From NCBI GenBank assembly GCA_918797485.1, contig CAKKNE010000001.1, forward strand, positions 3,286,001-3,350,000: 64,000 nucleotides of DNA. The letters run 5' to 3'. Both the position numbers and the translations under genes were made by a program. This stretch comes from Pelagomonas calceolata. Its lineage: Eukaryota. The notes under the pieces are model-generated. The model saw only the letters and a program-made list of their open reading frames with translations, was not told the DNA's origin and ran no database searches. Shown piece by piece: positions 1 to 64,000 of this stretch (position 1 is its first letter; every line of letters starts with the position of its first letter).

Positions 1-1115
1 GAGGCCCACTTGTCAAACAATCTACGAGAAACACCACTCTGGAGCATACCAGGAGCCGCCATGACGACGCAGGGCCCCGTGTCGTCGAGATCATCTACCG
101 AATTCAAATTTTGCACATGTGCAAACCTAAAGGGGTTCGCGACGTCCATCTGGTCCCTCACCTGCGTGTGTACGCGTGGACTCGCGCGAAGACGCCATCG
201 CCGCGAGTTTCGACACTGGTCGCGGACGTGCTGGTTCATCATGTTTATATACGTCTGGTAGACCCTCAAAGCGCGCGTCGCCATCTTGGAAGCGTAGAAG
301 ACGGGAATCCGGTGGAGATCCTCCCGCTCCTTCCAGTACTCGTCCAGGATCAACAGTAACTCTTGCGCCCGCCCGAGGGCAAAGGCCGGGATCAAACATC
401 TACCGCCCCGTTGCACGATGCGCTCGATCGTCGACGTGAACAAAGCTTCTCGGACATCTCTGGATTCATGTTTTTGAGTTCCGTAAGTGCTCTCCATAAT
501 TAACACGTGCGGTTCCAGAGAAGGTACCTCCGCAGGTACTAAATGACGATCCTCCTCCATACTGTAGTCTCCGGTATATAGCAAGCGCACGCCCCCGATC
601 TCGATGTAGAACATCGCCGCGCCAAGAACATGTCCAGCGTTATAGCTCCAGAACCTAATGCCGTTGTGTTCGACGACCTGGTGGAAGTCGACCAACTCGA
701 CCTTGTCGCAACAATTAGCTAGGTCCGCTTCGTCGTACAAGCCGTCCCTGCCACCGCTCCCTTCGCCGCCTTGCTTCCTGCCGTCGCCCGACGGTAGTAA
801 ACGAATGTAATCGGACAGTAGTAGTCTCATGACGGCTCTTGTGGCGTGGGTCATGAAGATCCTGCCTTTAAAACCCGTTTTCTCCGTCAAGTACGGGACG
901 CCGGCCGCGTGGTCGATGTGGAAATGAGAAACGAGGAGTAGGTCTACGGTTGATAAGTCTACGGTGTCTAAGAATGGGAGGGCATCTAAGCCGGATCTAC
1001 CGGGATGAATGCCGCAATCTAATAAAACGGACCTCCCTCGAAATTCCAGTAGATGGCAGGAACGACCGACTTCTTTGCCGCCGCCCAAAGGTGTTATTTG
1101 TAAGGTGTCCTCCAT
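1..1115 (-). CDS. CPSF3: Cleavage and polyadenylation specificity factor 73 kDa endonuclease (3' end runs off the window)
   Basis: Not in the ORF track because there is no stop in the window. Manual translation from ATG 1115: MEDTLQITPLGGGKEVGRSCHLL...LLDCGIHPG...SHFHIDHAAGVPY...GPCVVMAAPGMLQSGVSRRLFDKW, which are MBL/beta-CASP motifs. Confidence 0.93.
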   Translation of the reverse strand, partial: MEDTLQITPLGGGKEVGRSCHLLEFRGRSVLLDCGIHPGRSGLDALPFLDTVDLSTVDLLLVSHFHIDHAAGVPYLTEKTGFKGRIFMTHATRAVMRLLLSDYIRLLPSGDGRKQGGEGSGGRDGLYDEADLANCCDKVELVDFHQVVEHNGIRFWSYNAGHVLGAAMFYIEIGGVRLLYTGDYSMEEDRHLVPAEVPSLEPHVLIMESTYGTQKHESRDVREALFTSTIERIVQRGGRCLIPAFALGRAQELLLILDEYWKEREDLHRIPVFYASKMATRALRVYQTYINMMNQHVRDQCRNSRRWRLRASPRVHTQVRDQMDVANPFRFAHVQNLNSVDDLDDTGPCVVMAAPGMLQSGVSRRLFDKWA

Positions 1116-1450
1116 GGGCTGCGGGGCTTGTGTGGCGCCCGCGACGACCTGGACGGGCGGGGGCTCGGCCATGATGACTGCTGCTGTTTAGAGCCGGCTC
1201 GAGGCGCTCGCGAGGTGTGGGGCTTGCAGGGGCTGTTTCGGAGCGCGGCGTGGCAGCGCAGCGGCGCCAGGCGCTTGTGTATTATAAAGTGGTGCTGCGG
1301 CGACCGCGTCTGGCTGCTTAAGGCCAACAGCGAGTGCTTTTAGCCTGCTTTTGCTCTCTGCTCCCCCTAGTGTCGATGTACGCTAGCCCAGCCAATCTCG
1401 ACGCTGCTCGTCTGAAGGGCTAGAATTTGTGTCTTGGTGTGATCTGGGCC

Positions 1451-2335
1451 ATGTCGGACCGACCCTGTGGCCCACCGATTCCGAAACGCCAGCCGGAGAC
1501 GGCTGCGGCGACGTGCGGCCCGCACATCCGGCGCCCTGGCTCTGCGCAGCCGCGCGCATCCGTGCCGGCGCGGGAAACCGGGCCACCGATCCCCGCGCGC
1601 GCGAGCGCTGCCGACGCCGGGCCCTGTGGACCACCGATTCCCGCGCGCGCGAGCGCTGCCGAGCAAGTGTCGGTCGTCCCGCAGCGCGCCGCGTCCGCAA
1701 CGACGCTAACGCGCGCGAGGGCCGCCAAGGCCGACGCCGCCGCCGCGCTCAAAAAAATGCCGAAGCGGTCCGCCCTCTTCAGCAAGACGCTGATGCAAGC
1801 TCAGAAGACGAGGGACGGCCGGACGTGCTCCTGGTGTAAATTGGTCGGCAAGCGCAATTTAGACAATGTGACGCTGGCCCCCTGCGGGCCCTGCCTGCGG
1901 CGGCGCGGCGTTTCTGTCCTTTATTGTTCTAGAAAATGCCAGCGCGAGGCGTGGCAGACGCACAAACCAATTTGTGCCGCGACGCCCTGGTCCCTCGCGC
2001 AGCACCGCTTCCATGGAAAGGGCCAGCGGGACTATGTCAGACGCCTCGTGCAGGACCACCTCATCCACACGCTCGCGTGGAAGCGCGAGCCGTCGCACGC
2101 TTCAGTACTACTCACGGGCCGCATCCTGCCCTACCTGCTCTCCTATTCACCGCCGCCGCCGGGCTGGTCGCGGCACTGGTCGCCGGCCGTCCGACGGTAC
2201 GCGCTGTCGCTGACCCTGGTCTGGGCGCGGACGCTGGCCTACGAGCGCGAATCGGCGAACGCGCGCGGCGTCTGGCGCGACCACGTGTTGCCCTTTCTGC
2301 TGGACGCGTCGACGGTCGTGCCGGAGGGGTGGTAG
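1451..2335 (+). CDS. MYND-type zinc finger protein
   Basis: CSWC..CGPC..YCSRKCQREAWQTHKPIC motif. N-terminal (PC)GPPIP repeats include a 48-bp tandem duplication at about 1580-1662. Start taken at ATG 1451. Confidence 0.75.
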   Translation: MSDRPCGPPIPKRQPETAAATCGPHIRRPGSAQPRASVPARETGPPIPARASAADAGPCGPPIPARASAAEQVSVVPQRAASATTLTRARAAKADAAAALKKMPKRSALFSKTLMQAQKTRDGRTCSWCKLVGKRNLDNVTLAPCGPCLRRRGVSVLYCSRKCQREAWQTHKPICAATPWSLAQHRFHGKGQRDYVRRLVQDHLIHTLAWKREPSHASVLLTGRILPYLLSYSPPPPGWSRHWSPAVRRYALSLTLVWARTLAYERESANARGVWRDHVLPFLLDASTVVPEGW

Positions 2336-2494
2336 GGTTTGTTTTTGTATTCTTCGGTTGCTAGTGTCTTTACAGGGCGCTAGCCCCTGGCGCGCGCGCA
2401 TTTTTGAGCGCGCGGGACATCCTTTGCGACGCGGTCACGCTGCAAACGCATCGCTAACGATCCGTGCGCACGCTGCGCATCGCTTGTTGCACGA

Positions 2495-3721
2495 ATGGCG
2501 GCCTCCGGCGAGACATTGCCCGCGGCGCCCTCGGACAGCCTCATGCGGCTAGGGTCGGTGCGCGACGTCGTGCTCGCGCGCGTACCGATCGAGGCTCACC
2601 GCGCGCTCGCCCAGACCTGCAAGGCACTGCGGCGCCTCGTCTATAGCGACGACTTTGCGAAGCTACGGAAGACGCTGGGCTTCGAGGAATACGGGCTCCT
2701 GCTGCTGGCGGGGCGCATTTACGAAGATGGCGGGGCAATGGTGGAGCGGGGGAAGCAATTCGTGTGTCTAACGCACAACCTGGAGTCGCTCGGGTTCGCA
2801 GCTCAGACCGATTGCCCCTTGGATCTTGATGAGTTCACGACAGCGCTCTCGACGGAAGGACGACTCTTCGTTTGTGGCGATGCAAACCACGATAGAAAGC
2901 TGCTCATTTACGACACGCGGAAGCATGAATGGGTCCGAGACCCGCGTTACCCGGCGAGCATACCTGTAGTTATGTACGGTCAGTGCACTGCTTTCCTCGA
3001 CAACACGCTCGTCGTGGTTGCGGGTGGGACTAACGCGGTTGGCAGACCTTGGGGATTCTCGTGGGATGAGCAGTTGAGGATGTGGCAGTCATTACCCCCG
3101 GTGCCCACTGTCGTCGCGCATGCTAGTTATGGCGTCATTGGATCCTGTCTCTTCGTTGTGGGTGGCTATTCAAGAGGCGGAGCTCATGCGGAGCAATATG
3201 GTGGGGTTATGGTCCCGGGTGCGACCATGGGCCGGATGTCCAGTTATACAGCACGCCTCCAGATCTTCGACATGACAACGAGAACTTGGTCTCTAGGGCC
3301 GCCTCTGGATGCGCTCAAGGATAGAATGGAGGAACCAACAACCGCGGCAGTTTTCCACAGGCGCTTGTACGTCTTTTGTCAGCGTGCCATGGATTCATGC
3401 CCTGACGCTGAACTTTGCGCCCAACCTTACCATGTGTACTGCTTTGACCCTAACTCAAATTCGTGGTCGGAACTGCCCGCTCTGCCCGTAGGTTCGCACA
3501 GCGAGTTGGCAGCGTGCGTCCACGACGGCCGCCTCGTTGTTGCGGGCACTGTGAACTACGACCCAGAGCCTTTCCATGAAATAAATCCGCCCGCGACGTA
3601 CCATTATGAATGGGACGACGGTGCGGAAATGTGGAAGGAACGGCCCCTGCTGATCGACGACGGAGCGTGGCCCCGAGGAAAGCTGGGATCCCTCGTCTCC
3701 GTCCCCCTGCGGATCCGGTAG
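2495..3721 (+). CDS. F-box/Kelch-repeat protein
   Basis: F-box-like N-terminus (VLARVPIEAHRALAQTCKALRRLV) followed by Kelch repeats (GG...W, LFVVGG, YCFDPNSNSWSELP). Confidence 0.8.
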   Translation: MAASGETLPAAPSDSLMRLGSVRDVVLARVPIEAHRALAQTCKALRRLVYSDDFAKLRKTLGFEEYGLLLLAGRIYEDGGAMVERGKQFVCLTHNLESLGFAAQTDCPLDLDEFTTALSTEGRLFVCGDANHDRKLLIYDTRKHEWVRDPRYPASIPVVMYGQCTAFLDNTLVVVAGGTNAVGRPWGFSWDEQLRMWQSLPPVPTVVAHASYGVIGSCLFVVGGYSRGGAHAEQYGGVMVPGATMGRMSSYTARLQIFDMTTRTWSLGPPLDALKDRMEEPTTAAVFHRRLYVFCQRAMDSCPDAELCAQPYHVYCFDPNSNSWSELPALPVGSHSELAACVHDGRLVVAGTVNYDPEPFHEINPPATYHYEWDDGAEMWKERPLLIDDGAWPRGKLGSLVSVPLRIR

Positions 3722-4028
3722 AGTAAGTTTCCTTGTTGATGTGCATTCTGGACTTGTATCTGTCACGGTGCTAGGACTAGTGGTGTGCATTCTGGACGCG
3801 GCGGCGCGCCGACCGCACGCGAATCGCGCGAATCGCGCCCACGGCCCTCCAAGCGTCGTATCAGGTGCAGAGGCCCTCTCTGACGCGTCGAAGGGCTCGT
3901 CATCGTGATCTTCCACGCGAGCTTGACAAGCTCCGCCGTTCTCAGTGCCACCGTCTCTGCGGCTGGAGGAGCACTCGAAACCCACTTTTGCTAAAGCCGA
4001 CGTTCTCCAAGTACCCGACCCGAGCCAA

Positions 4029-4473
4029 ATGAAGCTCCGGTGGGCCGCCGCAGCGTGCCTCGCGCCGCTGACCCAGGGTTTTGTCCCAGCTCGCACTGCT
4101 GCTGCCCGATCCGCCGTCGTCGTGCGCTCCGAGCCAATTGAGATCAATGCGCCAACTGTCTACAGCCATTGGAGCGCGAACGTGAACGAGGAGGCGTGTC
4201 CCCGGCGTCAATGACTGCTTTTCGGACGCCTCCTGCCCCAGAACGTCGAGGCCAGCAACCTATTACGCGCAGGTCCAGACCATCCGCGCCCAGGAGATGT
4301 ACACCGCGCTCAAGACGCACAAGTACGAGCGCGAGGCGCGCGCCGCGGCGCTCGAGGACCACAAGTCCTTCTTCGCGGGCCTCCTCGGCCGCGCCGACTC
4401 GAATGCGCGGGCTGTTAACCCGGCAACCGACCCCTCCCTGGCCAAGGCCGCCGTCGCGGCGCGCCGGTCCTGA
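4029..4473 (+). CDS. Small putative plastid-targeted protein, 2 exons (4029-4193, 4273-4473)
   Basis: Signal peptide with TQG-FVP cleavage motif. A GC-AG intron at 4194-4272 joins NVNEE to VQTIRAQEMY...ARRS*. Confidence 0.6.
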
Positions 4474-4566
4474 CGCGGCTCCTCAAAAAAGCCGCCCATA
4501 TGCTACCCCGCCCTCTCTCCGATAGGACGTCCAGGGGGTTGCCTATAGCATCTTCGTGTGACTTAC

Positions 4567-6339
4567 TCATTCCACGCGCTGCGCCGCCACGAGCCCCGAC
4601 CGCGCCGCGAGCACGCGGTCCGTCTGCGCGGCGACGCACGACGCCGCGGCGTCGCGGCGCCAGTCGCGGACCGAGAGCGCGAGGTCGCCGTCGGCCGCCT
4701 CGAGCGCGGCGAGCGCGCCGACGACGTCGCCCATCTCCAACGCCGCGTCGCAGGCCTCCACCGCCGCGAGCGGGCTGCCCGGCGGCGCGCGGCCCCCGGG
4801 CAGGCGCAGCGCCGCGAAGAGGCCCCCGAGCGCCGAGCGCGCGACGGGGCCCGCGTGCTGCGGCTCCAGCGCCTGCGTCGAATCGCGGTGAGTCGAGGCG
4901 ATGGCGGCGATGGCGTGTAGAGCTCCTACGCCATCGACGCGACTCGTTCCCACCGTGCCGAATGGTCGCGGCGACGTCGACAAATGGACTGCGCCATGGT
5001 CGCGGCGACGGCGTCCACGGGTGTCTCGCGCTTGACGCACTCGCCGCGACGGCGCCGCGGCCAGGGCCAAGGAAAAAAAAGGGACGCCGGAAAGGACCGC
5101 CGCGCGCGCCGCCGGCCGCACGCGCTCGACCCACCGCGCGCGCAGCGCCGCGACGTCCGTAGACACACCGGGCGCCTCGGCCCGCGCCCGTAAGGCAACG
5201 CCGACAACAGCATCATCGGCCACGGCGCCGACGGCGCGCGAGCCCGCCGCGCCGCGCGCGACCACCGCGTGCTCCGACAGAATCCTGGCGTCGCTGTCGG
5301 GCGGGACCGCGTCGGCCGCGCGGTGCGCCGCCGCGACGCGGACCTCGAGCTCCCTCAACGACATTAAACGTGAGACCGCCGCGTCGCCCGTGGCTTGGGC
5401 CGCGTCCGCGCGCGCCGCGTCGACCAGCGCCCGGGCGCCGCTCTCGACGGCTCCGATGGCGTCCTCGACCGCGCGCTGGCCTTCACTTGCCCAGCGCGCG
5501 TCTATTTCTTTCCGCTGCGTTTCTAGGACAGACTCCTTCTCCGCCCGCAACGCTCTACGACGCTCTGCCGCAATACGGTCACTGTCCGCCGCGTCCGCTT
5601 GTACGAGTGAACCCATCTCCTCGAGCAGTTTAAGGCGCTGGGCCTTCACTAAATCTTCCGTCCGCTTCGCGTAGACCCGCGACGCTTCGTCTCTCGCGGT
5701 CGCTGCTCTCGCCGCTTCCCGAGACGCCTCCTTCGTTTGAGCCGCCTCGGCCGCCGCCAACCTTTGGGAAAGCTCGTCCACACTCAGCCCCTGGAGGTCT
5801 CTCGCTAATCGTGTAACTAAGTCGTCGGCCGCCTCCTCGGGGACACTTTGCACCGCGTCCACGATCTCCGAAGCTCTCTGCACTACTTTGACGGCTCTCT
5901 CGTCGAGCTCGCGCTGCTTGATGGCCTCGGCCTCAGCTTGAGCCTTCTTCCTGGCGTCCTCGAGCGCATCTAGCCGCTCCCGTTCGAGAGAAGGATCTAG
6001 GACCTCGTCGTCGTCGTCGTCGAGGTCGGGCTCCGCAATCTGCACGAGGTCGTCCTCCTCCACCTGGGGCTCGGCGATTGCGGTCACCGGTGTTGCGGTT
6101 CTTGTTAACGCTCTACCCGTGGCCTCCCTGTACAACTTGAGCCACCAGGCGTCTCTCACCGACGCCGGGCAATTGTCTCCGAGCTGGACGGGTAATTCTA
6201 AACAAGTGAGCCACGCGCCGGCGACGACGCCCGTTGCGAGTAAGGGCACGTTCGTTTTTGTGGTAGCTCTAGCGTCGACGACCTTGCGCGGTGTCGAGAG
6301 ACGCCTCGTCGCCGCGAGGCGGGCGGCTGCGGCGCGCAT
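4567..6339 (-). CDS. MIC60: MICOS subunit Mic60/mitofilin-like
   Basis: Mitochondrial presequence, one TM, long coiled coil and C-terminal mitofilin-like motif (ALEMGDVVGALAALE..DGDLALSVRDW). Probable in-frame GT-AG intron 5040-4873 (168 nt). Confidence 0.7.
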   Translation of the reverse strand: MRAAAARLAATRRLSTPRKVVDARATTKTNVPLLATGVVAGAWLTCLELPVQLGDNCPASVRDAWWLKLYREATGRALTRTATPVTAIAEPQVEEDDLVQIAEPDLDDDDDEVLDPSLERERLDALEDARKKAQAEAEAIKQRELDERAVKVVQRASEIVDAVQSVPEEAADDLVTRLARDLQGLSVDELSQRLAAAEAAQTKEASREAARAATARDEASRVYAKRTEDLVKAQRLKLLEEMGSLVQADAADSDRIAAERRRALRAEKESVLETQRKEIDARWASEGQRAVEDAIGAVESGARALVDAARADAAQATGDAAVSRLMSLRELEVRVAAAHRAADAVPPDSDARILSEHAVVARGAAGSRAVGAVADDAVVGVALRARAEAPGVSTDVAALRARWVERVRPAARAAVLSGVPFFSLALAAAPSRRVRQARDTRGRRRRDHGAVHLSTSPRPFGTVGTSRVDGVGALHAIAAIASTHRDSTQALEPQHAGPVARSALGGLFAALRLPGGRAPPGSPLAAVEACDAALEMGDVVGALAALEAADGDLALSVRDWRRDAAASCVAAQTDRVLAARSGLVAAQRVE

Positions 6340-6943
6340 GGTTTTACTCGCTTCTGTATAATTTAGCACAGATAACCGGGTCGCGACGCACGCGCGCGAG
6401 GAAGCTGGTATGGGTGGTCCTGGAGCTCGCAGGTGGCGTGCGCCGAGCGGCCAATGTGGCTCACGGCTTCGGTGGCGAAGCTGGTGACTCGGAGAGGTCT
6501 TAGTTGCTGCAAATCTGCAGCTACAGACCCCGTAGGCTGGGCCTGGCTGGTTTGGGCGGAAGAGTTAGCTAGCGGCATGTAAGACACTAGCAAGAACCGA
6601 TCCGCCCATACGTCATCAAGGAAGTCAGGAGAGCTTGTTAGCGCGGACGGACGACTGCTTGCGCCTAGATAGGAACTCGACCTCAGCTCACGAGCTTGTG
6701 CGGCGAGCTGGATTTTTCGGCCCTTAGACATTGGTTACGCGACGTCAGACGCACGATACATTGCTCACTTGCTGTCGCACGACCGCTGCTGCCACTCGCG
6801 CACAGCACCGAGCAGCAAAGCGCATTGATATCGCTTGCCTGCTAACCCACCAGCTTGGAAACGCGCCGCCGCAGCAGCGCTAGAAACACCGCAGCGCTCG
6901 CAGCACGCCGCCGACGCGCCGCTTGCACCCAGAACACGACAAT

Positions 6944-9052
6944 ATGGCCGCGTTGAGCGAAAAAGCCGCCGCCGTCTTCGGCCGCTGGTGCCGGCCCTGC
7001 GACCAGGCGCCTCCAAAATTACACATCTACAATTCGTTGACGCGAAGCAAGGTGCCCTTCTACCCCATCGATCCTTCCGGCCAGCGCGTGACGATGTACG
7101 TCTGCGGCCCGACGGTTTATGACGCGGCACATTTGGGCCATGCCCGTACGTATCTCCAGTTCGATGTTATAAGAAGGATCTTGAGGGATGTGCTGGGGTA
7201 TGACGTCGTCTACGTCATGAACGTGACGGACGTCGACGACAAAATCATTGTGAGAAGCCAGGAGCGAGGCATCACGCCCGAAGCACTCGCGAGGGAATGG
7301 GAGAGAAAGTTCCTGGAAGACATGACGGCGCTAGGCGTCGAACGTCCCAGTGCGATGCCTAGAGTGACGGAGTACGTGCCGGAGATCGTCTCGTTCGTGG
7401 AAACGTGCGTCAGCAACGGCTTCGCGTACGAAGATCGGGGGTCGGTCTATTTCGACACCAAAGCGTTTGAGAGCAAGGGCCACGACTACGGCAAGCTCTG
7501 CCCCGAGAACGTCGGCAACGAAGGCCTCATGGCGGAAGGCGAAGGGAAACTGGCCAGTACAACCTTCACGAAACGCGATGATCGCGATTTCGCGTTGTGG
7601 AAGGCTTCGAAGCCCGGCGAGCCGACGTGGCCGTCGCCCTGGGGGGCGGGCCGGCCCGGCTGGCACATCGAGTGTAGTGCCATGATCGAGCACACGATCG
7701 GGCACGGCGGGCCTATTGATATCCATGGGGGAGGTGTGGATTTGAAGTTTCCCCACCACGACAACGAGCTCGCGCAACAGGAGGCTTTCTGTAATTGCCG
7801 GCAGACCGTGAACTACTTTGCGCACACGGGCCACTTGCATATTCGTGGTTTAAAAATGTCGAAGAGTCTCAAGAACTTCATCACGATCCGACAGGCGCTG
7901 GAGGGCGTCGATGGGTTAGAAGGTGTGAGACCTAGTACGATGCGCATCATGTTCTGCCTCGTGCAGTACAACGCGCCTTGTGATTATTCGGACAACATGT
8001 GTCGAGCGGCGTCCGAGTTACATCGCCACGCGGTCGCCGCGATCACGCGGTCGCGGCGATGGCGTCGACGCGATGCCGCACCGCCGTGACGCCGTCGACG
8101 CGGCCTCCCCCCACGCCGTCGCCGCGCACGCACGCGCACCGACGCAACGCGCCGCCACCGCGCCATCGAACGCAGGCTCGCGAACGCGCGCGCCATGGAG
8201 AAGAAGTTCCGCGAGTTCTTCCTCAACGTCGCCGCGGCGCTACGAGTGGTCGATAGTGACGTGAACGCGAAGTTCAAAGTACGGCCCGAGGATGCATCCC
8301 TGTTGAAAGCGCGAGATGATTGCGCAAAGGAGGTGCGCGCGCGCTTTTTAGATGATTTCGACACGCCGAACGCGGTGAAAGCATTGCAGAAATTAGTTGA
8401 TTCTACGGGAAGCTACTTGTCGACCCTCGAAGCGACGAATTCGCAACCGTCGTCGCTAGCCTTATGCGCGGCAGCGAGGTACGTCGCCGAGACCTGGCTC
8501 AAGCTCGGCGTCCAGGGTTTGTGCTCGGACGAGGTGCTCGACGCGCTGCGAGTCTATCCTTCCCAAACCTCGGCAAAGAAGAGTTCGGGAGCGGCGTCCG
8601 CGCCGTTGTTGGATGCGCTATCGAACTTCAGAGACGGCGTACGAGGTGCTGGTAGAACTCAAGATACGGCTGGGGTCTTGCGGTTATGTGATGAATTGAG
8701 GGATTTAGTACTGCCGGAGCTCGGCGTTCGCTTAGAGGACAAGGGCGCCGGTAGCGTCTGGAAGCTCGACGATCCGGAAGTTTTACGGGCTGAAAGGGCA
8801 AGAAAAGTCGAGGAAGCTCAAGCCAAGGCCGACGCGAAACGGTTAGCCGCGGAGAAGGCCGCCGCTAAAGAAGCTGCGGCTCGTGTTGATCCTCGGGACA
8901 TGTTCAAGAACGGGCCTTATAAAGCGTTCGACGCCGACGGCGTGCCCACCCAGAATGACAAGGGCGAGCCTTTACCGAAGTCGCAATTCAAAAAACTGAA
9001 GAAGCAGTGGGAAGCGCAGAAGAAGGCGTTCGAGAAGGCCAGCGCGAAGTGA
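6944..9052 (+). CDS. CARS1: Cysteinyl-tRNA synthetase, 2 exons (6944-7998, 8176-9052)
   Basis: YVCGPTVYD, HLGH, GRPGWHIECSAM, KMSKS motifs. GT-AG intron 7999-8175 restores DYSDNMLANARAMEKKF. Confidence 0.95.
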
Positions 9053-9358
9053 GGGGGGGGGGCTTGGGTAAGTCTCGGTTCCTCATGGTTCTTCCTCAGG
9101 CTGCGGGGGCTTCGGCACTGGTGCGCGGCGACGGCGTCGTCGGGGGCCCTGCGCTTTGTACTTGTGCGCGGCCGCGACGGGCCCGCGTTTTGCCTTTGGG
9201 GCCGTTGGACGTCGTTCTTGTTGCCGGAGCGGGTGGGGAGGCGTCCCGGACGGAGCGTTATGTGGTCCGTGGACCGCGGTATGACCCTAGCGAGTCTGGG
9301 CACGCGGTTGCACCGAGTCAGAGCTCGTAAATTCGAACATCGCGCATACGTACCTAAG

Positions 9359-10195
9359 ATGGCGCGCATCATTTTGGCGCTCATCTGCTGTACCGTGGGA
9401 CACTCCCTGCAGCGCGCCACCAGCCGCCGCGCGCTAGCGGCGCCAAAAACTGCGCTGCAACATGTGCCAAGTTCGCGCGGCCTAATCACGACGCACGCGG
9501 TGTCGTGCCCCGAAGCGGACGCGCTCCTGGCCCAGGCGAAGCACCTGCGCGACCAGGCCGAGATCCAGGAGAGGCAACTCAACGCGCTCAAGGATGAGGC
9601 CAAGCCGCAGGCCGTCGAAGGCAAAAACAACATCCTGCCGCTCGAGCGGCTGAAGGCGTGGCGCACGCGCCTCTCCTTCGAGGGCAACAAGGTCGTATCA
9701 GCAGCCTGGACGAAGTTCCAGGAGGGCGGTAAAGCGGAGGTCGACGGCGCCGAGGCCGGCTGGAAGATGTACGAGGACGCGCACACGGCGCCCACCGGCG
9801 CGAAGGTCCTCGAGTGCTGGTTCACCCAGGGCGAGAAGACGTATCGGTTGACGACCAAGGCCACGCCCCGCGCCGAGGTCGAAAAACTACTGAAAGTTGA
9901 GCAGGACGCCTTCGAGCTCATAGAGCGGCTGAGCCAGAAGCTCGCCGACGCCGAGCGGAGGCTGGCCGACGCCAAGGGTCCCCTGGACATGATCCCGCGG
10001 GCGTTGGCGCGGTCGATGGCCATGGACGAGCTAGACATGGCCTACGTGGTCCAAAAGTCCTGCGTGGCTCAGGCCGAGCCCGTGCGCGCGGGCCACTTCG
10101 TGGATCTGGACGGGCGATCATTCTTCATCTCGAACCGCGGCGAGGTCGAAAGCGAAGGTGAGCGGGGCACGTTCGCGGCGTACGTGACGAACTGA
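9359..10195 (+). CDS. Hypothetical protein with signal peptide (possibly plastid-targeted)
   Basis: MARIILALICC signal peptide; GC3-rich open frame. Confidence 0.6.
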   Translation: MARIILALICCTVGHSLQRATSRRALAAPKTALQHVPSSRGLITTHAVSCPEADALLAQAKHLRDQAEIQERQLNALKDEAKPQAVEGKNNILPLERLKAWRTRLSFEGNKVVSAAWTKFQEGGKAEVDGAEAGWKMYEDAHTAPTGAKVLECWFTQGEKTYRLTTKATPRAEVEKLLKVEQDAFELIERLSQKLADAERRLADAKGPLDMIPRALARSMAMDELDMAYVVQKSCVAQAEPVRAGHFVDLDGRSFFISNRGEVESEGERGTFAAYVTN

Positions 10196-10477
10196 CTGTC
10201 CCCCCCTTCCCTGTCCGAAGTGTGTGTCCATATTGTGTTCAAGTTCATAAGAATGTGTTCACAAGTCGTCACTAAGGCGTCGCGTCGATGGCGTTTCGCG
10301 GTCGAAACCCGTACACATGCGAGACGCGCGCGGCCGCGGCCGCGCAGCCCTAACCAGACGCAGTTCTGCACCAGAGATCACGCGCGCGTGATTTTTTTGC
10401 TGCGCGCAAGTGCTTGTTCATCGCTGCACGCGCGCGAGGCGCTGAAACCATCTCTGCTCTCCTGGCTGTGTGAGAGC

Positions 10478-11581
10478 ATGGAGCAGCCGCGCGCGCCCAC
10501 GGCGCCCATGGATCGCGTAACCGGTCCAAGACTCACGGGGATCTCTCCCGACGCGCTGCGCGTCGTGGCGTCCTTCGTCTGGACGCCGGCCCTGCTCATG
10601 GCGCTTCCACGCGACCTGCAGCGATCCGTCCAGAGCGTCTTCGACAAGCGCGAGCTGCCCGGCGAAACGCGTCTCATGGAACTCACCATCCTAGACGAAC
10701 CCAAGCGGCTCATGGCGACGTACTATTACGGTGGTTTAACGCCTGGCTCGCACTGGATTAAATGGCGCCGCATGGACAGCAATTGCGTATACGTAGAGGC
10801 CGACGCTACTATAGAGCCATACAGTCACACTTTCCATAACAGTGCCGGTTTCCGCCTCGTGCGTTACCTCGGATACGATTCTTACGCGCCCGGCAAGCCT
10901 GGCGGGATTTACTACAACCACAACAACGGGGAAGAGGTCCCGCGAGACTGGTCTGTTTTCGCCCCGGACCTGGAGATCGTGCGGGGGTATATTGGCTTTG
11001 GCGCGCGGTTCGACGTCGAGTACGTAAGCGGCGGCTTTTACAACGAGGGCATCACGGCGCTTCACTTCGCCGCCGTCGAGGGCCACCTGGAGCTCACGAA
11101 GCTGTTGGTGTCGGCCGGCGCGGACGTGAACATCAAGGCCAATCCGCATTGGTGCGTGGCTGGCGTGCACCCGCTGTCGTTTGCCATGTCCCGCGCTTCG
11201 ACCGCGATCAAGGACTTTCGGGCCGACACGTTACGCGTCGCGCTCTACCTCTCTTCGCAGGGCGCCGACGTGCGCTCCGCTGATGCAAGCCTAGAGTCAC
11301 GAGAGCATCTAATAAATGAGTACGGCGATGGCGCTGCCGGCGCAAATTTGAAGGAGATCATCGTCGGGACGCGAGAGCGCCTGCAGACCGTCGCGGAAAA
11401 CTGCGACATGGAATTCACGGATTCGGACGACGACGACTATTACTTCGACAACGACGCCTGGGAAATGAAGAAGCTCCTCGAGAAATACGAGGAAGTCCGC
11501 TTCGACCCGGACCGGCGCCAGAGGGTGCTCGACGACCTCGACCGGCTCGAGGCGGCCTGGCGGCCGCTGGTCTGGTATTAG
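10478..11581 (+). CDS. Ankyrin-repeat protein
   Basis: GITALHFAAVEGHLELTKLLVSAGADVN is a canonical ankyrin repeat. Confidence 0.75.
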   Translation: MEQPRAPTAPMDRVTGPRLTGISPDALRVVASFVWTPALLMALPRDLQRSVQSVFDKRELPGETRLMELTILDEPKRLMATYYYGGLTPGSHWIKWRRMDSNCVYVEADATIEPYSHTFHNSAGFRLVRYLGYDSYAPGKPGGIYYNHNNGEEVPRDWSVFAPDLEIVRGYIGFGARFDVEYVSGGFYNEGITALHFAAVEGHLELTKLLVSAGADVNIKANPHWCVAGVHPLSFAMSRASTAIKDFRADTLRVALYLSSQGADVRSADASLESREHLINEYGDGAAGANLKEIIVGTRERLQTVAENCDMEFTDSDDDDYYFDNDAWEMKKLLEKYEEVRFDPDRRQRVLDDLDRLEAAWRPLVWY

Positions 11582-11603
11582 GAATGTAAAAGTGTGAGAA
11601 ACC

Positions 11604-12584
11604 TTAAAACGCCGGCCGCCCCGCCCCGAAGGGATACAAGGGATGCGCGATATCGCGCGGCGACCCGTCCGCGCTCAAAGGACCGCCCCAGCCGTTCCGG
11701 CAGTCCTTGTTGAGCGCGTCGACCTTCGCAATGTCCTCGGCGGAGAGCTCGAACTTGACCTCGCGGTTCTGCAGGACCCGCGCCGGCGTCACGGACTTCG
11801 GGATGACGACCAAGCCGCGCGACGCCAGCCAGCAGATCGCCACCTGGGCCGAGGACTTTCCGTACTTTTCGCCGATTTCCTTGAGGACAGGGTTCCCGAC
11901 GACCGTAGAACCGTCAATGACCGCGCCAGTCCCGAGCGGCGAGTAGGCCGTCACCACGATGTTCCGGGCTTGGCAGAACGCGACAAGAGGTTGTTGAGAA
12001 TGATACGGATGGATCTCGACCTGCAAAACCGCGGGCTGGATGCGCGCACCGTCACAAATACCGGCAATCTGCTCGGAGTTGAAGTTCGACAGGCCGATGC
12101 TCCTCGTGAGGCCCGCGTCCACACACTGTTCCAGGGCCGCCCACGTCTTCTGGGACGGCGTCGCCAGGTCATATTTTATAGACCCATCATCATTCTTCGG
12201 GATCGACCGATTCCCCTCGCTCTCCTTGGCGAAGCACTGGGGCCAGTGGATCAGATACAAATCGAGGTAGTCCAGCCGTAATTCCTTGAGCGTGACTTCG
12301 AGGGCCGGGCGCACGTTCTCTGGTGAATGCTCCGAGTTCCACAATTTGGACGTCACGAAGAGGTCTTCTCGTTTGACTAAACCCGAAGCGAAGGCCTCCG
12401 CAAACACGGCGCCGATCTCGGCCTCGTTGCCGTAGATAGCGGCGCAGTCGATGTGGCGGTAGCCTCCTTCCAAAGCTGCTTTGACGGCGGCGCCGACCTG
12501 GCCGGCGGGCGCCTGCCACGTGCCCAGGCCGATGACGGGCATGGCCTGGCCGGAGTTGAGCGTCAGGGTGGCGTCTTGGGCCAT
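11604..12584 (-). CDS. Aldo-keto reductase (AKR1-like)
   Basis: GLGTW, GYRHIDCAAIYGNE, LDYLDLYLIHWP, IGLSNF and IPKS motifs. Confidence 0.95.
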   Translation of the reverse strand: MAQDATLTLNSGQAMPVIGLGTWQAPAGQVGAAVKAALEGGYRHIDCAAIYGNEAEIGAVFAEAFASGLVKREDLFVTSKLWNSEHSPENVRPALEVTLKELRLDYLDLYLIHWPQCFAKESEGNRSIPKNDDGSIKYDLATPSQKTWAALEQCVDAGLTRSIGLSNFNSEQIAGICDGARIQPAVLQVEIHPYHSQQPLVAFCQARNIVVTAYSPLGTGAVIDGSTVVGNPVLKEIGEKYGKSSAQVAICWLASRGLVVIPKSVTPARVLQNREVKFELSAEDIAKVDALNKDCRNGWGGPLSADGSPRDIAHPLYPFGAGRPAF

Positions 12585-12595
12585 GGGAGTGCGGG

Positions 12596-12670
12596 GCGCG
12601 TCGATGGCGTCTTGCGTTGAGTGCTGTCTGCGTGCGCGTCGATGGCGTCTTTGCGTGAGTGCTGTCCGTG
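12596..12670. repeat. 38-bp tandem duplication containing the GCGTCGATGGCGT intron/introner motif
   Basis: Two near-identical units starting at 12596 and 12634, immediately upstream of the AKR start. Confidence 0.8.
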
Positions 12671-12738
12671 ATCAAGAGCTTCTGGCGTGCTAGTTACGCT
12701 GAGTTTAGGCCCGGAAAGAGCGCTGAAAAAAGAAATTA

Positions 12739-12762
12739 GCTAGCGTCTTGTAAGACACTAGC
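12739..12762. promoter_or_regulatory. Recurrent upstream motif GCTAGC-N5-GTAAGACACTAGC (representative copy)
   Basis: Close copies at 2360, 6568, 31324, 39662 and 63439; degenerate copies at 1367, 28191, 51128 and 59847. All lie upstream of gene starts. Confidence 0.7.
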
Positions 12763-12971
12763 AAAAAATGCCACGACTGGCCGCCGCTGCAACGTACGAG
12801 CCTGTACGCACCTATAAGTGCGTGCAGGGCGTGGAGCGTTGGCCACCGGCGTGCGAAGGTCGCGCTGAGGCAGTCGCGCCGCACCAAACCGCCCGGCGGG
12901 GGCAGCAGTAGCCGCACAGACAAGGAGGCCGCTGAGGCTGCCGCGTCGCGGGGAAGCAACAGCACCCAAAA

Positions 12972-14021
12972 ATGCCGAACTGACGCTCCTGACACGGCTC
13001 GGCGTGTCGCGTCGCGCCCGCGCCGGCGACGCCGCAGCGCCGGGGCAGCTCCTTCGACGATGCGTCTGCCGGGCTGCCCCACGACGCCGACACGTGGACG
13101 GTCGACGAGGTCGGAGGATTTCTCGCGCGGCTCGGCGCGTCGGAGGCGCTTGTCCGGCACTTCGCCGCGGAGTGCATCGACGGCGAAGCTTTGCTCTTGC
13201 TGACGGAAACACACCTGGACAAATATTTTGAAGCCGAATCCGCTCTGGGCCTGCGCCTCAAGCTCCTGAAGGGCATCGACCGGGCCAAGCACCACCGCCA
13301 CGACGGCATCCTGAGTCCCATGTCGCAGATGCTCGGCGCCGGCTTAGCTACCGCGGGCGCCGTCGCCGGGGCGGCGGCGGTCGTGGCCTTCGGCAGCGAT
13401 GGGAACGCGCCCGACTGGCAAGTGAAAGGCTTCAAGCAGGCGCGGGACGTCGTGACCGGCGTCGCCGTCGGCTACGAGTCCATTCTGCTCGTGGGAGGTG
13501 TCTTTGTGTCGTGGATTCCCCCGGGAGCGCATCTCATCGTGCTGCTGCCGGTCGTCTTTGGTCTAGCGTTTGAGGTGTTGGTTTACTTTAAGACCTGACC
13601 CCCCTCGGGTAAGAAGGGCGGCCAATGCAAGGGCAAGTCGCAGAAGGAACATGACGCGCTGCTGGAAACGGCGACGAGCGATCCGCGCCTCGCGTACAAC
13701 TACGCGCAGACGGAGGACGGCGACGCGGACGTAGCCCAAGGACGGAAGGTCCAGGAGCGCACAGTGCGCGTGATGCGGTTTTCGCTCTTCCTGGGGCTTC
13801 TGGTCGTCGCGGGCGTCTTCCTCGGGTTCTTGCTGGGAGGGCTCCTGAAGGATAAAGCGACGCTGATCATCGCGTGCATCATGTTCCCTCTGGCCTTCCT
13901 GTTGGTTCTTATGCTGAACCTCAAATACGCGCTCGGCGTGAGCAAAGACGACCAGGCTGACTTCGACAAGCTCTACCGCGCGACCGACGCGGAAGCGCCC
14001 GCGCCGGCCGCGGAACCCTAG
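12972..14021 (+). CDS. Candidate selenoprotein: SAM domain plus multi-pass membrane protein with 3 in-frame UGA (codons 4, 7, 209)
   Basis: AAAAATG at 12972 opens a single frame to TAG 14019-14021, interrupted only by TGA at 12981, 12990 and 13596. SAM domain WTVDEVGGFL...FAAECIDGEALLLLT...LGLRLKLLKGI lies upstream of any alternative ATG. Hydrophobic helices occur on both sides of the third TGA, and a SECIS-like hairpin follows the stop. Confidence 0.75.
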
Positions 14022-14023
14022 GC

Positions 14024-14098
14024 GAGTCGTTTCATCCGCGCCATGACGGCGCGCGAGGGTGCTAGCCCCTCGCGCGCCCGACCTGCGGTTCACGACTC
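14024..14098 (+). promoter_or_regulatory. SECIS-like element in 3' UTR
   Basis: Basal stems GAGTCGT/ACGACTC and CCGCG/TGCGG; core ATGAC (14043-47) opposite CGAC (14079-82); perfect 12-bp helix GGCGCGCGAGGG/CCCTCGCGCGCC; loop TGCTAGC. Confidence 0.7.
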
Positions 14099-14203
14099 GA
14101 CGTGTACATGTAACAGTTGTGCTTAAACATATCCCTGGCTCGAAGCCTAAGCGCGGGGCCAGGGATTGGCCAGGGGCGTAGAGAGGCGACATCGAGAGAA
14201 CAC

Positions 14204-14986
14204 TTACCCCGGCTCCTCCAGATCGGACACGTCCTCCTCGGCCTCGTCGATCGTCAGCGACCGGTCCTTTGAGGAAGGGCTACCTTCAATCGCACCACCG
14301 TCATCAATATCCGGGTTCCGGCGGCCCGCGAACTGGCCATATAAAATAGGAAACTCCGCCTCGAGGGCCGCCGTCTCGGCCTTGAGCCGCCGCCGCCGCT
14401 CCCGTCGTAAAGTGGCCGACACGGTGTGCCGCGCGTCGAGCGCTTCCAGCCCCCGCATGGCGCGCTTTCGCGTCTTCACCATCTCGGCCTCGTCTCCAAC
14501 TAACTCATCGAGCACGACGACAAAGTCCCGCCTGGCAGATTCGGGGTCGCCCTTGGCCGCGAGCGTCTCCGCGATCTGCAATCTCGTTGAAAGAGTCCGG
14601 TGGTGGCTTCTCCCTAACCCTTCGGCATACAGCGCGAGCGCGACCCTTATGGTATCGAGAGCCACATCAAAGACCTTGGGCCTGCCTTCTGCCGCGTCTT
14701 TGAGGACCTCGCCGGCCTTGGCCAACGCCAAAGCCGTAGCCAGCGGGTCGTCCTTCTGGGCGAGCGCCGTGAGTGTGCGCTGGAGGACGGCCTTCGCCGA
14801 CGGGTGCACCACCCTTTGGACGACGCTGCTCTCCAGGAGTTCCGCGACGAAGGCCGCCGCGCCTCGGTACGTCTCGCGGTCGCCGATGCTGGAGCAGGTA
14901 TCATAATTGGAGGGTAAACTCCCGTCGACGTCCCACGGCGGCACCGCGTCATCTGTTAATGTCGCGAGCTGGTCCGGCGACAGCAT
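14204..14986 (-). CDS. Hypothetical protein with TPR-like helices
   Basis: EGLGRSHHRTLSTRLQIAETLAAKGD resembles a kinesin-light-chain-type TPR. The 3' end could be spliced (GTAAG at the stop). Confidence 0.55.
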   Translation of the reverse strand: MLSPDQLATLTDDAVPPWDVDGSLPSNYDTCSSIGDRETYRGAAAFVAELLESSVVQRVVHPSAKAVLQRTLTALAQKDDPLATALALAKAGEVLKDAAEGRPKVFDVALDTIRVALALYAEGLGRSHHRTLSTRLQIAETLAAKGDPESARRDFVVVLDELVGDEAEMVKTRKRAMRGLEALDARHTVSATLRRERRRRLKAETAALEAEFPILYGQFAGRRNPDIDDGGAIEGSPSSKDRSLTIDEAEEDVSDLEEPG

Positions 14987-15344
14987 GGTCGTTGTCCGCG
15001 GCGGTGCGCGGCGTCCCGGTGGTCGTGTTGGTCGAGCTGTGCCGCGGCGGCGGGCGTGGGGGCAGCCCTGTTCCCACCCAGCACTGATCGAAGCGTGTAG
15101 AGGCAAGCCCTCGCGCGTCGGCGGCGTCGAGCGGTGGTGTCCGGCGGCTTTTACGTAACACCAAGCTCGGCCGGCGAGAAGGGGCTGCGCAAGGGCGGCT
15201 GTGGCGCGGCGAAGCGGATAGCAGCCCGGCAGTTTGATGAGTGTCGGGGCGCTGTGATAAAAGGCTGCCTACAAGCTCGTAAAAGGCTGCCCTGGCGCGC
15301 TCACGCACACACCAGGACGCGCGACGCAGCCCAGACGACGCACG

Positions 15345-16550
15345 ATGGCCGGCGCGCCCGCCGCCGCGGCGCGCAAGCCCCTGCCCGAGCGCCTGCGCGA
15401 CAAGCTGCGCGAGCAGAACGAGGCGCGGCGCCAGGTCTACAACCCCTACGCTCCATTGGAGGCGCCGCCGGACGAGTACGATGCGGAGCGGCGCATGATG
15501 GACGAAATATTGCGAGGCGCGGGACGCGCTCCGCCGGCGCCGGCCGCACCCGAGACATCATCGGGAGACCTCGTGGGCCAGATGGCCGGTAGGCTGCGCA
15601 AGCTCGAAGAAAGTGTCTTGAAACTGCGACAGGAGGCGTCGAAGCGCGATTTAGAACTAAGACGATTAAGACATGAAAACGCCGAGCTCCGCAAATTAGT
15701 TGGCGACGACTCGACAGTGACCTCCTTCGACGAGTGCGAGAGCCTGAGGAAGGAAATAGCGGGCATGAAGGCCTTCCTGGCGGACTACGGGCTGGTCTGG
15801 GTCGGCGGCCCGGCGCCGGCGCCGGCGTTTGATAGCGACAAGTTGCTGAAGAAGCTCAACGACTTAAATGAGAAGGTCGCCGACAAGAAGATCGTGCAGA
15901 ACGGTTCTTCCGCAAGATTCGAGCATGCGAAGATGCTCCGTGTTTGTGTTTATGCGGACGGGCTGCTCGTTGGTGGTGGACCGGCTAGATCATTTGAAGA
16001 CTCCGAAGCCTTCGTCAAGGACGTGTGCGACGGCTATTTTCCGCAGGAGTTCAAGGCGACATATCCCGACGGCATCAAGTTGGATGTGCGAGACTGTAGG
16101 ACTGAAAGAGCGCCCTTCCAGGGCGCGGGCCAGGCGTCGGGTCGGAAGGCTCGGACCTTGTCAGATATCGGTGCCACGGATATGCGCGTCGACGACTTTT
16201 TGAATAAACTACCGCAGAAGACCATCGTCGACGGACGGCCGGTCGACGTGCGCGACGCGATCCGGGAGCGGCTCGTGCCGTCCGTCGAGGCGCCCGTGCC
16301 GTCCGACGCCTTCGCGACGATCCAAGTCCGGGCTTTTACTGGTGCGCGCTTCGTGCTGAAGTTCGGCGCGGGCGCGACGGTCGCGGATTTGAGGGATCGC
16401 ATCGACGCCGAGGCGGCGTCGCCGGAGCCCTACGAGATCCGCACGGCCTTCCCGCCGCGGAGCTATCGTGATAATGAAGCGACGCTCGAGGCCGAGGGCC
16501 TCGTGCCGACGGCCGTCGTCGTGCTGCAGAAGGTAAGTGCGTCTACTTAG
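15345..16550 (+). CDS. UBXN11: UBX domain protein 11-like (coiled coil, SEP, UBX)
   Basis: FLADYGLVWVG, SEP-like DGYFPQEFKATYPDG and C-terminal UBX (TAFPPRSY..TLEAEGLVP). Confidence 0.8.
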   Translation: MAGAPAAAARKPLPERLRDKLREQNEARRQVYNPYAPLEAPPDEYDAERRMMDEILRGAGRAPPAPAAPETSSGDLVGQMAGRLRKLEESVLKLRQEASKRDLELRRLRHENAELRKLVGDDSTVTSFDECESLRKEIAGMKAFLADYGLVWVGGPAPAPAFDSDKLLKKLNDLNEKVADKKIVQNGSSARFEHAKMLRVCVYADGLLVGGGPARSFEDSEAFVKDVCDGYFPQEFKATYPDGIKLDVRDCRTERAPFQGAGQASGRKARTLSDIGATDMRVDDFLNKLPQKTIVDGRPVDVRDAIRERLVPSVEAPVPSDAFATIQVRAFTGARFVLKFGAGATVADLRDRIDAEAASPEPYEIRTAFPPRSYRDNEATLEAEGLVPTAVVVLQKVSAST

Positions 16551-16907
16551 TAGTTGTTGTCCGCGCGTCGGGACCTCACGCCGTGGTAGCTTGTGTCCGA
16601 GTCCGGATAAACCAAGGGCTTAGACCGGATGTCCTGGGCCCTGCGAGCGCCGTGCTGAGGGAAATCGCGCCGGAGACGCGTGATCGTGCGGGGCATCACC
16701 CAAAAGCTGGCCTGGCGGAAGCTCGGCTAAAAGCCCTTAGGGCTGCGACCAGCCATTCCCGGTAACGTCCAGGACACCGACGGGTCCTCCTGGGGAGCCC
16801 TCGTGGTCGGGGGCAGCCCTGCGCGGTCAGGACCTCGGCAGCCACAGACTGGTGGTGGCCAGCATCTCAGATACGAGGTCGTAGCGCCGCCGAGGCGGCA
16901 CTAGACC

Positions 16908-19459
16908 ATGGTCTGGATCCCCGGCCTCACCAGCAACGCGGTCCTCCCGCCGCGGATCCAACACCTACTGAACCTCGGCGGCACGTTACTGGTGTGCACG
17001 CTCGGCATGGTGGCGAGGTTCGTGGGCCTGGGCCCCACGTGGCCCGACCAGTCGGTGGTAAAATTAGAAAAATACGAGCGGCACCGGGGCAAGCGCATTT
17101 TGCACGTCCTGCTCATCGTCAAAGCAAGAATAATCGTGCTCGGTCTACTGTACGTAGTAGTACCACGGTGGCTCCCCGACTACCTTTTGAGAAAGGTGTG
17201 GTGGTGGGCCGGGTTCTGGCTTACAGCGACGACGTGGGGTCTGCAAGTCGGCGCCCTCGTCTCAGTGATAGCTTATTACGGCTGGAGGCACCGCTGCAGG
17301 ATCATCGGCTCATATATAGCGCCCTACTTCGTCGGATTGGAGCTGGGAATGACGGCCATCGACCTTGACATAGAATGGGACCCCTTGTTTCGACAGTCGT
17401 GTATCGCTCTTTACAGAAACGAGTGCGAGAGTCGGTCCGCGGCGTTGCGGGAGATCCGACGGCGACTGAAGCGCTGCAACAACCTGCCCGTGTCTCGCAT
17501 ATACATTTCCATCGAGCGATTAGTTGTGTTCACGCCCAACAAGGAGCGGCCTCGGGAGGAGCGCTTCCTACTAGCGAGGAGGGTCCACGCCACGCTCATC
17601 AACGAGTGGCATGCTGCCGCGTGGAGATCAAATTTCCGGATTGCGCCCGCTCGATGGCGTAGAGTGTTCTCACGGGTCGGCCTCCGCGCAGGTACCCGGA
17701 GAAGGCGAGGAGGAAGTCCCACCTCCAGCAGGCGCGCGACAAGGTGGCTGGCGGCGCGCGCAAGGTCAAGGAGAGCATCCACAAGGTCGCCTACTCCCGT
17801 CACGAGACTAAGGAAAGACCGCACATACATAGGATCGGTTCGACGCGATTGACCCTTGCTTCGAAGAAGGAGGCTCGAAAAGCTGAGAAGGAGGTACGAG
17901 ACAACGCCGCGGAGCCCCCTCCTGCGGAGAAAGGTGATCGATGGATGACCATCAAGGTCGCTCTACACGATGTTGTGATAAATCTAGTAGGATACGACTT
18001 CCACTTCAGTCACACGAACCTGATGAAGCTGATCGAAGCGTTAGTTGGTGATGAAGAGTACCCCGAGGATTATGATGAGGAGGAGGAGGGTTTTATAGTG
18101 TTCGAGAAGGCTAAGGTAGAAGATCTAAAAGTGAACCTGTACGGCGTGAGCCACCGCCATACACTCTACGATGGTTTGGTGGAAAAGATGAGCCACCACG
18201 CTGAAGAACAACCTAAGAACATTGAGCTACCCGATACTTACGAGTTTGAGTACGAGTATCGACCAGTAGTACCTTTGACACTAAAGGACGTGACCGTGGC
18301 GTCGCAGGTGTTCCAGTCGAAGCGTAGATTGGCCTTGTTCCTGCACCGAGTGGTTTTCAAGGCCCTGTCGTCGACGGCGCTCGATGGGCTGGATCTGGCG
18401 GTAGGTGGCGCTTCTACAGCTGTCGAAAAAGTGCTCAAAACAACTCTAGGAGGTGTAGATAGGCAAGCGTCGAAGTTAGGCGGTCCCTTCAAGGACGTCG
18501 TGCAAGGGAGCACGGGTGCCGCTTTGAATACGTCGGTAGGCGCCTTGGAAGCCACAAAATCAGTTGTAGATGGTGTCACGCATGGTGCTAAAACAATAAC
18601 CTCGGGCGTCGTCAACGGCGTGACGCGGGGGAAGGCCTCGGACGTCGCCAAAGGTTTGGGCGACGGCACGGGCGACGTCATCGATGGAGTTGACGAGGGG
18701 ACGCGGACGGCTATCAGTGGTGTCGCGGATGGGACCGGGGCGGTCGTCCACGGCGTCGGCGCGGCGTTGCGGTACGTGCCAATTGTGGGCAAGTCTGTCG
18801 GTGGGATCGTCGACGCGACCGGCCATGTGGTCACGGGAACCCTGGGCGTCGCGGGCGGTGTGGTCGGTGGGGTTTTGGGTGGCGTCGGGGCCGCGGGGCG
18901 CGGCTTGGCGAGAGGTGATGCTAAAGGTGCCGCGAAAGGAGCATTCAAAGAGGTCAAGGGGGGCCTGGGTGCCGCGGGTGATGCTGTGAAACAGGCTGGT
19001 AAAGACGCGTCGTCGTCGTTGGGCCGGGGCCTGCGCGACACGATGCATGATGGTGTCAAAGCCGCAAAAATTTTGTCGTCTACGGAGGGCCAGAGGCGAG
19101 CTTTGGGCATCGCGGCGCCGCGCGAAGCGCAGCCCGTCGGCGACCTCGACGACACCGCGGGCGGCGACGAGCCGCTGCCCGCCGCGATCACGCCCGAGGC
19201 CGGGCCCGGCACCGTAGCGAAAGGCGCGGGGCCTTCGTCGCAAAAAAAGAGCGGCGCGCGGTCCATTCGCAAAGCGGTCGCGAAAGCAACCGGCATGCAT
19301 GGAACCTTCTCAGGGAAACCAAAGGCGGACCCCGTGCCGCGGCGGCTCTTTCCGGAGGTCGACGACGACTCGGACGACGGGCCGCCGCTGCGCGTGCCGC
19401 CCGAGGTGGCCGCCGCGCCGGCTCCTGCTCCGCCCGTCGAGGAGATCGACGACTGGTAG
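16908..19459 (+). CDS. Hypothetical membrane protein with Gly/Val/Ala-rich repeat region, 2 exons (16908-17605, 17692-19459)
   Basis: N-terminal TM helices. GT-AG intron 17606-17691 joins the two ORFs in frame (LINE-YPEK). Confidence 0.65.
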
Positions 19460-19527
19460 CGGCCCGTGGCGATTAAATTAACAGTATTCACTCTCATGAT
19501 GATCACAGTAGCACTATTTACAATCCC

Positions 19528-20721
19528 CTAGCCGCCCTCCGCTTCGAAGCCCCGCACGCCGCACGCCGACGAGGCGCGGGGCCGCCGACTGTCGTCGTCC
19601 TCGCGGATGAAGGAGGCCGCGCGAGGCCGCGCGTCCCTGACAACTACCGAGGTCACGACCCGCACGGGCGGCGCCGCGACGCCCGGAAAGAACCACACGT
19701 GCGTCGCTTCCGACGGGTCCCACCGGAACGGCCGGCCCTCGAAGGCCGCGGCCGCGGCCACGAGCGAGGGCTTCGACCGCCGCCGCCGCAGGCGCCCGCC
19801 AGTTGACGACGGCGCTTGCACCGCGGTCGCCTCGTAGAGCCCCGCCAGGCCCTTGCCCGGCCGGGCCCGGGCCTCGAGACCATCGAACGCCCTTCGGACG
19901 CGGTCGACCGTGCCCCGCTTCTGGAACTGCGTCGACCGCGCAAGCCAGCCATCGGTTGAATCCTCCCGCAACACGGTAGCGCTGAGCGGACACTTGTCGG
20001 AGGCGCAGCCCAGCCAGAACAGCAGCGCCGCGTCCGTCGACGGCACGAGCACGCCCTCCACGCGCCGCGCCGCAGCTAAACTCGCGAGCGCCGCCCAGGC
20101 GCGCGACCCGTGGCCTCTACCACGCTGAGTAGACGGCGCACACAACCATAGCACCTCCCATACCACTTTCCGCGGCGCCGCCTTGCCTTGAAACACGCGC
20201 CGCTCCGCGACGACGCCCGCCGCATGTACGACGCCGCCCGCGCGCCACGCCACGACGAACGTGCGGTCGTTCTCCTGGTTCGCGCAGGCGTCGCCGTTCA
20301 GGACGCCGTCTAATTCATCACCGTAGTGCTCGCCGAAGGCGCCCTTGAGGATCGCGCCGGCCTGATCGGCGACGGCGTTTGAGGAGGCGGCGTGGAGGAC
20401 CTCGAGGCGCGGTCGCGGGGGCGGCGGCGGCGCGTGCGGCGCCGCGTCGCCGTCGCTCGCCGTCTCGTCGCCCGAGTCCGTGACCAGGCGGCACAGCGGC
20501 GGCGGCGGTGGCGGCGTGGCGGTCTCCGTCGCCGCCGCGAGGAGGGCCAGGCACATGCGCCACTCGTTTGTGTCTCGCAAGTGGAGCGTTGAGGCTAGAT
20601 GCTCCTGCGCCTCCTTCAGGGCGTTGGCGAGCTCGGGCGCGGGCACTTGCTCTCCTTTGGCGACCTTCTTTGCCACTGACTCGCAGTAGGCGCTCAGCAA
20701 AAGCCGCTTTCTAGGCGGCAT
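19528..20721 (-). CDS. GNAT-family acetyltransferase-like protein
   Basis: WEVLWLCAPSTQRGRGHG (motif A) and downstream ALLFW. Confidence 0.6.
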   Translation of the reverse strand: MPPRKRLLLSAYCESVAKKVAKGEQVPAPELANALKEAQEHLASTLHLRDTNEWRMCLALLAAATETATPPPPPPLCRLVTDSGDETASDGDAAPHAPPPPPRPRLEVLHAASSNAVADQAGAILKGAFGEHYGDELDGVLNGDACANQENDRTFVVAWRAGGVVHAAGVVAERRVFQGKAAPRKVVWEVLWLCAPSTQRGRGHGSRAWAALASLAAARRVEGVLVPSTDAALLFWLGCASDKCPLSATVLREDSTDGWLARSTQFQKRGTVDRVRRAFDGLEARARPGKGLAGLYEATAVQAPSSTGGRLRRRRSKPSLVAAAAAFEGRPFRWDPSEATHVWFFPGVAAPPVRVVTSVVVRDARPRAASFIREDDDSRRPRASSACGVRGFEAEGG

Positions 20722-21105
20722 GATATTTTTGCTTTTTGCTCAGATAGCGGTGGTTTCACACGTGGCGTCACGGCCGCAGCAATACGGGACGTGGTGAAGA
20801 TGACGCGCTGCAAGTGATACACCCAGCGAATGCCTTTGCGATGCGGACGCTGCACCGCAGGCGACTTGACATCATCGCTTGCTCAAAAACGATCGTTGCA
20901 TGGCAAAACCGTCGCCCGAGGCATATACTCGCCGGCCAGCTGAAGGCTGAGGTGAGGAATATGAATGCTCCAAGGAAGGAGTACGGAGACCCAGGGAATG
21001 CACCGCCGACAGTCGCGCAGCGCGCGGTCCGCGGTCGAGATTTATAAATTGCCTTGCTTGAGCTAGGCCGCCTAGCCACCCGGCCGCAGGTAAATTAAAA
21101 CATTC

Positions 21106-24100
21106 TTAGTCCGCGAACGCCAGCCCCACGACGTCCTCGAAGGTCGCCGCGAAGTGCGCCTCCAGGTCTTTTTTCAGGTGCTCGGGCAGCTCGTCGAAGT
21201 CGCGCCGGTTCTCGTCGGGCAGGCACACGTGCGCCACGCCCGCGCGTCTCGCCGCGATGACCTTCTCCTTGATGCCGCCGACCGGTAGCACCTTACCCGT
21301 CAAGGATAATTCACCGGTCATCGCTAAATCTTGGCGCACGGGTTTGTCGGTCGCCAGCGACAGCAGCGCCGTCGCCACAGTAACTCCAGCCGAAGGACCG
21401 TCTTTAGGGGTTGCGCCGTCGGGCACATGAATATGCAACTCATCCCCGTCCAACTCTCCATCTAAACGTGATCTCACATGATTCAGCGCGACGCGCGTGC
21501 TTTCCTCCATGACTGACCCTAACTGCCCCGTCGTCGACAGCTTCGGCGCGCCCTTGTCGCCTCCACTCAACTTCGTAGCTTCCACATACAACGCCGCGCC
21601 GCCCATGGACGTCCAGGCGAGGCCCATGACGACCCCGACCGGGGCAGCATCGTCGTACAACCGGTCCTTGGAAAACCGGGGCTTGCCCACGAAGTCCTCC
21701 AAGGTGTCCACCGTCACGGCATATCCAGAACCCTTCTCCGACTCCGGTCTCGTAGCAGCAGCTGATGGGTCATTGTCGCGCACGACCCGTAAAGCAACTT
21801 TTCTCCCAATCTTCTCCACGAGCTTCTGGAGCGTTCGAACACCGGCCTCCCGCGCGTGGCCCCGGATCAACGCTACGAGAGCATCATCATCAAAAGAAAC
21901 ACCATCGGTAGACTGGAGACCGGCCTCCTCGAGCGCCTTGGGCACCAGATGTTGACGCGCGATGGCGACCTTGTCCTCCAGGTCGTAGCCCGCCAACCTA
22001 ACGACCTCCATGCGATCCAGCAACGGCCCGGGGATGAGTGACGCGTCGTTTGCCGTACAGACAAATAGACACCTCGATAAGTCTACCGGTACATCTAAAT
22101 AGTGGTCCAGGAAGTTCGCATTTTGCGAGGGGTCCAGCAGCTCAAGTAACGCCGACGCGGGGTCGCCCGAATTGCCGCCGCGCCCCAATTTATCCACTTC
22201 ATCAATTAACACCACGGGATTGAATTTTTTTGTCGCTTTCAGGCATTGAATCGGTTTCCCCGGCATGGCTCCGACATAAGTTCGGCGGTGGCCCTTGATC
22301 TCCGCCACGTCCCCGAGACCACCGACGCTAAAGCGGTAGAACTCCCTCCCGAGCGCCTGGGCGATGCTACTCCCAATGCTGGTCTTGCCCGTTCCTGGGG
22401 GCCCTACTAAACACAAGATCTTGCCTCGCACGCCGCCTACTAAACTCCCTACGGCTACGAGCTCCAGGATGCGCTCCTTGACCTGTGTGGGTACCCACGC
22501 GTCTCTCTACGCCATCGACGCGACTCGCGACTCGCATCCACGAGAGCTCATACGCCATCGACGCGGCGACGGCGTGATGACACTGCAATCGCACGTCGTC
22601 CATGCCGTAGTGCACGTCGTCTAAAGCCTCCTTCGCGGCCGCCACGTCAAAAACCTCACCCGACACGCTTCCCCAGGGCAGGCCCGTGAGCCAGTCCAAG
22701 TAATTGCGCGTCACATTAAACTCAGCGGAATTCTTCTCGAGCGCCTCCAATTTCGAAAGTTCCTCCTCGATGGCCGCCCTTGCTACTGCTGGTATCACAC
22801 CATCTTTCCACTTCTCCTCCGCCGACTCCTCCTCGACATCCTCGACACCTTCGATCGACGCGATGCGGTTCCTGAATTTCTTGACCAGCGCATCCTTGTC
22901 GTCCGTCTCGACGCCCAGCTCCTTCTTGATGGTTTTTAACTGTTCATTCAGTAAAAACGTGCGCTGCTGGGACGATAATTTTGTCTCGACCTGTTGCGAG
23001 ATCTCCTGTTGGAGTTTACTTAGTTCGCGTTCTTGGGAAACGAGATCCAGAGCCAACCTCAATCGCTTGACGACGTCGCGCTCCTCCAGAGCAATCTGGA
23101 GATCCGGACCTTTGGCAGTAGCCAAGGACGCCGCGAAGTCGGCCTGCGCGGGGCATCGTATTCACTGGAAGCGGTCCAATGTGGCATCGCGTCGACGGCG
23201 TCCTGATGACCACGTAGACTCTCGTGGGATCACGACGACGGCGTCGCGGCGGCGCTGTCTCGTGAAGACGCCATCGACGCGACCGCTGTCTCTCTGACAC
23301 GCCGCGACGGCCCCGACGCGGTCCGAAACAGCTCAAATTCGAACAAGAAACCACACCCGGCATCGTGCGATGGCCACGAGTTGATGGCGTGACTCTACGC
23401 GACGGGACGCCGCGAGCGCACCAGCTTGAACGGGTCCGCGATGTCGACCCTCTGCGTAAAGTACTGCATGTGTTCCCGGTATAATGGATTGAGCTGCACT
23501 AATTCCCGGATGGCCGCCACGATCTCATTCGACAGAGCTCGCACGAGGTCGCCCCTCGACGCGTCCTTCTTTCTCCTTCCCGTTTTGGTAGGTGGGATCG
23601 TGCCATCGTCCTCGTCGATCCACGCTTCTCTCGGCCAGTGTTCTACTCCTAACCTAGGTGGTGGGCCGGCATCTACTACGGTCGAGGCGTCGACTCTTCG
23701 ATGGACTAACAACAAAGCTTGAGATTGGCCGTCGGAGCCCTCGGCGACGTTGTGCACCTGGGCGAAGGCGCCCGTGCCGTGGACTGTATCCAAACATTCG
23801 TCCAAATCAGAAGGCGTAAATAATTCGGCGGCCTCGTGTTCCTCCGCGGGTTCTTTTCGTAGGAATAGGGCGACGTAAGGTCTACCCGCGTCGCGTTCAG
23901 CTTGCAAGGCTGCGGCCGCAGTAGGACCCAGAGACAAGGAGTGGACCATGCCCGGGAACAACGGTCGCCGCGCCAACGCCAACGCTAATACTCGATCCGG
24001 CGTCGGCGCGCCGTCGCCGACGCCGACGCTCGCGGGCGCGTCGCTGTCGTCGTCGTCGATGGTCACGGCGACGGGGCCGCCGTCGTCGTCGTCGCCGTCG

Positions 24101-24231
24101 TTCTTGGAGCTGAGGCATCTCCATGCGTTGCGGCGCAGTTGTGTGGGCCGCGGGCGCCAGCGCCGCGCGGCGACTGGCGTCCGGCGCTGCACCCTTGCCG
24201 CGTGGCGCGCGAGTGCGGCGGCGGCTCGCAT
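21106..24231 (-). CDS. LONP1: Mitochondrial Lon protease, 3 exons (24231-23422, 23143-22595, 22482-21106)
   Basis: LON N-domain, Walker [15 protein letters not shown], catalytic PKDGPSAG and GGIKEK. GT-AG introns restore DPFKL-ADFAAS and GMDD-VKERILE. Confidence 0.95.
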
Positions 24232-24693
24232 CGATGCTCGCTGGTTTTCTACTGGTGGGAAACGTATGTAAGTTGTCTTTGCTGGTCGCGCTGCGTGTCT
24301 ATTACCGTCTGTGCCGCAGCACTGCTCCTGAGCAAGTTGAGACTCAGTCTGTACCCGCACGAAAGATCGTGAAGTCCCGCAGCCGGTTTACGCCTGATAT
24401 CATGCCGTAGTCTACTTCTAAGGTTCCTGGACGCGGTCTATGCTTCATTTGTTCTGGGCGTTCAAGGACTGAGTGCTGCCAGCTGGGCGCATTGGCCGCT
24501 GCTCGAACGCCCGCATTCGTGGGCTCAGCCGCTTCAAAGCTCTCTCATAGTAGAGCATAGATCGAAACAAGCGCGAAACTGCAGCAACGAGGCTTCAAAT
24601 AGCCTCTCAGACTCCACCACTCCGCACCACGCCAGCCGCAGCGTCGCGCCAGGCAACACGACGCGTGCCGCGATTCTACTCCTCGCACGAGCG

Positions 24694-25563
24694 ATGGCGT
24701 CGCGCGCCCTGAAGCTCGCCGCGCGCAAAGCAGCGACGCCGAAGACGCCGGCTTGGTTCGTCGGCACGGACCCGCTCGGCGACGGCCTCGTCGAGGACCC
24801 GCCGACGCGCTCAAAAACGGGCGAGTTCATCTTTAATGATGCCCCCGATTTTAAGCCCAACCTGTCTCCAGCTGAAGTGCTGCAGGCCGGTAGTTTCGGA
24901 GGTGGCTATTTTCGCGACATTACGTCCTCCGTAACGAAGACAACCTATAAAGACGCCTGGAAGGAGTTACCTGCAGATTGGTTGGAAGGTTTGGATATCA
25001 AGACGCAAGTAGCGTCGCAGACGTATCGAACGTCGATCAATCGTTATGGCGTGAACTGCGGCGTGAAGACCGATAAATCCGATAGTTTCGGCCTCAAGGC
25101 CTGGGAAGCAAGTGGCTGGATGGCCGCCCAGGACCCGTACGGGTGGTTCCAGTGGTACTGCCGTTTTTTTCAGGGAAGACGCTCTGATGATGACGAGCGC
25201 CAACTCAGCCGGTGGATGAAGTGCTGCGGTCCTAAAGGTAGGTGGAAGTCGAACTTGATCGGGAAGTGTTTGAGAGATGGCAAGTCGTATGACGACGCTT
25301 CTGTGTCTCCAGTCGTCCGGCAAACTTTACAGCACTGGGGCTACCGTCTGACGCGGGCGCATTTTGATGCTGGAAGCGCTAGGGTCAAGGCGAAGGGCGC
25401 CGCTTATTTGCCGCGGTCCCAATTACAACACGTGCTGGACAAGAAGCCCGCGGCGGCGGCGCCGGCGCCCAAGAAGCCGCGGGCGCCGCCGCGGAAGCGC
25501 GGCGACGACTCCGACGCCGACGAAGCGCCCAAGAAGCCGGCGGCGCGGAAGAAGCGCCGCTGA
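24694..25563 (+). CDS. Conserved uncharacterised protein (PNLSP...FGGGYFR / DPYGWFQWYCRF / RQTLQHW family)
   Basis: Motifs recognised as a widespread family of unknown function; intact ORF. Confidence 0.75.
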   Translation: MASRALKLAARKAATPKTPAWFVGTDPLGDGLVEDPPTRSKTGEFIFNDAPDFKPNLSPAEVLQAGSFGGGYFRDITSSVTKTTYKDAWKELPADWLEGLDIKTQVASQTYRTSINRYGVNCGVKTDKSDSFGLKAWEASGWMAAQDPYGWFQWYCRFFQGRRSDDDERQLSRWMKCCGPKGRWKSNLIGKCLRDGKSYDDASVSPVVRQTLQHWGYRLTRAHFDAGSARVKAKGAAYLPRSQLQHVLDKKPAAAAPAPKKPRAPPRKRGDDSDADEAPKKPAARKKRR

Positions 25564-25603
25564 GTCCTGTCTCCCCTCCCCAGGTAAGGCTTGTTGTTCA
25601 ATC

Positions 25604-25815
25604 TTACGCACTGCTCGACGGCGTTTCGCGGGCGCGGAGCTTGGCTCGCGCATCTACCATGAATTGCTCAATCGACCCTGTTTTCGGGTGGGCACCCCCC
25701 AGCACGCGCCGCGCAATCGGTTCAATCTCTTCGAGCGTCGTCACGGCTTCGCGGAGATCGTCGAGCGTGACGTCGGGGTTCGTGTAGAGCGCCGCTGCAT
25801 ACTGATACCGACGGG
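25604..25815 (-). pseudogene. Isolated C-terminal fragment of the MYND/RING/TPR family gene at 30131-31264
   Basis: TLDDLREAVTTLEEIEPIARRVLGGAHP is nearly identical to the paralog at DNA and protein level; no N-terminal part. Confidence 0.7.
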
Positions 25816-26287
25816 GAAGGCGCTCATCGACCAACTGACGTACCTGGCTGTGTGGAAATCGGACACCATCGCGTCGATGGCGTGGAATCGCCACGCCATC
25901 GCGCAGACGCGGCTACGGAAGCACGTCGCGTCGATGGCGTGGGGCGCCCGAGATTTGATTTCCCACAGGTACCTGGAGAACGAGTTCGCGAAGATGGACC
26001 GCATGCGGGACGACGCCCTGGCGCGCGGCATCCGAACTTTGAAAGTCACGTACGAGGATCTCGTCGAGGACAAGGGCGCGGGCCTGGAACGCGTCGCGAA
26101 ATTTGTTTCGGCCGGCACGGGCTGCGACGCGGCGGGCTTCACGTACACGGGCGAGGAGGCGTCCTGGCACGTCGTCCACCCGCACCCCATGTCGTCCTAC
26201 GTCGCGGACTGGAAGGATGTTGTATCAACATTGCGCGGGACGCGCTTCGAGAAATTCCTGGCCATGGACGGGTCGTCGGCGGGCTAG
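25812..26287 (+). pseudogene. 5'-truncated sulfotransferase-like fragment containing an introner
   Basis: LKVTYEDLVED...VAKFV...MSSYVADWKDVVSTLRGT resembles a sulfotransferase C-terminus. No start or N-terminal PAPS loop is visible. Confidence 0.45.
25840..25976 (+). mobile_element. Introner element (intron 25840-25968) with 8-bp TSD and TIRs
   Basis: TSD GTACCTGG at 25840-47 and 25969-76; TIRs CTGTGTGGAAATC / GATTTCCCACAG. Confidence 0.85.
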
Positions 26288-26391
26288 CGGACCTGGTACC
26301 TGCCCCCCGAAAACGCGGCCCGGTGTCTCCCTCCCCCACACTCGTCCTAGCACCGTATGGTAATCGGGAGGATAAGAAAACAACATCAAAA

Positions 26392-27999
26392 TTAAAGGTC
26401 GTGGAGCAGCTCCACGAGCGGGAATTGCTGAGAGCGGTCGACCGCGACGGCGCAGAGCGCCAGCGCGGAGAAGTAGAGGGGCAACACCAAATTGTCCACG
26501 CTTGCGACCGTGGCCTCGAGTATTGCGATTATCACCGAATCCAACACGAGTTGGCCGCGCGACAGGTAGATGGGCCTGTAGAAGAGGAAGAAGGCGAAAG
26601 TGCCTCCCACGAAGGCGGCCGATCCAACATAAGTCTTCTGGGAGCCGGGCCACCGTTTAGTTCCGAAACGTCTTCCTACCACACAGGCGAGCGCGTCGCC
26701 GGCACCGAGCACGGCGACTCCCCCCAACTTGAGCACGAGGCAGTCCGCTCCATCATGTTTGAGGACGAGGTTGAGCCCGTGGGGCAGGGCGCAGCCCAAC
26801 AATAAATAAAGATGCGTCAGCGCGATGCTCGAGTCGCGCTGATCGAGGAAGCGCCCGTAGAAGTCATCCAGCGACAGCAAGCGCCGCGCCCGCGCCTCCT
26901 CGACGGCGAGCATCAGGAAGGCGGCGCCGCCGAAGGCCACGCCCAATAACGCGTCGTCGTGGGACGGCGCAAACAGCAGAATCACGAGCGCGTGGAAGAG
27001 CTTGCGCCGCTCGATCCTCGGCAGAACGATAGAAGTGGACGCGTAGACGCCTCCTACAATGGCTAAGGCCCAATACAAGACGTGCGCGAGGCGTCTCCAT
27101 GTAAGAACGAAGGCCAGCATACTGATAATGGGTTCGCGGCGCGTCGCCACCAGCAAAATCAGCGAGACGGCGCCGTAGTAGCCCCCCAGGCGCTTCATGA
27201 GAGCGTGGTTCACATCAACGTGGAAGACGCCCGCGAGGAACGCGTCGGCGTCGTCGTCGACGGGCGTCCCGAGTAACGCGGCCCCAGCTATCAAAGGTGC
27301 GACGCGCGCCGCGAGCATTGGTGAGAGGCCGCAGGTCCCTCGCCACAGATCCATGGCCACATGTACACAAGCGAGGGCCCCGAGCTGGGCGACGAGCTGC
27401 AGCTCGCCCCTCCTATCAGTGGTGGAGGGCTCCGGGAGCGGCGCGCGGCCGCGGAGCGGCGACGTCGGCACGGCCCTGCTCGGCGGCATGGCCACGCGCC
27501 GCGTCAGGCGCATTTGGGCTGCGTCCTGGAGGACCATGGCCAGGGCGCACCAGATGAACGATCGCGGGGCTTCCAGGAGCGCGAGCACCGCGGCGAGGAC
27601 GGCGGCCAGCGCCTTCCACGATTGTTCAGGCGCCGTCGCGTAGGCGGCCGTCGCGATCGTGGCCGCACGCAAGGCGTCCATGTGCGACGTGGATAGGGCC
27701 GACGCGAGGGCCGTGGCCGCGCACGGCAGCGCGAGAGTCGTGGAGGCGCTCCCGTCGCGGCACGCGACGAGCAGCAGCACGAGTTCGAGCGCTTGTGTAG
27801 GCGTCGCGAGGTAGGCGACGCGGGCGACGCAGAGCACCACGGGCACGAGCTCGAGGTCGCGCGGTGTTACTCGTTTCTGTTTCTGCGGCGAGCGCTTAGC
27901 GGCCGGCCGCGGCGGCGAGTTCGGCGGCGTCTTGCGCAGGTTGCGCCGCGCGACGTCGATGTCACAGGCCGAGATGCCGGCGGGAGTGTAGGTGGACAT
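26392..27999 (-). CDS. DOLK: Dolichol kinase
   Basis: RKLFHAL, LTHLYLLLGCALP, GAGDALACVVGRRFG..RWPGSQKT and DNLVLP motifs. Confidence 0.85.
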   Translation of the reverse strand: MSTYTPAGISACDIDVARRNLRKTPPNSPPRPAAKRSPQKQKRVTPRDLELVPVVLCVARVAYLATPTQALELVLLLVACRDGSASTTLALPCAATALASALSTSHMDALRAATIATAAYATAPEQSWKALAAVLAAVLALLEAPRSFIWCALAMVLQDAAQMRLTRRVAMPPSRAVPTSPLRGRAPLPEPSTTDRRGELQLVAQLGALACVHVAMDLWRGTCGLSPMLAARVAPLIAGAALLGTPVDDDADAFLAGVFHVDVNHALMKRLGGYYGAVSLILLVATRREPIISMLAFVLTWRRLAHVLYWALAIVGGVYASTSIVLPRIERRKLFHALVILLFAPSHDDALLGVAFGGAAFLMLAVEEARARRLLSLDDFYGRFLDQRDSSIALTHLYLLLGCALPHGLNLVLKHDGADCLVLKLGGVAVLGAGDALACVVGRRFGTKRWPGSQKTYVGSAAFVGGTFAFFLFYRPIYLSRGQLVLDSVIIAILEATVASVDNLVLPLYFSALALCAVAVDRSQQFPLVELLHDL

Positions 28000-28399
28000 T
28001 TTTTATTACCGCACGGCGGCGGCGTACCGCGTAACGGATGGGCGCACTCTGGCAGCCTTTTTTTGTGACCAGTAGGCGTTCGAAGGGATCGAGCGCTCGT
28101 GCTCTGTGGCAACTACCGTTGCTTTTGCGCTTGCTCCTGCGTTCTTAGCCGCCTCAGCGCAACGGATAGCACAAGCTGGGAAAAATGCCAGCTAGCGGCA
28201 TGAACACACTAGAGTTCCAAGGCTGTCGCGACAAAAGCAGGTGCTACGCACCGCATAGAGCTGCATCGGTTAGGAGGAGACTACCAGAGCTTCACACAAC
28301 CTCTGCGGACGACAAGCGGTGCAAATTTTGCGTAAATTTTAGCTCACTGGGGAGAGCACACCAGTCGCCTCTCCAAAACAAACTCGCCGTCGCGGCACG

Positions 28400-30112
28400 A
28401 TGGACGAGCGACAACACGTCACGAAATCGCTCACGGACCCAAGCGCGTGCGGCTGGGAGACGCCGCGCAGGGGCCAGCGCGTCCTCGCGTCGTTCACGTG
28501 CTGGCCGCGCGCGACGGGCCCGCTGCGAGACGCGCCCGCCATTGATGCAGCACGCAACACAGCACCACCGCTCTGCAAGGTCGAGCAGGAAGTCATCACC
28601 GTAGACGCGCCCCCTCCCCCAAAACCGCCGTTCCATAACGATGACGACGGCCTCGACGAGTGGTTGATGATACCGAGGCCCTCGGTCTTCCAAAAACCAG
28701 ATTACATAAAAGCCGTCGACGCCGCTCTCCTCAGATGCAAGGACGGCGAACGTATCATCTATGAAACGGTGGACGGGTTCGTCGTGGATGTGGAAGTCCA
28801 CGAGATCCTCGCCGAGAAGAATTTGATCGAATCAACGGCGGGTTTTACGAGGACGCAGCGCCTGCGAGCAACGAAATCTCAGGTCGTGCGGCCGCCTTCC
28901 TCCGGATGTGTTGTGCGCGGTACGTTGAAAGTGTTACGAGGGTCGCTACCAGATCGATCATGGTTCGGCCTCGATGGAAATGATTTCGAAGCTAAACTAG
29001 GGGACGGGTTACTGTCCGAAGGCTTCGTGGCTTGCTTAACAGATATCAAACAGGGCTCCTCGGCGAAGTGTACGATTGCCGGCGAATGCCTGCTGCCCGA
29101 TCTCTGTAGCGAAGAAGAGCAGCATGCCATCGTACCCGTTGAGTATTGGAACAGTGATCAATCAGAGGACATAGACCTCCCGTCAGTAATACTGGAGGTC
29201 TCCGTCACGGCCATCGACGACACCGGCAAAAAACGTAGAGACCCGATGACCATGAGTCTCCAGCAGAAAGAAGAACGGTCCCAAGTTCTTAAAGAGCGAG
29301 GTACGGCACTCTACAAAGCGCGACGCTTCCGACGAGCCGAAAGCGTCTGGCACGAGGGCGTGAGGCTCTTCGGCTTCTGGAAGCCCGAGGACTCCGTCAT
29401 GGACCCGCACGACCACCACCTGAGGGAGAACAATCGGTTGCGGGCGCTGTCGAACCCGTTGCTGTTGAACGAAGCGTTGCTGATGCGGCGGCGCGGCGCC
29501 TTCAAGGAATGTGAACAGAACTGTAATGAAGTGATCGAGAACGACCCGAGCCTCGCGAAGGCCTTTTTTAGGCGGGGCCAGGTGCGTGTGGATCTGCAGA
29601 AGTGGGAGGACGCGCGTCACGACTTTATGAAAGCGGTCGAGTGCGGCGCTGTTTCTGGTGACGTCGACAAGGAGCTTAACAGGTTGCGGAAATTAGAGCG
29701 GCAACAGGATGCGAAGGATGGCAAAGCTCTAAAACACACGTTCGATCCTGATAGACCGTCGATCTACGACACAGCGACGTCCAAGGGCGTCGAGAAGGCT
29801 TTAAGGGATATCAAGGAAGATGCATTGCGGCGGAAAGCACGCGGTCCTTCGACGCGAAAGCCCGTCACGAAGACGTCTTCTCAAAAAAACTACGACTGGA
29901 CGACGTCGTATACCAAGGAACGGCCGGCCTATACTACTAGTAGCGACGATAGACATGAGCCTGTGGTGGTTGAGGACCTGGCCGCGGAGATCGAAGATAT
30001 ATCTGATGAAGAAGAGGAAGCTAGACGCCGGGCGAAGCAGGACTACTACAACGCGCAGATCGCCCTCGGGAACATGCGGGTCCAGCTGCCGAAGCCTGGG
30101 GAGGGGGTTTAA
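28400..30112 (+). CDS. FKBP-like/TPR immunophilin-type protein
   Basis: Degenerate FKBP-like domain followed by 3 TPRs (LKERGTALYK...AKAFFRRGQVRVDLQKWEDARHDF). Confidence 0.7.
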   Translation: MDERQHVTKSLTDPSACGWETPRRGQRVLASFTCWPRATGPLRDAPAIDAARNTAPPLCKVEQEVITVDAPPPPKPPFHNDDDGLDEWLMIPRPSVFQKPDYIKAVDAALLRCKDGERIIYETVDGFVVDVEVHEILAEKNLIESTAGFTRTQRLRATKSQVVRPPSSGCVVRGTLKVLRGSLPDRSWFGLDGNDFEAKLGDGLLSEGFVACLTDIKQGSSAKCTIAGECLLPDLCSEEEQHAIVPVEYWNSDQSEDIDLPSVILEVSVTAIDDTGKKRRDPMTMSLQQKEERSQVLKERGTALYKARRFRRAESVWHEGVRLFGFWKPEDSVMDPHDHHLRENNRLRALSNPLLLNEALLMRRRGAFKECEQNCNEVIENDPSLAKAFFRRGQVRVDLQKWEDARHDFMKAVECGAVSGDVDKELNRLRKLERQQDAKDGKALKHTFDPDRPSIYDTATSKGVEKALRDIKEDALRRKARGPSTRKPVTKTSSQKNYDWTTSYTKERPAYTTSSDDRHEPVVVEDLAAEIEDISDEEEEARRRAKQDYYNAQIALGNMRVQLPKPGEGV

Positions 30113-30130
30113 TGTGATTTTTGTATCTAC

Positions 30131-31264
30131 TTATCCTGAGCGCTCGACAGCGTCTCGCAGGCATTGGAGCATTCCTCGCACAATTCGCAAAGTCGCCTCA
30201 ATCGACAATGCGGTCGGGTGCGCGCCACCGAGCACACGCCGCGCGATCGGTTCTATCTCCTCGAGCGTCGTCACGGACTCGCGGAGATCGTCGAGCGTGG
30301 CGGCGGGGTCCTCGCAGAGCACCCGCGCGTAAATCCACCTCGACTTGAACGTGGTGTCATGGTCCTCGCCGAGGGATCGTAGCGCCACGCGCGTCGTTTT
30401 GCGCAGCAATGATTTGGCCTCTCCAAAGTGCTTCAGTCGTTTTAGCAAAGACGCGTAGTTGTTGGCTTCTCGGAGAGTCTCTCTATGTTCTTCGCCTTCG
30501 ATCTTCACCCATCCAGAGTATACGTCTCGCCGTAGGGGTAGGGCCTCTTCAAGCCGTCCGAGCTCTTGATACGTGTTCGCAAGATTGCCCTGCGCGACAA
30601 GAATGTTGTATTCTGCTTCGCCAAGGCGCCGCAGCACAGACAACTCGGCCTCTTGCACGGACAACGCTTCCTCGTAGAGGTCTGCTCCGGCCAAACCGTT
30701 CCCAAGCAGTGACAACGAACACATTCGAGGCCAGCTCGTCTCCGGTCGCCCCAGGTACGTCTTCCAGCTTGCCCACCCGAGCGCGCGCCGCACGACGCCG
30801 TGGTATTGTTGCTTGCAAAGACTGCAGGTGTGCCACCGATTCCACCTCGGCATAAACCTATCGTTGTCCCAATTGTTCTCCTCGGCCTCCGCGACCAAAA
30901 TCTTCGCCTGCTCCGCCAAGCACGACACGTGCGCGAAGCCCGCCGTCCCGCGGCACGAGCACCCGCGCACGAGGCCCTCCTTCGTTTTCCAGTGGAGGGC
31001 CTGCGTGCAGATGAAGCACGTCTGGCCCTTCGTGTCGTCCGCGCATTTCTCGACCGCCTCCGCGACGGCCTCCTTGTATTTTTTGTCGGCGTGATATTGT
31101 TCTGCGTTGCCGCCGCGGTGTATTTTCTTACACATCTGCTTGTGGCCGCGGCGCCAGTGGTCATGCTGGCAAGTTTGATTGCAGTATCTCGTGTGGCATC
31201 TAACGCATCGCGGCGCGTTGTGGGCCAGTGGGGCGGCGCAGGCGGCGCATGTTGTGAGGATCAT
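30131..31264 (-). CDS. MYND + RING-variant + TPR protein
   Basis: CAAC..CVRC..YCNQTCQHDHW, CFIC..CSCRG..AHVSCL..CSLC, and KLC-type TPRs. Confidence 0.8.
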   Translation of the reverse strand: MILTTCAACAAPLAHNAPRCVRCHTRYCNQTCQHDHWRRGHKQMCKKIHRGGNAEQYHADKKYKEAVAEAVEKCADDTKGQTCFICTQALHWKTKEGLVRGCSCRGTAGFAHVSCLAEQAKILVAEAEENNWDNDRFMPRWNRWHTCSLCKQQYHGVVRRALGWASWKTYLGRPETSWPRMCSLSLLGNGLAGADLYEEALSVQEAELSVLRRLGEAEYNILVAQGNLANTYQELGRLEEALPLRRDVYSGWVKIEGEEHRETLREANNYASLLKRLKHFGEAKSLLRKTTRVALRSLGEDHDTTFKSRWIYARVLCEDPAATLDDLRESVTTLEEIEPIARRVLGGAHPTALSIEATLRIVRGMLQCLRDAVERSG

Positions 31265-31523
31265 TTTGCGTTGGGCGGGGGCGTTTTCGCGTTTGCGTAG
31301 CGGCTTGAGTGTTTTTTTAGCTTGCTAGTGTCTTACAGGCCGCTAGCCTACCGCGTCCGCAATTGACGCCTACCGGTTCATTATCGAGACACTGGTCATA
31401 TATAGTAAGTTCCAGGCCATCGCCGACTGCTCTGACACGAGGAGAGACCATTTGAGCTGCTACAGGCCCCACAAATGGTACAATATAAAATTCCCATGAC
31501 TCTGCCGTGAGCGCACGCGCAAT

Positions 31524-31841
31524 ATGATCGGCGAGGACGACCAAGACTACGCCACAGACGACGCCTACGACGCCGCGCCGCTCCTAACGAAGAACTACGG
31601 CTCGTGCGCCAACGCGTCGCGGCTACGACTCGACCCGCCGTCGAAGCGTCGTCGCAGTTTCGCGAAGCGCCGCCGCTACGTCTGCCTGCTCTACGGCGCC
31701 GGCCTGGCTTTTCTGGTGGGCGGTGTGTTGGACGTGATCTTTCGAATAGGACCGTACCGCGGCAAGCCAAAGTGGCGGCGGCGCGGCTACCGACGCGCGA
31801 CACATACACCAACAGCTTCACCGAGTATAAGCGACACTTAG
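31524..31841 (+). CDS. Small single-pass membrane protein
   Basis: ATG, acidic N-terminus, one TM segment and basic C-terminus; lies downstream of the promoter motif. Confidence 0.5.
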   Translation: MIGEDDQDYATDDAYDAAPLLTKNYGSCANASRLRLDPPSKRRRSFAKRRRYVCLLYGAGLAFLVGGVLDVIFRIGPYRGKPKWRRRGYRRATHTPTASPSISDT

Positions 31842-31860
31842 TAAACGAGAAAGGCACCCC

Positions 31861-32767
31861 CTAGGCGTCCTTGCCGTCGTAGGTGATGCGGTCCGTGAAC
31901 GACTCCCACTTGCCGTCGGTGGGCGTGTAGTCGTTCAGGTCGACGTTGAGGGCTTTCGCGACGGTGATCATGTCCTTGTCGCCGCGGCCGCAGAGGTTCA
32001 CGACGACGTTCTTGCCCTTGCCCAGGCGCTTGGCGACCTTCATGGCGAGAGCGACCGCATGACTGGGCTCCAGGGCCGGGATGATGCCTTCCGTAGAAGC
32101 ACATTTCTGGAAGGCCGCTAAAGCTTCGTCGTTGTTGATGGGCTCGTAGGACGCCCGCCCCGAGTCCTTGAGGAAGGCGTGCTCCGGGCCGACGCCGGGG
32201 TAGTCCAAGCCCGCAGAGATACTATGAGTGGCCTGGACCTGGCCCGTTTCTTCGTCCTGTAACAGATACGTTCGAGTGCCGTGCAAGACGCCCGGCGAGC
32301 CCCTTGCTAAAGTAGCCGAGCCCTGCGTGCTATCGCCGTCGGCCTCCGCTCCATAAATGGCGACACCGTCATCTTGCGTAAACGGGTGGAACATACCTAT
32401 CGCATTCGACCCGCCACCCACACATGCTACCACAGCATCGGGCAAGGCCCCGTCGTTCATGTCCATGTACTGTTCGCGAGCCTCCTTGCCGATGATGGCC
32501 TGGAAGTCCCGCACGATCGTAGGAAAGGGGTGGGGGCCAATGGCCGAACCGATGAGGTAATGCGTGTCCCTCACATTCGTCACCCAGTCCCGCATCGCCT
32601 CGTTGATGGCGTCCTTCAGGGTAGCTTCACCTGCCCGAACAGGCACGCACTTCCCTCCTAATACATTCATCCGGAACACGTTGAGCGACTGCCGCGCGCA
32701 GTCGACGGCGCCCATGTAGATCACACATTCGAGGCCGAGTAAAGCACAGACGGTCGCCGTCGCGACG

Positions 32768-32801
<34 letters not shown>

Positions 32802-34122
32802 TGGTCTTACCTAACCTTTTGGCGAGTAGAGCCTGACCCACGGCGTTGTTGATCTTGTGCGCGCCCGTATGGGCTAATTCCTCTCTTTTAAGCCAGATCG
32901 TAGCACCTCCTACCGCTTCTGAGAGTCGTTCAGCCTTGTAGAGGGGCGTGGGACCTCCAATAAATTGTTTTCTATAAAACGCGAGCTCCTCGACGAACGC
33001 GGGGTCGGCCATCGCCTTCTCGTACTCCACTTCCAGCTCGGCGTGGGCCGCCGCCAGCGTTTCGGGGATATATCTACCTCCAAAGGCGCCGAAATGGTCC
33101 GGTAATGAGGTCTGCTTGAAGCCTGAAGCTTCGGCGGCTTTGCCCGACGGTTGACCGGGTCTCGTCGCACGCGTGGCCGCGGATAATGTCGAAACAAAGT
33201 CAGCTAGTTTGTCGGCGCGGTCCTTCGGTTTCAGGTCCGCCGTGGCGTCCATCTGGCGGATGATCGCACTTCCTACAACAACACCATCAGCGAGCGGCGC
33301 AAACGACTGGACGTTGTCCGGCGTCGAAATCCCGAACCCGACGGCCGCGGGCACGTCGCCCGCCGCCGCCCGGACGCGCTCCATGAAAGGAGTTAAATCG
33401 GCTACGGTCGCGGACTGCGTCCCGGTCACACCAGTAACACTGACGCAATACAGCATGCCGCCACCCGTCGAACGGGCCGCATCCGCGAGGTAGGACATCC
33501 GTTCGTCGGTCGTCGTCGGTGCGATCAAGGGTACGTAGCCCAGAGAGCCGCCAGGTGCTTTTTGACAGGCCTCCAACACTCCCTCGAGAGCTGCCTCCTC
33601 CGGGGGTAAATCCACAATGATAAATCCGTCCACGCCACAAGCCGCCGCATCGCTCGCGAGCTTCTCCAACCCATAAGCTCGGAAGGGGTTATAGTACCCC
33701 ATAAGTATTACAGGGGTCTCGAGACCGCTTTCCCGAGCCTTCTTCACGTAGTCCAGGCATTGGGTGAGACCCACACCCTGCTGCAGGGCGACTTCGTTGC
33801 AGACCTGGATCGTGGCGCCGTCGGCCATGGGGTCCGTAAATGGGACTCCCAATTCAATAACATCGGCACCACCTTTTTCTAGAGCTAGGAGCAAATCTAC
33901 GGTCTCTTCCTTCGCCGGGTAGCCTCCCGTCAGATAGCCGACTAACGAGGCTCTCCCATCATCTTTGGCGGAATCAAAAGCTTGCTTGAGCGCGGCGCCG
34001 CCGACGGCCGTGCGCTCGGCCGGGGCTATCGTGGCTTTTGTCGTTATACTTGTTTTGGGCGCGCGCGGCGCGAGCAGGGCGTGCACGCCCGCGACGCAGA
34101 GGAACGCTCTCCTCAGGACCAT
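31861..34122 (-). CDS. trpAB: Fused tryptophan synthase alpha-beta with targeting presequence
   Basis: Alpha motif [14 protein letters not shown]; beta motifs [25 protein letters not shown] and [16 protein letters not shown]. Confidence 0.97.
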
Positions 34123-34584
34123 GGCGCTTTGCAATCCGCTCTCTGCAGCAACCTCTCTGAGAGCTCTACGTGCAAAGCGACTGAGAGCTTATCGCTGGTG
34201 TGCAGCGCGCTTGCTGCCGTAAAATGAGTGTTGCTCGGCACCGATGCTTCGCTTTACGTTACGGCGTGCCAGCAGTGCGTGCCCTCGCCACACAGCAAGT
34301 ACAAAGAGGTCTGCTCGCTCGCTGGCGTTGCGGACCTTTCACACCCTTCTGCCGCTCTCGACTCGTGCAATGAGCCGTACGAAAGGAGGAGTGGCGCTTC
34401 ACTCTAGCGCACATGGATACTAGGATGAGCTCCTGCCCAGCTTAGCACAAGCCAGCGAGCGCGCCAACGTCGAGACTGCGCAAGTTGTGAACCTGTGCAT
34501 CGCAGCACGAGTGCGCGCAACTTCCATTGCTGCATCAATTTCCAGCGTAGGAGCTGCAACAAAGCAGTGCTGCAGGCTGCAGCA

Positions 34585-35805
34585 ATGGCTGAGACGCCGC
34601 AACAAGACGACGACCCCTGGCGCCGCCTCCAACCAAAACGAGCGCACGTCGTCTGCGCGACGGACGAGGCATTGATAAGCGTCGACCTCGACGGCTACCA
34701 GCCGCGCGCGTCGCTGTCCATCCCAGCACAACCCGCATCCATCACGGCGAACGGCGGTTTAGTAATAGCATCCATGGCGAAGGATGCAAGTATCGCGGGC
34801 GGGCCCCTCGGCAAGAACGCTCCACAACTTAACTCTCGTGTCCCTGAGAAGTTATCGTCGATAACGGTGACGCCGGACGGGCTCTGGCTTTGTGGGGGCG
34901 GCGCGGCGTCGGGCCGATTATATCTCTGGGAGCTCTGGAGTGGAAGACTAGCGAGAAGGTGGGAGGGCCACTTCCGCGGCGTCACCGCTCTTTGTGTAGA
35001 CGAGCGGGGCGAGCACGTGGTCAGTGGCGGCGGCGACGGCTTGGTCAGGCCCTGGTGCCTATCAATAGCGTGCGACGCGGAGCGGTGCCGCGGCCCGCGC
35101 GACGCCTTTGCGCCTTTGTATGATGATTGGAGCGACCACACGTTACCAGTCGTTGGTATCGTGTTACAGGGCGGGCGGTGCTGGTCCGTCTCCAGCGATA
35201 GGACTCTGTGCGGCCGCGAATTATATGGAGGGCGCAAGGTCTTCCAGGCGTCGCTCGCCGGGGCGCCGTCGTGTCTGGCTCTCGACGCGCTCGACTCGTT
35301 CGCGTTGGTGGGCACGGCCGAGGGTCCGATTCTCCGGGTAGATCTGGACGCCTGGGCGCACGCCCTGACCAAGCGCGAGGAGCCCTCTCTCAACATAGCG
35401 ACCTACGACGGCCACTCCCAAAAAGTCGTGGGCGTCGTCGCTTCCAATGAAACTCAATTCGTGAGCGCGTCGCAGGACGGCACGCTCCGGGTCTGGGACG
35501 TCGCCGCGCGCCGCGAGGTCCGGCGGGTCGAGGTCGCGCCCGGCGCGCCGCCGCTGCGGAGCCTGGCGCCTTTGCCGAGCGCGACTGCGCCGCCCGTCGC
35601 ATCTATCTTAAAGCGGGACGCCGACGAGGCGCCGGATGACGTTCCCTGCGCGCTGCTGCGGCCGCGCGCGCGCGTTTCGGAACCCGCGTCCGTCGACGCG
35701 GCCGCCCTGCGCGCGCGCGCCGACGCCGCGCGGCGCGACGCGCAGCGGTGGGCCGCGGTCGCCGAGGCGCTGTGGGAGGCGGCGCCGATGGATGATGCTT
35801 CTTAA
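34585..35805 (+). CDS. WDR18: WD40 protein, WDR18/Ipi3-like
   Basis: SGRLYLWELWSGRLARRWEGHFRGVT and WSDHTLPV motifs, C-terminal coiled coil. Confidence 0.7.
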   Translation: MAETPQQDDDPWRRLQPKRAHVVCATDEALISVDLDGYQPRASLSIPAQPASITANGGLVIASMAKDASIAGGPLGKNAPQLNSRVPEKLSSITVTPDGLWLCGGGAASGRLYLWELWSGRLARRWEGHFRGVTALCVDERGEHVVSGGGDGLVRPWCLSIACDAERCRGPRDAFAPLYDDWSDHTLPVVGIVLQGGRCWSVSSDRTLCGRELYGGRKVFQASLAGAPSCLALDALDSFALVGTAEGPILRVDLDAWAHALTKREEPSLNIATYDGHSQKVVGVVASNETQFVSASQDGTLRVWDVAARREVRRVEVAPGAPPLRSLAPLPSATAPPVASILKRDADEAPDDVPCALLRPRARVSEPASVDAAALRARADAARRDAQRWAAVAEALWEAAPMDDAS

Positions 35806-35907
35806 ATTCGTTGTGTACTTATGAAACCTCTGGATGCGGCGGGGCAATTCGTGTCTACTGTCACGCGTCGAGCAGGCGCTTGAAGAAGTGCTTGAAGAGC
35901 GTGGGGT

Positions 35908-36168
35908 TAACATATCCCGTCGATTTTTAGGGTGTTTGCCGTTTTTAGCTCTCTTGGAGATTAGGCGTTTTCAAGAGATTCAGGCTAAATCTATTTTTCC
36001 GCTTTAAAATTAATCCATTTTGGCTTACGATTTTGCGTTTTGTGTCTGCGCGTTGTCGTCTACCCTTTTAAAGGGAAAGCGGGTTTTTTGAGTTTGGGCC
36101 GAGTGCCCCGTTTGAGGTCTCCCTAAGTGAAAGTGCCGTATAACATATCCCGTCGACGGGATATGTTA
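35908..36168. mobile_element. MITE-like element with TA flanks and 14-bp TIRs
   Basis: TA-ACATATCCCGTCGA ... TCGACGGGATATGT-TA with an AT-rich interior. The right end is a perfect 28-bp palindrome (36141-36168). Confidence 0.6.
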
Positions 36169-37906
36169 GGGTTCGCGATCGCGTCGGCGGGGACCATCTC
36201 GGCGTCCGTATCCGCACTGAGCCACTCGAGTGAGACCACATTTCCATCTTCATCGTAGATGATCTCGACGGACCTGGCAACGTCGGCGATAAGGACGGCG
36301 CCGAAGCGGACGACGCCAATGACAATGACGGCGCCGACGGCCACGACGGCCACGACGACGATGTAGTACAGGATGTTTCTTGCGGGTTCGAGCCACGCTT
36401 CACGACGAGCCATCCGCTCGTCCCCCTCATGCCACTCTTGCCATCGTTCCCGCTCCTCTCGCTCCTCTTGCTCCCGACGCGCCTCTTTTTTCCTCTTGAC
36501 GCGTTCCTCTTCGGCGCGCTCGCGCTCCTCTGCCGCCGCTCGCTCGTCGCCCGACGGGTCCGGGAAGACCCTAGCCACAATCGCGCCGTCGTCCTCCATG
36601 ACGACCTCGCCGGCACCGGTGTCGATCTTCGTCACGTAAATACTGACAGGCTTGCCGTCGTCCATGGTCTTGGCCGGCGCCCAGGACTTGCCCTCCTTGA
36701 GGATGAGGACCATCTCGGCCATCTCTACGGACTCTACTTCATATGAACTGCGCGACGTCGGTCGCAACGTCAGCTCGGTGCCGTCCAATGAGAAACCAGA
36801 ACCTCGTACAATGAGTCGTTTCGTGAGCGTCGCGTAGATCTTGCGCTCCGAGGCCTCGATGGTCGGGTCCGCGAGCACCGTCGCCACCACGATGCCCGGG
36901 CCCCAACCGTTGGCGAGTTCCACGGGCGCATCAGAACCGCACTGGATCGACATGAGATATAAGGGCCCGGCCTTGTAGCGCCACTTCTTGTGCGGCTTTT
37001 GGGTTAATGAGAGTTTCTCCGAGGTAGCCCTGGTAATAGAGTAGTCGACACCATCGGTCAAAGGAGGCTGGAACGCTAATGAGGGTCGCTGGCAGAACGA
37101 ACTACCTTGAATCTCGAGCTTGCGGATGGCCGCCTGCGTTGGGGAGACGCGTCGATGGCTTAGGGGTGGGCAATGCGTCCACCGCCACGCCATCGATGCG
37201 ACGATGCCGCGACCGCGTCGAAGGTTCAGACACCGTAGAAAACAGTCTGGTAGAGGATTTGGACCTTTGCCCGGAGAACGACGGGCTGGTCCGCCGCTTT
37301 TTCGCAATGTTGGCCGCTCCAGGCTTCCTGGCAGCGGCAGACAGGGCTCGGGTCGGGCGCCGGCGCCCAGCTCGGCCCGGCGGTCTCCTCGGGCTCAGGC
37401 TCAGGTTCCGGCTCAGGCTCAGGTTCGGGTGCAGGCGCAGGTTCGGGTTCAGGCTCAGGCTCGGGCTCAGGCTCTGGTTCGGGCAATATCGACGCTCCTG
37501 TGTTCAGTTTGCGTCGCCACGCGTCCTTTGGTGGCGACGCAAAGACGTGCTCGACTTGTTCCGCCACCTCGTGCTCGCGCTGCTGCCGTTCGGCATCTTC
37601 GCGCTTTTTGTTGGCTCGTTTCCTTGCCTCCTCTTCGTCCCGCCGCACGCACGTGCCGTGGCCGTTGCAGGGGGGGCGCCCGCAGGGGTAGAGTCTGCCG
37701 TAGATAAGCGCCGGCCCGGAGATATCCAGATTCCTCAACCCATGGAAACTCCCGAAGACCAAGACAGAAATGAATGCGGCGAGCGCGTACCACGGCACGC
37801 GTCGCGTCAATGCGCGGCTGACGCGGACTGGCGGCGCCTGCTTTCTTTCCAGCTTCGCCCCCCTCGGCGGGCGACGCATCGTGCACCTCTGCGCTGGGCC
37901 ACTCAA
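36123..37906 (-). CDS. Membrane protein with split EGF-like domain, PE repeats and beta-rich repeats, 2 exons
   Basis: Two ORFs joined by an intron at about 37243-37134 (donor uncertain) that carries the intron motif; TMs at both ends. Confidence 0.55.
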
Positions 37907-38364
37907 CGACTCTCCCTCTTAGCGAGTCGTGAGCGCTCGCTGACTTGTGGCACGCGGCCACAGACCGGGCACGCGAAGTTCAGACGATCACACCGCCTAC
38001 GCGCTGCATCGACGCTAACATTACGTCGTCGCTGGACCGGGCTCGAGGCACGCACGCAATCACAGCTCCGGGCGACGCCGTGCTCGTCCCGTCGCGTCAC
38101 CGACGTGAGCGCTCTCAGAGGCCGGCACTTTCCTATACGGGCGTGAGATTAGGGTCCGGGGAGTCGCCTGAAGCTGCCCCAGGCTCGGCGGCGGGGCTGC
38201 TGGGCATGCGCAGGCTGGGGTTTTGACTCCTCACTAGTGACTCTTATAGATCTAGATCGCGCGGATTGCCGGAGGCGGTTCTGCTTAGAAGGAGGTACGC
38301 TGTTATGAAAGAAGCGGCCCGCGCCCGCCGCCGATGAATCGGCGACGCGCGGTGTCTCCCCCCC

Positions 38365-38405
38365 AGGGGCTCCGCCCACTAGTCCTAGCACCGTAACATC
38401 GACTA
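38365..38405 (+). repeat. Dispersed repeat, identical 41 bp at 40641-40681
   Basis: AGGGGCTCCGCCCACTAGTCCTAGCACCGTAACATCGACTA; partial copies at 3765-3783 (-), 26339-26357 and about 49692-49706. Confidence 0.85.
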
Positions 38406-38504
38406 TACGCGGAGCATGGCGCCGTCGACGACGCGGCCCCAGCAACCTCGAGAGACAAGCTAGAAACCGAGAGAAACTTACGCGCGCAACCCGACGGAAG
38501 ACCT

Positions 38505-39440
38505 CTACTTCGGCAGGTCAGTAGGCGCGTCGCGGAGCGGCGCCTGCTTGTAGAAGTAGGCCGCGACGAGGCAGAACATGAGGCAGGCGATCCCAAACGG
38601 CGACGCGTGCTTGTCCCACAGCGACACGTTGATGCCGATACTGACCACTTTGCACACGTTGCCGAGGATCGTAAATAAGGTAGCCGACACGAGTGAGCGA
38701 GCCAGCCAGGCGTAGTAGGACATGGCCGTCCCCAACACCACGGTCACCATGACCACCATCAACGCTTCGGTGGATGCGTTCTGGATGGCCTCCTGTTCTC
38801 CGAGCGCCATGAAGAATAATGGGAGAGAAGCCAGCAGATTCGAGTAGAGCACCCTACCCCAGTTCGACTCCATCTTCACGGTGGACGTGACGTGCTTCAG
38901 GTAGATCTGGTCCATGCAAAATATGAAGTACCATAAACCACAAAACATGTAGCCCCTTACCACATAAGCTGCATCGGTTAATGCGTAGCCCATGGCTCCT
39001 AGCAAGAGCATGACGAGGCACAACCAGCTACGAGCGGAGGGTAGGTGTCTTCCCAGAAATATATAGTCTGCTATCGAGATGCACAGCGGCGTCGAGAACC
39101 GAAAAATCATGAACGTCTCGACGTTGGCGTACTCCAGCGATTTGATGTTCGTGAAGATCGTCGCGCAGAAGATCAGCGCCACGGGGAAGAAGGCTCTCAA
39201 TTTATCGTACTCGAGCGCATCGAGATGAGAAATGAGCCCACCCATGTGCGCCGTTTTCACGGCGACGGCCGTCCCAAACAACTGGGCCCAGAGGATGAAG
39301 GAGGGCGCGGGCAATTTGTGCACCGCGTACTTGTTGCCAATTAACAGTGTCGCGGAGCACATCATGTAGCCGCCTACCGCCCATAATGTTTTAGCGGCGG
39401 AGGTCTGGGGGGGCATGGCTGCGGGCGTGTCTGTGGGCAT
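38505..39440 (-). CDS. Nucleotide-sugar (GDP-mannose/fucose-type) transporter
   Basis: About 10 TMs; NIKSLEYANVETFMIFR, LYSNLLA and SATLFTILGNVCK motifs. Confidence 0.85.
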   Translation of the reverse strand: MPTDTPAAMPPQTSAAKTLWAVGGYMMCSATLLIGNKYAVHKLPAPSFILWAQLFGTAVAVKTAHMGGLISHLDALEYDKLRAFFPVALIFCATIFTNIKSLEYANVETFMIFRFSTPLCISIADYIFLGRHLPSARSWLCLVMLLLGAMGYALTDAAYVVRGYMFCGLWYFIFCMDQIYLKHVTSTVKMESNWGRVLYSNLLASLPLFFMALGEQEAIQNASTEALMVVMVTVVLGTAMSYYAWLARSLVSATLFTILGNVCKVVSIGINVSLWDKHASPFGIACLMFCLVAAYFYKQAPLRDAPTDLPK

Positions 39441-39862
39441 TCACGGTTGGCAGGTTGTGTGGTGGTGTGGGCGCCGCGGCGGCTCGTGCGCGCAGCCTAT
39501 TGGTGTCGGGAGTTTTGCCCTCTGGTGTCCACAAAAAGGAGCCGGGCGGGCGCAGTTGTTGCGAGCGATGTCGCAGCAATTGGCCGCTTCTTCGACGGCG
39601 TTATGGCAGCCTGGGTTAGTCCCGTGCCGAAACAAAACTTGGAATCGAAAAAATTGGTGGGGCTAGCGTCCTTGTAAGACACTAGCCAGACTTACTAGCC
39701 TTACTAGCCTTTGATTTTAGCATTAATCTTCGCAATCTGCACCTCAAAAGGCTGCCCGCTTACTCTTGAAACATCAGGCAGGGGGACGCCGTACTCCACG
39801 GGGAGATCGTCGCCGCGGAGAGTGGAGCGACGAGGCGTTCGCCCGGTCGCGGCACCCACACG

Positions 39863-40492
39863 ATGCAGCCCCAGGTTCCGCCGGGCTTCTCTCCAGAACT
39901 TGAGGGAGAAGGAGAGTCCAATGCTGCCCATGTCGTCGAGGGAACCGTCGTCGAGGGAACAGTCGTTCAGCCGCCCTCCCAGCCCGTAACAGTCATGTCG
40001 GACAAGGCCGCAAAGCTGAAGGAGTTAAAGGAGCTGCTCGACTCCGGCGTGCTGACGCAAGCAGAGTTCGACGCGGAGAAGGCGAAAGTCCTGGCTGGCA
40101 GCGCCCCTGTCGCTCCCGCTGCCCCTCAAGCTATGGTTCGCGGTCAGGCACAGGTGCAAGTGTCACCCGGCGCCATTCCGTGCCCCACCAATCCCGCGGC
40201 GACAGGCCCCTACACCGAGAAGTGGCACGGTCCGAATACCCAAATGGCGAGGACACTTATGTTTTTCGGAGGGTGCTGGCTCTGCTGCTGTTTGATCGCA
40301 GCCGGACCCGGTCTCGATGACCGCCAGGTATGGACCGGCCCCGCCGGAGAGAAGTACTTGTACCCGACGGGTGAGCTGCTTCCGGCGGGTGGTGGTGTCC
40401 ATCATGGGCATCCTATCACCATTGGCCAAGGTCAAAATTTTATTGTCGTCGAGCACCGTGGACGGCGTGGAGGTAGACGTGGCCGCCGGTAA
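39863..40492 (+). CDS. SHOCT-domain protein with Cys-rich hydrophobic segment
   Basis: LKELKELLDSGVLTQAEFDAEKAKVL (SHOCT) and GCWLCCCLIA. Confidence 0.7.
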   Translation: MQPQVPPGFSPELEGEGESNAAHVVEGTVVEGTVVQPPSQPVTVMSDKAAKLKELKELLDSGVLTQAEFDAEKAKVLAGSAPVAPAAPQAMVRGQAQVQVSPGAIPCPTNPAATGPYTEKWHGPNTQMARTLMFFGGCWLCCCLIAAGPGLDDRQVWTGPAGEKYLYPTGELLPAGGGVHHGHPITIGQGQNFIVVEHRGRRGGRRGRR

Positions 40493-40729
40493 ATAACCGT
40501 CGACCTCGACGACGCGCCACGAGCCCGCTCGAGCTACCAAGGGTGGAGCTACCACAGAGCTGGGTTTTGGGGGCGCTAGCGCCTTGGGGATCGAGCTAAA
40601 AACACCCGTCGGTAGGCCCGTAGTATGGGTACTTCGTCAAAGGGGCTCCGCCCACTAGTCCTAGCACCGTAACATCGACTACGCCAGTCGTCGCAATAAA
40701 GGTAGAACACAAGGTCACTTACACACAAA

Positions 40730-42241
40730 CTACTCCGTGATGTAGTTCCGCCCGTCGTAGTTGTTGTCCAGCGGCGAGACCCGGTCGCGCTTCTCGATCA
40801 ATTCTTGGGAAGCCACGTCGCGCCACGGTCTATAGATACTATAAGGCTCGTCGCCGCCATACAACTCATAAAGCGCACCGTAACACGTGTCGAGCGCATC
40901 ACATAAAGCACCAGAAAATTTAAAGTCGAGGACCTCTCGGGTACATTCTCCGTAGAGTTTATCAGCGACAGCCGCATAATTGCGAGAATGAACAGCGGTA
41001 TCCGTCAAGGTGATGGTGGGCGAATCGACGTTCTGCGTTTCGTGCGACCAGCCCCGCCCATAGTAGAGCACCTCGCCCGGCCCTACAACACCCTCGAAGC
41101 ATTTCGACGAAGACTCGTTCGATAACGTACCACAGACATACCACCACTTCCTACCGGATACCGTCAGGTGCCACGACGACGTCTGTAGACTGTCCGAGTG
41201 GTTGAACATGCCCGCACCTCTCGCTCCCACGAGCAATATCTTCCAGTGCGTCTTCAGGTGGTACTCGGCTGCTACGGCGTCGTCGGGGTATCCTAAGCAT
41301 GATCGTAGCCAGGCGTCGTTCTCGAGGTGAACATGTCTCTCGACAGGTATGTCGCTTTTCTCAAGCTCGAGCCACTGCGCCGGTGTTAACTGAAGGTGCA
41401 TGTACCTCCCTTCCAAAGCCCCACCTTTGGTCTCATACCTAAACTTCGACTCCTGGGTCCTTGGATCTACTTTCAACTCCTCGACCGCTGTTGATAATCG
41501 AGTTAAATACGGCGACTGCCTGCTATGACTGAGCATGTTGTGCGGGTAGAAGTCCGTCACTGCCTTAGGCCACCTTCGTGCGAGTTCTTCTAACCATGAC
41601 CAGCCGTCCTTCGCCTTCTCTACGATCGGCCAATCAGCTGCTCCTAGTAGGATGAACGGGTCTCTTCGTTCCAGAAAGTGTTGGTACTGATCAAGATCGT
41701 TCACGTGGATTCTAGGTAAATCAATACCAGGTTCCACGGGCACGCGATGTAACAGTAAACCGTCCCTATCGGAACCGTCATTACGCTTGAGCCAAGAATC
41801 ATCATGTGCCGGCGGTGGTGCCCCGCACATCTGCGGGTCCGCCTCTAAGACCTCTTCTTGGTCAAAAGGCACGTGCTCAATCTCAAAGTTCGTCATGAGG
41901 TGGCCCCAGTTCTCTCCATATAATCGCTGGTCCTCGTCGTCCTGGACCAATTCTCCACCTCTCCGCATCGCGTCTCTTGAAAGTCCATACAGCTCGACCT
42001 TGCGCGCTCGATGAGCAGACGCGCTCGCCATGCGCATGTAGCACACGCCCAAGTTGACGAGGGTCGAGGTCGTCGGTGTAAATCTAGCTGCGGCCTCGAA
42101 CGCGCGCCGCGAGTCGGCCCTTCTCCCTTCGCCGTCAAACCGGATGGCCATGGACGTGTGCGGCGCGTCGGGATCGTTGAAATCATAAGCTAGCGTTACG
42201 GCGACGAGCAATAGGACACGCATCGCTGCGGCGCCGCGCAT
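40730..42241 (-). CDS. Secreted TPR + JmjC-domain protein
   Basis: Signal peptide MRVLLLVAVTLA; HSD...GRKWW...PGEVLYYGRGWSHETQN JmjC motif. True start is likely 42241 or 42223. Confidence 0.75.
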   Translation of the reverse strand: MRGAAAMRVLLLVAVTLAYDFNDPDAPHTSMAIRFDGEGRRADSRRAFEAAARFTPTTSTLVNLGVCYMRMASASAHRARKVELYGLSRDAMRRGGELVQDDEDQRLYGENWGHLMTNFEIEHVPFDQEEVLEADPQMCGAPPPAHDDSWLKRNDGSDRDGLLLHRVPVEPGIDLPRIHVNDLDQYQHFLERRDPFILLGAADWPIVEKAKDGWSWLEELARRWPKAVTDFYPHNMLSHSRQSPYLTRLSTAVEELKVDPRTQESKFRYETKGGALEGRYMHLQLTPAQWLELEKSDIPVERHVHLENDAWLRSCLGYPDDAVAAEYHLKTHWKILLVGARGAGMFNHSDSLQTSSWHLTVSGRKWWYVCGTLSNESSSKCFEGVVGPGEVLYYGRGWSHETQNVDSPTITLTDTAVHSRNYAAVADKLYGECTREVLDFKFSGALCDALDTCYGALYELYGGDEPYSIYRPWRDVASQELIEKRDRVSPLDNNYDGRNYITE

Positions 42242-42711
42242 CGCGCTGCTGTGGGAACCACTGTGGGAACCACCACTGCTCTCCTGAGCCGCTATCGGCC
42301 GCACCGCTGGAACTGCGTCGGCAGGCGTTGCTAAGGGGTCTGTAGATGCTGTCTCGCTGCGAAACGACGAGTCGTATGGGTCTAACGCGGCAGCAGCGCC
42401 CGCAATAGACTCAGGCTCCAGCTGGAGATGCAACCCGCGAGATAGCAGGTACCCTCTTCCAGCCCCACCAGGCACGGGTCTTCGGGGTCTTCGACCTCCA
42501 GGTGTCCCCGAGCGGCATGCGCTTCCGTGCGGGTGCCGACCCGTACCTGGACAAACAACCAGGGCGCGAGAGCGGGTAGCTGCCCTCGGGCTGCAGCCCC
42601 CGACGATCGCTCGGCGCGCATCGATTGAACGGGAGACGAATCGCATCGGGCCGGCACGAATCGATTGTCGGGCAGCAGATCGATTGGACGAATCGATTGG
42701 CAGGCAAAACC

Positions 42712-45330
42712 ATGCCGCCGCGCCGGCCCCGCCGCGGCGGCGGCCTGCCGGGGACACCTGGGTATGACGCGCAGCTGCGCGAGGCCGAGGAGCTCCTGAA
42801 CAGCCTGACGGGCGCGGCCGACATGACGACCGCAGAAATCCAGCGCACGCTGCGGGCGCCGCGGCTCGACGCGCTGCCGCGTCGGCCCGAGGTTTCGAGA
42901 AGGCGCAACGTCCCGGAGCTCGGGGGCATCGATGCACTACGTCTGGCGGCCGGAGAACCGGCCAACATCCGCTTCGAGTGGCGCCAGGGGGCGTTGACCG
43001 TCGTCGGCTTCGTCGATGCCGCGTCGGAGGCGCGAGCGAAGCGCGCGGGCGCCGTGCTCGACGCGCGGCTCGTGAGCTGCAACGGCGTCGCGCTGCAGGG
43101 CAAGAGCCAGGGCCAGGTCATGCAGCGCATGCAGAGCACCGCCTCAGTCGCGAGGCAACTCGGCTTCGCGCCGCCGCTGAATACAGAGCCGCCGCCACCA
43201 GGGCCAAAATCGCCTCCAGCAAAGGCCAAGCGCTTCGCGGCCGAAGACGACCCCGCCGCCGCGCGAAAGCGGCGCCTCGCGCGCGCCGCCGCCGCCGCGA
43301 ATTTATTAAAGGCGAAGGACGAGCCCCAAAAGCCCTTCGCGGCGATGGAACCTTCCCAGGTCGACCTCCAGCCGCAGCCGCCGTCGCTCGACGCCTGGCT
43401 CGGGCGGGCGCCGGCGCCGGCCGTGACGAAAGCGCCGGCGCACGCGGACCCCTACTCGACGGGCGCGCGGCGGCGGCGCATCACGCACGAGCACGCGAGC
43501 CGCGTCGCGCGGCCGCTGATTGCCGAGGCGCTCCGGCGCGTGCAACGGCGGCGGCTCGAGAGGCTCGCGGCCGTCGCGGCGCAGCGGCGGCGCCGCGGTA
43601 CTTGTGGAAGGCGCAAGGCGGCCCAGCGACGGTATTGGCGGCTCTACGCCGCCGCGGTCGCGGTACAATCATGCATTCGTGGGCACCAGTATCGATTAAG
43701 ACGGCTCGTCGCCGCCGTGTTGCTCGCGCAGTGCTTCATCCGGCGGCTCCGTGCTTTACGGTTACTGCGGCGGATGCGCGCGCAGCGCTTCCGGACGCGC
43801 GCGGAGGCGTGCCTCACGGCGCAGCGCGTGCTGCGGGGCCGCCGCGGGCGCCGCGTCGCCGCGCGGCTGCGGCGGGCGCGCGTCGGCGCGCGGCGCTTCT
43901 TCGCGATCGCGCGCGAGGGCGTCCGTGCGCGCGTCTTCCTGCGGTGGCTCCGGGACACGAAGCGGGGGAAGCGCCTGGCCGCCGCGGCGCAGCGCTGGTG
44001 GCGCCTTTTGGTAAAGCGGTGGAGGTGGCGCGCGATGCTCCGGCGGTGCCGGACGCTCTTCCCCGTCGCGCGCGCGCGCGCGACGCGCATGCGGCGCGAC
44101 GCCGCGTGGGCCGCGTGGCGCGCCGCGTTTCAGAAGCGGCGCCGCGACGACGCCATCCGCGCTTTTCAGGCGGCGCGCGCGGCGGCGGAGCTGCTGCGGC
44201 TACTCGCCGCCAAGCGCGGCTACTCGTCGTCGTCGTCGTCGGCCGCCTCCGTTTCCGACGACGATAATGAGGAGAAGGCGTGCCCGATGTCGCCGCGGCG
44301 GTGCATTAAATGTGGAAATGTGGGCCGCGTGCCGATGGCGTCGACGGACGGTTTGTGTGTCGAGTGCATCAATGAGCGGTACATGAGCGCCAAGCGGCTC
44401 GAGTTGAGGAGGAGGGGCCTGGCTGCGGTACGCTTACAAAGGCGCATCCGCGGCGCCGCCGCGCGGCGGTACGCGGCTTTACTAAGAGCCGCGCGCGACA
44501 AATTGCGGTGGGAGCTCCTGATGATGTCCTGCCAGAGACGCGTGGCGGCGCTCTGGCGCGGGTCTAGAGCACGTTACGCGCTCCTCATGAAACAACGAGC
44601 CACCATTGTCATACAATGTGCAGAAAGGTGCCGCCAGGCTCGAGCGCGCCGAAAGGTGCTGTTCGACGCCTGGTACGAAGGTTTACTCAAGTTGGGCGAT
44701 CATATGTTCGAAGAATTAGCAGATTGGCCGGGCCCCGACCCCGAGCGTCTCCCGGACGGCTCCTGGCCGCCGCCGCCGGGCGTGCCGCCTGTGTCGGAGT
44801 TGAAGGACTCGGACGACCCCTGGGACCAGCTCATGTGCATCGTCTTGCGGGGCGTGCAAAAAGGAGACCCGGAGAAGGACCACATTCCGACGCAGGAGGA
44901 GTGGGACCAGATGGAGCGAGACGGCGAGGACCCCGCGGCGATTGCTGTTTTGCAATTTATTTTACAACAAACACCCCCTCCACCAGGTTGCTTAGATGTG
45001 CCTAGGCTGCTGAAAATATTACGCGAGAACCTGCCAAAGAGGCCGCTCGTCCTGCCGCCGCCCCCGAAAGTCGACGTCCAGTTCGACTACCCGCCGGGCC
45101 ACCCCTTGAGGGATGAGAGCGACGAGGCCGAGCGGAAAAGGCGGCAACCGCCGCCGAAGCCGCCGCTCTCCGAGGTCGAAAAATTCTTAGAAAGGTGGTA
45201 CGAGGACCACCCGGACTGCGAGCGCATCGACATCCCCGATTGTAGTATTTGGAACCCGGACCTCCAGAAGCCGGGCGCCTTTCCGCCGCCGCCGCCCTCG
45301 GGGGGCGTGGAGGAGTCGAAGGGCGCATAA
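42712..45330 (+). CDS. IQ-motif protein with PDZ-like N-terminal region and Pro-rich tail
   Basis: Multiple IQ-like motifs (AVAVQSCIRG, AVRLQRRIRG, IVIQCAER). Confidence 0.65.
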   Translation: MPPRRPRRGGGLPGTPGYDAQLREAEELLNSLTGAADMTTAEIQRTLRAPRLDALPRRPEVSRRRNVPELGGIDALRLAAGEPANIRFEWRQGALTVVGFVDAASEARAKRAGAVLDARLVSCNGVALQGKSQGQVMQRMQSTASVARQLGFAPPLNTEPPPPGPKSPPAKAKRFAAEDDPAAARKRRLARAAAAANLLKAKDEPQKPFAAMEPSQVDLQPQPPSLDAWLGRAPAPAVTKAPAHADPYSTGARRRRITHEHASRVARPLIAEALRRVQRRRLERLAAVAAQRRRRGTCGRRKAAQRRYWRLYAAAVAVQSCIRGHQYRLRRLVAAVLLAQCFIRRLRALRLLRRMRAQRFRTRAEACLTAQRVLRGRRGRRVAARLRRARVGARRFFAIAREGVRARVFLRWLRDTKRGKRLAAAAQRWWRLLVKRWRWRAMLRRCRTLFPVARARATRMRRDAAWAAWRAAFQKRRRDDAIRAFQAARAAAELLRLLAAKRGYSSSSSSAASVSDDDNEEKACPMSPRRCIKCGNVGRVPMASTDGLCVECINERYMSAKRLELRRRGLAAVRLQRRIRGAAARRYAALLRAARDKLRWELLMMSCQRRVAALWRGSRARYALLMKQRATIVIQCAERCRQARARRKVLFDAWYEGLLKLGDHMFEELADWPGPDPERLPDGSWPPPPGVPPVSELKDSDDPWDQLMCIVLRGVQKGDPEKDHIPTQEEWDQMERDGEDPAAIAVLQFILQQTPPPPGCLDVPRLLKILRENLPKRPLVLPPPPKVDVQFDYPPGHPLRDESDEAERKRRQPPPKPPLSEVEKFLERWYEDHPDCERIDIPDCSIWNPDLQKPGAFPPPPPSGGVEESKGA

Positions 45331-45419
45331 GTGTTTGTGTTCGTGTGCTTACGCTCGAGCGATCAGCAATCGAACGGTCCGCTTCTGCCGTCGAGCTGCG
45401 GCCAGGCCGGCGGTGCACG

Positions 45420-45447
45420 ACTGAAGTAGCTCTAGACCTACTTCAGT
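45420..45447. repeat. 28-bp near-perfect palindrome, second copy at 46486-46526
   Basis: ACTGAAGTAGCTCTAGA(C/G)CTACTTCAGT; the second copy carries an internal 13-bp duplication. Confidence 0.85.
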
Positions 45448-45542
45448 GGACATAACATTATCGCACCGAGTTTTTTTCTCCTAGCTTCGTAGGCGTCGCG
45501 TCGATGGCGTAGTGGCGTACAAGCTTGTAGCAGTGCCCGAGA

Positions 45543-46367
45543 TCATGCTCGTGCCGGCATCGCGACCTCGAACGTCGAGCCCGCTGCACAGCCAAACGGA
45601 ATTTGGACCTGCACCGTCACGCCGTTCGGCGCTTGGAGCTGCATCACTTGACCGGCAGAGCCGTCGGGCGGCACCTGGACGGTAAACGTTGACGCGGCCA
45701 CCGTTGCCACCGGCACAACAGGTGACGCGGCCATCGTCGCCACCGGCGCAACAGGTTCGTCGCGGGCGGGCGCCACTCGGACGGTAAACATTGACGGCGA
45801 ACTTGGCGTAGCCGTCGTGACAACGTTTAGACCCTGCGGTGCTATCTGCGACGCTTGCTGTGCGGGAGGGAAACACAACCGGAGCCATTCTGATGATGAT
45901 GGACCTGATGATGGACCTTGAGTCCCATTACAAGGTATTTTTATGAACTCGACGCGAGTCACGATCCCCCTTTGCCGCCATTCCGCGAAGGCTTTTTCAT
46001 ACAGTTGGCTTACCATAATGAAATATACAAAGAAATATGAGGCGAATGACGAGACGACGAATAGAAAGGCAACCAACCCAAAAAGTTCTATCCGCGTGAT
46101 GAATACCAGGAAAACACAAAGGATCGCGCAGCCTATAGAGCCAGGGATCAGCAAATGGGTTTTACCGACACCCTTCGCGACCTGGTCGTTGACGCCACGG
46201 ACGTAAGTCCGCGCCTCCTCCTGCGAAACGCCCGCGCTCAGGACGCGCGGGTCGTTTGCTATGGTGTTCACATCGTTCACATCGATGTGCGGCAAGGAGC
46301 ACAAAGGCGCCCCGTGGTCTAGGCACACAGTTAGGTGGTTCAGCGGTGGGTTGAGCAACCTTAACAT
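45543..46367 (-). CDS. Hypothetical two-TM protein with C-terminal beta-repeat (FTVQVPP...VQIP..GSTFEV)
   Basis: Open frame with two TMs and lower GC than its neighbours. Confidence 0.6.
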   Translation of the reverse strand: MLRLLNPPLNHLTVCLDHGAPLCSLPHIDVNDVNTIANDPRVLSAGVSQEEARTYVRGVNDQVAKGVGKTHLLIPGSIGCAILCVFLVFITRIELFGLVAFLFVVSSFASYFFVYFIMVSQLYEKAFAEWRQRGIVTRVEFIKIPCNGTQGPSSGPSSSEWLRLCFPPAQQASQIAPQGLNVVTTATPSSPSMFTVRVAPARDEPVAPVATMAASPVVPVATVAASTFTVQVPPDGSAGQVMQLQAPNGVTVQVQIPFGCAAGSTFEVAMPARA

Positions 46368-46819
46368 GAGTTTCACGGATGGGCAGCGTGGATCCGCTGT
46401 CTGCTTTGCTTCAGTATGTATTCCCAAACGCAGCGCGGCGTTGAAGCTCCTTCTTGAAAGCTGTCACGGCGGCGGCGGCGGACTTACTGAAGTAGCTCTA
46501 GAGCTACTTCCTAGAGCTACTTCAGTCACGTTCAAGTTCAGGAGAGAAATGTTGCGTCGGCTGTGAGACCACCCTCACCCGCGACGCCCGCGACGATAGG
46601 CGCCACCCGCATCATCCAGGCTTTTTATTGGGCAGCGTGCCCTTCGTGCTTCATCAGTGCGCTATGCGTACCGCGCATCCGAGAATCTGATGGGTACCAG
46701 CGCTAAACACACTAGATTTTTCACCTGCGGCACCAGTGCTCGCAATAACAGCCATACAAGCTCTATTCGTGGACCAGAGCGCTCGCAAGCTGGCGCCTGT
46801 GCCCAAAGCACTCGCAGCC

Positions 46820-48664
46820 ATGACCGCTTTGGCCACCCTCCTCTTGGTAGCACAGTACGGCTGCTGGTCGCATGTCCAGAGCCTCCGCACCGCGAGGCGA
46901 TCCTTCGTGATCAAAGATGACCGCTTCCATAAGGAAGGTGACCCAATCAACATCAAGTCGGGCAGCGTGCACTACTCGCGGGTGCCACGTGCGTATTGGC
47001 GCGACAGGTTGGAACGCGCGAAAGCTTTGGGCTTGAACGCGATCACGACCTACGTGCCCTGGAACTTCCACGAGGATGTCGAGGGACGCTTCGACTTTTC
47101 GGAGGATAGGGACGTCTACGCCTTCGCGGACGAAGCACGCAAATTAAATCTGTTGCTCATCCTGAGGATCGGGCCCTACATGTGCGGCGAGTGGGACTTC
47201 GGCGGCTTCCCGGCGTGGCTCCTGACCAAGGCCAATATGACGCTGCGGACACACAACAAGCCTTATCTGGACGCGGTCGACAAATTCTGGGATCATCTAT
47301 TGCCGCGATTCAAGCGACGGCTGTACAGTAATGGAGGACCGATCGTGATGGTGCAGCTCGAGAACGAGTTCGGCGACTACGGCGACTGTTCTGCGAACGA
47401 GAATGACGCCGCCTACATGAAACATCTCTACAGTAAGGCGACGCAGCACCTGGGTACGTCTGTTATCTATACGACGGTGTCGCCGGCGCGGAACTTGCAC
47501 AAGGCGTCGCCCTGGCGCCACGATGCAAGAGTCCTCGCGACGATCGACGGGCCCTTATCTTCTTCATACGATGCGGACTTTGCGCTCCAGAAAGCGTTCA
47601 ACGCTAAAGGTAATTCGCCAAAAATGTGGACCGAGCTCTGGACGGGCTGGTACACGCACTGGGGCGATTCGAAAGCGGCGAACCGCACGGCCAAGGACTA
47701 CGGGGATGGTGTGAAAGCGATGGCGTCGGATAGCAACGCGTCCTTCTCGCTGTATATGGCCCACGGCGGCACGTCGTTTGGTTTTTGGGCGGGCGCGAAC
47801 ATCTTGGAGGGTAGATATGTGGCCGACGTGACGTCGTACGACTACTCGGCGCCGATCTCCGAGGACGGCACGCACCAGGTCGGGGCCGACGGTGCGGATG
47901 GCTTTGCGGCGGTCCGAAACGCTCTTCATGGTACGTCGGAGGAGCCGCCGCCACCGGTCTTCCGGGCGTACGGCGCCGTCGTCTTCGAAGACGAGGCGGA
48001 CCTGTTGGCGCAGGATGCGACCTGCGCCAGTACGGGCTGGCGGACCCAGGAGCAACTCGGCCAGGCCCACGGTTTTATTAACTACGCCCTGACGGGTCCC
48101 TTCCCGGACCGCCTCGCCTTCTCGCCGTCCACTCTGAGGGACCGAGTGCAGGTCCTCGCGGACGGCGTCCTCGTCGGCAGCGCCTACCGCGGCGACGCTA
48201 AGAACGTTAGCATCGCGCTGCCGTCGTCGATGACGCGCCTGGACCTGCTCGTGGAGAATTGTGGTAGAGTGAACTACGGCCGGGAATTGGTCGACGACCG
48301 CAAGGGCTTGCTGGAGCCGCCCCTTGATGGCACGCCCTCCGTGAGTTGCCTGCCCCTTGCTGATTTATCGGCGATCGAGTGGCATTCTATACAACCAGGA
48401 AGAAGCCCCGCGGCGCCGCGCTTCTACCGGGGCCATTTGCAGGTAGATGCTGCGCACGATACCTACCTGGATACGCGCGGCCTCTCCAAAGGTTTTATAT
48501 GGGTCAACGGGCAAAATTTAGGCCGGTTCTGGGAGACGCGCGGCCCGCAGCATACTTTATACGTGCCGGCGCCTTACTTGAGACGCGGCGCGAACGAAGT
48601 GATTATCCTAGACCTCGACGGGCGCACTGGACTAGAAAGTGTTGCGCGGCCCCGATGGAACTAA
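46820..48664 (+). CDS. Beta-galactosidase, GH35
   Basis: SGSVHYSR, YVPWNFHE, GPYMCGEWDFGGFP, QLENEFG, SYDYSAP and GPQHTLYVP motifs. Confidence 0.95.
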   Translation: MTALATLLLVAQYGCWSHVQSLRTARRSFVIKDDRFHKEGDPINIKSGSVHYSRVPRAYWRDRLERAKALGLNAITTYVPWNFHEDVEGRFDFSEDRDVYAFADEARKLNLLLILRIGPYMCGEWDFGGFPAWLLTKANMTLRTHNKPYLDAVDKFWDHLLPRFKRRLYSNGGPIVMVQLENEFGDYGDCSANENDAAYMKHLYSKATQHLGTSVIYTTVSPARNLHKASPWRHDARVLATIDGPLSSSYDADFALQKAFNAKGNSPKMWTELWTGWYTHWGDSKAANRTAKDYGDGVKAMASDSNASFSLYMAHGGTSFGFWAGANILEGRYVADVTSYDYSAPISEDGTHQVGADGADGFAAVRNALHGTSEEPPPPVFRAYGAVVFEDEADLLAQDATCASTGWRTQEQLGQAHGFINYALTGPFPDRLAFSPSTLRDRVQVLADGVLVGSAYRGDAKNVSIALPSSMTRLDLLVENCGRVNYGRELVDDRKGLLEPPLDGTPSVSCLPLADLSAIEWHSIQPGRSPAAPRFYRGHLQVDAAHDTYLDTRGLSKGFIWVNGQNLGRFWETRGPQHTLYVPAPYLRRGANEVIILDLDGRTGLESVARPRWN

Positions 48665-48691
48665 TGTGTTATGTATACTACTTGGAGGGAA

Positions 48692-49636
48692 TCAGCGCTC
48701 GTCCATGCCCAGATACGCCTCGATGAAGCGCGAGGAGTTGCCCCCGTAGCCGTCCGTCGGCGTGTCGTCGTCGTCGCGCTGTAGGTGGACGACCGGCGGC
48801 CACACGACGAAGGTCCGGAGCGACCGTTCGGAGGCCATCCTAGCCAGCGTGAGGTCGAACTTGGGCTCGAGCACCGCCTTGTAGAGACCGTCGCCGGACA
48901 CTGCGGTATGTAACAACCGCGCCACGCGCGACGTGTAGCGCAGCACAACCGCAAAAGCGCAGCGCGGGTCGACGGCCGTCGCGAGGACCGCCGTGTCCCC
49001 ACCCAACGACTGGACGACGCGCCTCCTCACGGCCTTCGCTACTTCGGCAGGATCGGACCCCTTGCTCACCTTCGGTAGGGATACTACCTTCGGGTCGTTG
49101 ACGTGCTTCGCGCCTCGCAACTGGTCCCGCTGCCTCGAGAGTAACGTACCACACCCCACATCTCTCGACCTTCTCGCCAGAAAGTGCTCCTTGCCCACCT
49201 TATCATTATCTAGGCCACCTCCGAGTTGAAAGGCCGCGCTCGACAGCTTCTCGAAGGGCGGCGTCCACCAGCCGCACTCGCCGCAGTGGCCCGCGTAGAG
49301 CGCGTCCCAGCCGCCCGCTCTACCCGACTCGAGGTACGTGAGCGCCTCGTCGAGCACCGAGGCCCCGCCCGGCGTCACGACGGCCCGTTGCGACGTTAGT
49401 AACACAACAGGCTCCGCCGGCGCCTTTAATGAATAGCGAGCGATGCCCTCGACCAACCTTCGGTACGCGAGCAACTCCGCCCCGTACCTCCCGTCCTTGG
49501 TCAGTCCGTACGACGCCGTGTAGAGTTTGTCCGTCATGTTCCCCTGCTGTGGAAAACCCGTTTTGTGGGGCCTCTTGGCCACAGGCACAGGGGGTTTCGA
49601 GGCGGCTATTGCGCTTGGACGGAAGTATGTTGTCAT
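48692..49636 (-). CDS. Glycosyltransferase-like protein (GT25-like C-terminal motifs); 5' end uncertain
   Basis: WDALYAGHC, CAFAV..VARLL and FDLTL...VVWPPVV segments. Confidence 0.4.
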   Translation of the reverse strand: MTTYFRPSAIAASKPPVPVAKRPHKTGFPQQGNMTDKLYTASYGLTKDGRYGAELLAYRRLVEGIARYSLKAPAEPVVLLTSQRAVVTPGGASVLDEALTYLESGRAGGWDALYAGHCGECGWWTPPFEKLSSAAFQLGGGLDNDKVGKEHFLARRSRDVGCGTLLSRQRDQLRGAKHVNDPKVVSLPKVSKGSDPAEVAKAVRRRVVQSLGGDTAVLATAVDPRCAFAVVLRYTSRVARLLHTAVSGDGLYKAVLEPKFDLTLARMASERSLRTFVVWPPVVHLQRDDDDTPTDGYGGNSSRFIEAYLGMDER

Positions 49637-49883
49637 GAAACGCGGCCCCTTTGAATCGGCGTCGCGCGGCGTCTCGCGCCGCGGCCCCGGGTCCGCCCAC
49701 TAGTCCGAGAGAACGTACCGGCTACCGGGCTCACTCCTCTACGCCATCGACGCGACCCCCGCGACTGCATCCGACCCCCCTACGCCATCGACGCGACCCC
49801 CCGAGCCCGCCTCCAAACAAACCTCGGCGGGACAGTTGTTACCACAGGGGGATAGGGGATAACAGGGGGAGAATGGGGAGAAC

Positions 49884-50810
49884 CTAGACGGCGGTCTTCT
49901 TGGCGAGGTCCTGGTTGTAGCAGCCCCACTTGAGCTTGGCGCGCTGCGCCGCTTCCAAGGGCAGGATGTCCGTCTTCTTGTACGACATGCACTGCCACGC
50001 GGCCTTGAGGTCGCGGCATAGCTTGCTGAGACCGGCCGGTTCTAACGAGGCCGCATGGTCGGTGCCCTTCCAGGTCCGGTCCTTGGTGAAGTGGCGCTCG
50101 TTCCACGTGGCGCCCAACGCGTACGCGGCGATGTCCACGGAGATCCCGAGGTGGTGGCCCGAGAACCCGAAGCCGCGGACCCGTCCCGCGAAGCGCTCCC
50201 GCAGCAGCTTCAATTCCAGCATGCATACGTCCTGGAAGGGCACGGGGTAGCCGCTGGTGCAGTTGTAGAGGATGACGCGTTCCTTCGCGTTGCCCTTCCC
50301 TTGCTCCCAGAAGCTCACGATCTTCTCCACTTCGTCCTTCGTCGTCATGCCCGTCGAGATGTGGACCATGCCGCTGTACTCGTCTCTGAGCACTTTCTGC
50401 ATCTCCCAGTGCTGGTTCGACGGCGAGCCGACTTTGATCAACGGCGGGTTTAAGGAAGCGATTTCTTTCGCCGACGTCGTGTCCCAGACCGAACAGGAGT
50501 ACAGCAACCCGATCTCCTCGCAGTGCTTCTGGAGGAGTCTATGTTGCTCGACGTCCAGTTCCAAGAACTCGCGGTGCTGGCCGTACGTGTCGCCGTAGGA
50601 ATTGTGGGGGTTCGGGTGCTGCGCGTTGTACTGCTCCTCCGTCAGCAGCTCCTTGGGGCAGCGCTTCTGGAACTTGCCGACGGTCGCGCCCGCGTTCTTC
50701 GCGAGCGTGAGGAGCTCCTTGGCGATCTCGAACTGGCCCATGTGGTTGCAGCCGATCTCGGCGATGACGTGCGGTTCTTCGTAGCCGTCGTCGGCTTGGA
50801 AGGCGGCCAT
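49884..50810 (-). CDS. neuB: N-acetylneuraminate (nonulosonate) synthase, NeuB family
   Basis: VIAEIGCNHMG, KFQKR, ISTGM, CTSGYP, GFSGH and ERHFT..WKGTDHAASL motifs; no C-terminal antifreeze-like domain. Confidence 0.9.
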   Translation of the reverse strand: MAAFQADDGYEEPHVIAEIGCNHMGQFEIAKELLTLAKNAGATVGKFQKRCPKELLTEEQYNAQHPNPHNSYGDTYGQHREFLELDVEQHRLLQKHCEEIGLLYSCSVWDTTSAKEIASLNPPLIKVGSPSNQHWEMQKVLRDEYSGMVHISTGMTTKDEVEKIVSFWEQGKGNAKERVILYNCTSGYPVPFQDVCMLELKLLRERFAGRVRGFGFSGHHLGISVDIAAYALGATWNERHFTKDRTWKGTDHAASLEPAGLSKLCRDLKAAWQCMSYKKTDILPLEAAQRAKLKWGCYNQDLAKKTAV

Positions 50811-51496
50811 GGTCGTACCTGCGCGGCGGCGGGTCGCGCGGCGCGCGTCGTTGCAACGCGTTTTGCAGGCAGTGTGTGAGCGGCGCGTTGCGGCTGCGTC
50901 GTGCGCTTGCGACGAGGCCGCGTATGCATGCGTGCGCTCTCGCAACGCAGCAAAAGCGCACAGCACTATGGGAAATATTTGTGACTGCAGCGTTTCGTTG
51001 CAGTGCAGCGGCCACGTGCGAACAGGGTGCAAACAAGAGTCGAGACAACAATCTGACGCTGCCTGCTTGCTTGTATCGTCTGCAGGGACTGGTTTATCGA
51101 GAGGCATTGTCATCCCAAATAATTCACGCTAGGTAACATACTAGAAAGAATCAACGAGTCGCGGAGCGCCTCGTACTCATCGGAACTGCCCTCGATCCGA
51201 TCGCAAGGCCATGTTATGGCTCTCGAACGGGCCCAGGTGACTTGTCACGGGTTTCCCAGACCAAATCCGTCGCGCTGCCGCTTTAGGCCTGGCGCATAGT
51301 CCCTGACCGAGGGAGACGCGGCTTTTGACCGTCCTGAGCCCGGCGCGGTCGCCGGGCCCGCGGAAAAGGCGCCTCAGAGGCGAGTCTGAAGCTCTTCCTC
51401 ACCAGAGGCTCTAGGGAGACGCGCGAGCGCGCGCGGGAGGCCGCGGGGCCACGACAGACGCCGTTGACGCCCCCGCCGCGAGCCACGACAAGCAAG

Positions 51497-52515
51497 ATGC
51501 CCTGCTGCATCGAGTGCATCCAGACGGCTGAGGTCGGCATCGTCGAACGCTGCGGGAAGTACTACAGACAAGCGGGACCAGGCGCGAACTGCGTCTGCTA
51601 CCCCGTCGACGAGATTGTGGGTGTCGTGAACATGAGAGTACAGCAATTAGATGTGGAGATCGAGACGAAGACGCTCGACAACGTTTTTGTGATGGTCGTG
51701 GTCAGCATCCAGTACTCGCCCATCCAGGAGCGATTGTGGGAGGCCTTCTACTCGCTAGAAAGCCACAAGCTGCAGATCCGAGCTTATATTGAGGACGTCG
51801 TGCGAGCCGTGCTGCCGACGCAGTCGCTCGACGACGCGTTCGAGTCGAAGGAGGCCATCGCGCTGTCCATTAAAAGAAGGTTGGACGCGACGATGCACAC
51901 GTACGGGTATCTCATCCTCAATTCGCTGGTCACGGACAGTGAGGAAATCAAAATTTTACGACGCGTCCTGATTCCTGAATCGCCGCGTCGACCTCCACGC
52001 CATCGACGCGACGCCTGCTCGACGGCGTGGCGCTGCAAGTTCCTCACCGCTCGACGGAGCCAGCACGGCCGGGCCATTGCCGAGAAATGACTTATCAGCG
52101 GATAGTGAAGAATTACGGGGTGCACCCGATACATTGGGTGATTTCCACACAGGTCACGGACATGACGCCCGACTACCGCGTGCGCAATGCCATGAACGAG
52201 ATCAACGCGTCCAAAAGATTGAAGGAGGCCGCGGCCGAGAAGGCCGAGGGCGACAAGGTGTTGAGCGTCAAGTCCGCCGAGGCCGAGGCCGAGTCGAAGT
52301 ACCTCGCGGGCGTCGGCGTCGCGCGCCAGCGCAAAGCTATCGTGGACGGCCTCAAGAACTCGATCAGCGACTTCACGTCGAACGAGCAGATCAAGGGCGC
52401 CTCGTCGAAGGACGTCGTCGACTTGCTGCTCATCACGCAGTATTTTGACATGCTCAACAGCATCGGCACGCGGCCGGACACGTTGACTGTCTTCATTGAT
52501 GAGGACGGTGAGTAA
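51497..52515 (+). CDS. SPFH/Band-7 protein (HIR-like), 2 exons (51497-51928, 52153-52515)
   Basis: ETKTLDNVFV, AMNEINAS, GVGVARQRKAIVDGL and TQYFD motifs; splicing gives NSLVTDMTPD. Confidence 0.9.
51929..52160 (+). mobile_element. Introner element (intron 51929-52152)
   Basis: Perfect TSD GTCACGGA at 51929-36 and 52153-60; TIRs CAGTGAGGAAATCA / TGATTTCCACACAG. Confidence 0.9.
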
Positions 52516-52557
52516 GGAGGAATGACATAGTGCTTAAGACAAAAGGGAAGGACCTAC

Positions 52558-53358
52558 TCAAGGCGCCTCGTCGCTCCCGTCGCCCGGCACGCCTTCGTCG
52601 GGTAAAGAAGCGCCCTCAGGGGCCCCCTTCCTGAGCAACACGTCGGGCACGCCGCTCTCGTCGCGCATGACCAGGATGTCCTCGTCAAGGTACGTCACGA
52701 AGAGCTTCCGGCTGTAGCGCAGGTTCGCCGGGATGTCCTGCTCCCGCCCAAACGCCTTGAGGGACGCGTAGGTCTCTTTGAGCCTAATACCGGTCTCGGC
52801 CTCGAGCGACGTCTGCACCTCGAAGTCCTGGGCGCCGAGGCCGGCCAAAGAGACACTGGTGGACGCCGTGACGCGCGGCTGGTCGCGCGTGATGGCGATT
52901 TCGAGGGAACCGACGTCGGCCAACGCATCAGGTAACATGCGCGCCGCCGTGAGCCCCGCGACGCCGGGCGTGAAGCCGCCGGCGTACAAAGCGAGCGCGA
53001 GCGGCCGCGTCGGCGAGGGTAGCGGCCCCGGTGCGTAGCCCTGGTAGGCGACGTCCCAGACGCCGTTTAAGAGAGCGGACGTGGCCGGCTCGGCCGTCGG
53101 GTTCTTGCTCTCCATCTTGACGAGGAGCTCGCTCACTTCATCTCTGAGGTCCGACGACACGCTGTCGCCGACGGCGGCGCCGACTACGGAGAGGAGCTCG
53201 TCCTTGACGTCGACGTCCTCGATTACGGCTTCGACGACGTCTACCACCGCGTCCTCGACGGTGGCCTTCGACAGCGCGACGGCACGCGGCGCCGCAGCTT
53301 TGGGCGCAAAGGCTGAGACCGCGGCAGGAGCTAGGGCGATGAGGGTGAAAGTCCGCAT
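52558..53358 (-). CDS. PAP/fibrillin plastid lipid-associated protein
   Basis: VSA-FAP presequence; NPT..LLNGVW and VTYLDEDILVMRD motifs. Confidence 0.85.
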   Translation of the reverse strand: MRTFTLIALAPAAVSAFAPKAAAPRAVALSKATVEDAVVDVVEAVIEDVDVKDELLSVVGAAVGDSVSSDLRDEVSELLVKMESKNPTAEPATSALLNGVWDVAYQGYAPGPLPSPTRPLALALYAGGFTPGVAGLTAARMLPDALADVGSLEIAITRDQPRVTASTSVSLAGLGAQDFEVQTSLEAETGIRLKETYASLKAFGREQDIPANLRYSRKLFVTYLDEDILVMRDESGVPDVLLRKGAPEGASLPDEGVPGDGSDEAP

Positions 53359-53793
53359 ACTTGTGCAGTCGTGTCTTTAGAAGTGTTACGTCTGTTTCGT
53401 TGCGTTAGATGAGTGGTCTATGGCGTGTAACACAGCCGAAACCGGGGCTTTGCGGACAGGTCAGACAAGCCGACCCCCTATTCAGTACCCTACCACCAGG
53501 TATAAGGTACATACGATACCTTACCTCGCGGCCGACCGTGCAAACACTTTGTCCAGCGCCCGCTGGAGCTTGCACTGAGTTGTTAGGAAATTTAGGAGCT
53601 CCTTTAACCACTGTGACACGTGCCGACGAGTTCTAGAGTGCGCAACGACAGTGCAGCCTTGTGCAAGTGCAGCCAGTGCAGCCTTGCGCAAGGACCATGC
53701 GGCGGCACCAATGCTCCAAAGCGCTGCTCGCCGCAAACCACCAGCGTCCGCGAAAAAAAAAAAAACAAGCGGGACATCTTGCGACGCACCGCG

Positions 53794-54596
53794 ATGCACG
53801 CCAGTCATCGACGGGAGCTACTAGTTCCACGCGAGAGAAGAAGGCCTGTTGAGTCCCAAAGGGCAAGCTCACACACCCCCCGGGAATTTATGGCTGTACA
53901 AAAACGCAGGTTCTATGTGTTACCAATGCCTTCGCACCGACACCCGTAAGACGACCAAGCATAAGACAAGACGCGCAGCTGACGGGCGACGCGAGGGTAG
54001 CCGGCGGCATCGTTGGATTGGCTTTAGTGGCAGCAAACAGAATTTTCCTCGCCGGCGAGCTGGCCTTTGGGGATCAGAGCCGCGCGGATCTACTCGCGGT
54101 GGCGGCGACGATGGGTTTAATACTGGACGGGCTGAGCCAGGTCGACGTCGAAACGCGCGAGTCGGAAGTCGTGCAGTTGCGAGGGGAGCGGGGGCGCGGC
54201 GTGTCGTCGTCATTGTCAGATGGTGACGCGAGCGCGGCGCGCTGGGCGGCCCGAGCCATCCGGACCATTGAAAGTGTCAAAACTGTCGTATTGTACTACA
54301 ATGACAAAACTATACTACGAGAAGGTATTCTAGGTGCGTCGCGCGACGTCGACGCCGCCTCGCCGACGTTCTCGGCGGCTCTACGCGCGTCCGTCGAGAC
54401 GTACGCGCCCGATTTACAGGCCGTGCCGGCGCGCGTCGACTTTGGGTGTTTGCCCAAAAACGCCCAATCCGCGCTCATCCAGCCCTTTTCCGGCGGCTGC
54501 GTCGCCGTGGCGTGCGACCGCAAGCGCGCGCTCTCGCCGCGCGACGTGGCGAAGATACGGGTTGTCGCGCGGCGGCTCGGGGAGCGGCTCTCGTAA
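53794..54596 (+). CDS. CCB2/CCB4-like cytochrome b6 heme assembly factor; first exon tentative (53794-53823, intron to 53909)
   Basis: TNA-FAP transit motif after the acceptor at 53909; QSRADLLAV..LILDGL and LPKNAQSALIQPF motifs. Confidence 0.65.
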
Positions 54597-54803
54597 TTTG
54601 ATGGTTCTGTATGTGCTGCGCGTCGATGGCGTTCGCGCGGGTATGCAGCCATTTCTGGTCTGTGCAGATCGGGGCAGCCCCAGAGCGCTAGGCCGTCGCG
54701 CCGGAGCGACTGATCAGTGTGGAGGAAAGCGCGCATCCATCATTGATCGCCGCGCTCGCGTGCGGTTGGCTGCTCATTACTGTGGCTGCTCACACTGCCT
54801 GCC

Positions 54804-57591
54804 ATGGCCTCGCCTCGAGCACGGCTCCCGCCCGACGGGCTGTCGTCCCATCATCTTTCCAAATCCAGCCGACGGAGGAGCGATGCAGAAGAGAGCCGCG
54901 CGACTGCTCGAACCCTCCTGCTGAAGGGGCACAGCGACCCCGTGTCGTGCTTGGCGGCGCTCGACGGCGGCCGGCTGGCATCCGGCAGCTGGGACAATTC
55001 CGTCGTCATCTGGAGCCAAGACGGCACGCAACTCGCCAAGCTCGAGGGGCACAGGCGCGCTGTCTGGAGCCTGGCCGCGCTCGACGCCGGTCGGCTGGCG
55101 TCCGGCAGCTGGGATAACTCCGTCATCATCTGGAGCCTTGAAGACGGCAAACAGGTCGCCAAGCTCGAGGGCCACACGCGCCCCGTCTGGAGCCTGGTGG
55201 CGCTCGACGGCGGACGGCTCGCGTCCGGGGGCGGCGACGCTTCCATCATCATCTGGAATCTTGCGGACGGCACACAGCTCACGAAACTCGAGGGGCACAC
55301 GAGCTATGTCCAATGCCTGGCCGTGCTCGACGGCGAGCGACTCGCATCTGGGAGCCGAGACAGATCCATCATCGTCTGGAGCCTCGCGGACGGCACGCGG
55401 TTATCCACGCTCGAGGGGCACACCAGCGCGGTCCTGAGCCTGACCGTGCTTGCCGATGGCCGGCTGGCGTCAGGGAGCGGAGACAGCTCAATCATCCTCT
55501 GGAATCCCGCGGACGGTGCGCAGCTCGCCACGCTCGAGGGGCACACGGGCTCGGTCCAATGCCTGACCACGTTTGACGGCGACCGGCTCGCGTCCGGTGG
55601 CGATGATACCTCAATCATTATCTGGAATCTTGCGGACGGCAGAAAGATCGCCAAATTCGAGGGACACACGGCCATGGTCCGATGCCTAGCTACGCTCGAC
55701 GGCGCGGCGCTCGCATCAGGTGGAAGCGACGAGACGATAAGAATTCGCCCGGTGCTTCACCCGGCCGCGTACAGGTTCAACGCCTGCGCCTCGGCCGAGT
55801 ACAGGGCGTTCGAGTTCGAGGACGTCGCTCGCTCGTGTCGCAAGGAGGGCTGCCTCGGCGACCTGTTCGAAGCCGCCGCCGTGCAGCAGTTCGACGAACA
55901 CATTGGTGGCTTGAGTGCGTCTGCCTCCATCGCCAGACAGGCCCACGTCTTCGACGCGCTCGCCAAGGTGGCAAAGGAAGACGCCGGATTTCGGTCGCAA
56001 ATGATCGACAGCCTCGCGCCGAGCGTCCTCGCGCTCGTCCGCGACGACGCGTTGCTGCCCGACATGTATCGCCGCGGTGTGTCGAACGCCGCCATCCAGG
56101 AGCTCGCACCGAGTCCGCTATTCCGCGTCGTGCTGGACGCCAAGTTCGCCGCCGGGCCGAAGTTTGTGCTTTACTTCGAACTTCTTATCTTTATTGTGCT
56201 CGGGTTATGCTTTACGCGCGTCGCTCCGTACCAAGTGTTTGCTCGGGGGGAGAAGTGGTTTCCCTCGGAAAACATTGTCGAGATTGTTTTCGCGTTTGTG
56301 GTGCTGGCTTATTTCTCGGTGCGCGAGATCTACCAAATGGCATTTACGCGCGCCATCGAGCTGGAGTCGTCTGAGGAACAGCTCGACGACGCAGAAGGCC
56401 TCGCTGCGTACCTGGCGGATGCGATCGTGGTCCCGCTGCATCTCATTGCCTGTTACTGTGTGGAAATCCATCGAGCAGATGCAGTTACGAGGACGACGTC
56501 GCGTCGATGGCGTGGGGCGTCCGAAATTTGATTTCCACGCAGGCCTGCTGCGCTGGGAAACGCGACGAATTCGAGGACTGGTCCGAAAAGGCCATCCGAG
56601 AACCCATCAGATACGACGCTTTGACCTTCCTTGGCCTGTCGCGGGCGTGGCGCTATGACTACTGGAACTGGATAGACCTGGCGACGATCGGCTGCGCGTG
56701 GGCCGCCTTTTCGCGCGCGGCGATGCCTGGGGCGCGGCTCAGTCCCGACCTAGCCGTCGCCACTTCGATGCTGATGTGGGTCCGATTCTGCTGGTACCTC
56801 AAGAACATGCGGCTCGGCTGGGCCAAGTTTGTACTCATGTTCGAAGACATTGTTTGGGACCTTCGCTATTATTTATTCTACTTTCTCGTGGTTCTCCTGA
56901 TGTTCGCGAGCGCGTTCTATTTGTACCTCGGCCCGCGCAAGAGCGACGAGTTTGGATTTCACGACGGGCACAACGCGTTCCGGACCTTCCCCTATACGGT
57001 ATACAACTTGATACTGCTGGGCTTCGTCGGTGATTTCGACCCGGACAATTTCGACGAGGTCGCTGTGCGCGTCCTACTAGTATTCTTCATCCTGGTCGTA
57101 ATGGTCGTGTTCGTAGCCCGTGTAGAAATCAAATTTCGCGATGCCCCACCAGCCTATTGCACACGATGCCCCACCAGCCTATTGCACACAGGTTTCTGAA
57201 CGTCTTGATAGCAATCGTCTCCGATAGCTACGATCTCTCGATGGCGAAGGCCGAGGGCCTCTTCTTGCGCAGCCGGTGCGAGCTCATCACGGAGACGGCA
57301 CTGATCGCGTCCCTTCTACCGACGCGGTGCCTGCCGACGCATGACGAAGCGACGATCAAGGCGAGCCTCGCGCTTGCGCTCCGCAGAGCGACCAGACAAG
57401 CCGACGACGACCCGAACCGTCTGAATTACACGATCAACGCCGTCGCTGCGATTGTCGACAACCGAACGCAGAAGCTGGAGGCCGAGCTCGCAGCGACGCG
57501 GCGCGAACTCTCCGAGATGAAGGCCATGCTCCAACTCCTCGTCGACAAGGGAGAAGAGCGCCACGGCCTCCTTCGGAGGCTCATAGACTAA
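54804..57591 (+). CDS. WD40-repeat + TRP-like ion channel fusion, 3 exons (54804-56447, 56543-57108, 57192-57591)
   Basis: Seven near-identical WD repeats (LEGH...LASGS.D.S.IIW), then TMs with DYWNWID, a pore region and FLNVLIAIVSDSY, then a coiled coil. Confidence 0.75.
56448..56550 (+). mobile_element. Introner element forming GC-AG intron 56448-56542
   Basis: Degenerate TSD GCCTGTTA/GCCTGCTG; TIRs CTGTGTGGAAATC / GATTTCCACGCAG. Confidence 0.8.
57109..57191 (+). mobile_element. Decayed inverted introner intron with internal 25-bp tandem duplication
   Basis: The 5' part CCGTGTAGAAATCAAATTT is the reverse complement of the 3' end of other copies; CGATGCCCCACCAGCCTATTGCACA occurs twice (57139-57188). 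Confidence 0.65.
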
Positions 57592-57618
57592 TGAATCATT
57601 AGCCTGGGAGGGGTACGA

Positions 57619-59589
57619 CTAGGCGCGGCCTTGGGCCTGCTTGACCTTGGCGATCAGCAACGGCACGACGGACGGGTCCGCCAACGTCGTCACGTCCCCC
57701 AATTGATCTTCTTCCGCCGCCGCGACCTTGCGCAGGATGCGGCGCATGATCTTGCCCGACCGCGTCTTCGGGAGGCCGGCCACCGGAATCAAGAGGTCCG
57801 GCGTCGCGAAGGGCCCGATTGCAGAACGAACGGCCCCTTTCAATTCCTTGAGTAACTCCGGAGACTCGGTAATACCCTTCGTCAGCTCGAGGTAGCAGCA
57901 GATGCCCTGGCCCTTGATGTCGTGCGGGTAGCCTATGGTGGCGGCCTGCGCGACGGCCGGATGCGCTACTAGAGCCGATTCGACTTCCGCCGTGCCGATG
58001 CGGTGCCCCGACGTGTTCAGGACGTCATCAACTCTTCCAGTAATCCAGTAGTAGCCGTCCTCGTCCTTCGTGCAGCCGTCTCCGGTAAAATAGTAGGGCT
58101 TGTAGCAGTCTAGATAGGTCGCCATGTAGCGCTCGTGGTCGCCCCAGACCGTGCGGCACGCCGACGGCCACGGCTTGGCTAGCGCGAGCACACCATCAGC
58201 TCGTTGGCCTTTGGACCAGGCCACCTCCTGGCCGGACTGGGCATCTAACACTTTGGGCTCGACGCCGAAGAAGGGCAGGCAACAGGACCCCGGCTTCATG
58301 GGCGTGACACCCGGCAGCGGCGTCATCACATGGCCACCGGTTTCTGTTTGCCAGTACGTGTCGGCGATGGCGCACTTGCTATCGCCCACGACCTGGAAGT
58401 ACCAGCGCCAGGCCTCGGGGTTGATCGGTTCGCCGACCGTTCCCAGGATTCTTAACGAGCTACGGTCGTGCTTCTTGACCGGTTCATCTCCATAAGCCAT
58501 CAAGGCTCGGATGGCCGTCGGTGCCGTGTAGAACACGGAGATTTTGTGCGTAGCCACCATCTGCCAGTAGCGGCCCGGGTCCGGGTAGGTAGGTACTGAT
58601 TCGAACATGACGGTCGTGGCGCCGTTGCACAGAGGACCGTAGACGATGTAGGAGTGACCGGTGATCCACCCGACGTCGGCGACGCACGCAAAGACATCAT
58701 CATCCCGCAGATCGAACGAGTACTTCGTCGTCATCGCCGCGAATAGCAAATACCCCGCATAGCTATGCGCAACACCTTTAGGTTTTCCGGTAGAGCCGGA
58801 GGTATACAAAGTGAACATCGTCTCTTCACTCCCCATGGCCTCGGCGTGGCAGTAGGGCCTCATCTTCGGCACCACGAGATCCATGTGCACGTCCCTAGCA
58901 TGATAGGGGACGCCGTGCTCGCCCGTGCGCTTGAAGACGAATACACGTTCTACATTGGGACAGTCGTTCACGGCGGCGTCCGTGATCTCCTTGAGCTTGA
59001 TGGTCTTCGAGCCTCGTTTCCCGACGTCCGCGGTGCAGACCCACTTCGATTGGGAGTCGACAATCCGGTCCTTCAGTGAGGTTGCGGTGAACCCAGCAAA
59101 CACGACAGAGTGGGGGCAGCCGATGCGCGTGCAGGCCAACATGGCCATCGCCGTATCCGGCATCATGGGCATGTAGATCGTCACAAAGTCTCCTTTTCTA
59201 CACCCATGCAACTTGAGAGCGTTGGCTACTCTACAGGTGCCGTGGAAGACCTCGAGGTAGGACAATTTTTTGGATTGGCCCGGTTCGTCCGCCTCCCAGA
59301 GAATAGCGGTCTTGTCCGCCTTGGTTGCTAAATGGCGATCCAAGCAGCACGCACTCACATTGAGTTGGCCGCCCACGAACCACGCATGGTCACCGACCGC
59401 AAAGCCTCCTGTCGACACTCTATCGTAGGGCCGGATCCAGTCGATGAACTGCGCGGACTGCTTCCGCCAGAACTCGTCTCTCGTCGACGGGTCTATCGAC
59501 TCTTTGTACATCTCCTCGTACTGTTTCAGGCCGCCGGGGATGGCGTGGTGTTGGCCGATGGGGTCGTAGACGGGTTTTAGCTCGGCCAT
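57619..59589 (-). CDS. acs: Acetyl-CoA synthetase (AMP-forming)
   Basis: YTSGSTGKPKG, TVGEPINPEAW, DTYWQTETGG and PKTRSGKIMRR motifs. Confidence 0.96.
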   Translation of the reverse strand: MAELKPVYDPIGQHHAIPGGLKQYEEMYKESIDPSTRDEFWRKQSAQFIDWIRPYDRVSTGGFAVGDHAWFVGGQLNVSACCLDRHLATKADKTAILWEADEPGQSKKLSYLEVFHGTCRVANALKLHGCRKGDFVTIYMPMMPDTAMAMLACTRIGCPHSVVFAGFTATSLKDRIVDSQSKWVCTADVGKRGSKTIKLKEITDAAVNDCPNVERVFVFKRTGEHGVPYHARDVHMDLVVPKMRPYCHAEAMGSEETMFTLYTSGSTGKPKGVAHSYAGYLLFAAMTTKYSFDLRDDDVFACVADVGWITGHSYIVYGPLCNGATTVMFESVPTYPDPGRYWQMVATHKISVFYTAPTAIRALMAYGDEPVKKHDRSSLRILGTVGEPINPEAWRWYFQVVGDSKCAIADTYWQTETGGHVMTPLPGVTPMKPGSCCLPFFGVEPKVLDAQSGQEVAWSKGQRADGVLALAKPWPSACRTVWGDHERYMATYLDCYKPYYFTGDGCTKDEDGYYWITGRVDDVLNTSGHRIGTAEVESALVAHPAVAQAATIGYPHDIKGQGICCYLELTKGITESPELLKELKGAVRSAIGPFATPDLLIPVAGLPKTRSGKIMRRILRKVAAAEEDQLGDVTTLADPSVVPLLIAKVKQAQGRA

Positions 59590-59948
59590 ACTGTTTGACG
59601 AGTTGGTGGTGTGCCGCAGCGATGGCGTCACACGTGCAAAACTTCGGGCGGCGCTGCGTTTTAGCGGCACGCTCTCCGCAGAAACTGTGGATTTGCTGCT
59701 TCCTAGGGCGTCGCGGCGTCGCGGTGCTTGGCTTGCGGGGTTGCTGGCGAGTCGCAGGGATGACGCACACCCGTGAAACTTCCAGCGGCGGGGCGTACAC
59801 CGGAAGAGCGCGTCTACTTTGCGACGATAAAATTTAATCCTCGCTGGCTAGCTTCATACAGGCACTAGAGCAAATTCCTAAACGCGGAAGCCCTGGAAGC
59901 CGGGGCTCTGCGAGAAAATAAGAGAAGAATGAAACAAAAACAGAAGAC

Positions 59949-60887
59949 CTAGTCCTTCGACGCCGCGTCGGCGCCGTACCACGCGTCCCGCATGCGCCGG
60001 TTGTCCCAGTCGTGCCAGTCGCGCGCGCCGGGCATCGCATCCAACATGGCCGCTCGAACCGCCCCCGCGTACGTCGCCGCGTCCGTGCGCATGAGCGGCG
60101 TCGGTCGCAAGGGCTCCAATACCCTAACGTCGATGGTTTTTCCGCGTTCGAGGAGTGATCGCACGAAGTGCCATAGAACCGCCGACGCCGTCGACTGGTT
60201 GTCCGTATACGACAGATCGAAGCCCGATGGACACGTATACGAGATCACGACGGGCAGCACGGGCGCGCGCGGCGCAAAGGCCCCGGACCGGAACGCCGCC
60301 AAACCTCTTCCCGTCGTCGTCGCGCCCTCCGGGAAGATGAGCAACGGCCACCTCACCTCGGCATCGCCGCTCAACCTTTCACTGATCTCCCGCCGCGCGC
60401 CGCCGCCGCCCGGCGACGCCGTGGCTCGTCGGTCCACGCCGACGGCGCCCATCGCGGTCAACACCCTTCCAACCACGGGCACGCCGAACAAGCCTTGTCT
60501 AGCTACAAAGGCCACGGGCCCGACGGCACACATCAAAGTCCAGGGGTCGTAGACTGCTATATGGTTTGCGACGACCGCGTGCCGGTTCTTTGTTGTGCTT
60601 GCTAAATCATCTGCGAGAGCGGCGCCCACGATGCGCACGCGGAAGCCCGCGCTTCGTAACAGGATGTAGGACGATGCCTTCGTCGCGGCTCTATATAGGG
60701 CGTCCGCGCCAGGTAGACTTCGCAGGTACGAGTACGCGAGGGTGGCTATTAATGCGAAGACCCAGACGCCGATCCAAATCGTGATGCGGATCGGTAGCAG
60801 TATTACATTTATTATTCCGACGTCGGCGAACCGGAACGGCACTACCCTCGCGCGGTGCGGCAGCTCCTCGGTTGGTGCTTGTGGCAT
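59949..60887 (-). CDS. Lysophospholipid acyltransferase (LPCAT-like)
   Basis: NHIAVYD (HX4D) and LIFPEGATT..FRSGAF motifs. Confidence 0.85.
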   Translation of the reverse strand: MPQAPTEELPHRARVVPFRFADVGIINVILLPIRITIWIGVWVFALIATLAYSYLRSLPGADALYRAATKASSYILLRSAGFRVRIVGAALADDLASTTKNRHAVVANHIAVYDPWTLMCAVGPVAFVARQGLFGVPVVGRVLTAMGAVGVDRRATASPGGGGARREISERLSGDAEVRWPLLIFPEGATTTGRGLAAFRSGAFAPRAPVLPVVISYTCPSGFDLSYTDNQSTASAVLWHFVRSLLERGKTIDVRVLEPLRPTPLMRTDAATYAGAVRAAMLDAMPGARDWHDWDNRRMRDAWYGADAASKD

Positions 60888-61258
60888 GGCTGCTTTCTCG
60901 GGGAGCAGCCTTTTGCGACGCTCACGCGGCGGTGGCGTACAGCGCTGCGGCGGCTGCGAGATCCAGAGATGCTCTCAGGCAAGCAAGTGCTCTTCAGCGA
61001 GACGGCAGCGCCTTGGCTGGAGGTTTGCGATTTACACGTGTGCGGTGCGCGTCTTTAGACGTTGTGGGTGTGTCACGGGTGCGCACGGCGGCCAATTATT
61101 CCGCTGCAAAACTCAAGCTCGGCTCGGAGAGCAGCCCTGGTGGCAAGGCCCTGCGCGGCACTGACGGCACGAACGCACAGTGGCATTCAGCAGGACATCA
61201 TTGGTGCCCCAGAGAGTCGCGTCGTCCATCTGTTTCCATCGCTGTGGGTCCTATAAGG

Positions 61259-61864
61259 ATGCCACGCTCTCTCAGCTTTGTGGCATGTGCGAGCGTCAGC
61301 ACCGCCCTGACGCTGACGACGCGATCGCGCGTACCCAATGCATCACCCCAGGAGCTTCAGCAGTTCCTCGCTACGCCAGCGAATTGGCCGCGCATCGTGC
61401 TGTCCTCAGTCGGCGTCGAAGGTGCCTCGACCGCGGCGCCGCTGCGGCCCGGAGCTGAAGTGGACGAGCTCTTCGGCCTCCCGCCGATATTGCCGTTGCG
61501 CGTAAAGTGGCGCTGCGAAGCCGCCGGCGCCAATACGCTGGACGTTCGCTCCGCGGACGGCCTCGCCGGCGTCGCCACGGATTGCCGCATGGATTTTTCG
61601 ATAGAAGCGGACGGTGACGCCTCGGTCGTCGACCTGGCAATGTCCTACGAGCCGGCGTCTCCGCTCGCCCTGCTCGCCGCGCCTGTTCTCATCGTTGACA
61701 ATTGGCTCGCGCTCAACGTGCTGCTGCCGCGCGCGTTCTCGGGGAGTCCTCTCGTTCGACAAAGGGACGTCCCGGGACTGGCGTTTTTCGCGCTGCTCAG
61801 CACGTGGCACTTCGGAGTGGGACCGGCGATACGCGATGCCGTCCTGGCCGCGCGGGGCGGGTAA
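61259..61864 (+). CDS. SRPBCC/polyketide-cyclase-like protein with signal peptide
   Basis: ASPQELQQFLATPANWPRI START/SRPBCC-like start; C-terminal TM. Confidence 0.55.
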   Translation: MPRSLSFVACASVSTALTLTTRSRVPNASPQELQQFLATPANWPRIVLSSVGVEGASTAAPLRPGAEVDELFGLPPILPLRVKWRCEAAGANTLDVRSADGLAGVATDCRMDFSIEADGDASVVDLAMSYEPASPLALLAAPVLIVDNWLALNVLLPRAFSGSPLVRQRDVPGLAFFALLSTWHFGVGPAIRDAVLAARGG

Positions 61865-61880
61865 CACACTATGTTTGTTA

Positions 61881-63272
61881 CTAGCATATCCCGTCGACGA
61901 GGTATGTAGGACGGCATGGCTTGGGTTCGCCGCCGTCGCGCCTCCGCGCCTCCAATTCCGCAATCCTAGCAAGCGCGGCCGGCGGCGGCGTGGACCCCTT
62001 ATCGCGGAACTTCTCCTCCAATGCCCTGAGCTCCTCGGCCGATTTCGGGGGCGGCGGCGGCGGCGGTGGCGGCGGCGGCGGCAGATGCGGTGGCGATTCA
62101 TGGGAGAAGCTATGCAAAGGCACCAGTTCCTTCAAATACGTCGCGTCCTCGTCGCCCTTGCCCCAATTGAAGGGGTTCCGCGTCAGGATCGCTTCACAAC
62201 TTGCCTTCATCACCTCCTTGTCGTGGAGCAAGTAGGCGTCGCCGAACTGCGGGCACAAGGTAAAGCCCTGGCGCCGGTCGGGCACCCGCACGATGTGTCC
62301 CGTCAATAAATCGCCGGCGCTCGAATGTTTAAGGCCCGAGCAGTGCGTGCCCTGGTACCAGTCGATGCCATTCAGGATATACCTTTCGATGGTCGTGCCT
62401 CCCGCTCTTACGCCCGGCGTGAATTCTTTTTTACATGAATATAACTCGTGGCGGTTGTGCTCGAAGGCCCTTCTCGCATCATCTCGGCGGATCCACCAGG
62501 TCCAGTCCTGGCGCATGCGATTCAGATCGAACTCAAAGGTGCAGAACGGGCGGAACGGAATGGGCCACATGAGGTCCGCTCTCGCATATAGTATAGCGTC
62601 AAACCTAAAACCAGAACGGTTCTCGTGGCGCTTAATCATGTTATAGCATTGGTACCGGTTGTCGAGCTGGCCCTGCAAGGACTTGTAGGCCGCCCACTGG
62701 CGCGTGTCCTCCGGTAAAGCGCTTCTATCATTTTCCGAACTTCCATTGATACGAAAATGGCCATAATTCGGGCAGCGCGGCGGCTCGACATGAGCCGTGT
62801 CCTTGATGATGACATTGTCTGGCGCTATCTGGAGGTGCCTGAGCCCCTCGTCGACCTCTTCTTTTGTGGCAGTGACGTTCGCCGCTAACCTACAATTCGT
62901 GACGCACTGGCCCCCGTCCCGAATCGTGCCTCTATCATCCCCCAGTTTCAGGTAGGCGAAGGGGACCACAATGCCGCCGAGCGCGTCGATCACGTTGGCT
63001 TTAAGTGTGCGATACACCACAGGGTGGCCGAAGGTCCGCGCCGCGCCGCCGACGCACACGGCCGTGCGCTTCGGCTTCACGCCGGCGCAGACCAGATTAG
63101 GCACGGAGAACCGCGCGTGGTCCGGGAGGGCCAGTGCCTTCTCGCGCTGCGCCGCCTCCTGCTTTTTTAAGTCGGCCTCGGCCTCGGGCACGAGGTTGAC
63201 TTCCTGCAGCGTGCGGTACTCCGCGTTGCCGAGGGAGAGGGCCAGCAGCAGCGGCGCGCGCATCCACGCCAT
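61881..63272 (-). CDS. Secreted hypothetical (glycosyltransferase-like) protein
   Basis: Signal peptide; AVCVGGAARTF and FDAILYARADL motifs; poly-Pro tail. Confidence 0.6.
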   Translation of the reverse strand: MAWMRAPLLLALSLGNAEYRTLQEVNLVPEAEADLKKQEAAQREKALALPDHARFSVPNLVCAGVKPKRTAVCVGGAARTFGHPVVYRTLKANVIDALGGIVVPFAYLKLGDDRGTIRDGGQCVTNCRLAANVTATKEEVDEGLRHLQIAPDNVIIKDTAHVEPPRCPNYGHFRINGSSENDRSALPEDTRQWAAYKSLQGQLDNRYQCYNMIKRHENRSGFRFDAILYARADLMWPIPFRPFCTFEFDLNRMRQDWTWWIRRDDARRAFEHNRHELYSCKKEFTPGVRAGGTTIERYILNGIDWYQGTHCSGLKHSSAGDLLTGHIVRVPDRRQGFTLCPQFGDAYLLHDKEVMKASCEAILTRNPFNWGKGDEDATYLKELVPLHSFSHESPPHLPPPPPPPPPPPPKSAEELRALEEKFRDKGSTPPPAALARIAELEARRRDGGEPKPCRPTYLVDGIC

Positions 63273-63717
63273 CGTCGCGTCGACGGCGTGGGGCTGGCAC
63301 CAGCTTATGGGCAGCCGCGGCTAAGAGGTGCCTTGGGGGCAGCCCGCTACTGCTGGTGCGATAGCCCACTATTGCTGGTAAGATGCTTGAGGCAGCGTTG
63401 TGGAATGCTTCGGCAGCCGACGCATGCGCAAAAAGCTTGCTAGTGTCTTACAGCACGCTAGGCGCCGCAGCCGCAGAGGTGCCGCACGCCTGCCGTCGCG
63501 ACGCGGCGCAGCAGTCCACACCTCGGGTGACTCGATCTGTGCAACCGCGGGTGAAAGCACTGCTCAATTCGCCGTGGAAGGCGTAGAGAGCAGGGGGCCC
63601 AAAAACTCACTTGCCCGTAGCGGTGCGAGATCGCGTCGCTGGAACCGCAGCGATCGCAGCAAGCCGCACGGCTCAGCGACAAAGAATTTCGCCAGCGGGC
63701 GTGGCATTTGGAGCGCG

Positions 63718-64000
63718 ATGCTCGTCCTCGTCCTCGTCGCGCCCGCCCTCGCCGGCACGCAGTTCTGGCCGCGGCGCCCTTCACCACTAAAACTGCAGCG
63801 CTTCATCGCGCGGCACGCCACGGCGCGACCGAACGCGCCCGACGTCATCAAGAGCACCGAGCCCGGCCGGGATAATGGGGAGGTGCCCCGCGGCTGCCAC
63901 GCGCGGCGTCTGGAGAGAGTCATACCAGGAGGCGACTACGCGAGAGCGAAGGCCTGCGTATTGGCTTGGGGCGGCGAACCTGACAAGAAGGCGACGTCCT
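63718..64000 (+). CDS. DUF1990-like protein, partial (runs off the window)
   Basis: Manual translation: MLVLVLVAPALAGTQFWPRRPSPLKLQRFI...GGDYARAKACVLAW. Confidence 0.45.
   Translation, partial: MLVLVLVAPALAGTQFWPRRPSPLKLQRFIARHATARPNAPDVIKSTEPGRDNGEVPRGCHARRLERVIPGGDYARAKACVLAWGGEPDKKATS

What the first reader, a model, noticed from the sequence alone, without database searches (positions are those of the whole stretch)
12972..14098. Hidden three-UGA candidate selenoprotein: UxxU + SAM domain + membrane helices, with an adjacent SECIS
Seen in sequence: the ORF track shows only fragments (13191-13598, 13764-14021), but these share one frame that starts at AAAAATG 12972 and ends at TAG 14021 (349 codons). 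Its only interruptions are three TGAs: MPN-U-RS-U-HGSAC (codons 4 and 7) and YFKT-U-PPSGKK (codon 209, just after a TM helix). Most of the SAM domain has no usable ATG unless the first two TGAs are read through. No frameshift, TAA or TAG lesion occurs. A hairpin with the eukaryotic SECIS core starts 3 nt after the stop. Established: UGA plus a 3'-UTR SECIS encodes selenocysteine, and pelagophytes have very large selenoproteomes. Inference: I know of no selenoprotein family with a SAM domain and multi-pass membrane architecture. A UxxU pair on an oligomerising membrane scaffold could be a redox or metal sensor. Novelty is unverified.
Basis: partly seen in the sequence, partly recalled or inferred. 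Interest (0 to 1): 0.95.

Follow-up and report, generated by a model that had tools for sequence, protein, structure and literature searches.

The report
New SAM-domain membrane selenoprotein family
A transcribed, unspliced gene of the ocean alga Pelagomonas keeps three in-frame UGA 'stop' codons and a SECIS-like hairpin across related strains, so it likely encodes a selenium-containing membrane protein of a family missing from the selenoprotein lists I could read.

Summary
Observation confirmed. ATG 12972 to TAG 14021 is one 349-codon frame broken only by TGA at codons 4, 7 and 209. RNA reads show one unspliced, unedited + strand transcript. In nine metagenomic relatives TGA4 and TGA7 are kept in 6 of 6 and TGA209 in 8 of 8, with dN/dS 0.04-0.13 on both sides of the TGAs. 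The hairpin has the UGA/GA core and a 12-bp helix but no apical AA, and Rfam misses it. The public Pelagomonas calceolata model (CAH0365350.1) removes all three TGAs with two introns that the reads do not show. Distant homologues (26-52% identical) end at the column of codon 209, and no Cys or read-through form was found, which suggests an old Sec-only family (their stop codons were not seen). The N-terminal pair is not a thioredoxin-type UxxU: it is predicted disordered and reads UxxxU in 2 of 7 copies. It is not MSP or an Ostreococcus hypothetical selenoprotein. The Aureococcus lists could not be read. Sec incorporation and function are untested.

The parts
12835..12971 (+). 5' UTR (start approximate; contigs begin at 12775 and 12861); no ATG between 12771 and 12971
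12972..14021 (+). 349-codon reading frame, intronless, three in-frame TGA, ends TAG
12981..13007 (+). N-terminal cluster U4-x2(3)-U7-H8-x3(4)-C12 in a predicted disordered tail (pLDDT about 40)
   Evidence: both TGA kept in 6 of 6 loci
13083..13298 (+). SAM domain, residues about 38-109
   Evidence: Pfam PF07647; VIA Z 10.0, rmsd 1.6, 68 aligned to 8y76_A
13401..13595 (+). Family core: G144-N145-x3-W149-Q150, predicted TM1 with invariant E169, short loop, predicted TM2 with invariant H187 and P193
13596..13598 (+). TGA209, likely the family-defining selenocysteine, directly after TM2
   Evidence: kept in 8 of 8 loci; 74 of 82 stored core-bearing proteins end at this column
13626..13628 (+). 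Cys219 (C-K-G), candidate partner of U209
   Evidence: kept in loci and in distant C-halves P0018, P0022, P0060
13764..13934 (+). Predicted TM3 (about 265-292) and TM4 (about 296-321)
   Evidence: hydropathy; models
14023..14099 (+). SECIS-like element: lower stem, AUGAC/CGAC core (14043-14047 with 14079-14082), 12-bp upper helix, 7-nt loop without AA
12794..13048 (+). Intron of the public gene model that removes TGA4 and TGA7; not supported by the reads
13554..13616 (+). Intron of the public gene model that removes TGA209 and most of TM2; not supported
   Evidence: read depth 50-90 across it with no joint; acceptor AG lost in 4 of 8 loci

Best explanation
This is an intact, transcribed Pelagomonas gene whose three UGA codons are likely read as selenocysteine with the help of a non-canonical 3' SECIS, giving a 349-residue protein with a SAM domain and four predicted membrane helices that most likely acts as a membrane-anchored thiol/selenol redox switch. 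Shown: open frame, unspliced mRNA, conserved TGAs, purifying selection, SAM fold, conserved hairpin core. Inferred: SBP2/eEFSec read the hairpin despite the missing apical AA. Inferred: with four TM helices and short outer loops, the SAM domain, U4/U7/C12, U209 and C219 all face the cytosol. Inferred: U209 at the membrane surface is the working residue and cycles with C219 as a selenenylsulfide. Inferred: SAM-SAM contacts cluster the subunits. Inferred: the flexible N-terminal Sec pair is an accessory arm that re-reduces U209 or binds a soft metal, and it also makes synthesis depend strongly on selenium. I put Sec recoding at about 0.87 and this specific redox mechanism at about 0.35.
For: Transcript: stranded poly(A) reads from two runs of one sample cover the gene on the + strand with no joint, no indel and no changed letter at a TGA; two contigs (RNA by guess) span 12861-14100 and 12775-14058 without gaps. 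Conservation: TGA4 and TGA7 in 6 of 6 loci, TGA209 in 8 of 8, while only 32 of 75 and 10 of 43 four-fold sites are invariant in the same sets. Selection: dN/dS 0.11 (codons 1-34), 0.10 (SAM), 0.04 (106-208), 0.05 (210-223, before any Met) and 0.13 (210-349). Indels: 12 of 12 pairwise gaps in codons 1-43 are multiples of three, against 6 of 34 in the 5' UTR; one 3-nt indel lies between the two TGAs. Homologues: 74 of 82 stored core-bearing proteins (13 distinct tails; core identities between representatives down to 18%) end exactly 22 residues after H187, and separate C-halves at 42-46% identity begin just before C-K-G. SECIS: UGA/GA core, G at position 1 and a 12-bp helix fit the consensus of PMC2647825; the core is kept in 6 of 6 sequences, and L002 and L004 rebuild the lower stem from a different sequence. 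The related pelagophyte Aureococcus has 59-82 selenoprotein genes (PMC6627142, PMC7539508).
Against: No direct evidence of Sec. The hairpin lacks apical AA/CC, has CGAC instead of KGAW, and Rfam does not match it; covariation is not above shuffles (206 of 500). No Cys-containing homologue was found, so the usual Sec/Cys check is missing. The stop codons of the distant homologues were not seen as DNA, and no C-half was found for the most distant ones. Read depth is low over the first two TGAs (mean 6.8 and 1.0, against 45 and 24 from 13170) and drops about fourfold after 13968, so shorter transcripts are possible. L008 has a 1-nt insertion just after TGA209 (1 of 8). The nine loci are close, syntenic relatives (81-92% DNA identity), not independent lineages. 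The Sec machinery of this genome could not be checked. The models are weak outside the SAM domain (mean pLDDT 65 and 68), and an Ala/Gly-rich stretch at 120-142 could be a fifth helix that would flip the topology.
Confidence: 0.85

Rival explanations
1. Only UGA209 is Sec. ATG-CCN-ARC-TGA is a tiny upstream ORF, and the protein starts at a non-AUG codon or from a shorter transcript.
For: Low read depth over codons 1-40 and a step up near 13100-13170. The distant homologues, as called, show no aligned N-terminal Cys pair, although gene callers would start behind any UGA.
Against: TGA7 is as conserved as TGA4 (6 of 6), the indel between them is 3 nt, codons 8-34 have dN/dS 0.10 and all 12 gaps keep the frame. 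A start at Met117 would lose the SAM domain, which is under selection.
Confidence: 0.08
2. The UGAs are read through by leaky termination with ordinary amino acids (all three sit in a UGA-C context), and the hairpin has another role.
For: UGA-C is a weak terminator (recalled). The hairpin lacks the apical AA and Rfam misses it.
Against: Three successive leaky events would give very little protein. The conserved kink-turn core at SECIS spacing would be unexplained. Neighbouring genes use TGG for Trp and TGA ends 11 of 41 long ORFs, so the code is not generally reassigned.
Confidence: 0.04
3. The public model is right: two introns remove the TGAs and give a 311-residue ordinary SAM protein.
For: CAH0365350.1 / UniRef100_A0A8J2WTY3 has GT-AG introns at 12794-13048 and 13554-13616.
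Against: No joint in 590 and 498 laid reads, with depth 50-90 across the second intron; both contigs are gapless. The acceptor AG is lost in 4 of 8 loci, and 3 of 5 loci with 300 nt upstream have no ATG there. The second 'intron' encodes conserved TM2.
Confidence: 0.02
4. Pseudogene, or two separate genes that meet at codon 209.
For: All homologues in the protein collections are called as halves. L008 is frameshifted after TGA209.
Against: dN/dS is far below 1 throughout, including codons 210-223, which lie 45 or more codons before the next Met. One transcript contig spans both halves.
Confidence: 0.01

Closest known systems
Eukaryotic selenoprotein genes with a 3'-UTR SECIS (consensus in PMC2647825, PMC3753652)
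   Same: In-frame UGA, downstream kink-turn core UGA/GA, helix 2 of 11-16 bp, lower stem, distance from the last UGA (about 445 nt) above the 51-111 nt minimum.
   Different: No apical AA or CC; CGAC instead of KGAW; no Rfam match; no Cys homologue found.
MSP, membrane selenoprotein of Ostreococcus, Chlamydomonas, Volvox, Dictyostelium (PMC2375036, supplement 2)
   Same: Multi-pass membrane protein of unknown function, nearly always in Sec form (PMC7539508). The Dictyostelium copy has an extra Sec in its N-terminal tail.
   Different: MSP has G-S/A-U-C-W-P in its first hydrophobic stretch and is 176-232 residues long in the printed alignment. That motif is absent here, and I saw no counterpart of the GNxxxWQ core in the alignment by eye.
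UxxU selenoproteins: SELENOL (recalled) and UxxU-type SELENOW (PMC7539508)
   Same: Two Sec three or four residues apart.
   Different: Those sit in a thioredoxin-like fold. Here the pair is in a predicted disordered tail, its spacing varies, and the model has no thioredoxin fold.
SELENOK and SELENOS (features recalled)
   Same: Membrane-anchored selenoproteins with Sec in a flexible cytosolic segment.
   Different: They are single-pass with Sec near the C-terminus. This protein has four predicted helices, an internal Sec and a SAM domain.
SAM-domain membrane proteins (sphingomyelin synthase SAM 2d8c, BAR SAM 1v85) and four-helix membrane folds (sarcospan-like chain 9c3c_n, synaptophysin-complex chain 9bra_s, pannexin, connexin, CD20)
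   Same: SAM fold (Z 7.8-10.0); four-helix bundle (Z 8-10, rmsd 4-6.5).
   Different: The bundle scores are in the range that unrelated helical bundles reach, with 5-12% identity. No sequence match in the PDB. None is a known selenoprotein (recalled).

Membership tests
Eukaryotic selenoprotein gene | In-frame UGA retained in the mature mRNA | tested here: met
   no joint and no change at the three TGAs; depth at TGA4/TGA7 is low
Eukaryotic selenoprotein gene | UGA conserved, with purifying selection on both sides | tested here: met
Eukaryotic selenoprotein gene | Homologues with Cys at the UGA position | tested here: inconclusive
   none found; three of these score only about 8000 candidates; Sec-only families exist (PMC7539508)
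Eukaryotic selenoprotein gene | Selenium incorporated at the UGA; tRNA-Sec, eEFSec and SBP2 in the genome | not testable with these tools
   no genome held; no tRNA gene in the window
Eukaryotic SECIS | Invariant UGA/GA core with a purine 5' of it | tested here: met
   AUGAC...CGAC; kept in 6 of 6 sequences
Eukaryotic SECIS | Helix 2 of 11-16 bp and a lower helix 1 | tested here: met
   12 bp; lower stem in all five sequences folded; covariation not significant
Eukaryotic SECIS | Unpaired AA (or CC) in the apical loop, and KGAW on the 3' strand | tested here: not met
   loop UGCUAGC, 3' strand CGAC; L002 and L004 have ACCGAA in the loop; Rfam no hit
MSP (membrane selenoprotein) | G-S/A-U-C-W-P motif | tested here: not met
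Ostreococcus hypothetical selenoproteins 1-3, UGSC proteins | GCUG or KPCUGR C-termini, GLUN, UGSC motifs | tested here: not met
   motif search only; the UGSC motif is taken from the family name
UxxU thioredoxin-fold selenoproteins (SELENOL, SELENOW, SymSEP-like) | Fixed two-residue spacing at the start of a helix in a thioredoxin fold | tested here: not met
   UxxxU in 2 of 7; region predicted disordered, model almost all helical; no thioredoxin Pfam hit
SAM domain proteins | Five-helix SAM fold, Pfam SAM profile | tested here: met
SAM domain proteins | Self-association through SAM | not tested
   no complex prediction was obtained
Pannexin/connexin/tetraspan-type four-helix membrane proteins | Fold and sequence homology of the membrane bundle | tested here: inconclusive
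   Z 8-10, rmsd 4-6.5, not above unrelated bundles; Foldseek no E <= 0.001
Aureococcus anophagefferens selenoprotein set (Gobler 2011, 2013) and the 42 algal families of Jiang 2020 | Listed as a family or a hypothetical member | tested here: inconclusive
   Jiang main text has 0 occurrences of 'SAM' or 'sterile alpha'; its supplement and figures and both Gobler papers could not be read

The most novel reading that the evidence does not exclude
An old, Sec-only family of SAM plus four-helix membrane selenoproteins is spread over several eukaryotic microbial lineages and has been missed because it has no Cys homologues, its SECIS lacks the apical AA, and gene callers split it or splice the UGA out. 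In Pelagomonas it has gained an N-terminal Sec pair that gates its synthesis on selenium. It would be a signalling-type, oligomerising membrane selenoprotein outside the thioredoxin-fold enzymes.
Probability: 0.5. Interest if true: 0.88.

Novelty: new variant of a known kind. Interest (0 to 1): 0.78.

Why it matters
New eukaryotic selenoprotein families are rare (three in a survey of 137 algae, PMC7539508), and about half of the algal families are thioredoxin-like. A SAM-domain membrane selenoprotein would extend selenium biology towards membrane signalling or gating. A working SECIS without apical AA would show a blind spot of AA/CC pattern searches and imply more hidden selenoproteins in marine algae. 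The case also shows a public gene model with two introns that the RNA reads do not support and that remove exactly the three UGAs, which is a testable signature for finding others.

Tried and rejected
Rfam at E <= 10: no SECIS family, 3 chance hits. Hairpin covariation: not above shuffles. A conserved stem-loop just behind TGA7 (Sec redefinition element): z from -2.0 to +0.2 in 7 sequences, structures differ; rejected. General reassignment of UGA: rejected (I dropped the TPR row, whose coordinates were out of frame). Internal duplication of the two helix pairs: hhalign probability 0.4. PDB sequence searches with both halves: nothing significant. Fold searches of the membrane part: only generic bundles. 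Viral and prokaryotic collections: no relative, apart from one unrelated tandem-SAM stretch (L010). Read-through or Cys homologues: none. No protein-atlas search and no SAM-SAM complex prediction were obtained. Literature searches listed no paper on a SAM-domain selenoprotein or on a Pelagomonas selenoproteome. Earlier notes of this scan: none on this sequence, on P0046 or in this genome.

Full report
Observation. The frame from ATG 12972 to TAG 14021 gives 349 residues with TGA only at codons 4, 7 and 209. Pfam finds a SAM domain at 40-105, and the predicted model matches solved SAM domains (Z 10.0, rmsd 1.6, 68 residues). The next in-frame ATG is codon 117, so the SAM domain can be made from an AUG only by passing the first two TGAs. 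Hydropathy and two models indicate four membrane helices at about 157-179, 186-208, 265-292 and 296-321, plus a doubtful Ala/Gly-rich stretch at 120-142. The neighbours are a divergent aldo-keto reductase gene and a convergent TPR-like gene.

Organism and public annotation. A cluster look-up returned CAH0365350.1 of Pelagomonas calceolata, a 311-residue 'SAM domain-containing protein'. It matches the window letter for letter apart from two introns, 12794-13048 and 13554-13616, which remove all three TGAs. I therefore take the window to be P. calceolata (inference). No whole genome was available.

Transcript. In two stranded poly(A) runs of one sample (about 6% of each read), 590 and 498 reads were laid on 12500-14500. 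The gene's reads have the opposite orientation to those of both minus-strand neighbours. No joint, indel or changed letter at a TGA is listed. Depth is 50-90 across the second annotated intron and 14-16 or about 4 inside the first. Two contigs from other runs (RNA by guess) span 12861-14100 and 12775-14058 without gaps. Against my reading, depth over codons 1-20 is only 6.8 and 1.0, and it falls about fourfold after 13968. Both dips are in bins of 72-75% GC, but other bins of similar GC are well covered, so shorter transcripts are not excluded.

Close relatives. Nine metagenomic loci (81-92% DNA identity; syntenic) keep TGA4 and TGA7 in 6 of 6 and TGA209 in 8 of 8 that cover them. Four are complete, with three TGAs and one terminal stop. 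L008 has a 1-nt insertion six bases after TGA209; I left its downstream part out of the counts. Four-fold sites are invariant in only 32 of 75 and 10 of 43 columns in the same sets, so three neutral codons would all stay unchanged with a probability near 1e-4 (my arithmetic). Nei-Gojobori dN/dS over all pairs, which are not independent, is 0.11 for codons 1-34, 0.10 for SAM, 0.04 for 106-208, 0.05 for 210-223 and 0.13 for 210-349. Codons 210-267 contain no Met, so their conservation implies read-through of TGA209. All 12 pairwise gaps in codons 1-43 are multiples of three, against 6 of 34 in the 5' UTR. One of them lies between the two TGAs and gives UxxxU in L001 and L009. The annotated acceptor of intron 2 is lost in 4 of 8 loci, and 3 of 5 loci with 300 upstream bases have no ATG there.

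Distant homologues. The search of 1.84 billion representatives gave 37 hits, among them SAM-plus-two-helix proteins at 26-52% identity and separate C-halves at 42-46%. The core has invariant G144, N145, W149, Q150, E169, H187 and P193 in 9 of 9 aligned sequences. Of 82 stored proteins with this core, 74 end exactly 22 residues after the His, at the column of codon 208. The rest are six without the His motif, the read-through protein itself and the intron-based model. Many of the 74 are near-duplicates: there are 13 distinct tails in about eight deep groups. One is from EukProt; the taxa are otherwise unknown. Real C-termini would hardly keep an exact length at this divergence, so a conserved UGA is the likeliest cause, but I could not see their DNA. 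The distant C-halves begin just before a conserved C-K-G (C219); their linkage to N-halves is not shown. No read-through or Cys form appeared.

The hairpin. It folds at -46.5 kcal/mol (z -5.2), with AUGAC/CGAC, a 12-bp helix and a lower stem. It is the only hit of the strict scan in the window. The core is kept in 6 of 6 sequences, and L002 and L004 form the lower stem from a different sequence. PMC2647825 states that only UGA/GA is invariable and that helix 2 has 11-16 bp with G at position 1; these are met. The apical AA/CC and KGAW are not met, Rfam finds no SECIS, and covariation is not significant. It is a non-canonical SECIS candidate.

Mechanism. The most likely reading is Sec at all three UGAs (about 0.87). 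With four helices and short outer loops, the SAM domain, U4/U7/C12, U209 and C219 would share the cytosolic face. I propose U209 and C219 as the redox pair, SAM as the clustering module and the N-terminal pair as an accessory arm and selenium-dependent gate (about 0.35; all inferred). The invariant E169 and H187 within the helices hint at a ligand or ion site, so a redox-gated channel or enzyme is the main alternative function. The membrane bundle resembles four-helix membrane proteins only at non-specific scores.

Comparison with what is known. MSP and the three Ostreococcus hypothetical selenoproteins, read in supplement 2 of PMC2375036, lack this architecture by eye, and their motifs are absent here. 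SymSEP, PDI_e and AhpC_b are thioredoxin- or AhpC-like. PMC7539508 never mentions SAM. Ten searches found no such family (listed under Tried and rejected). The Aureococcus lists and the Jiang supplement could not be read and may contain it; I put the chance that it is unreported at about 0.7.

Papers seen. PMC7539508: passages, part 2 of 8, sections 9, 11 and 22; no supplement or figures. PMC2375036: passages, supplement 4, supplement 2 part 8 of 8 and search passages. PMC3753652: passages and section 4. PMC2647825: part 1 of 2. PMC6627142, PMC9404770, PMC7435645: passages. Gobler 2011 and 2013: nothing. The features of SELENOK, SELENOS and SELENOL and the leaky UGA-C context are recalled.

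Verdict. A real, mis-annotated gene, very likely a selenoprotein of an uncatalogued architecture with an atypical SECIS. New variant of a known kind; interest 0.78.

Noticed in passing
window 14103-14112 and L002, L004-L007: TGTACATGTA is invariant in 6 of 6 sequences just behind the hairpin, near the 3' ends of this gene and of the convergent TPR-like gene; possibly a 3'-end signal read on both strands.
   Followed up: no
window 12704-12860: The aldo-keto reductase gene and this gene are head to head, with only about 60-130 bases between the transcript starts; the arrangement is kept in the loci that reach it.
   Followed up: partly
proteins P0005, P0006, P0237 (match window 13758-13973): About 70 residues, 59-72% identical to TM3-TM4, sit inside an otherwise unrelated membrane protein; a captured segment or a chimeric assembly. 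No Pfam hit.
   Followed up: partly
L008, six bases after TGA209: A 1-nt insertion that combines the two alleles seen in other loci; an assembly chimera or a broken allele.
   Followed up: no
window 13968: Many RNA fragments begin here in both runs (11 of 43 and 13 of 52), and depth falls fourfold downstream; structure bias or a shorter RNA end.
   Followed up: no
window 13877-13881: About 15% of the reads of one run show adjacent C>T and A>G differences, much rarer in the other run of the same sample; unexplained.
   Followed up: no
L010:2700-3450: An AT-rich giant-virus contig encodes two SAM-like stretches in tandem, unrelated to the membrane core.
   Followed up: no
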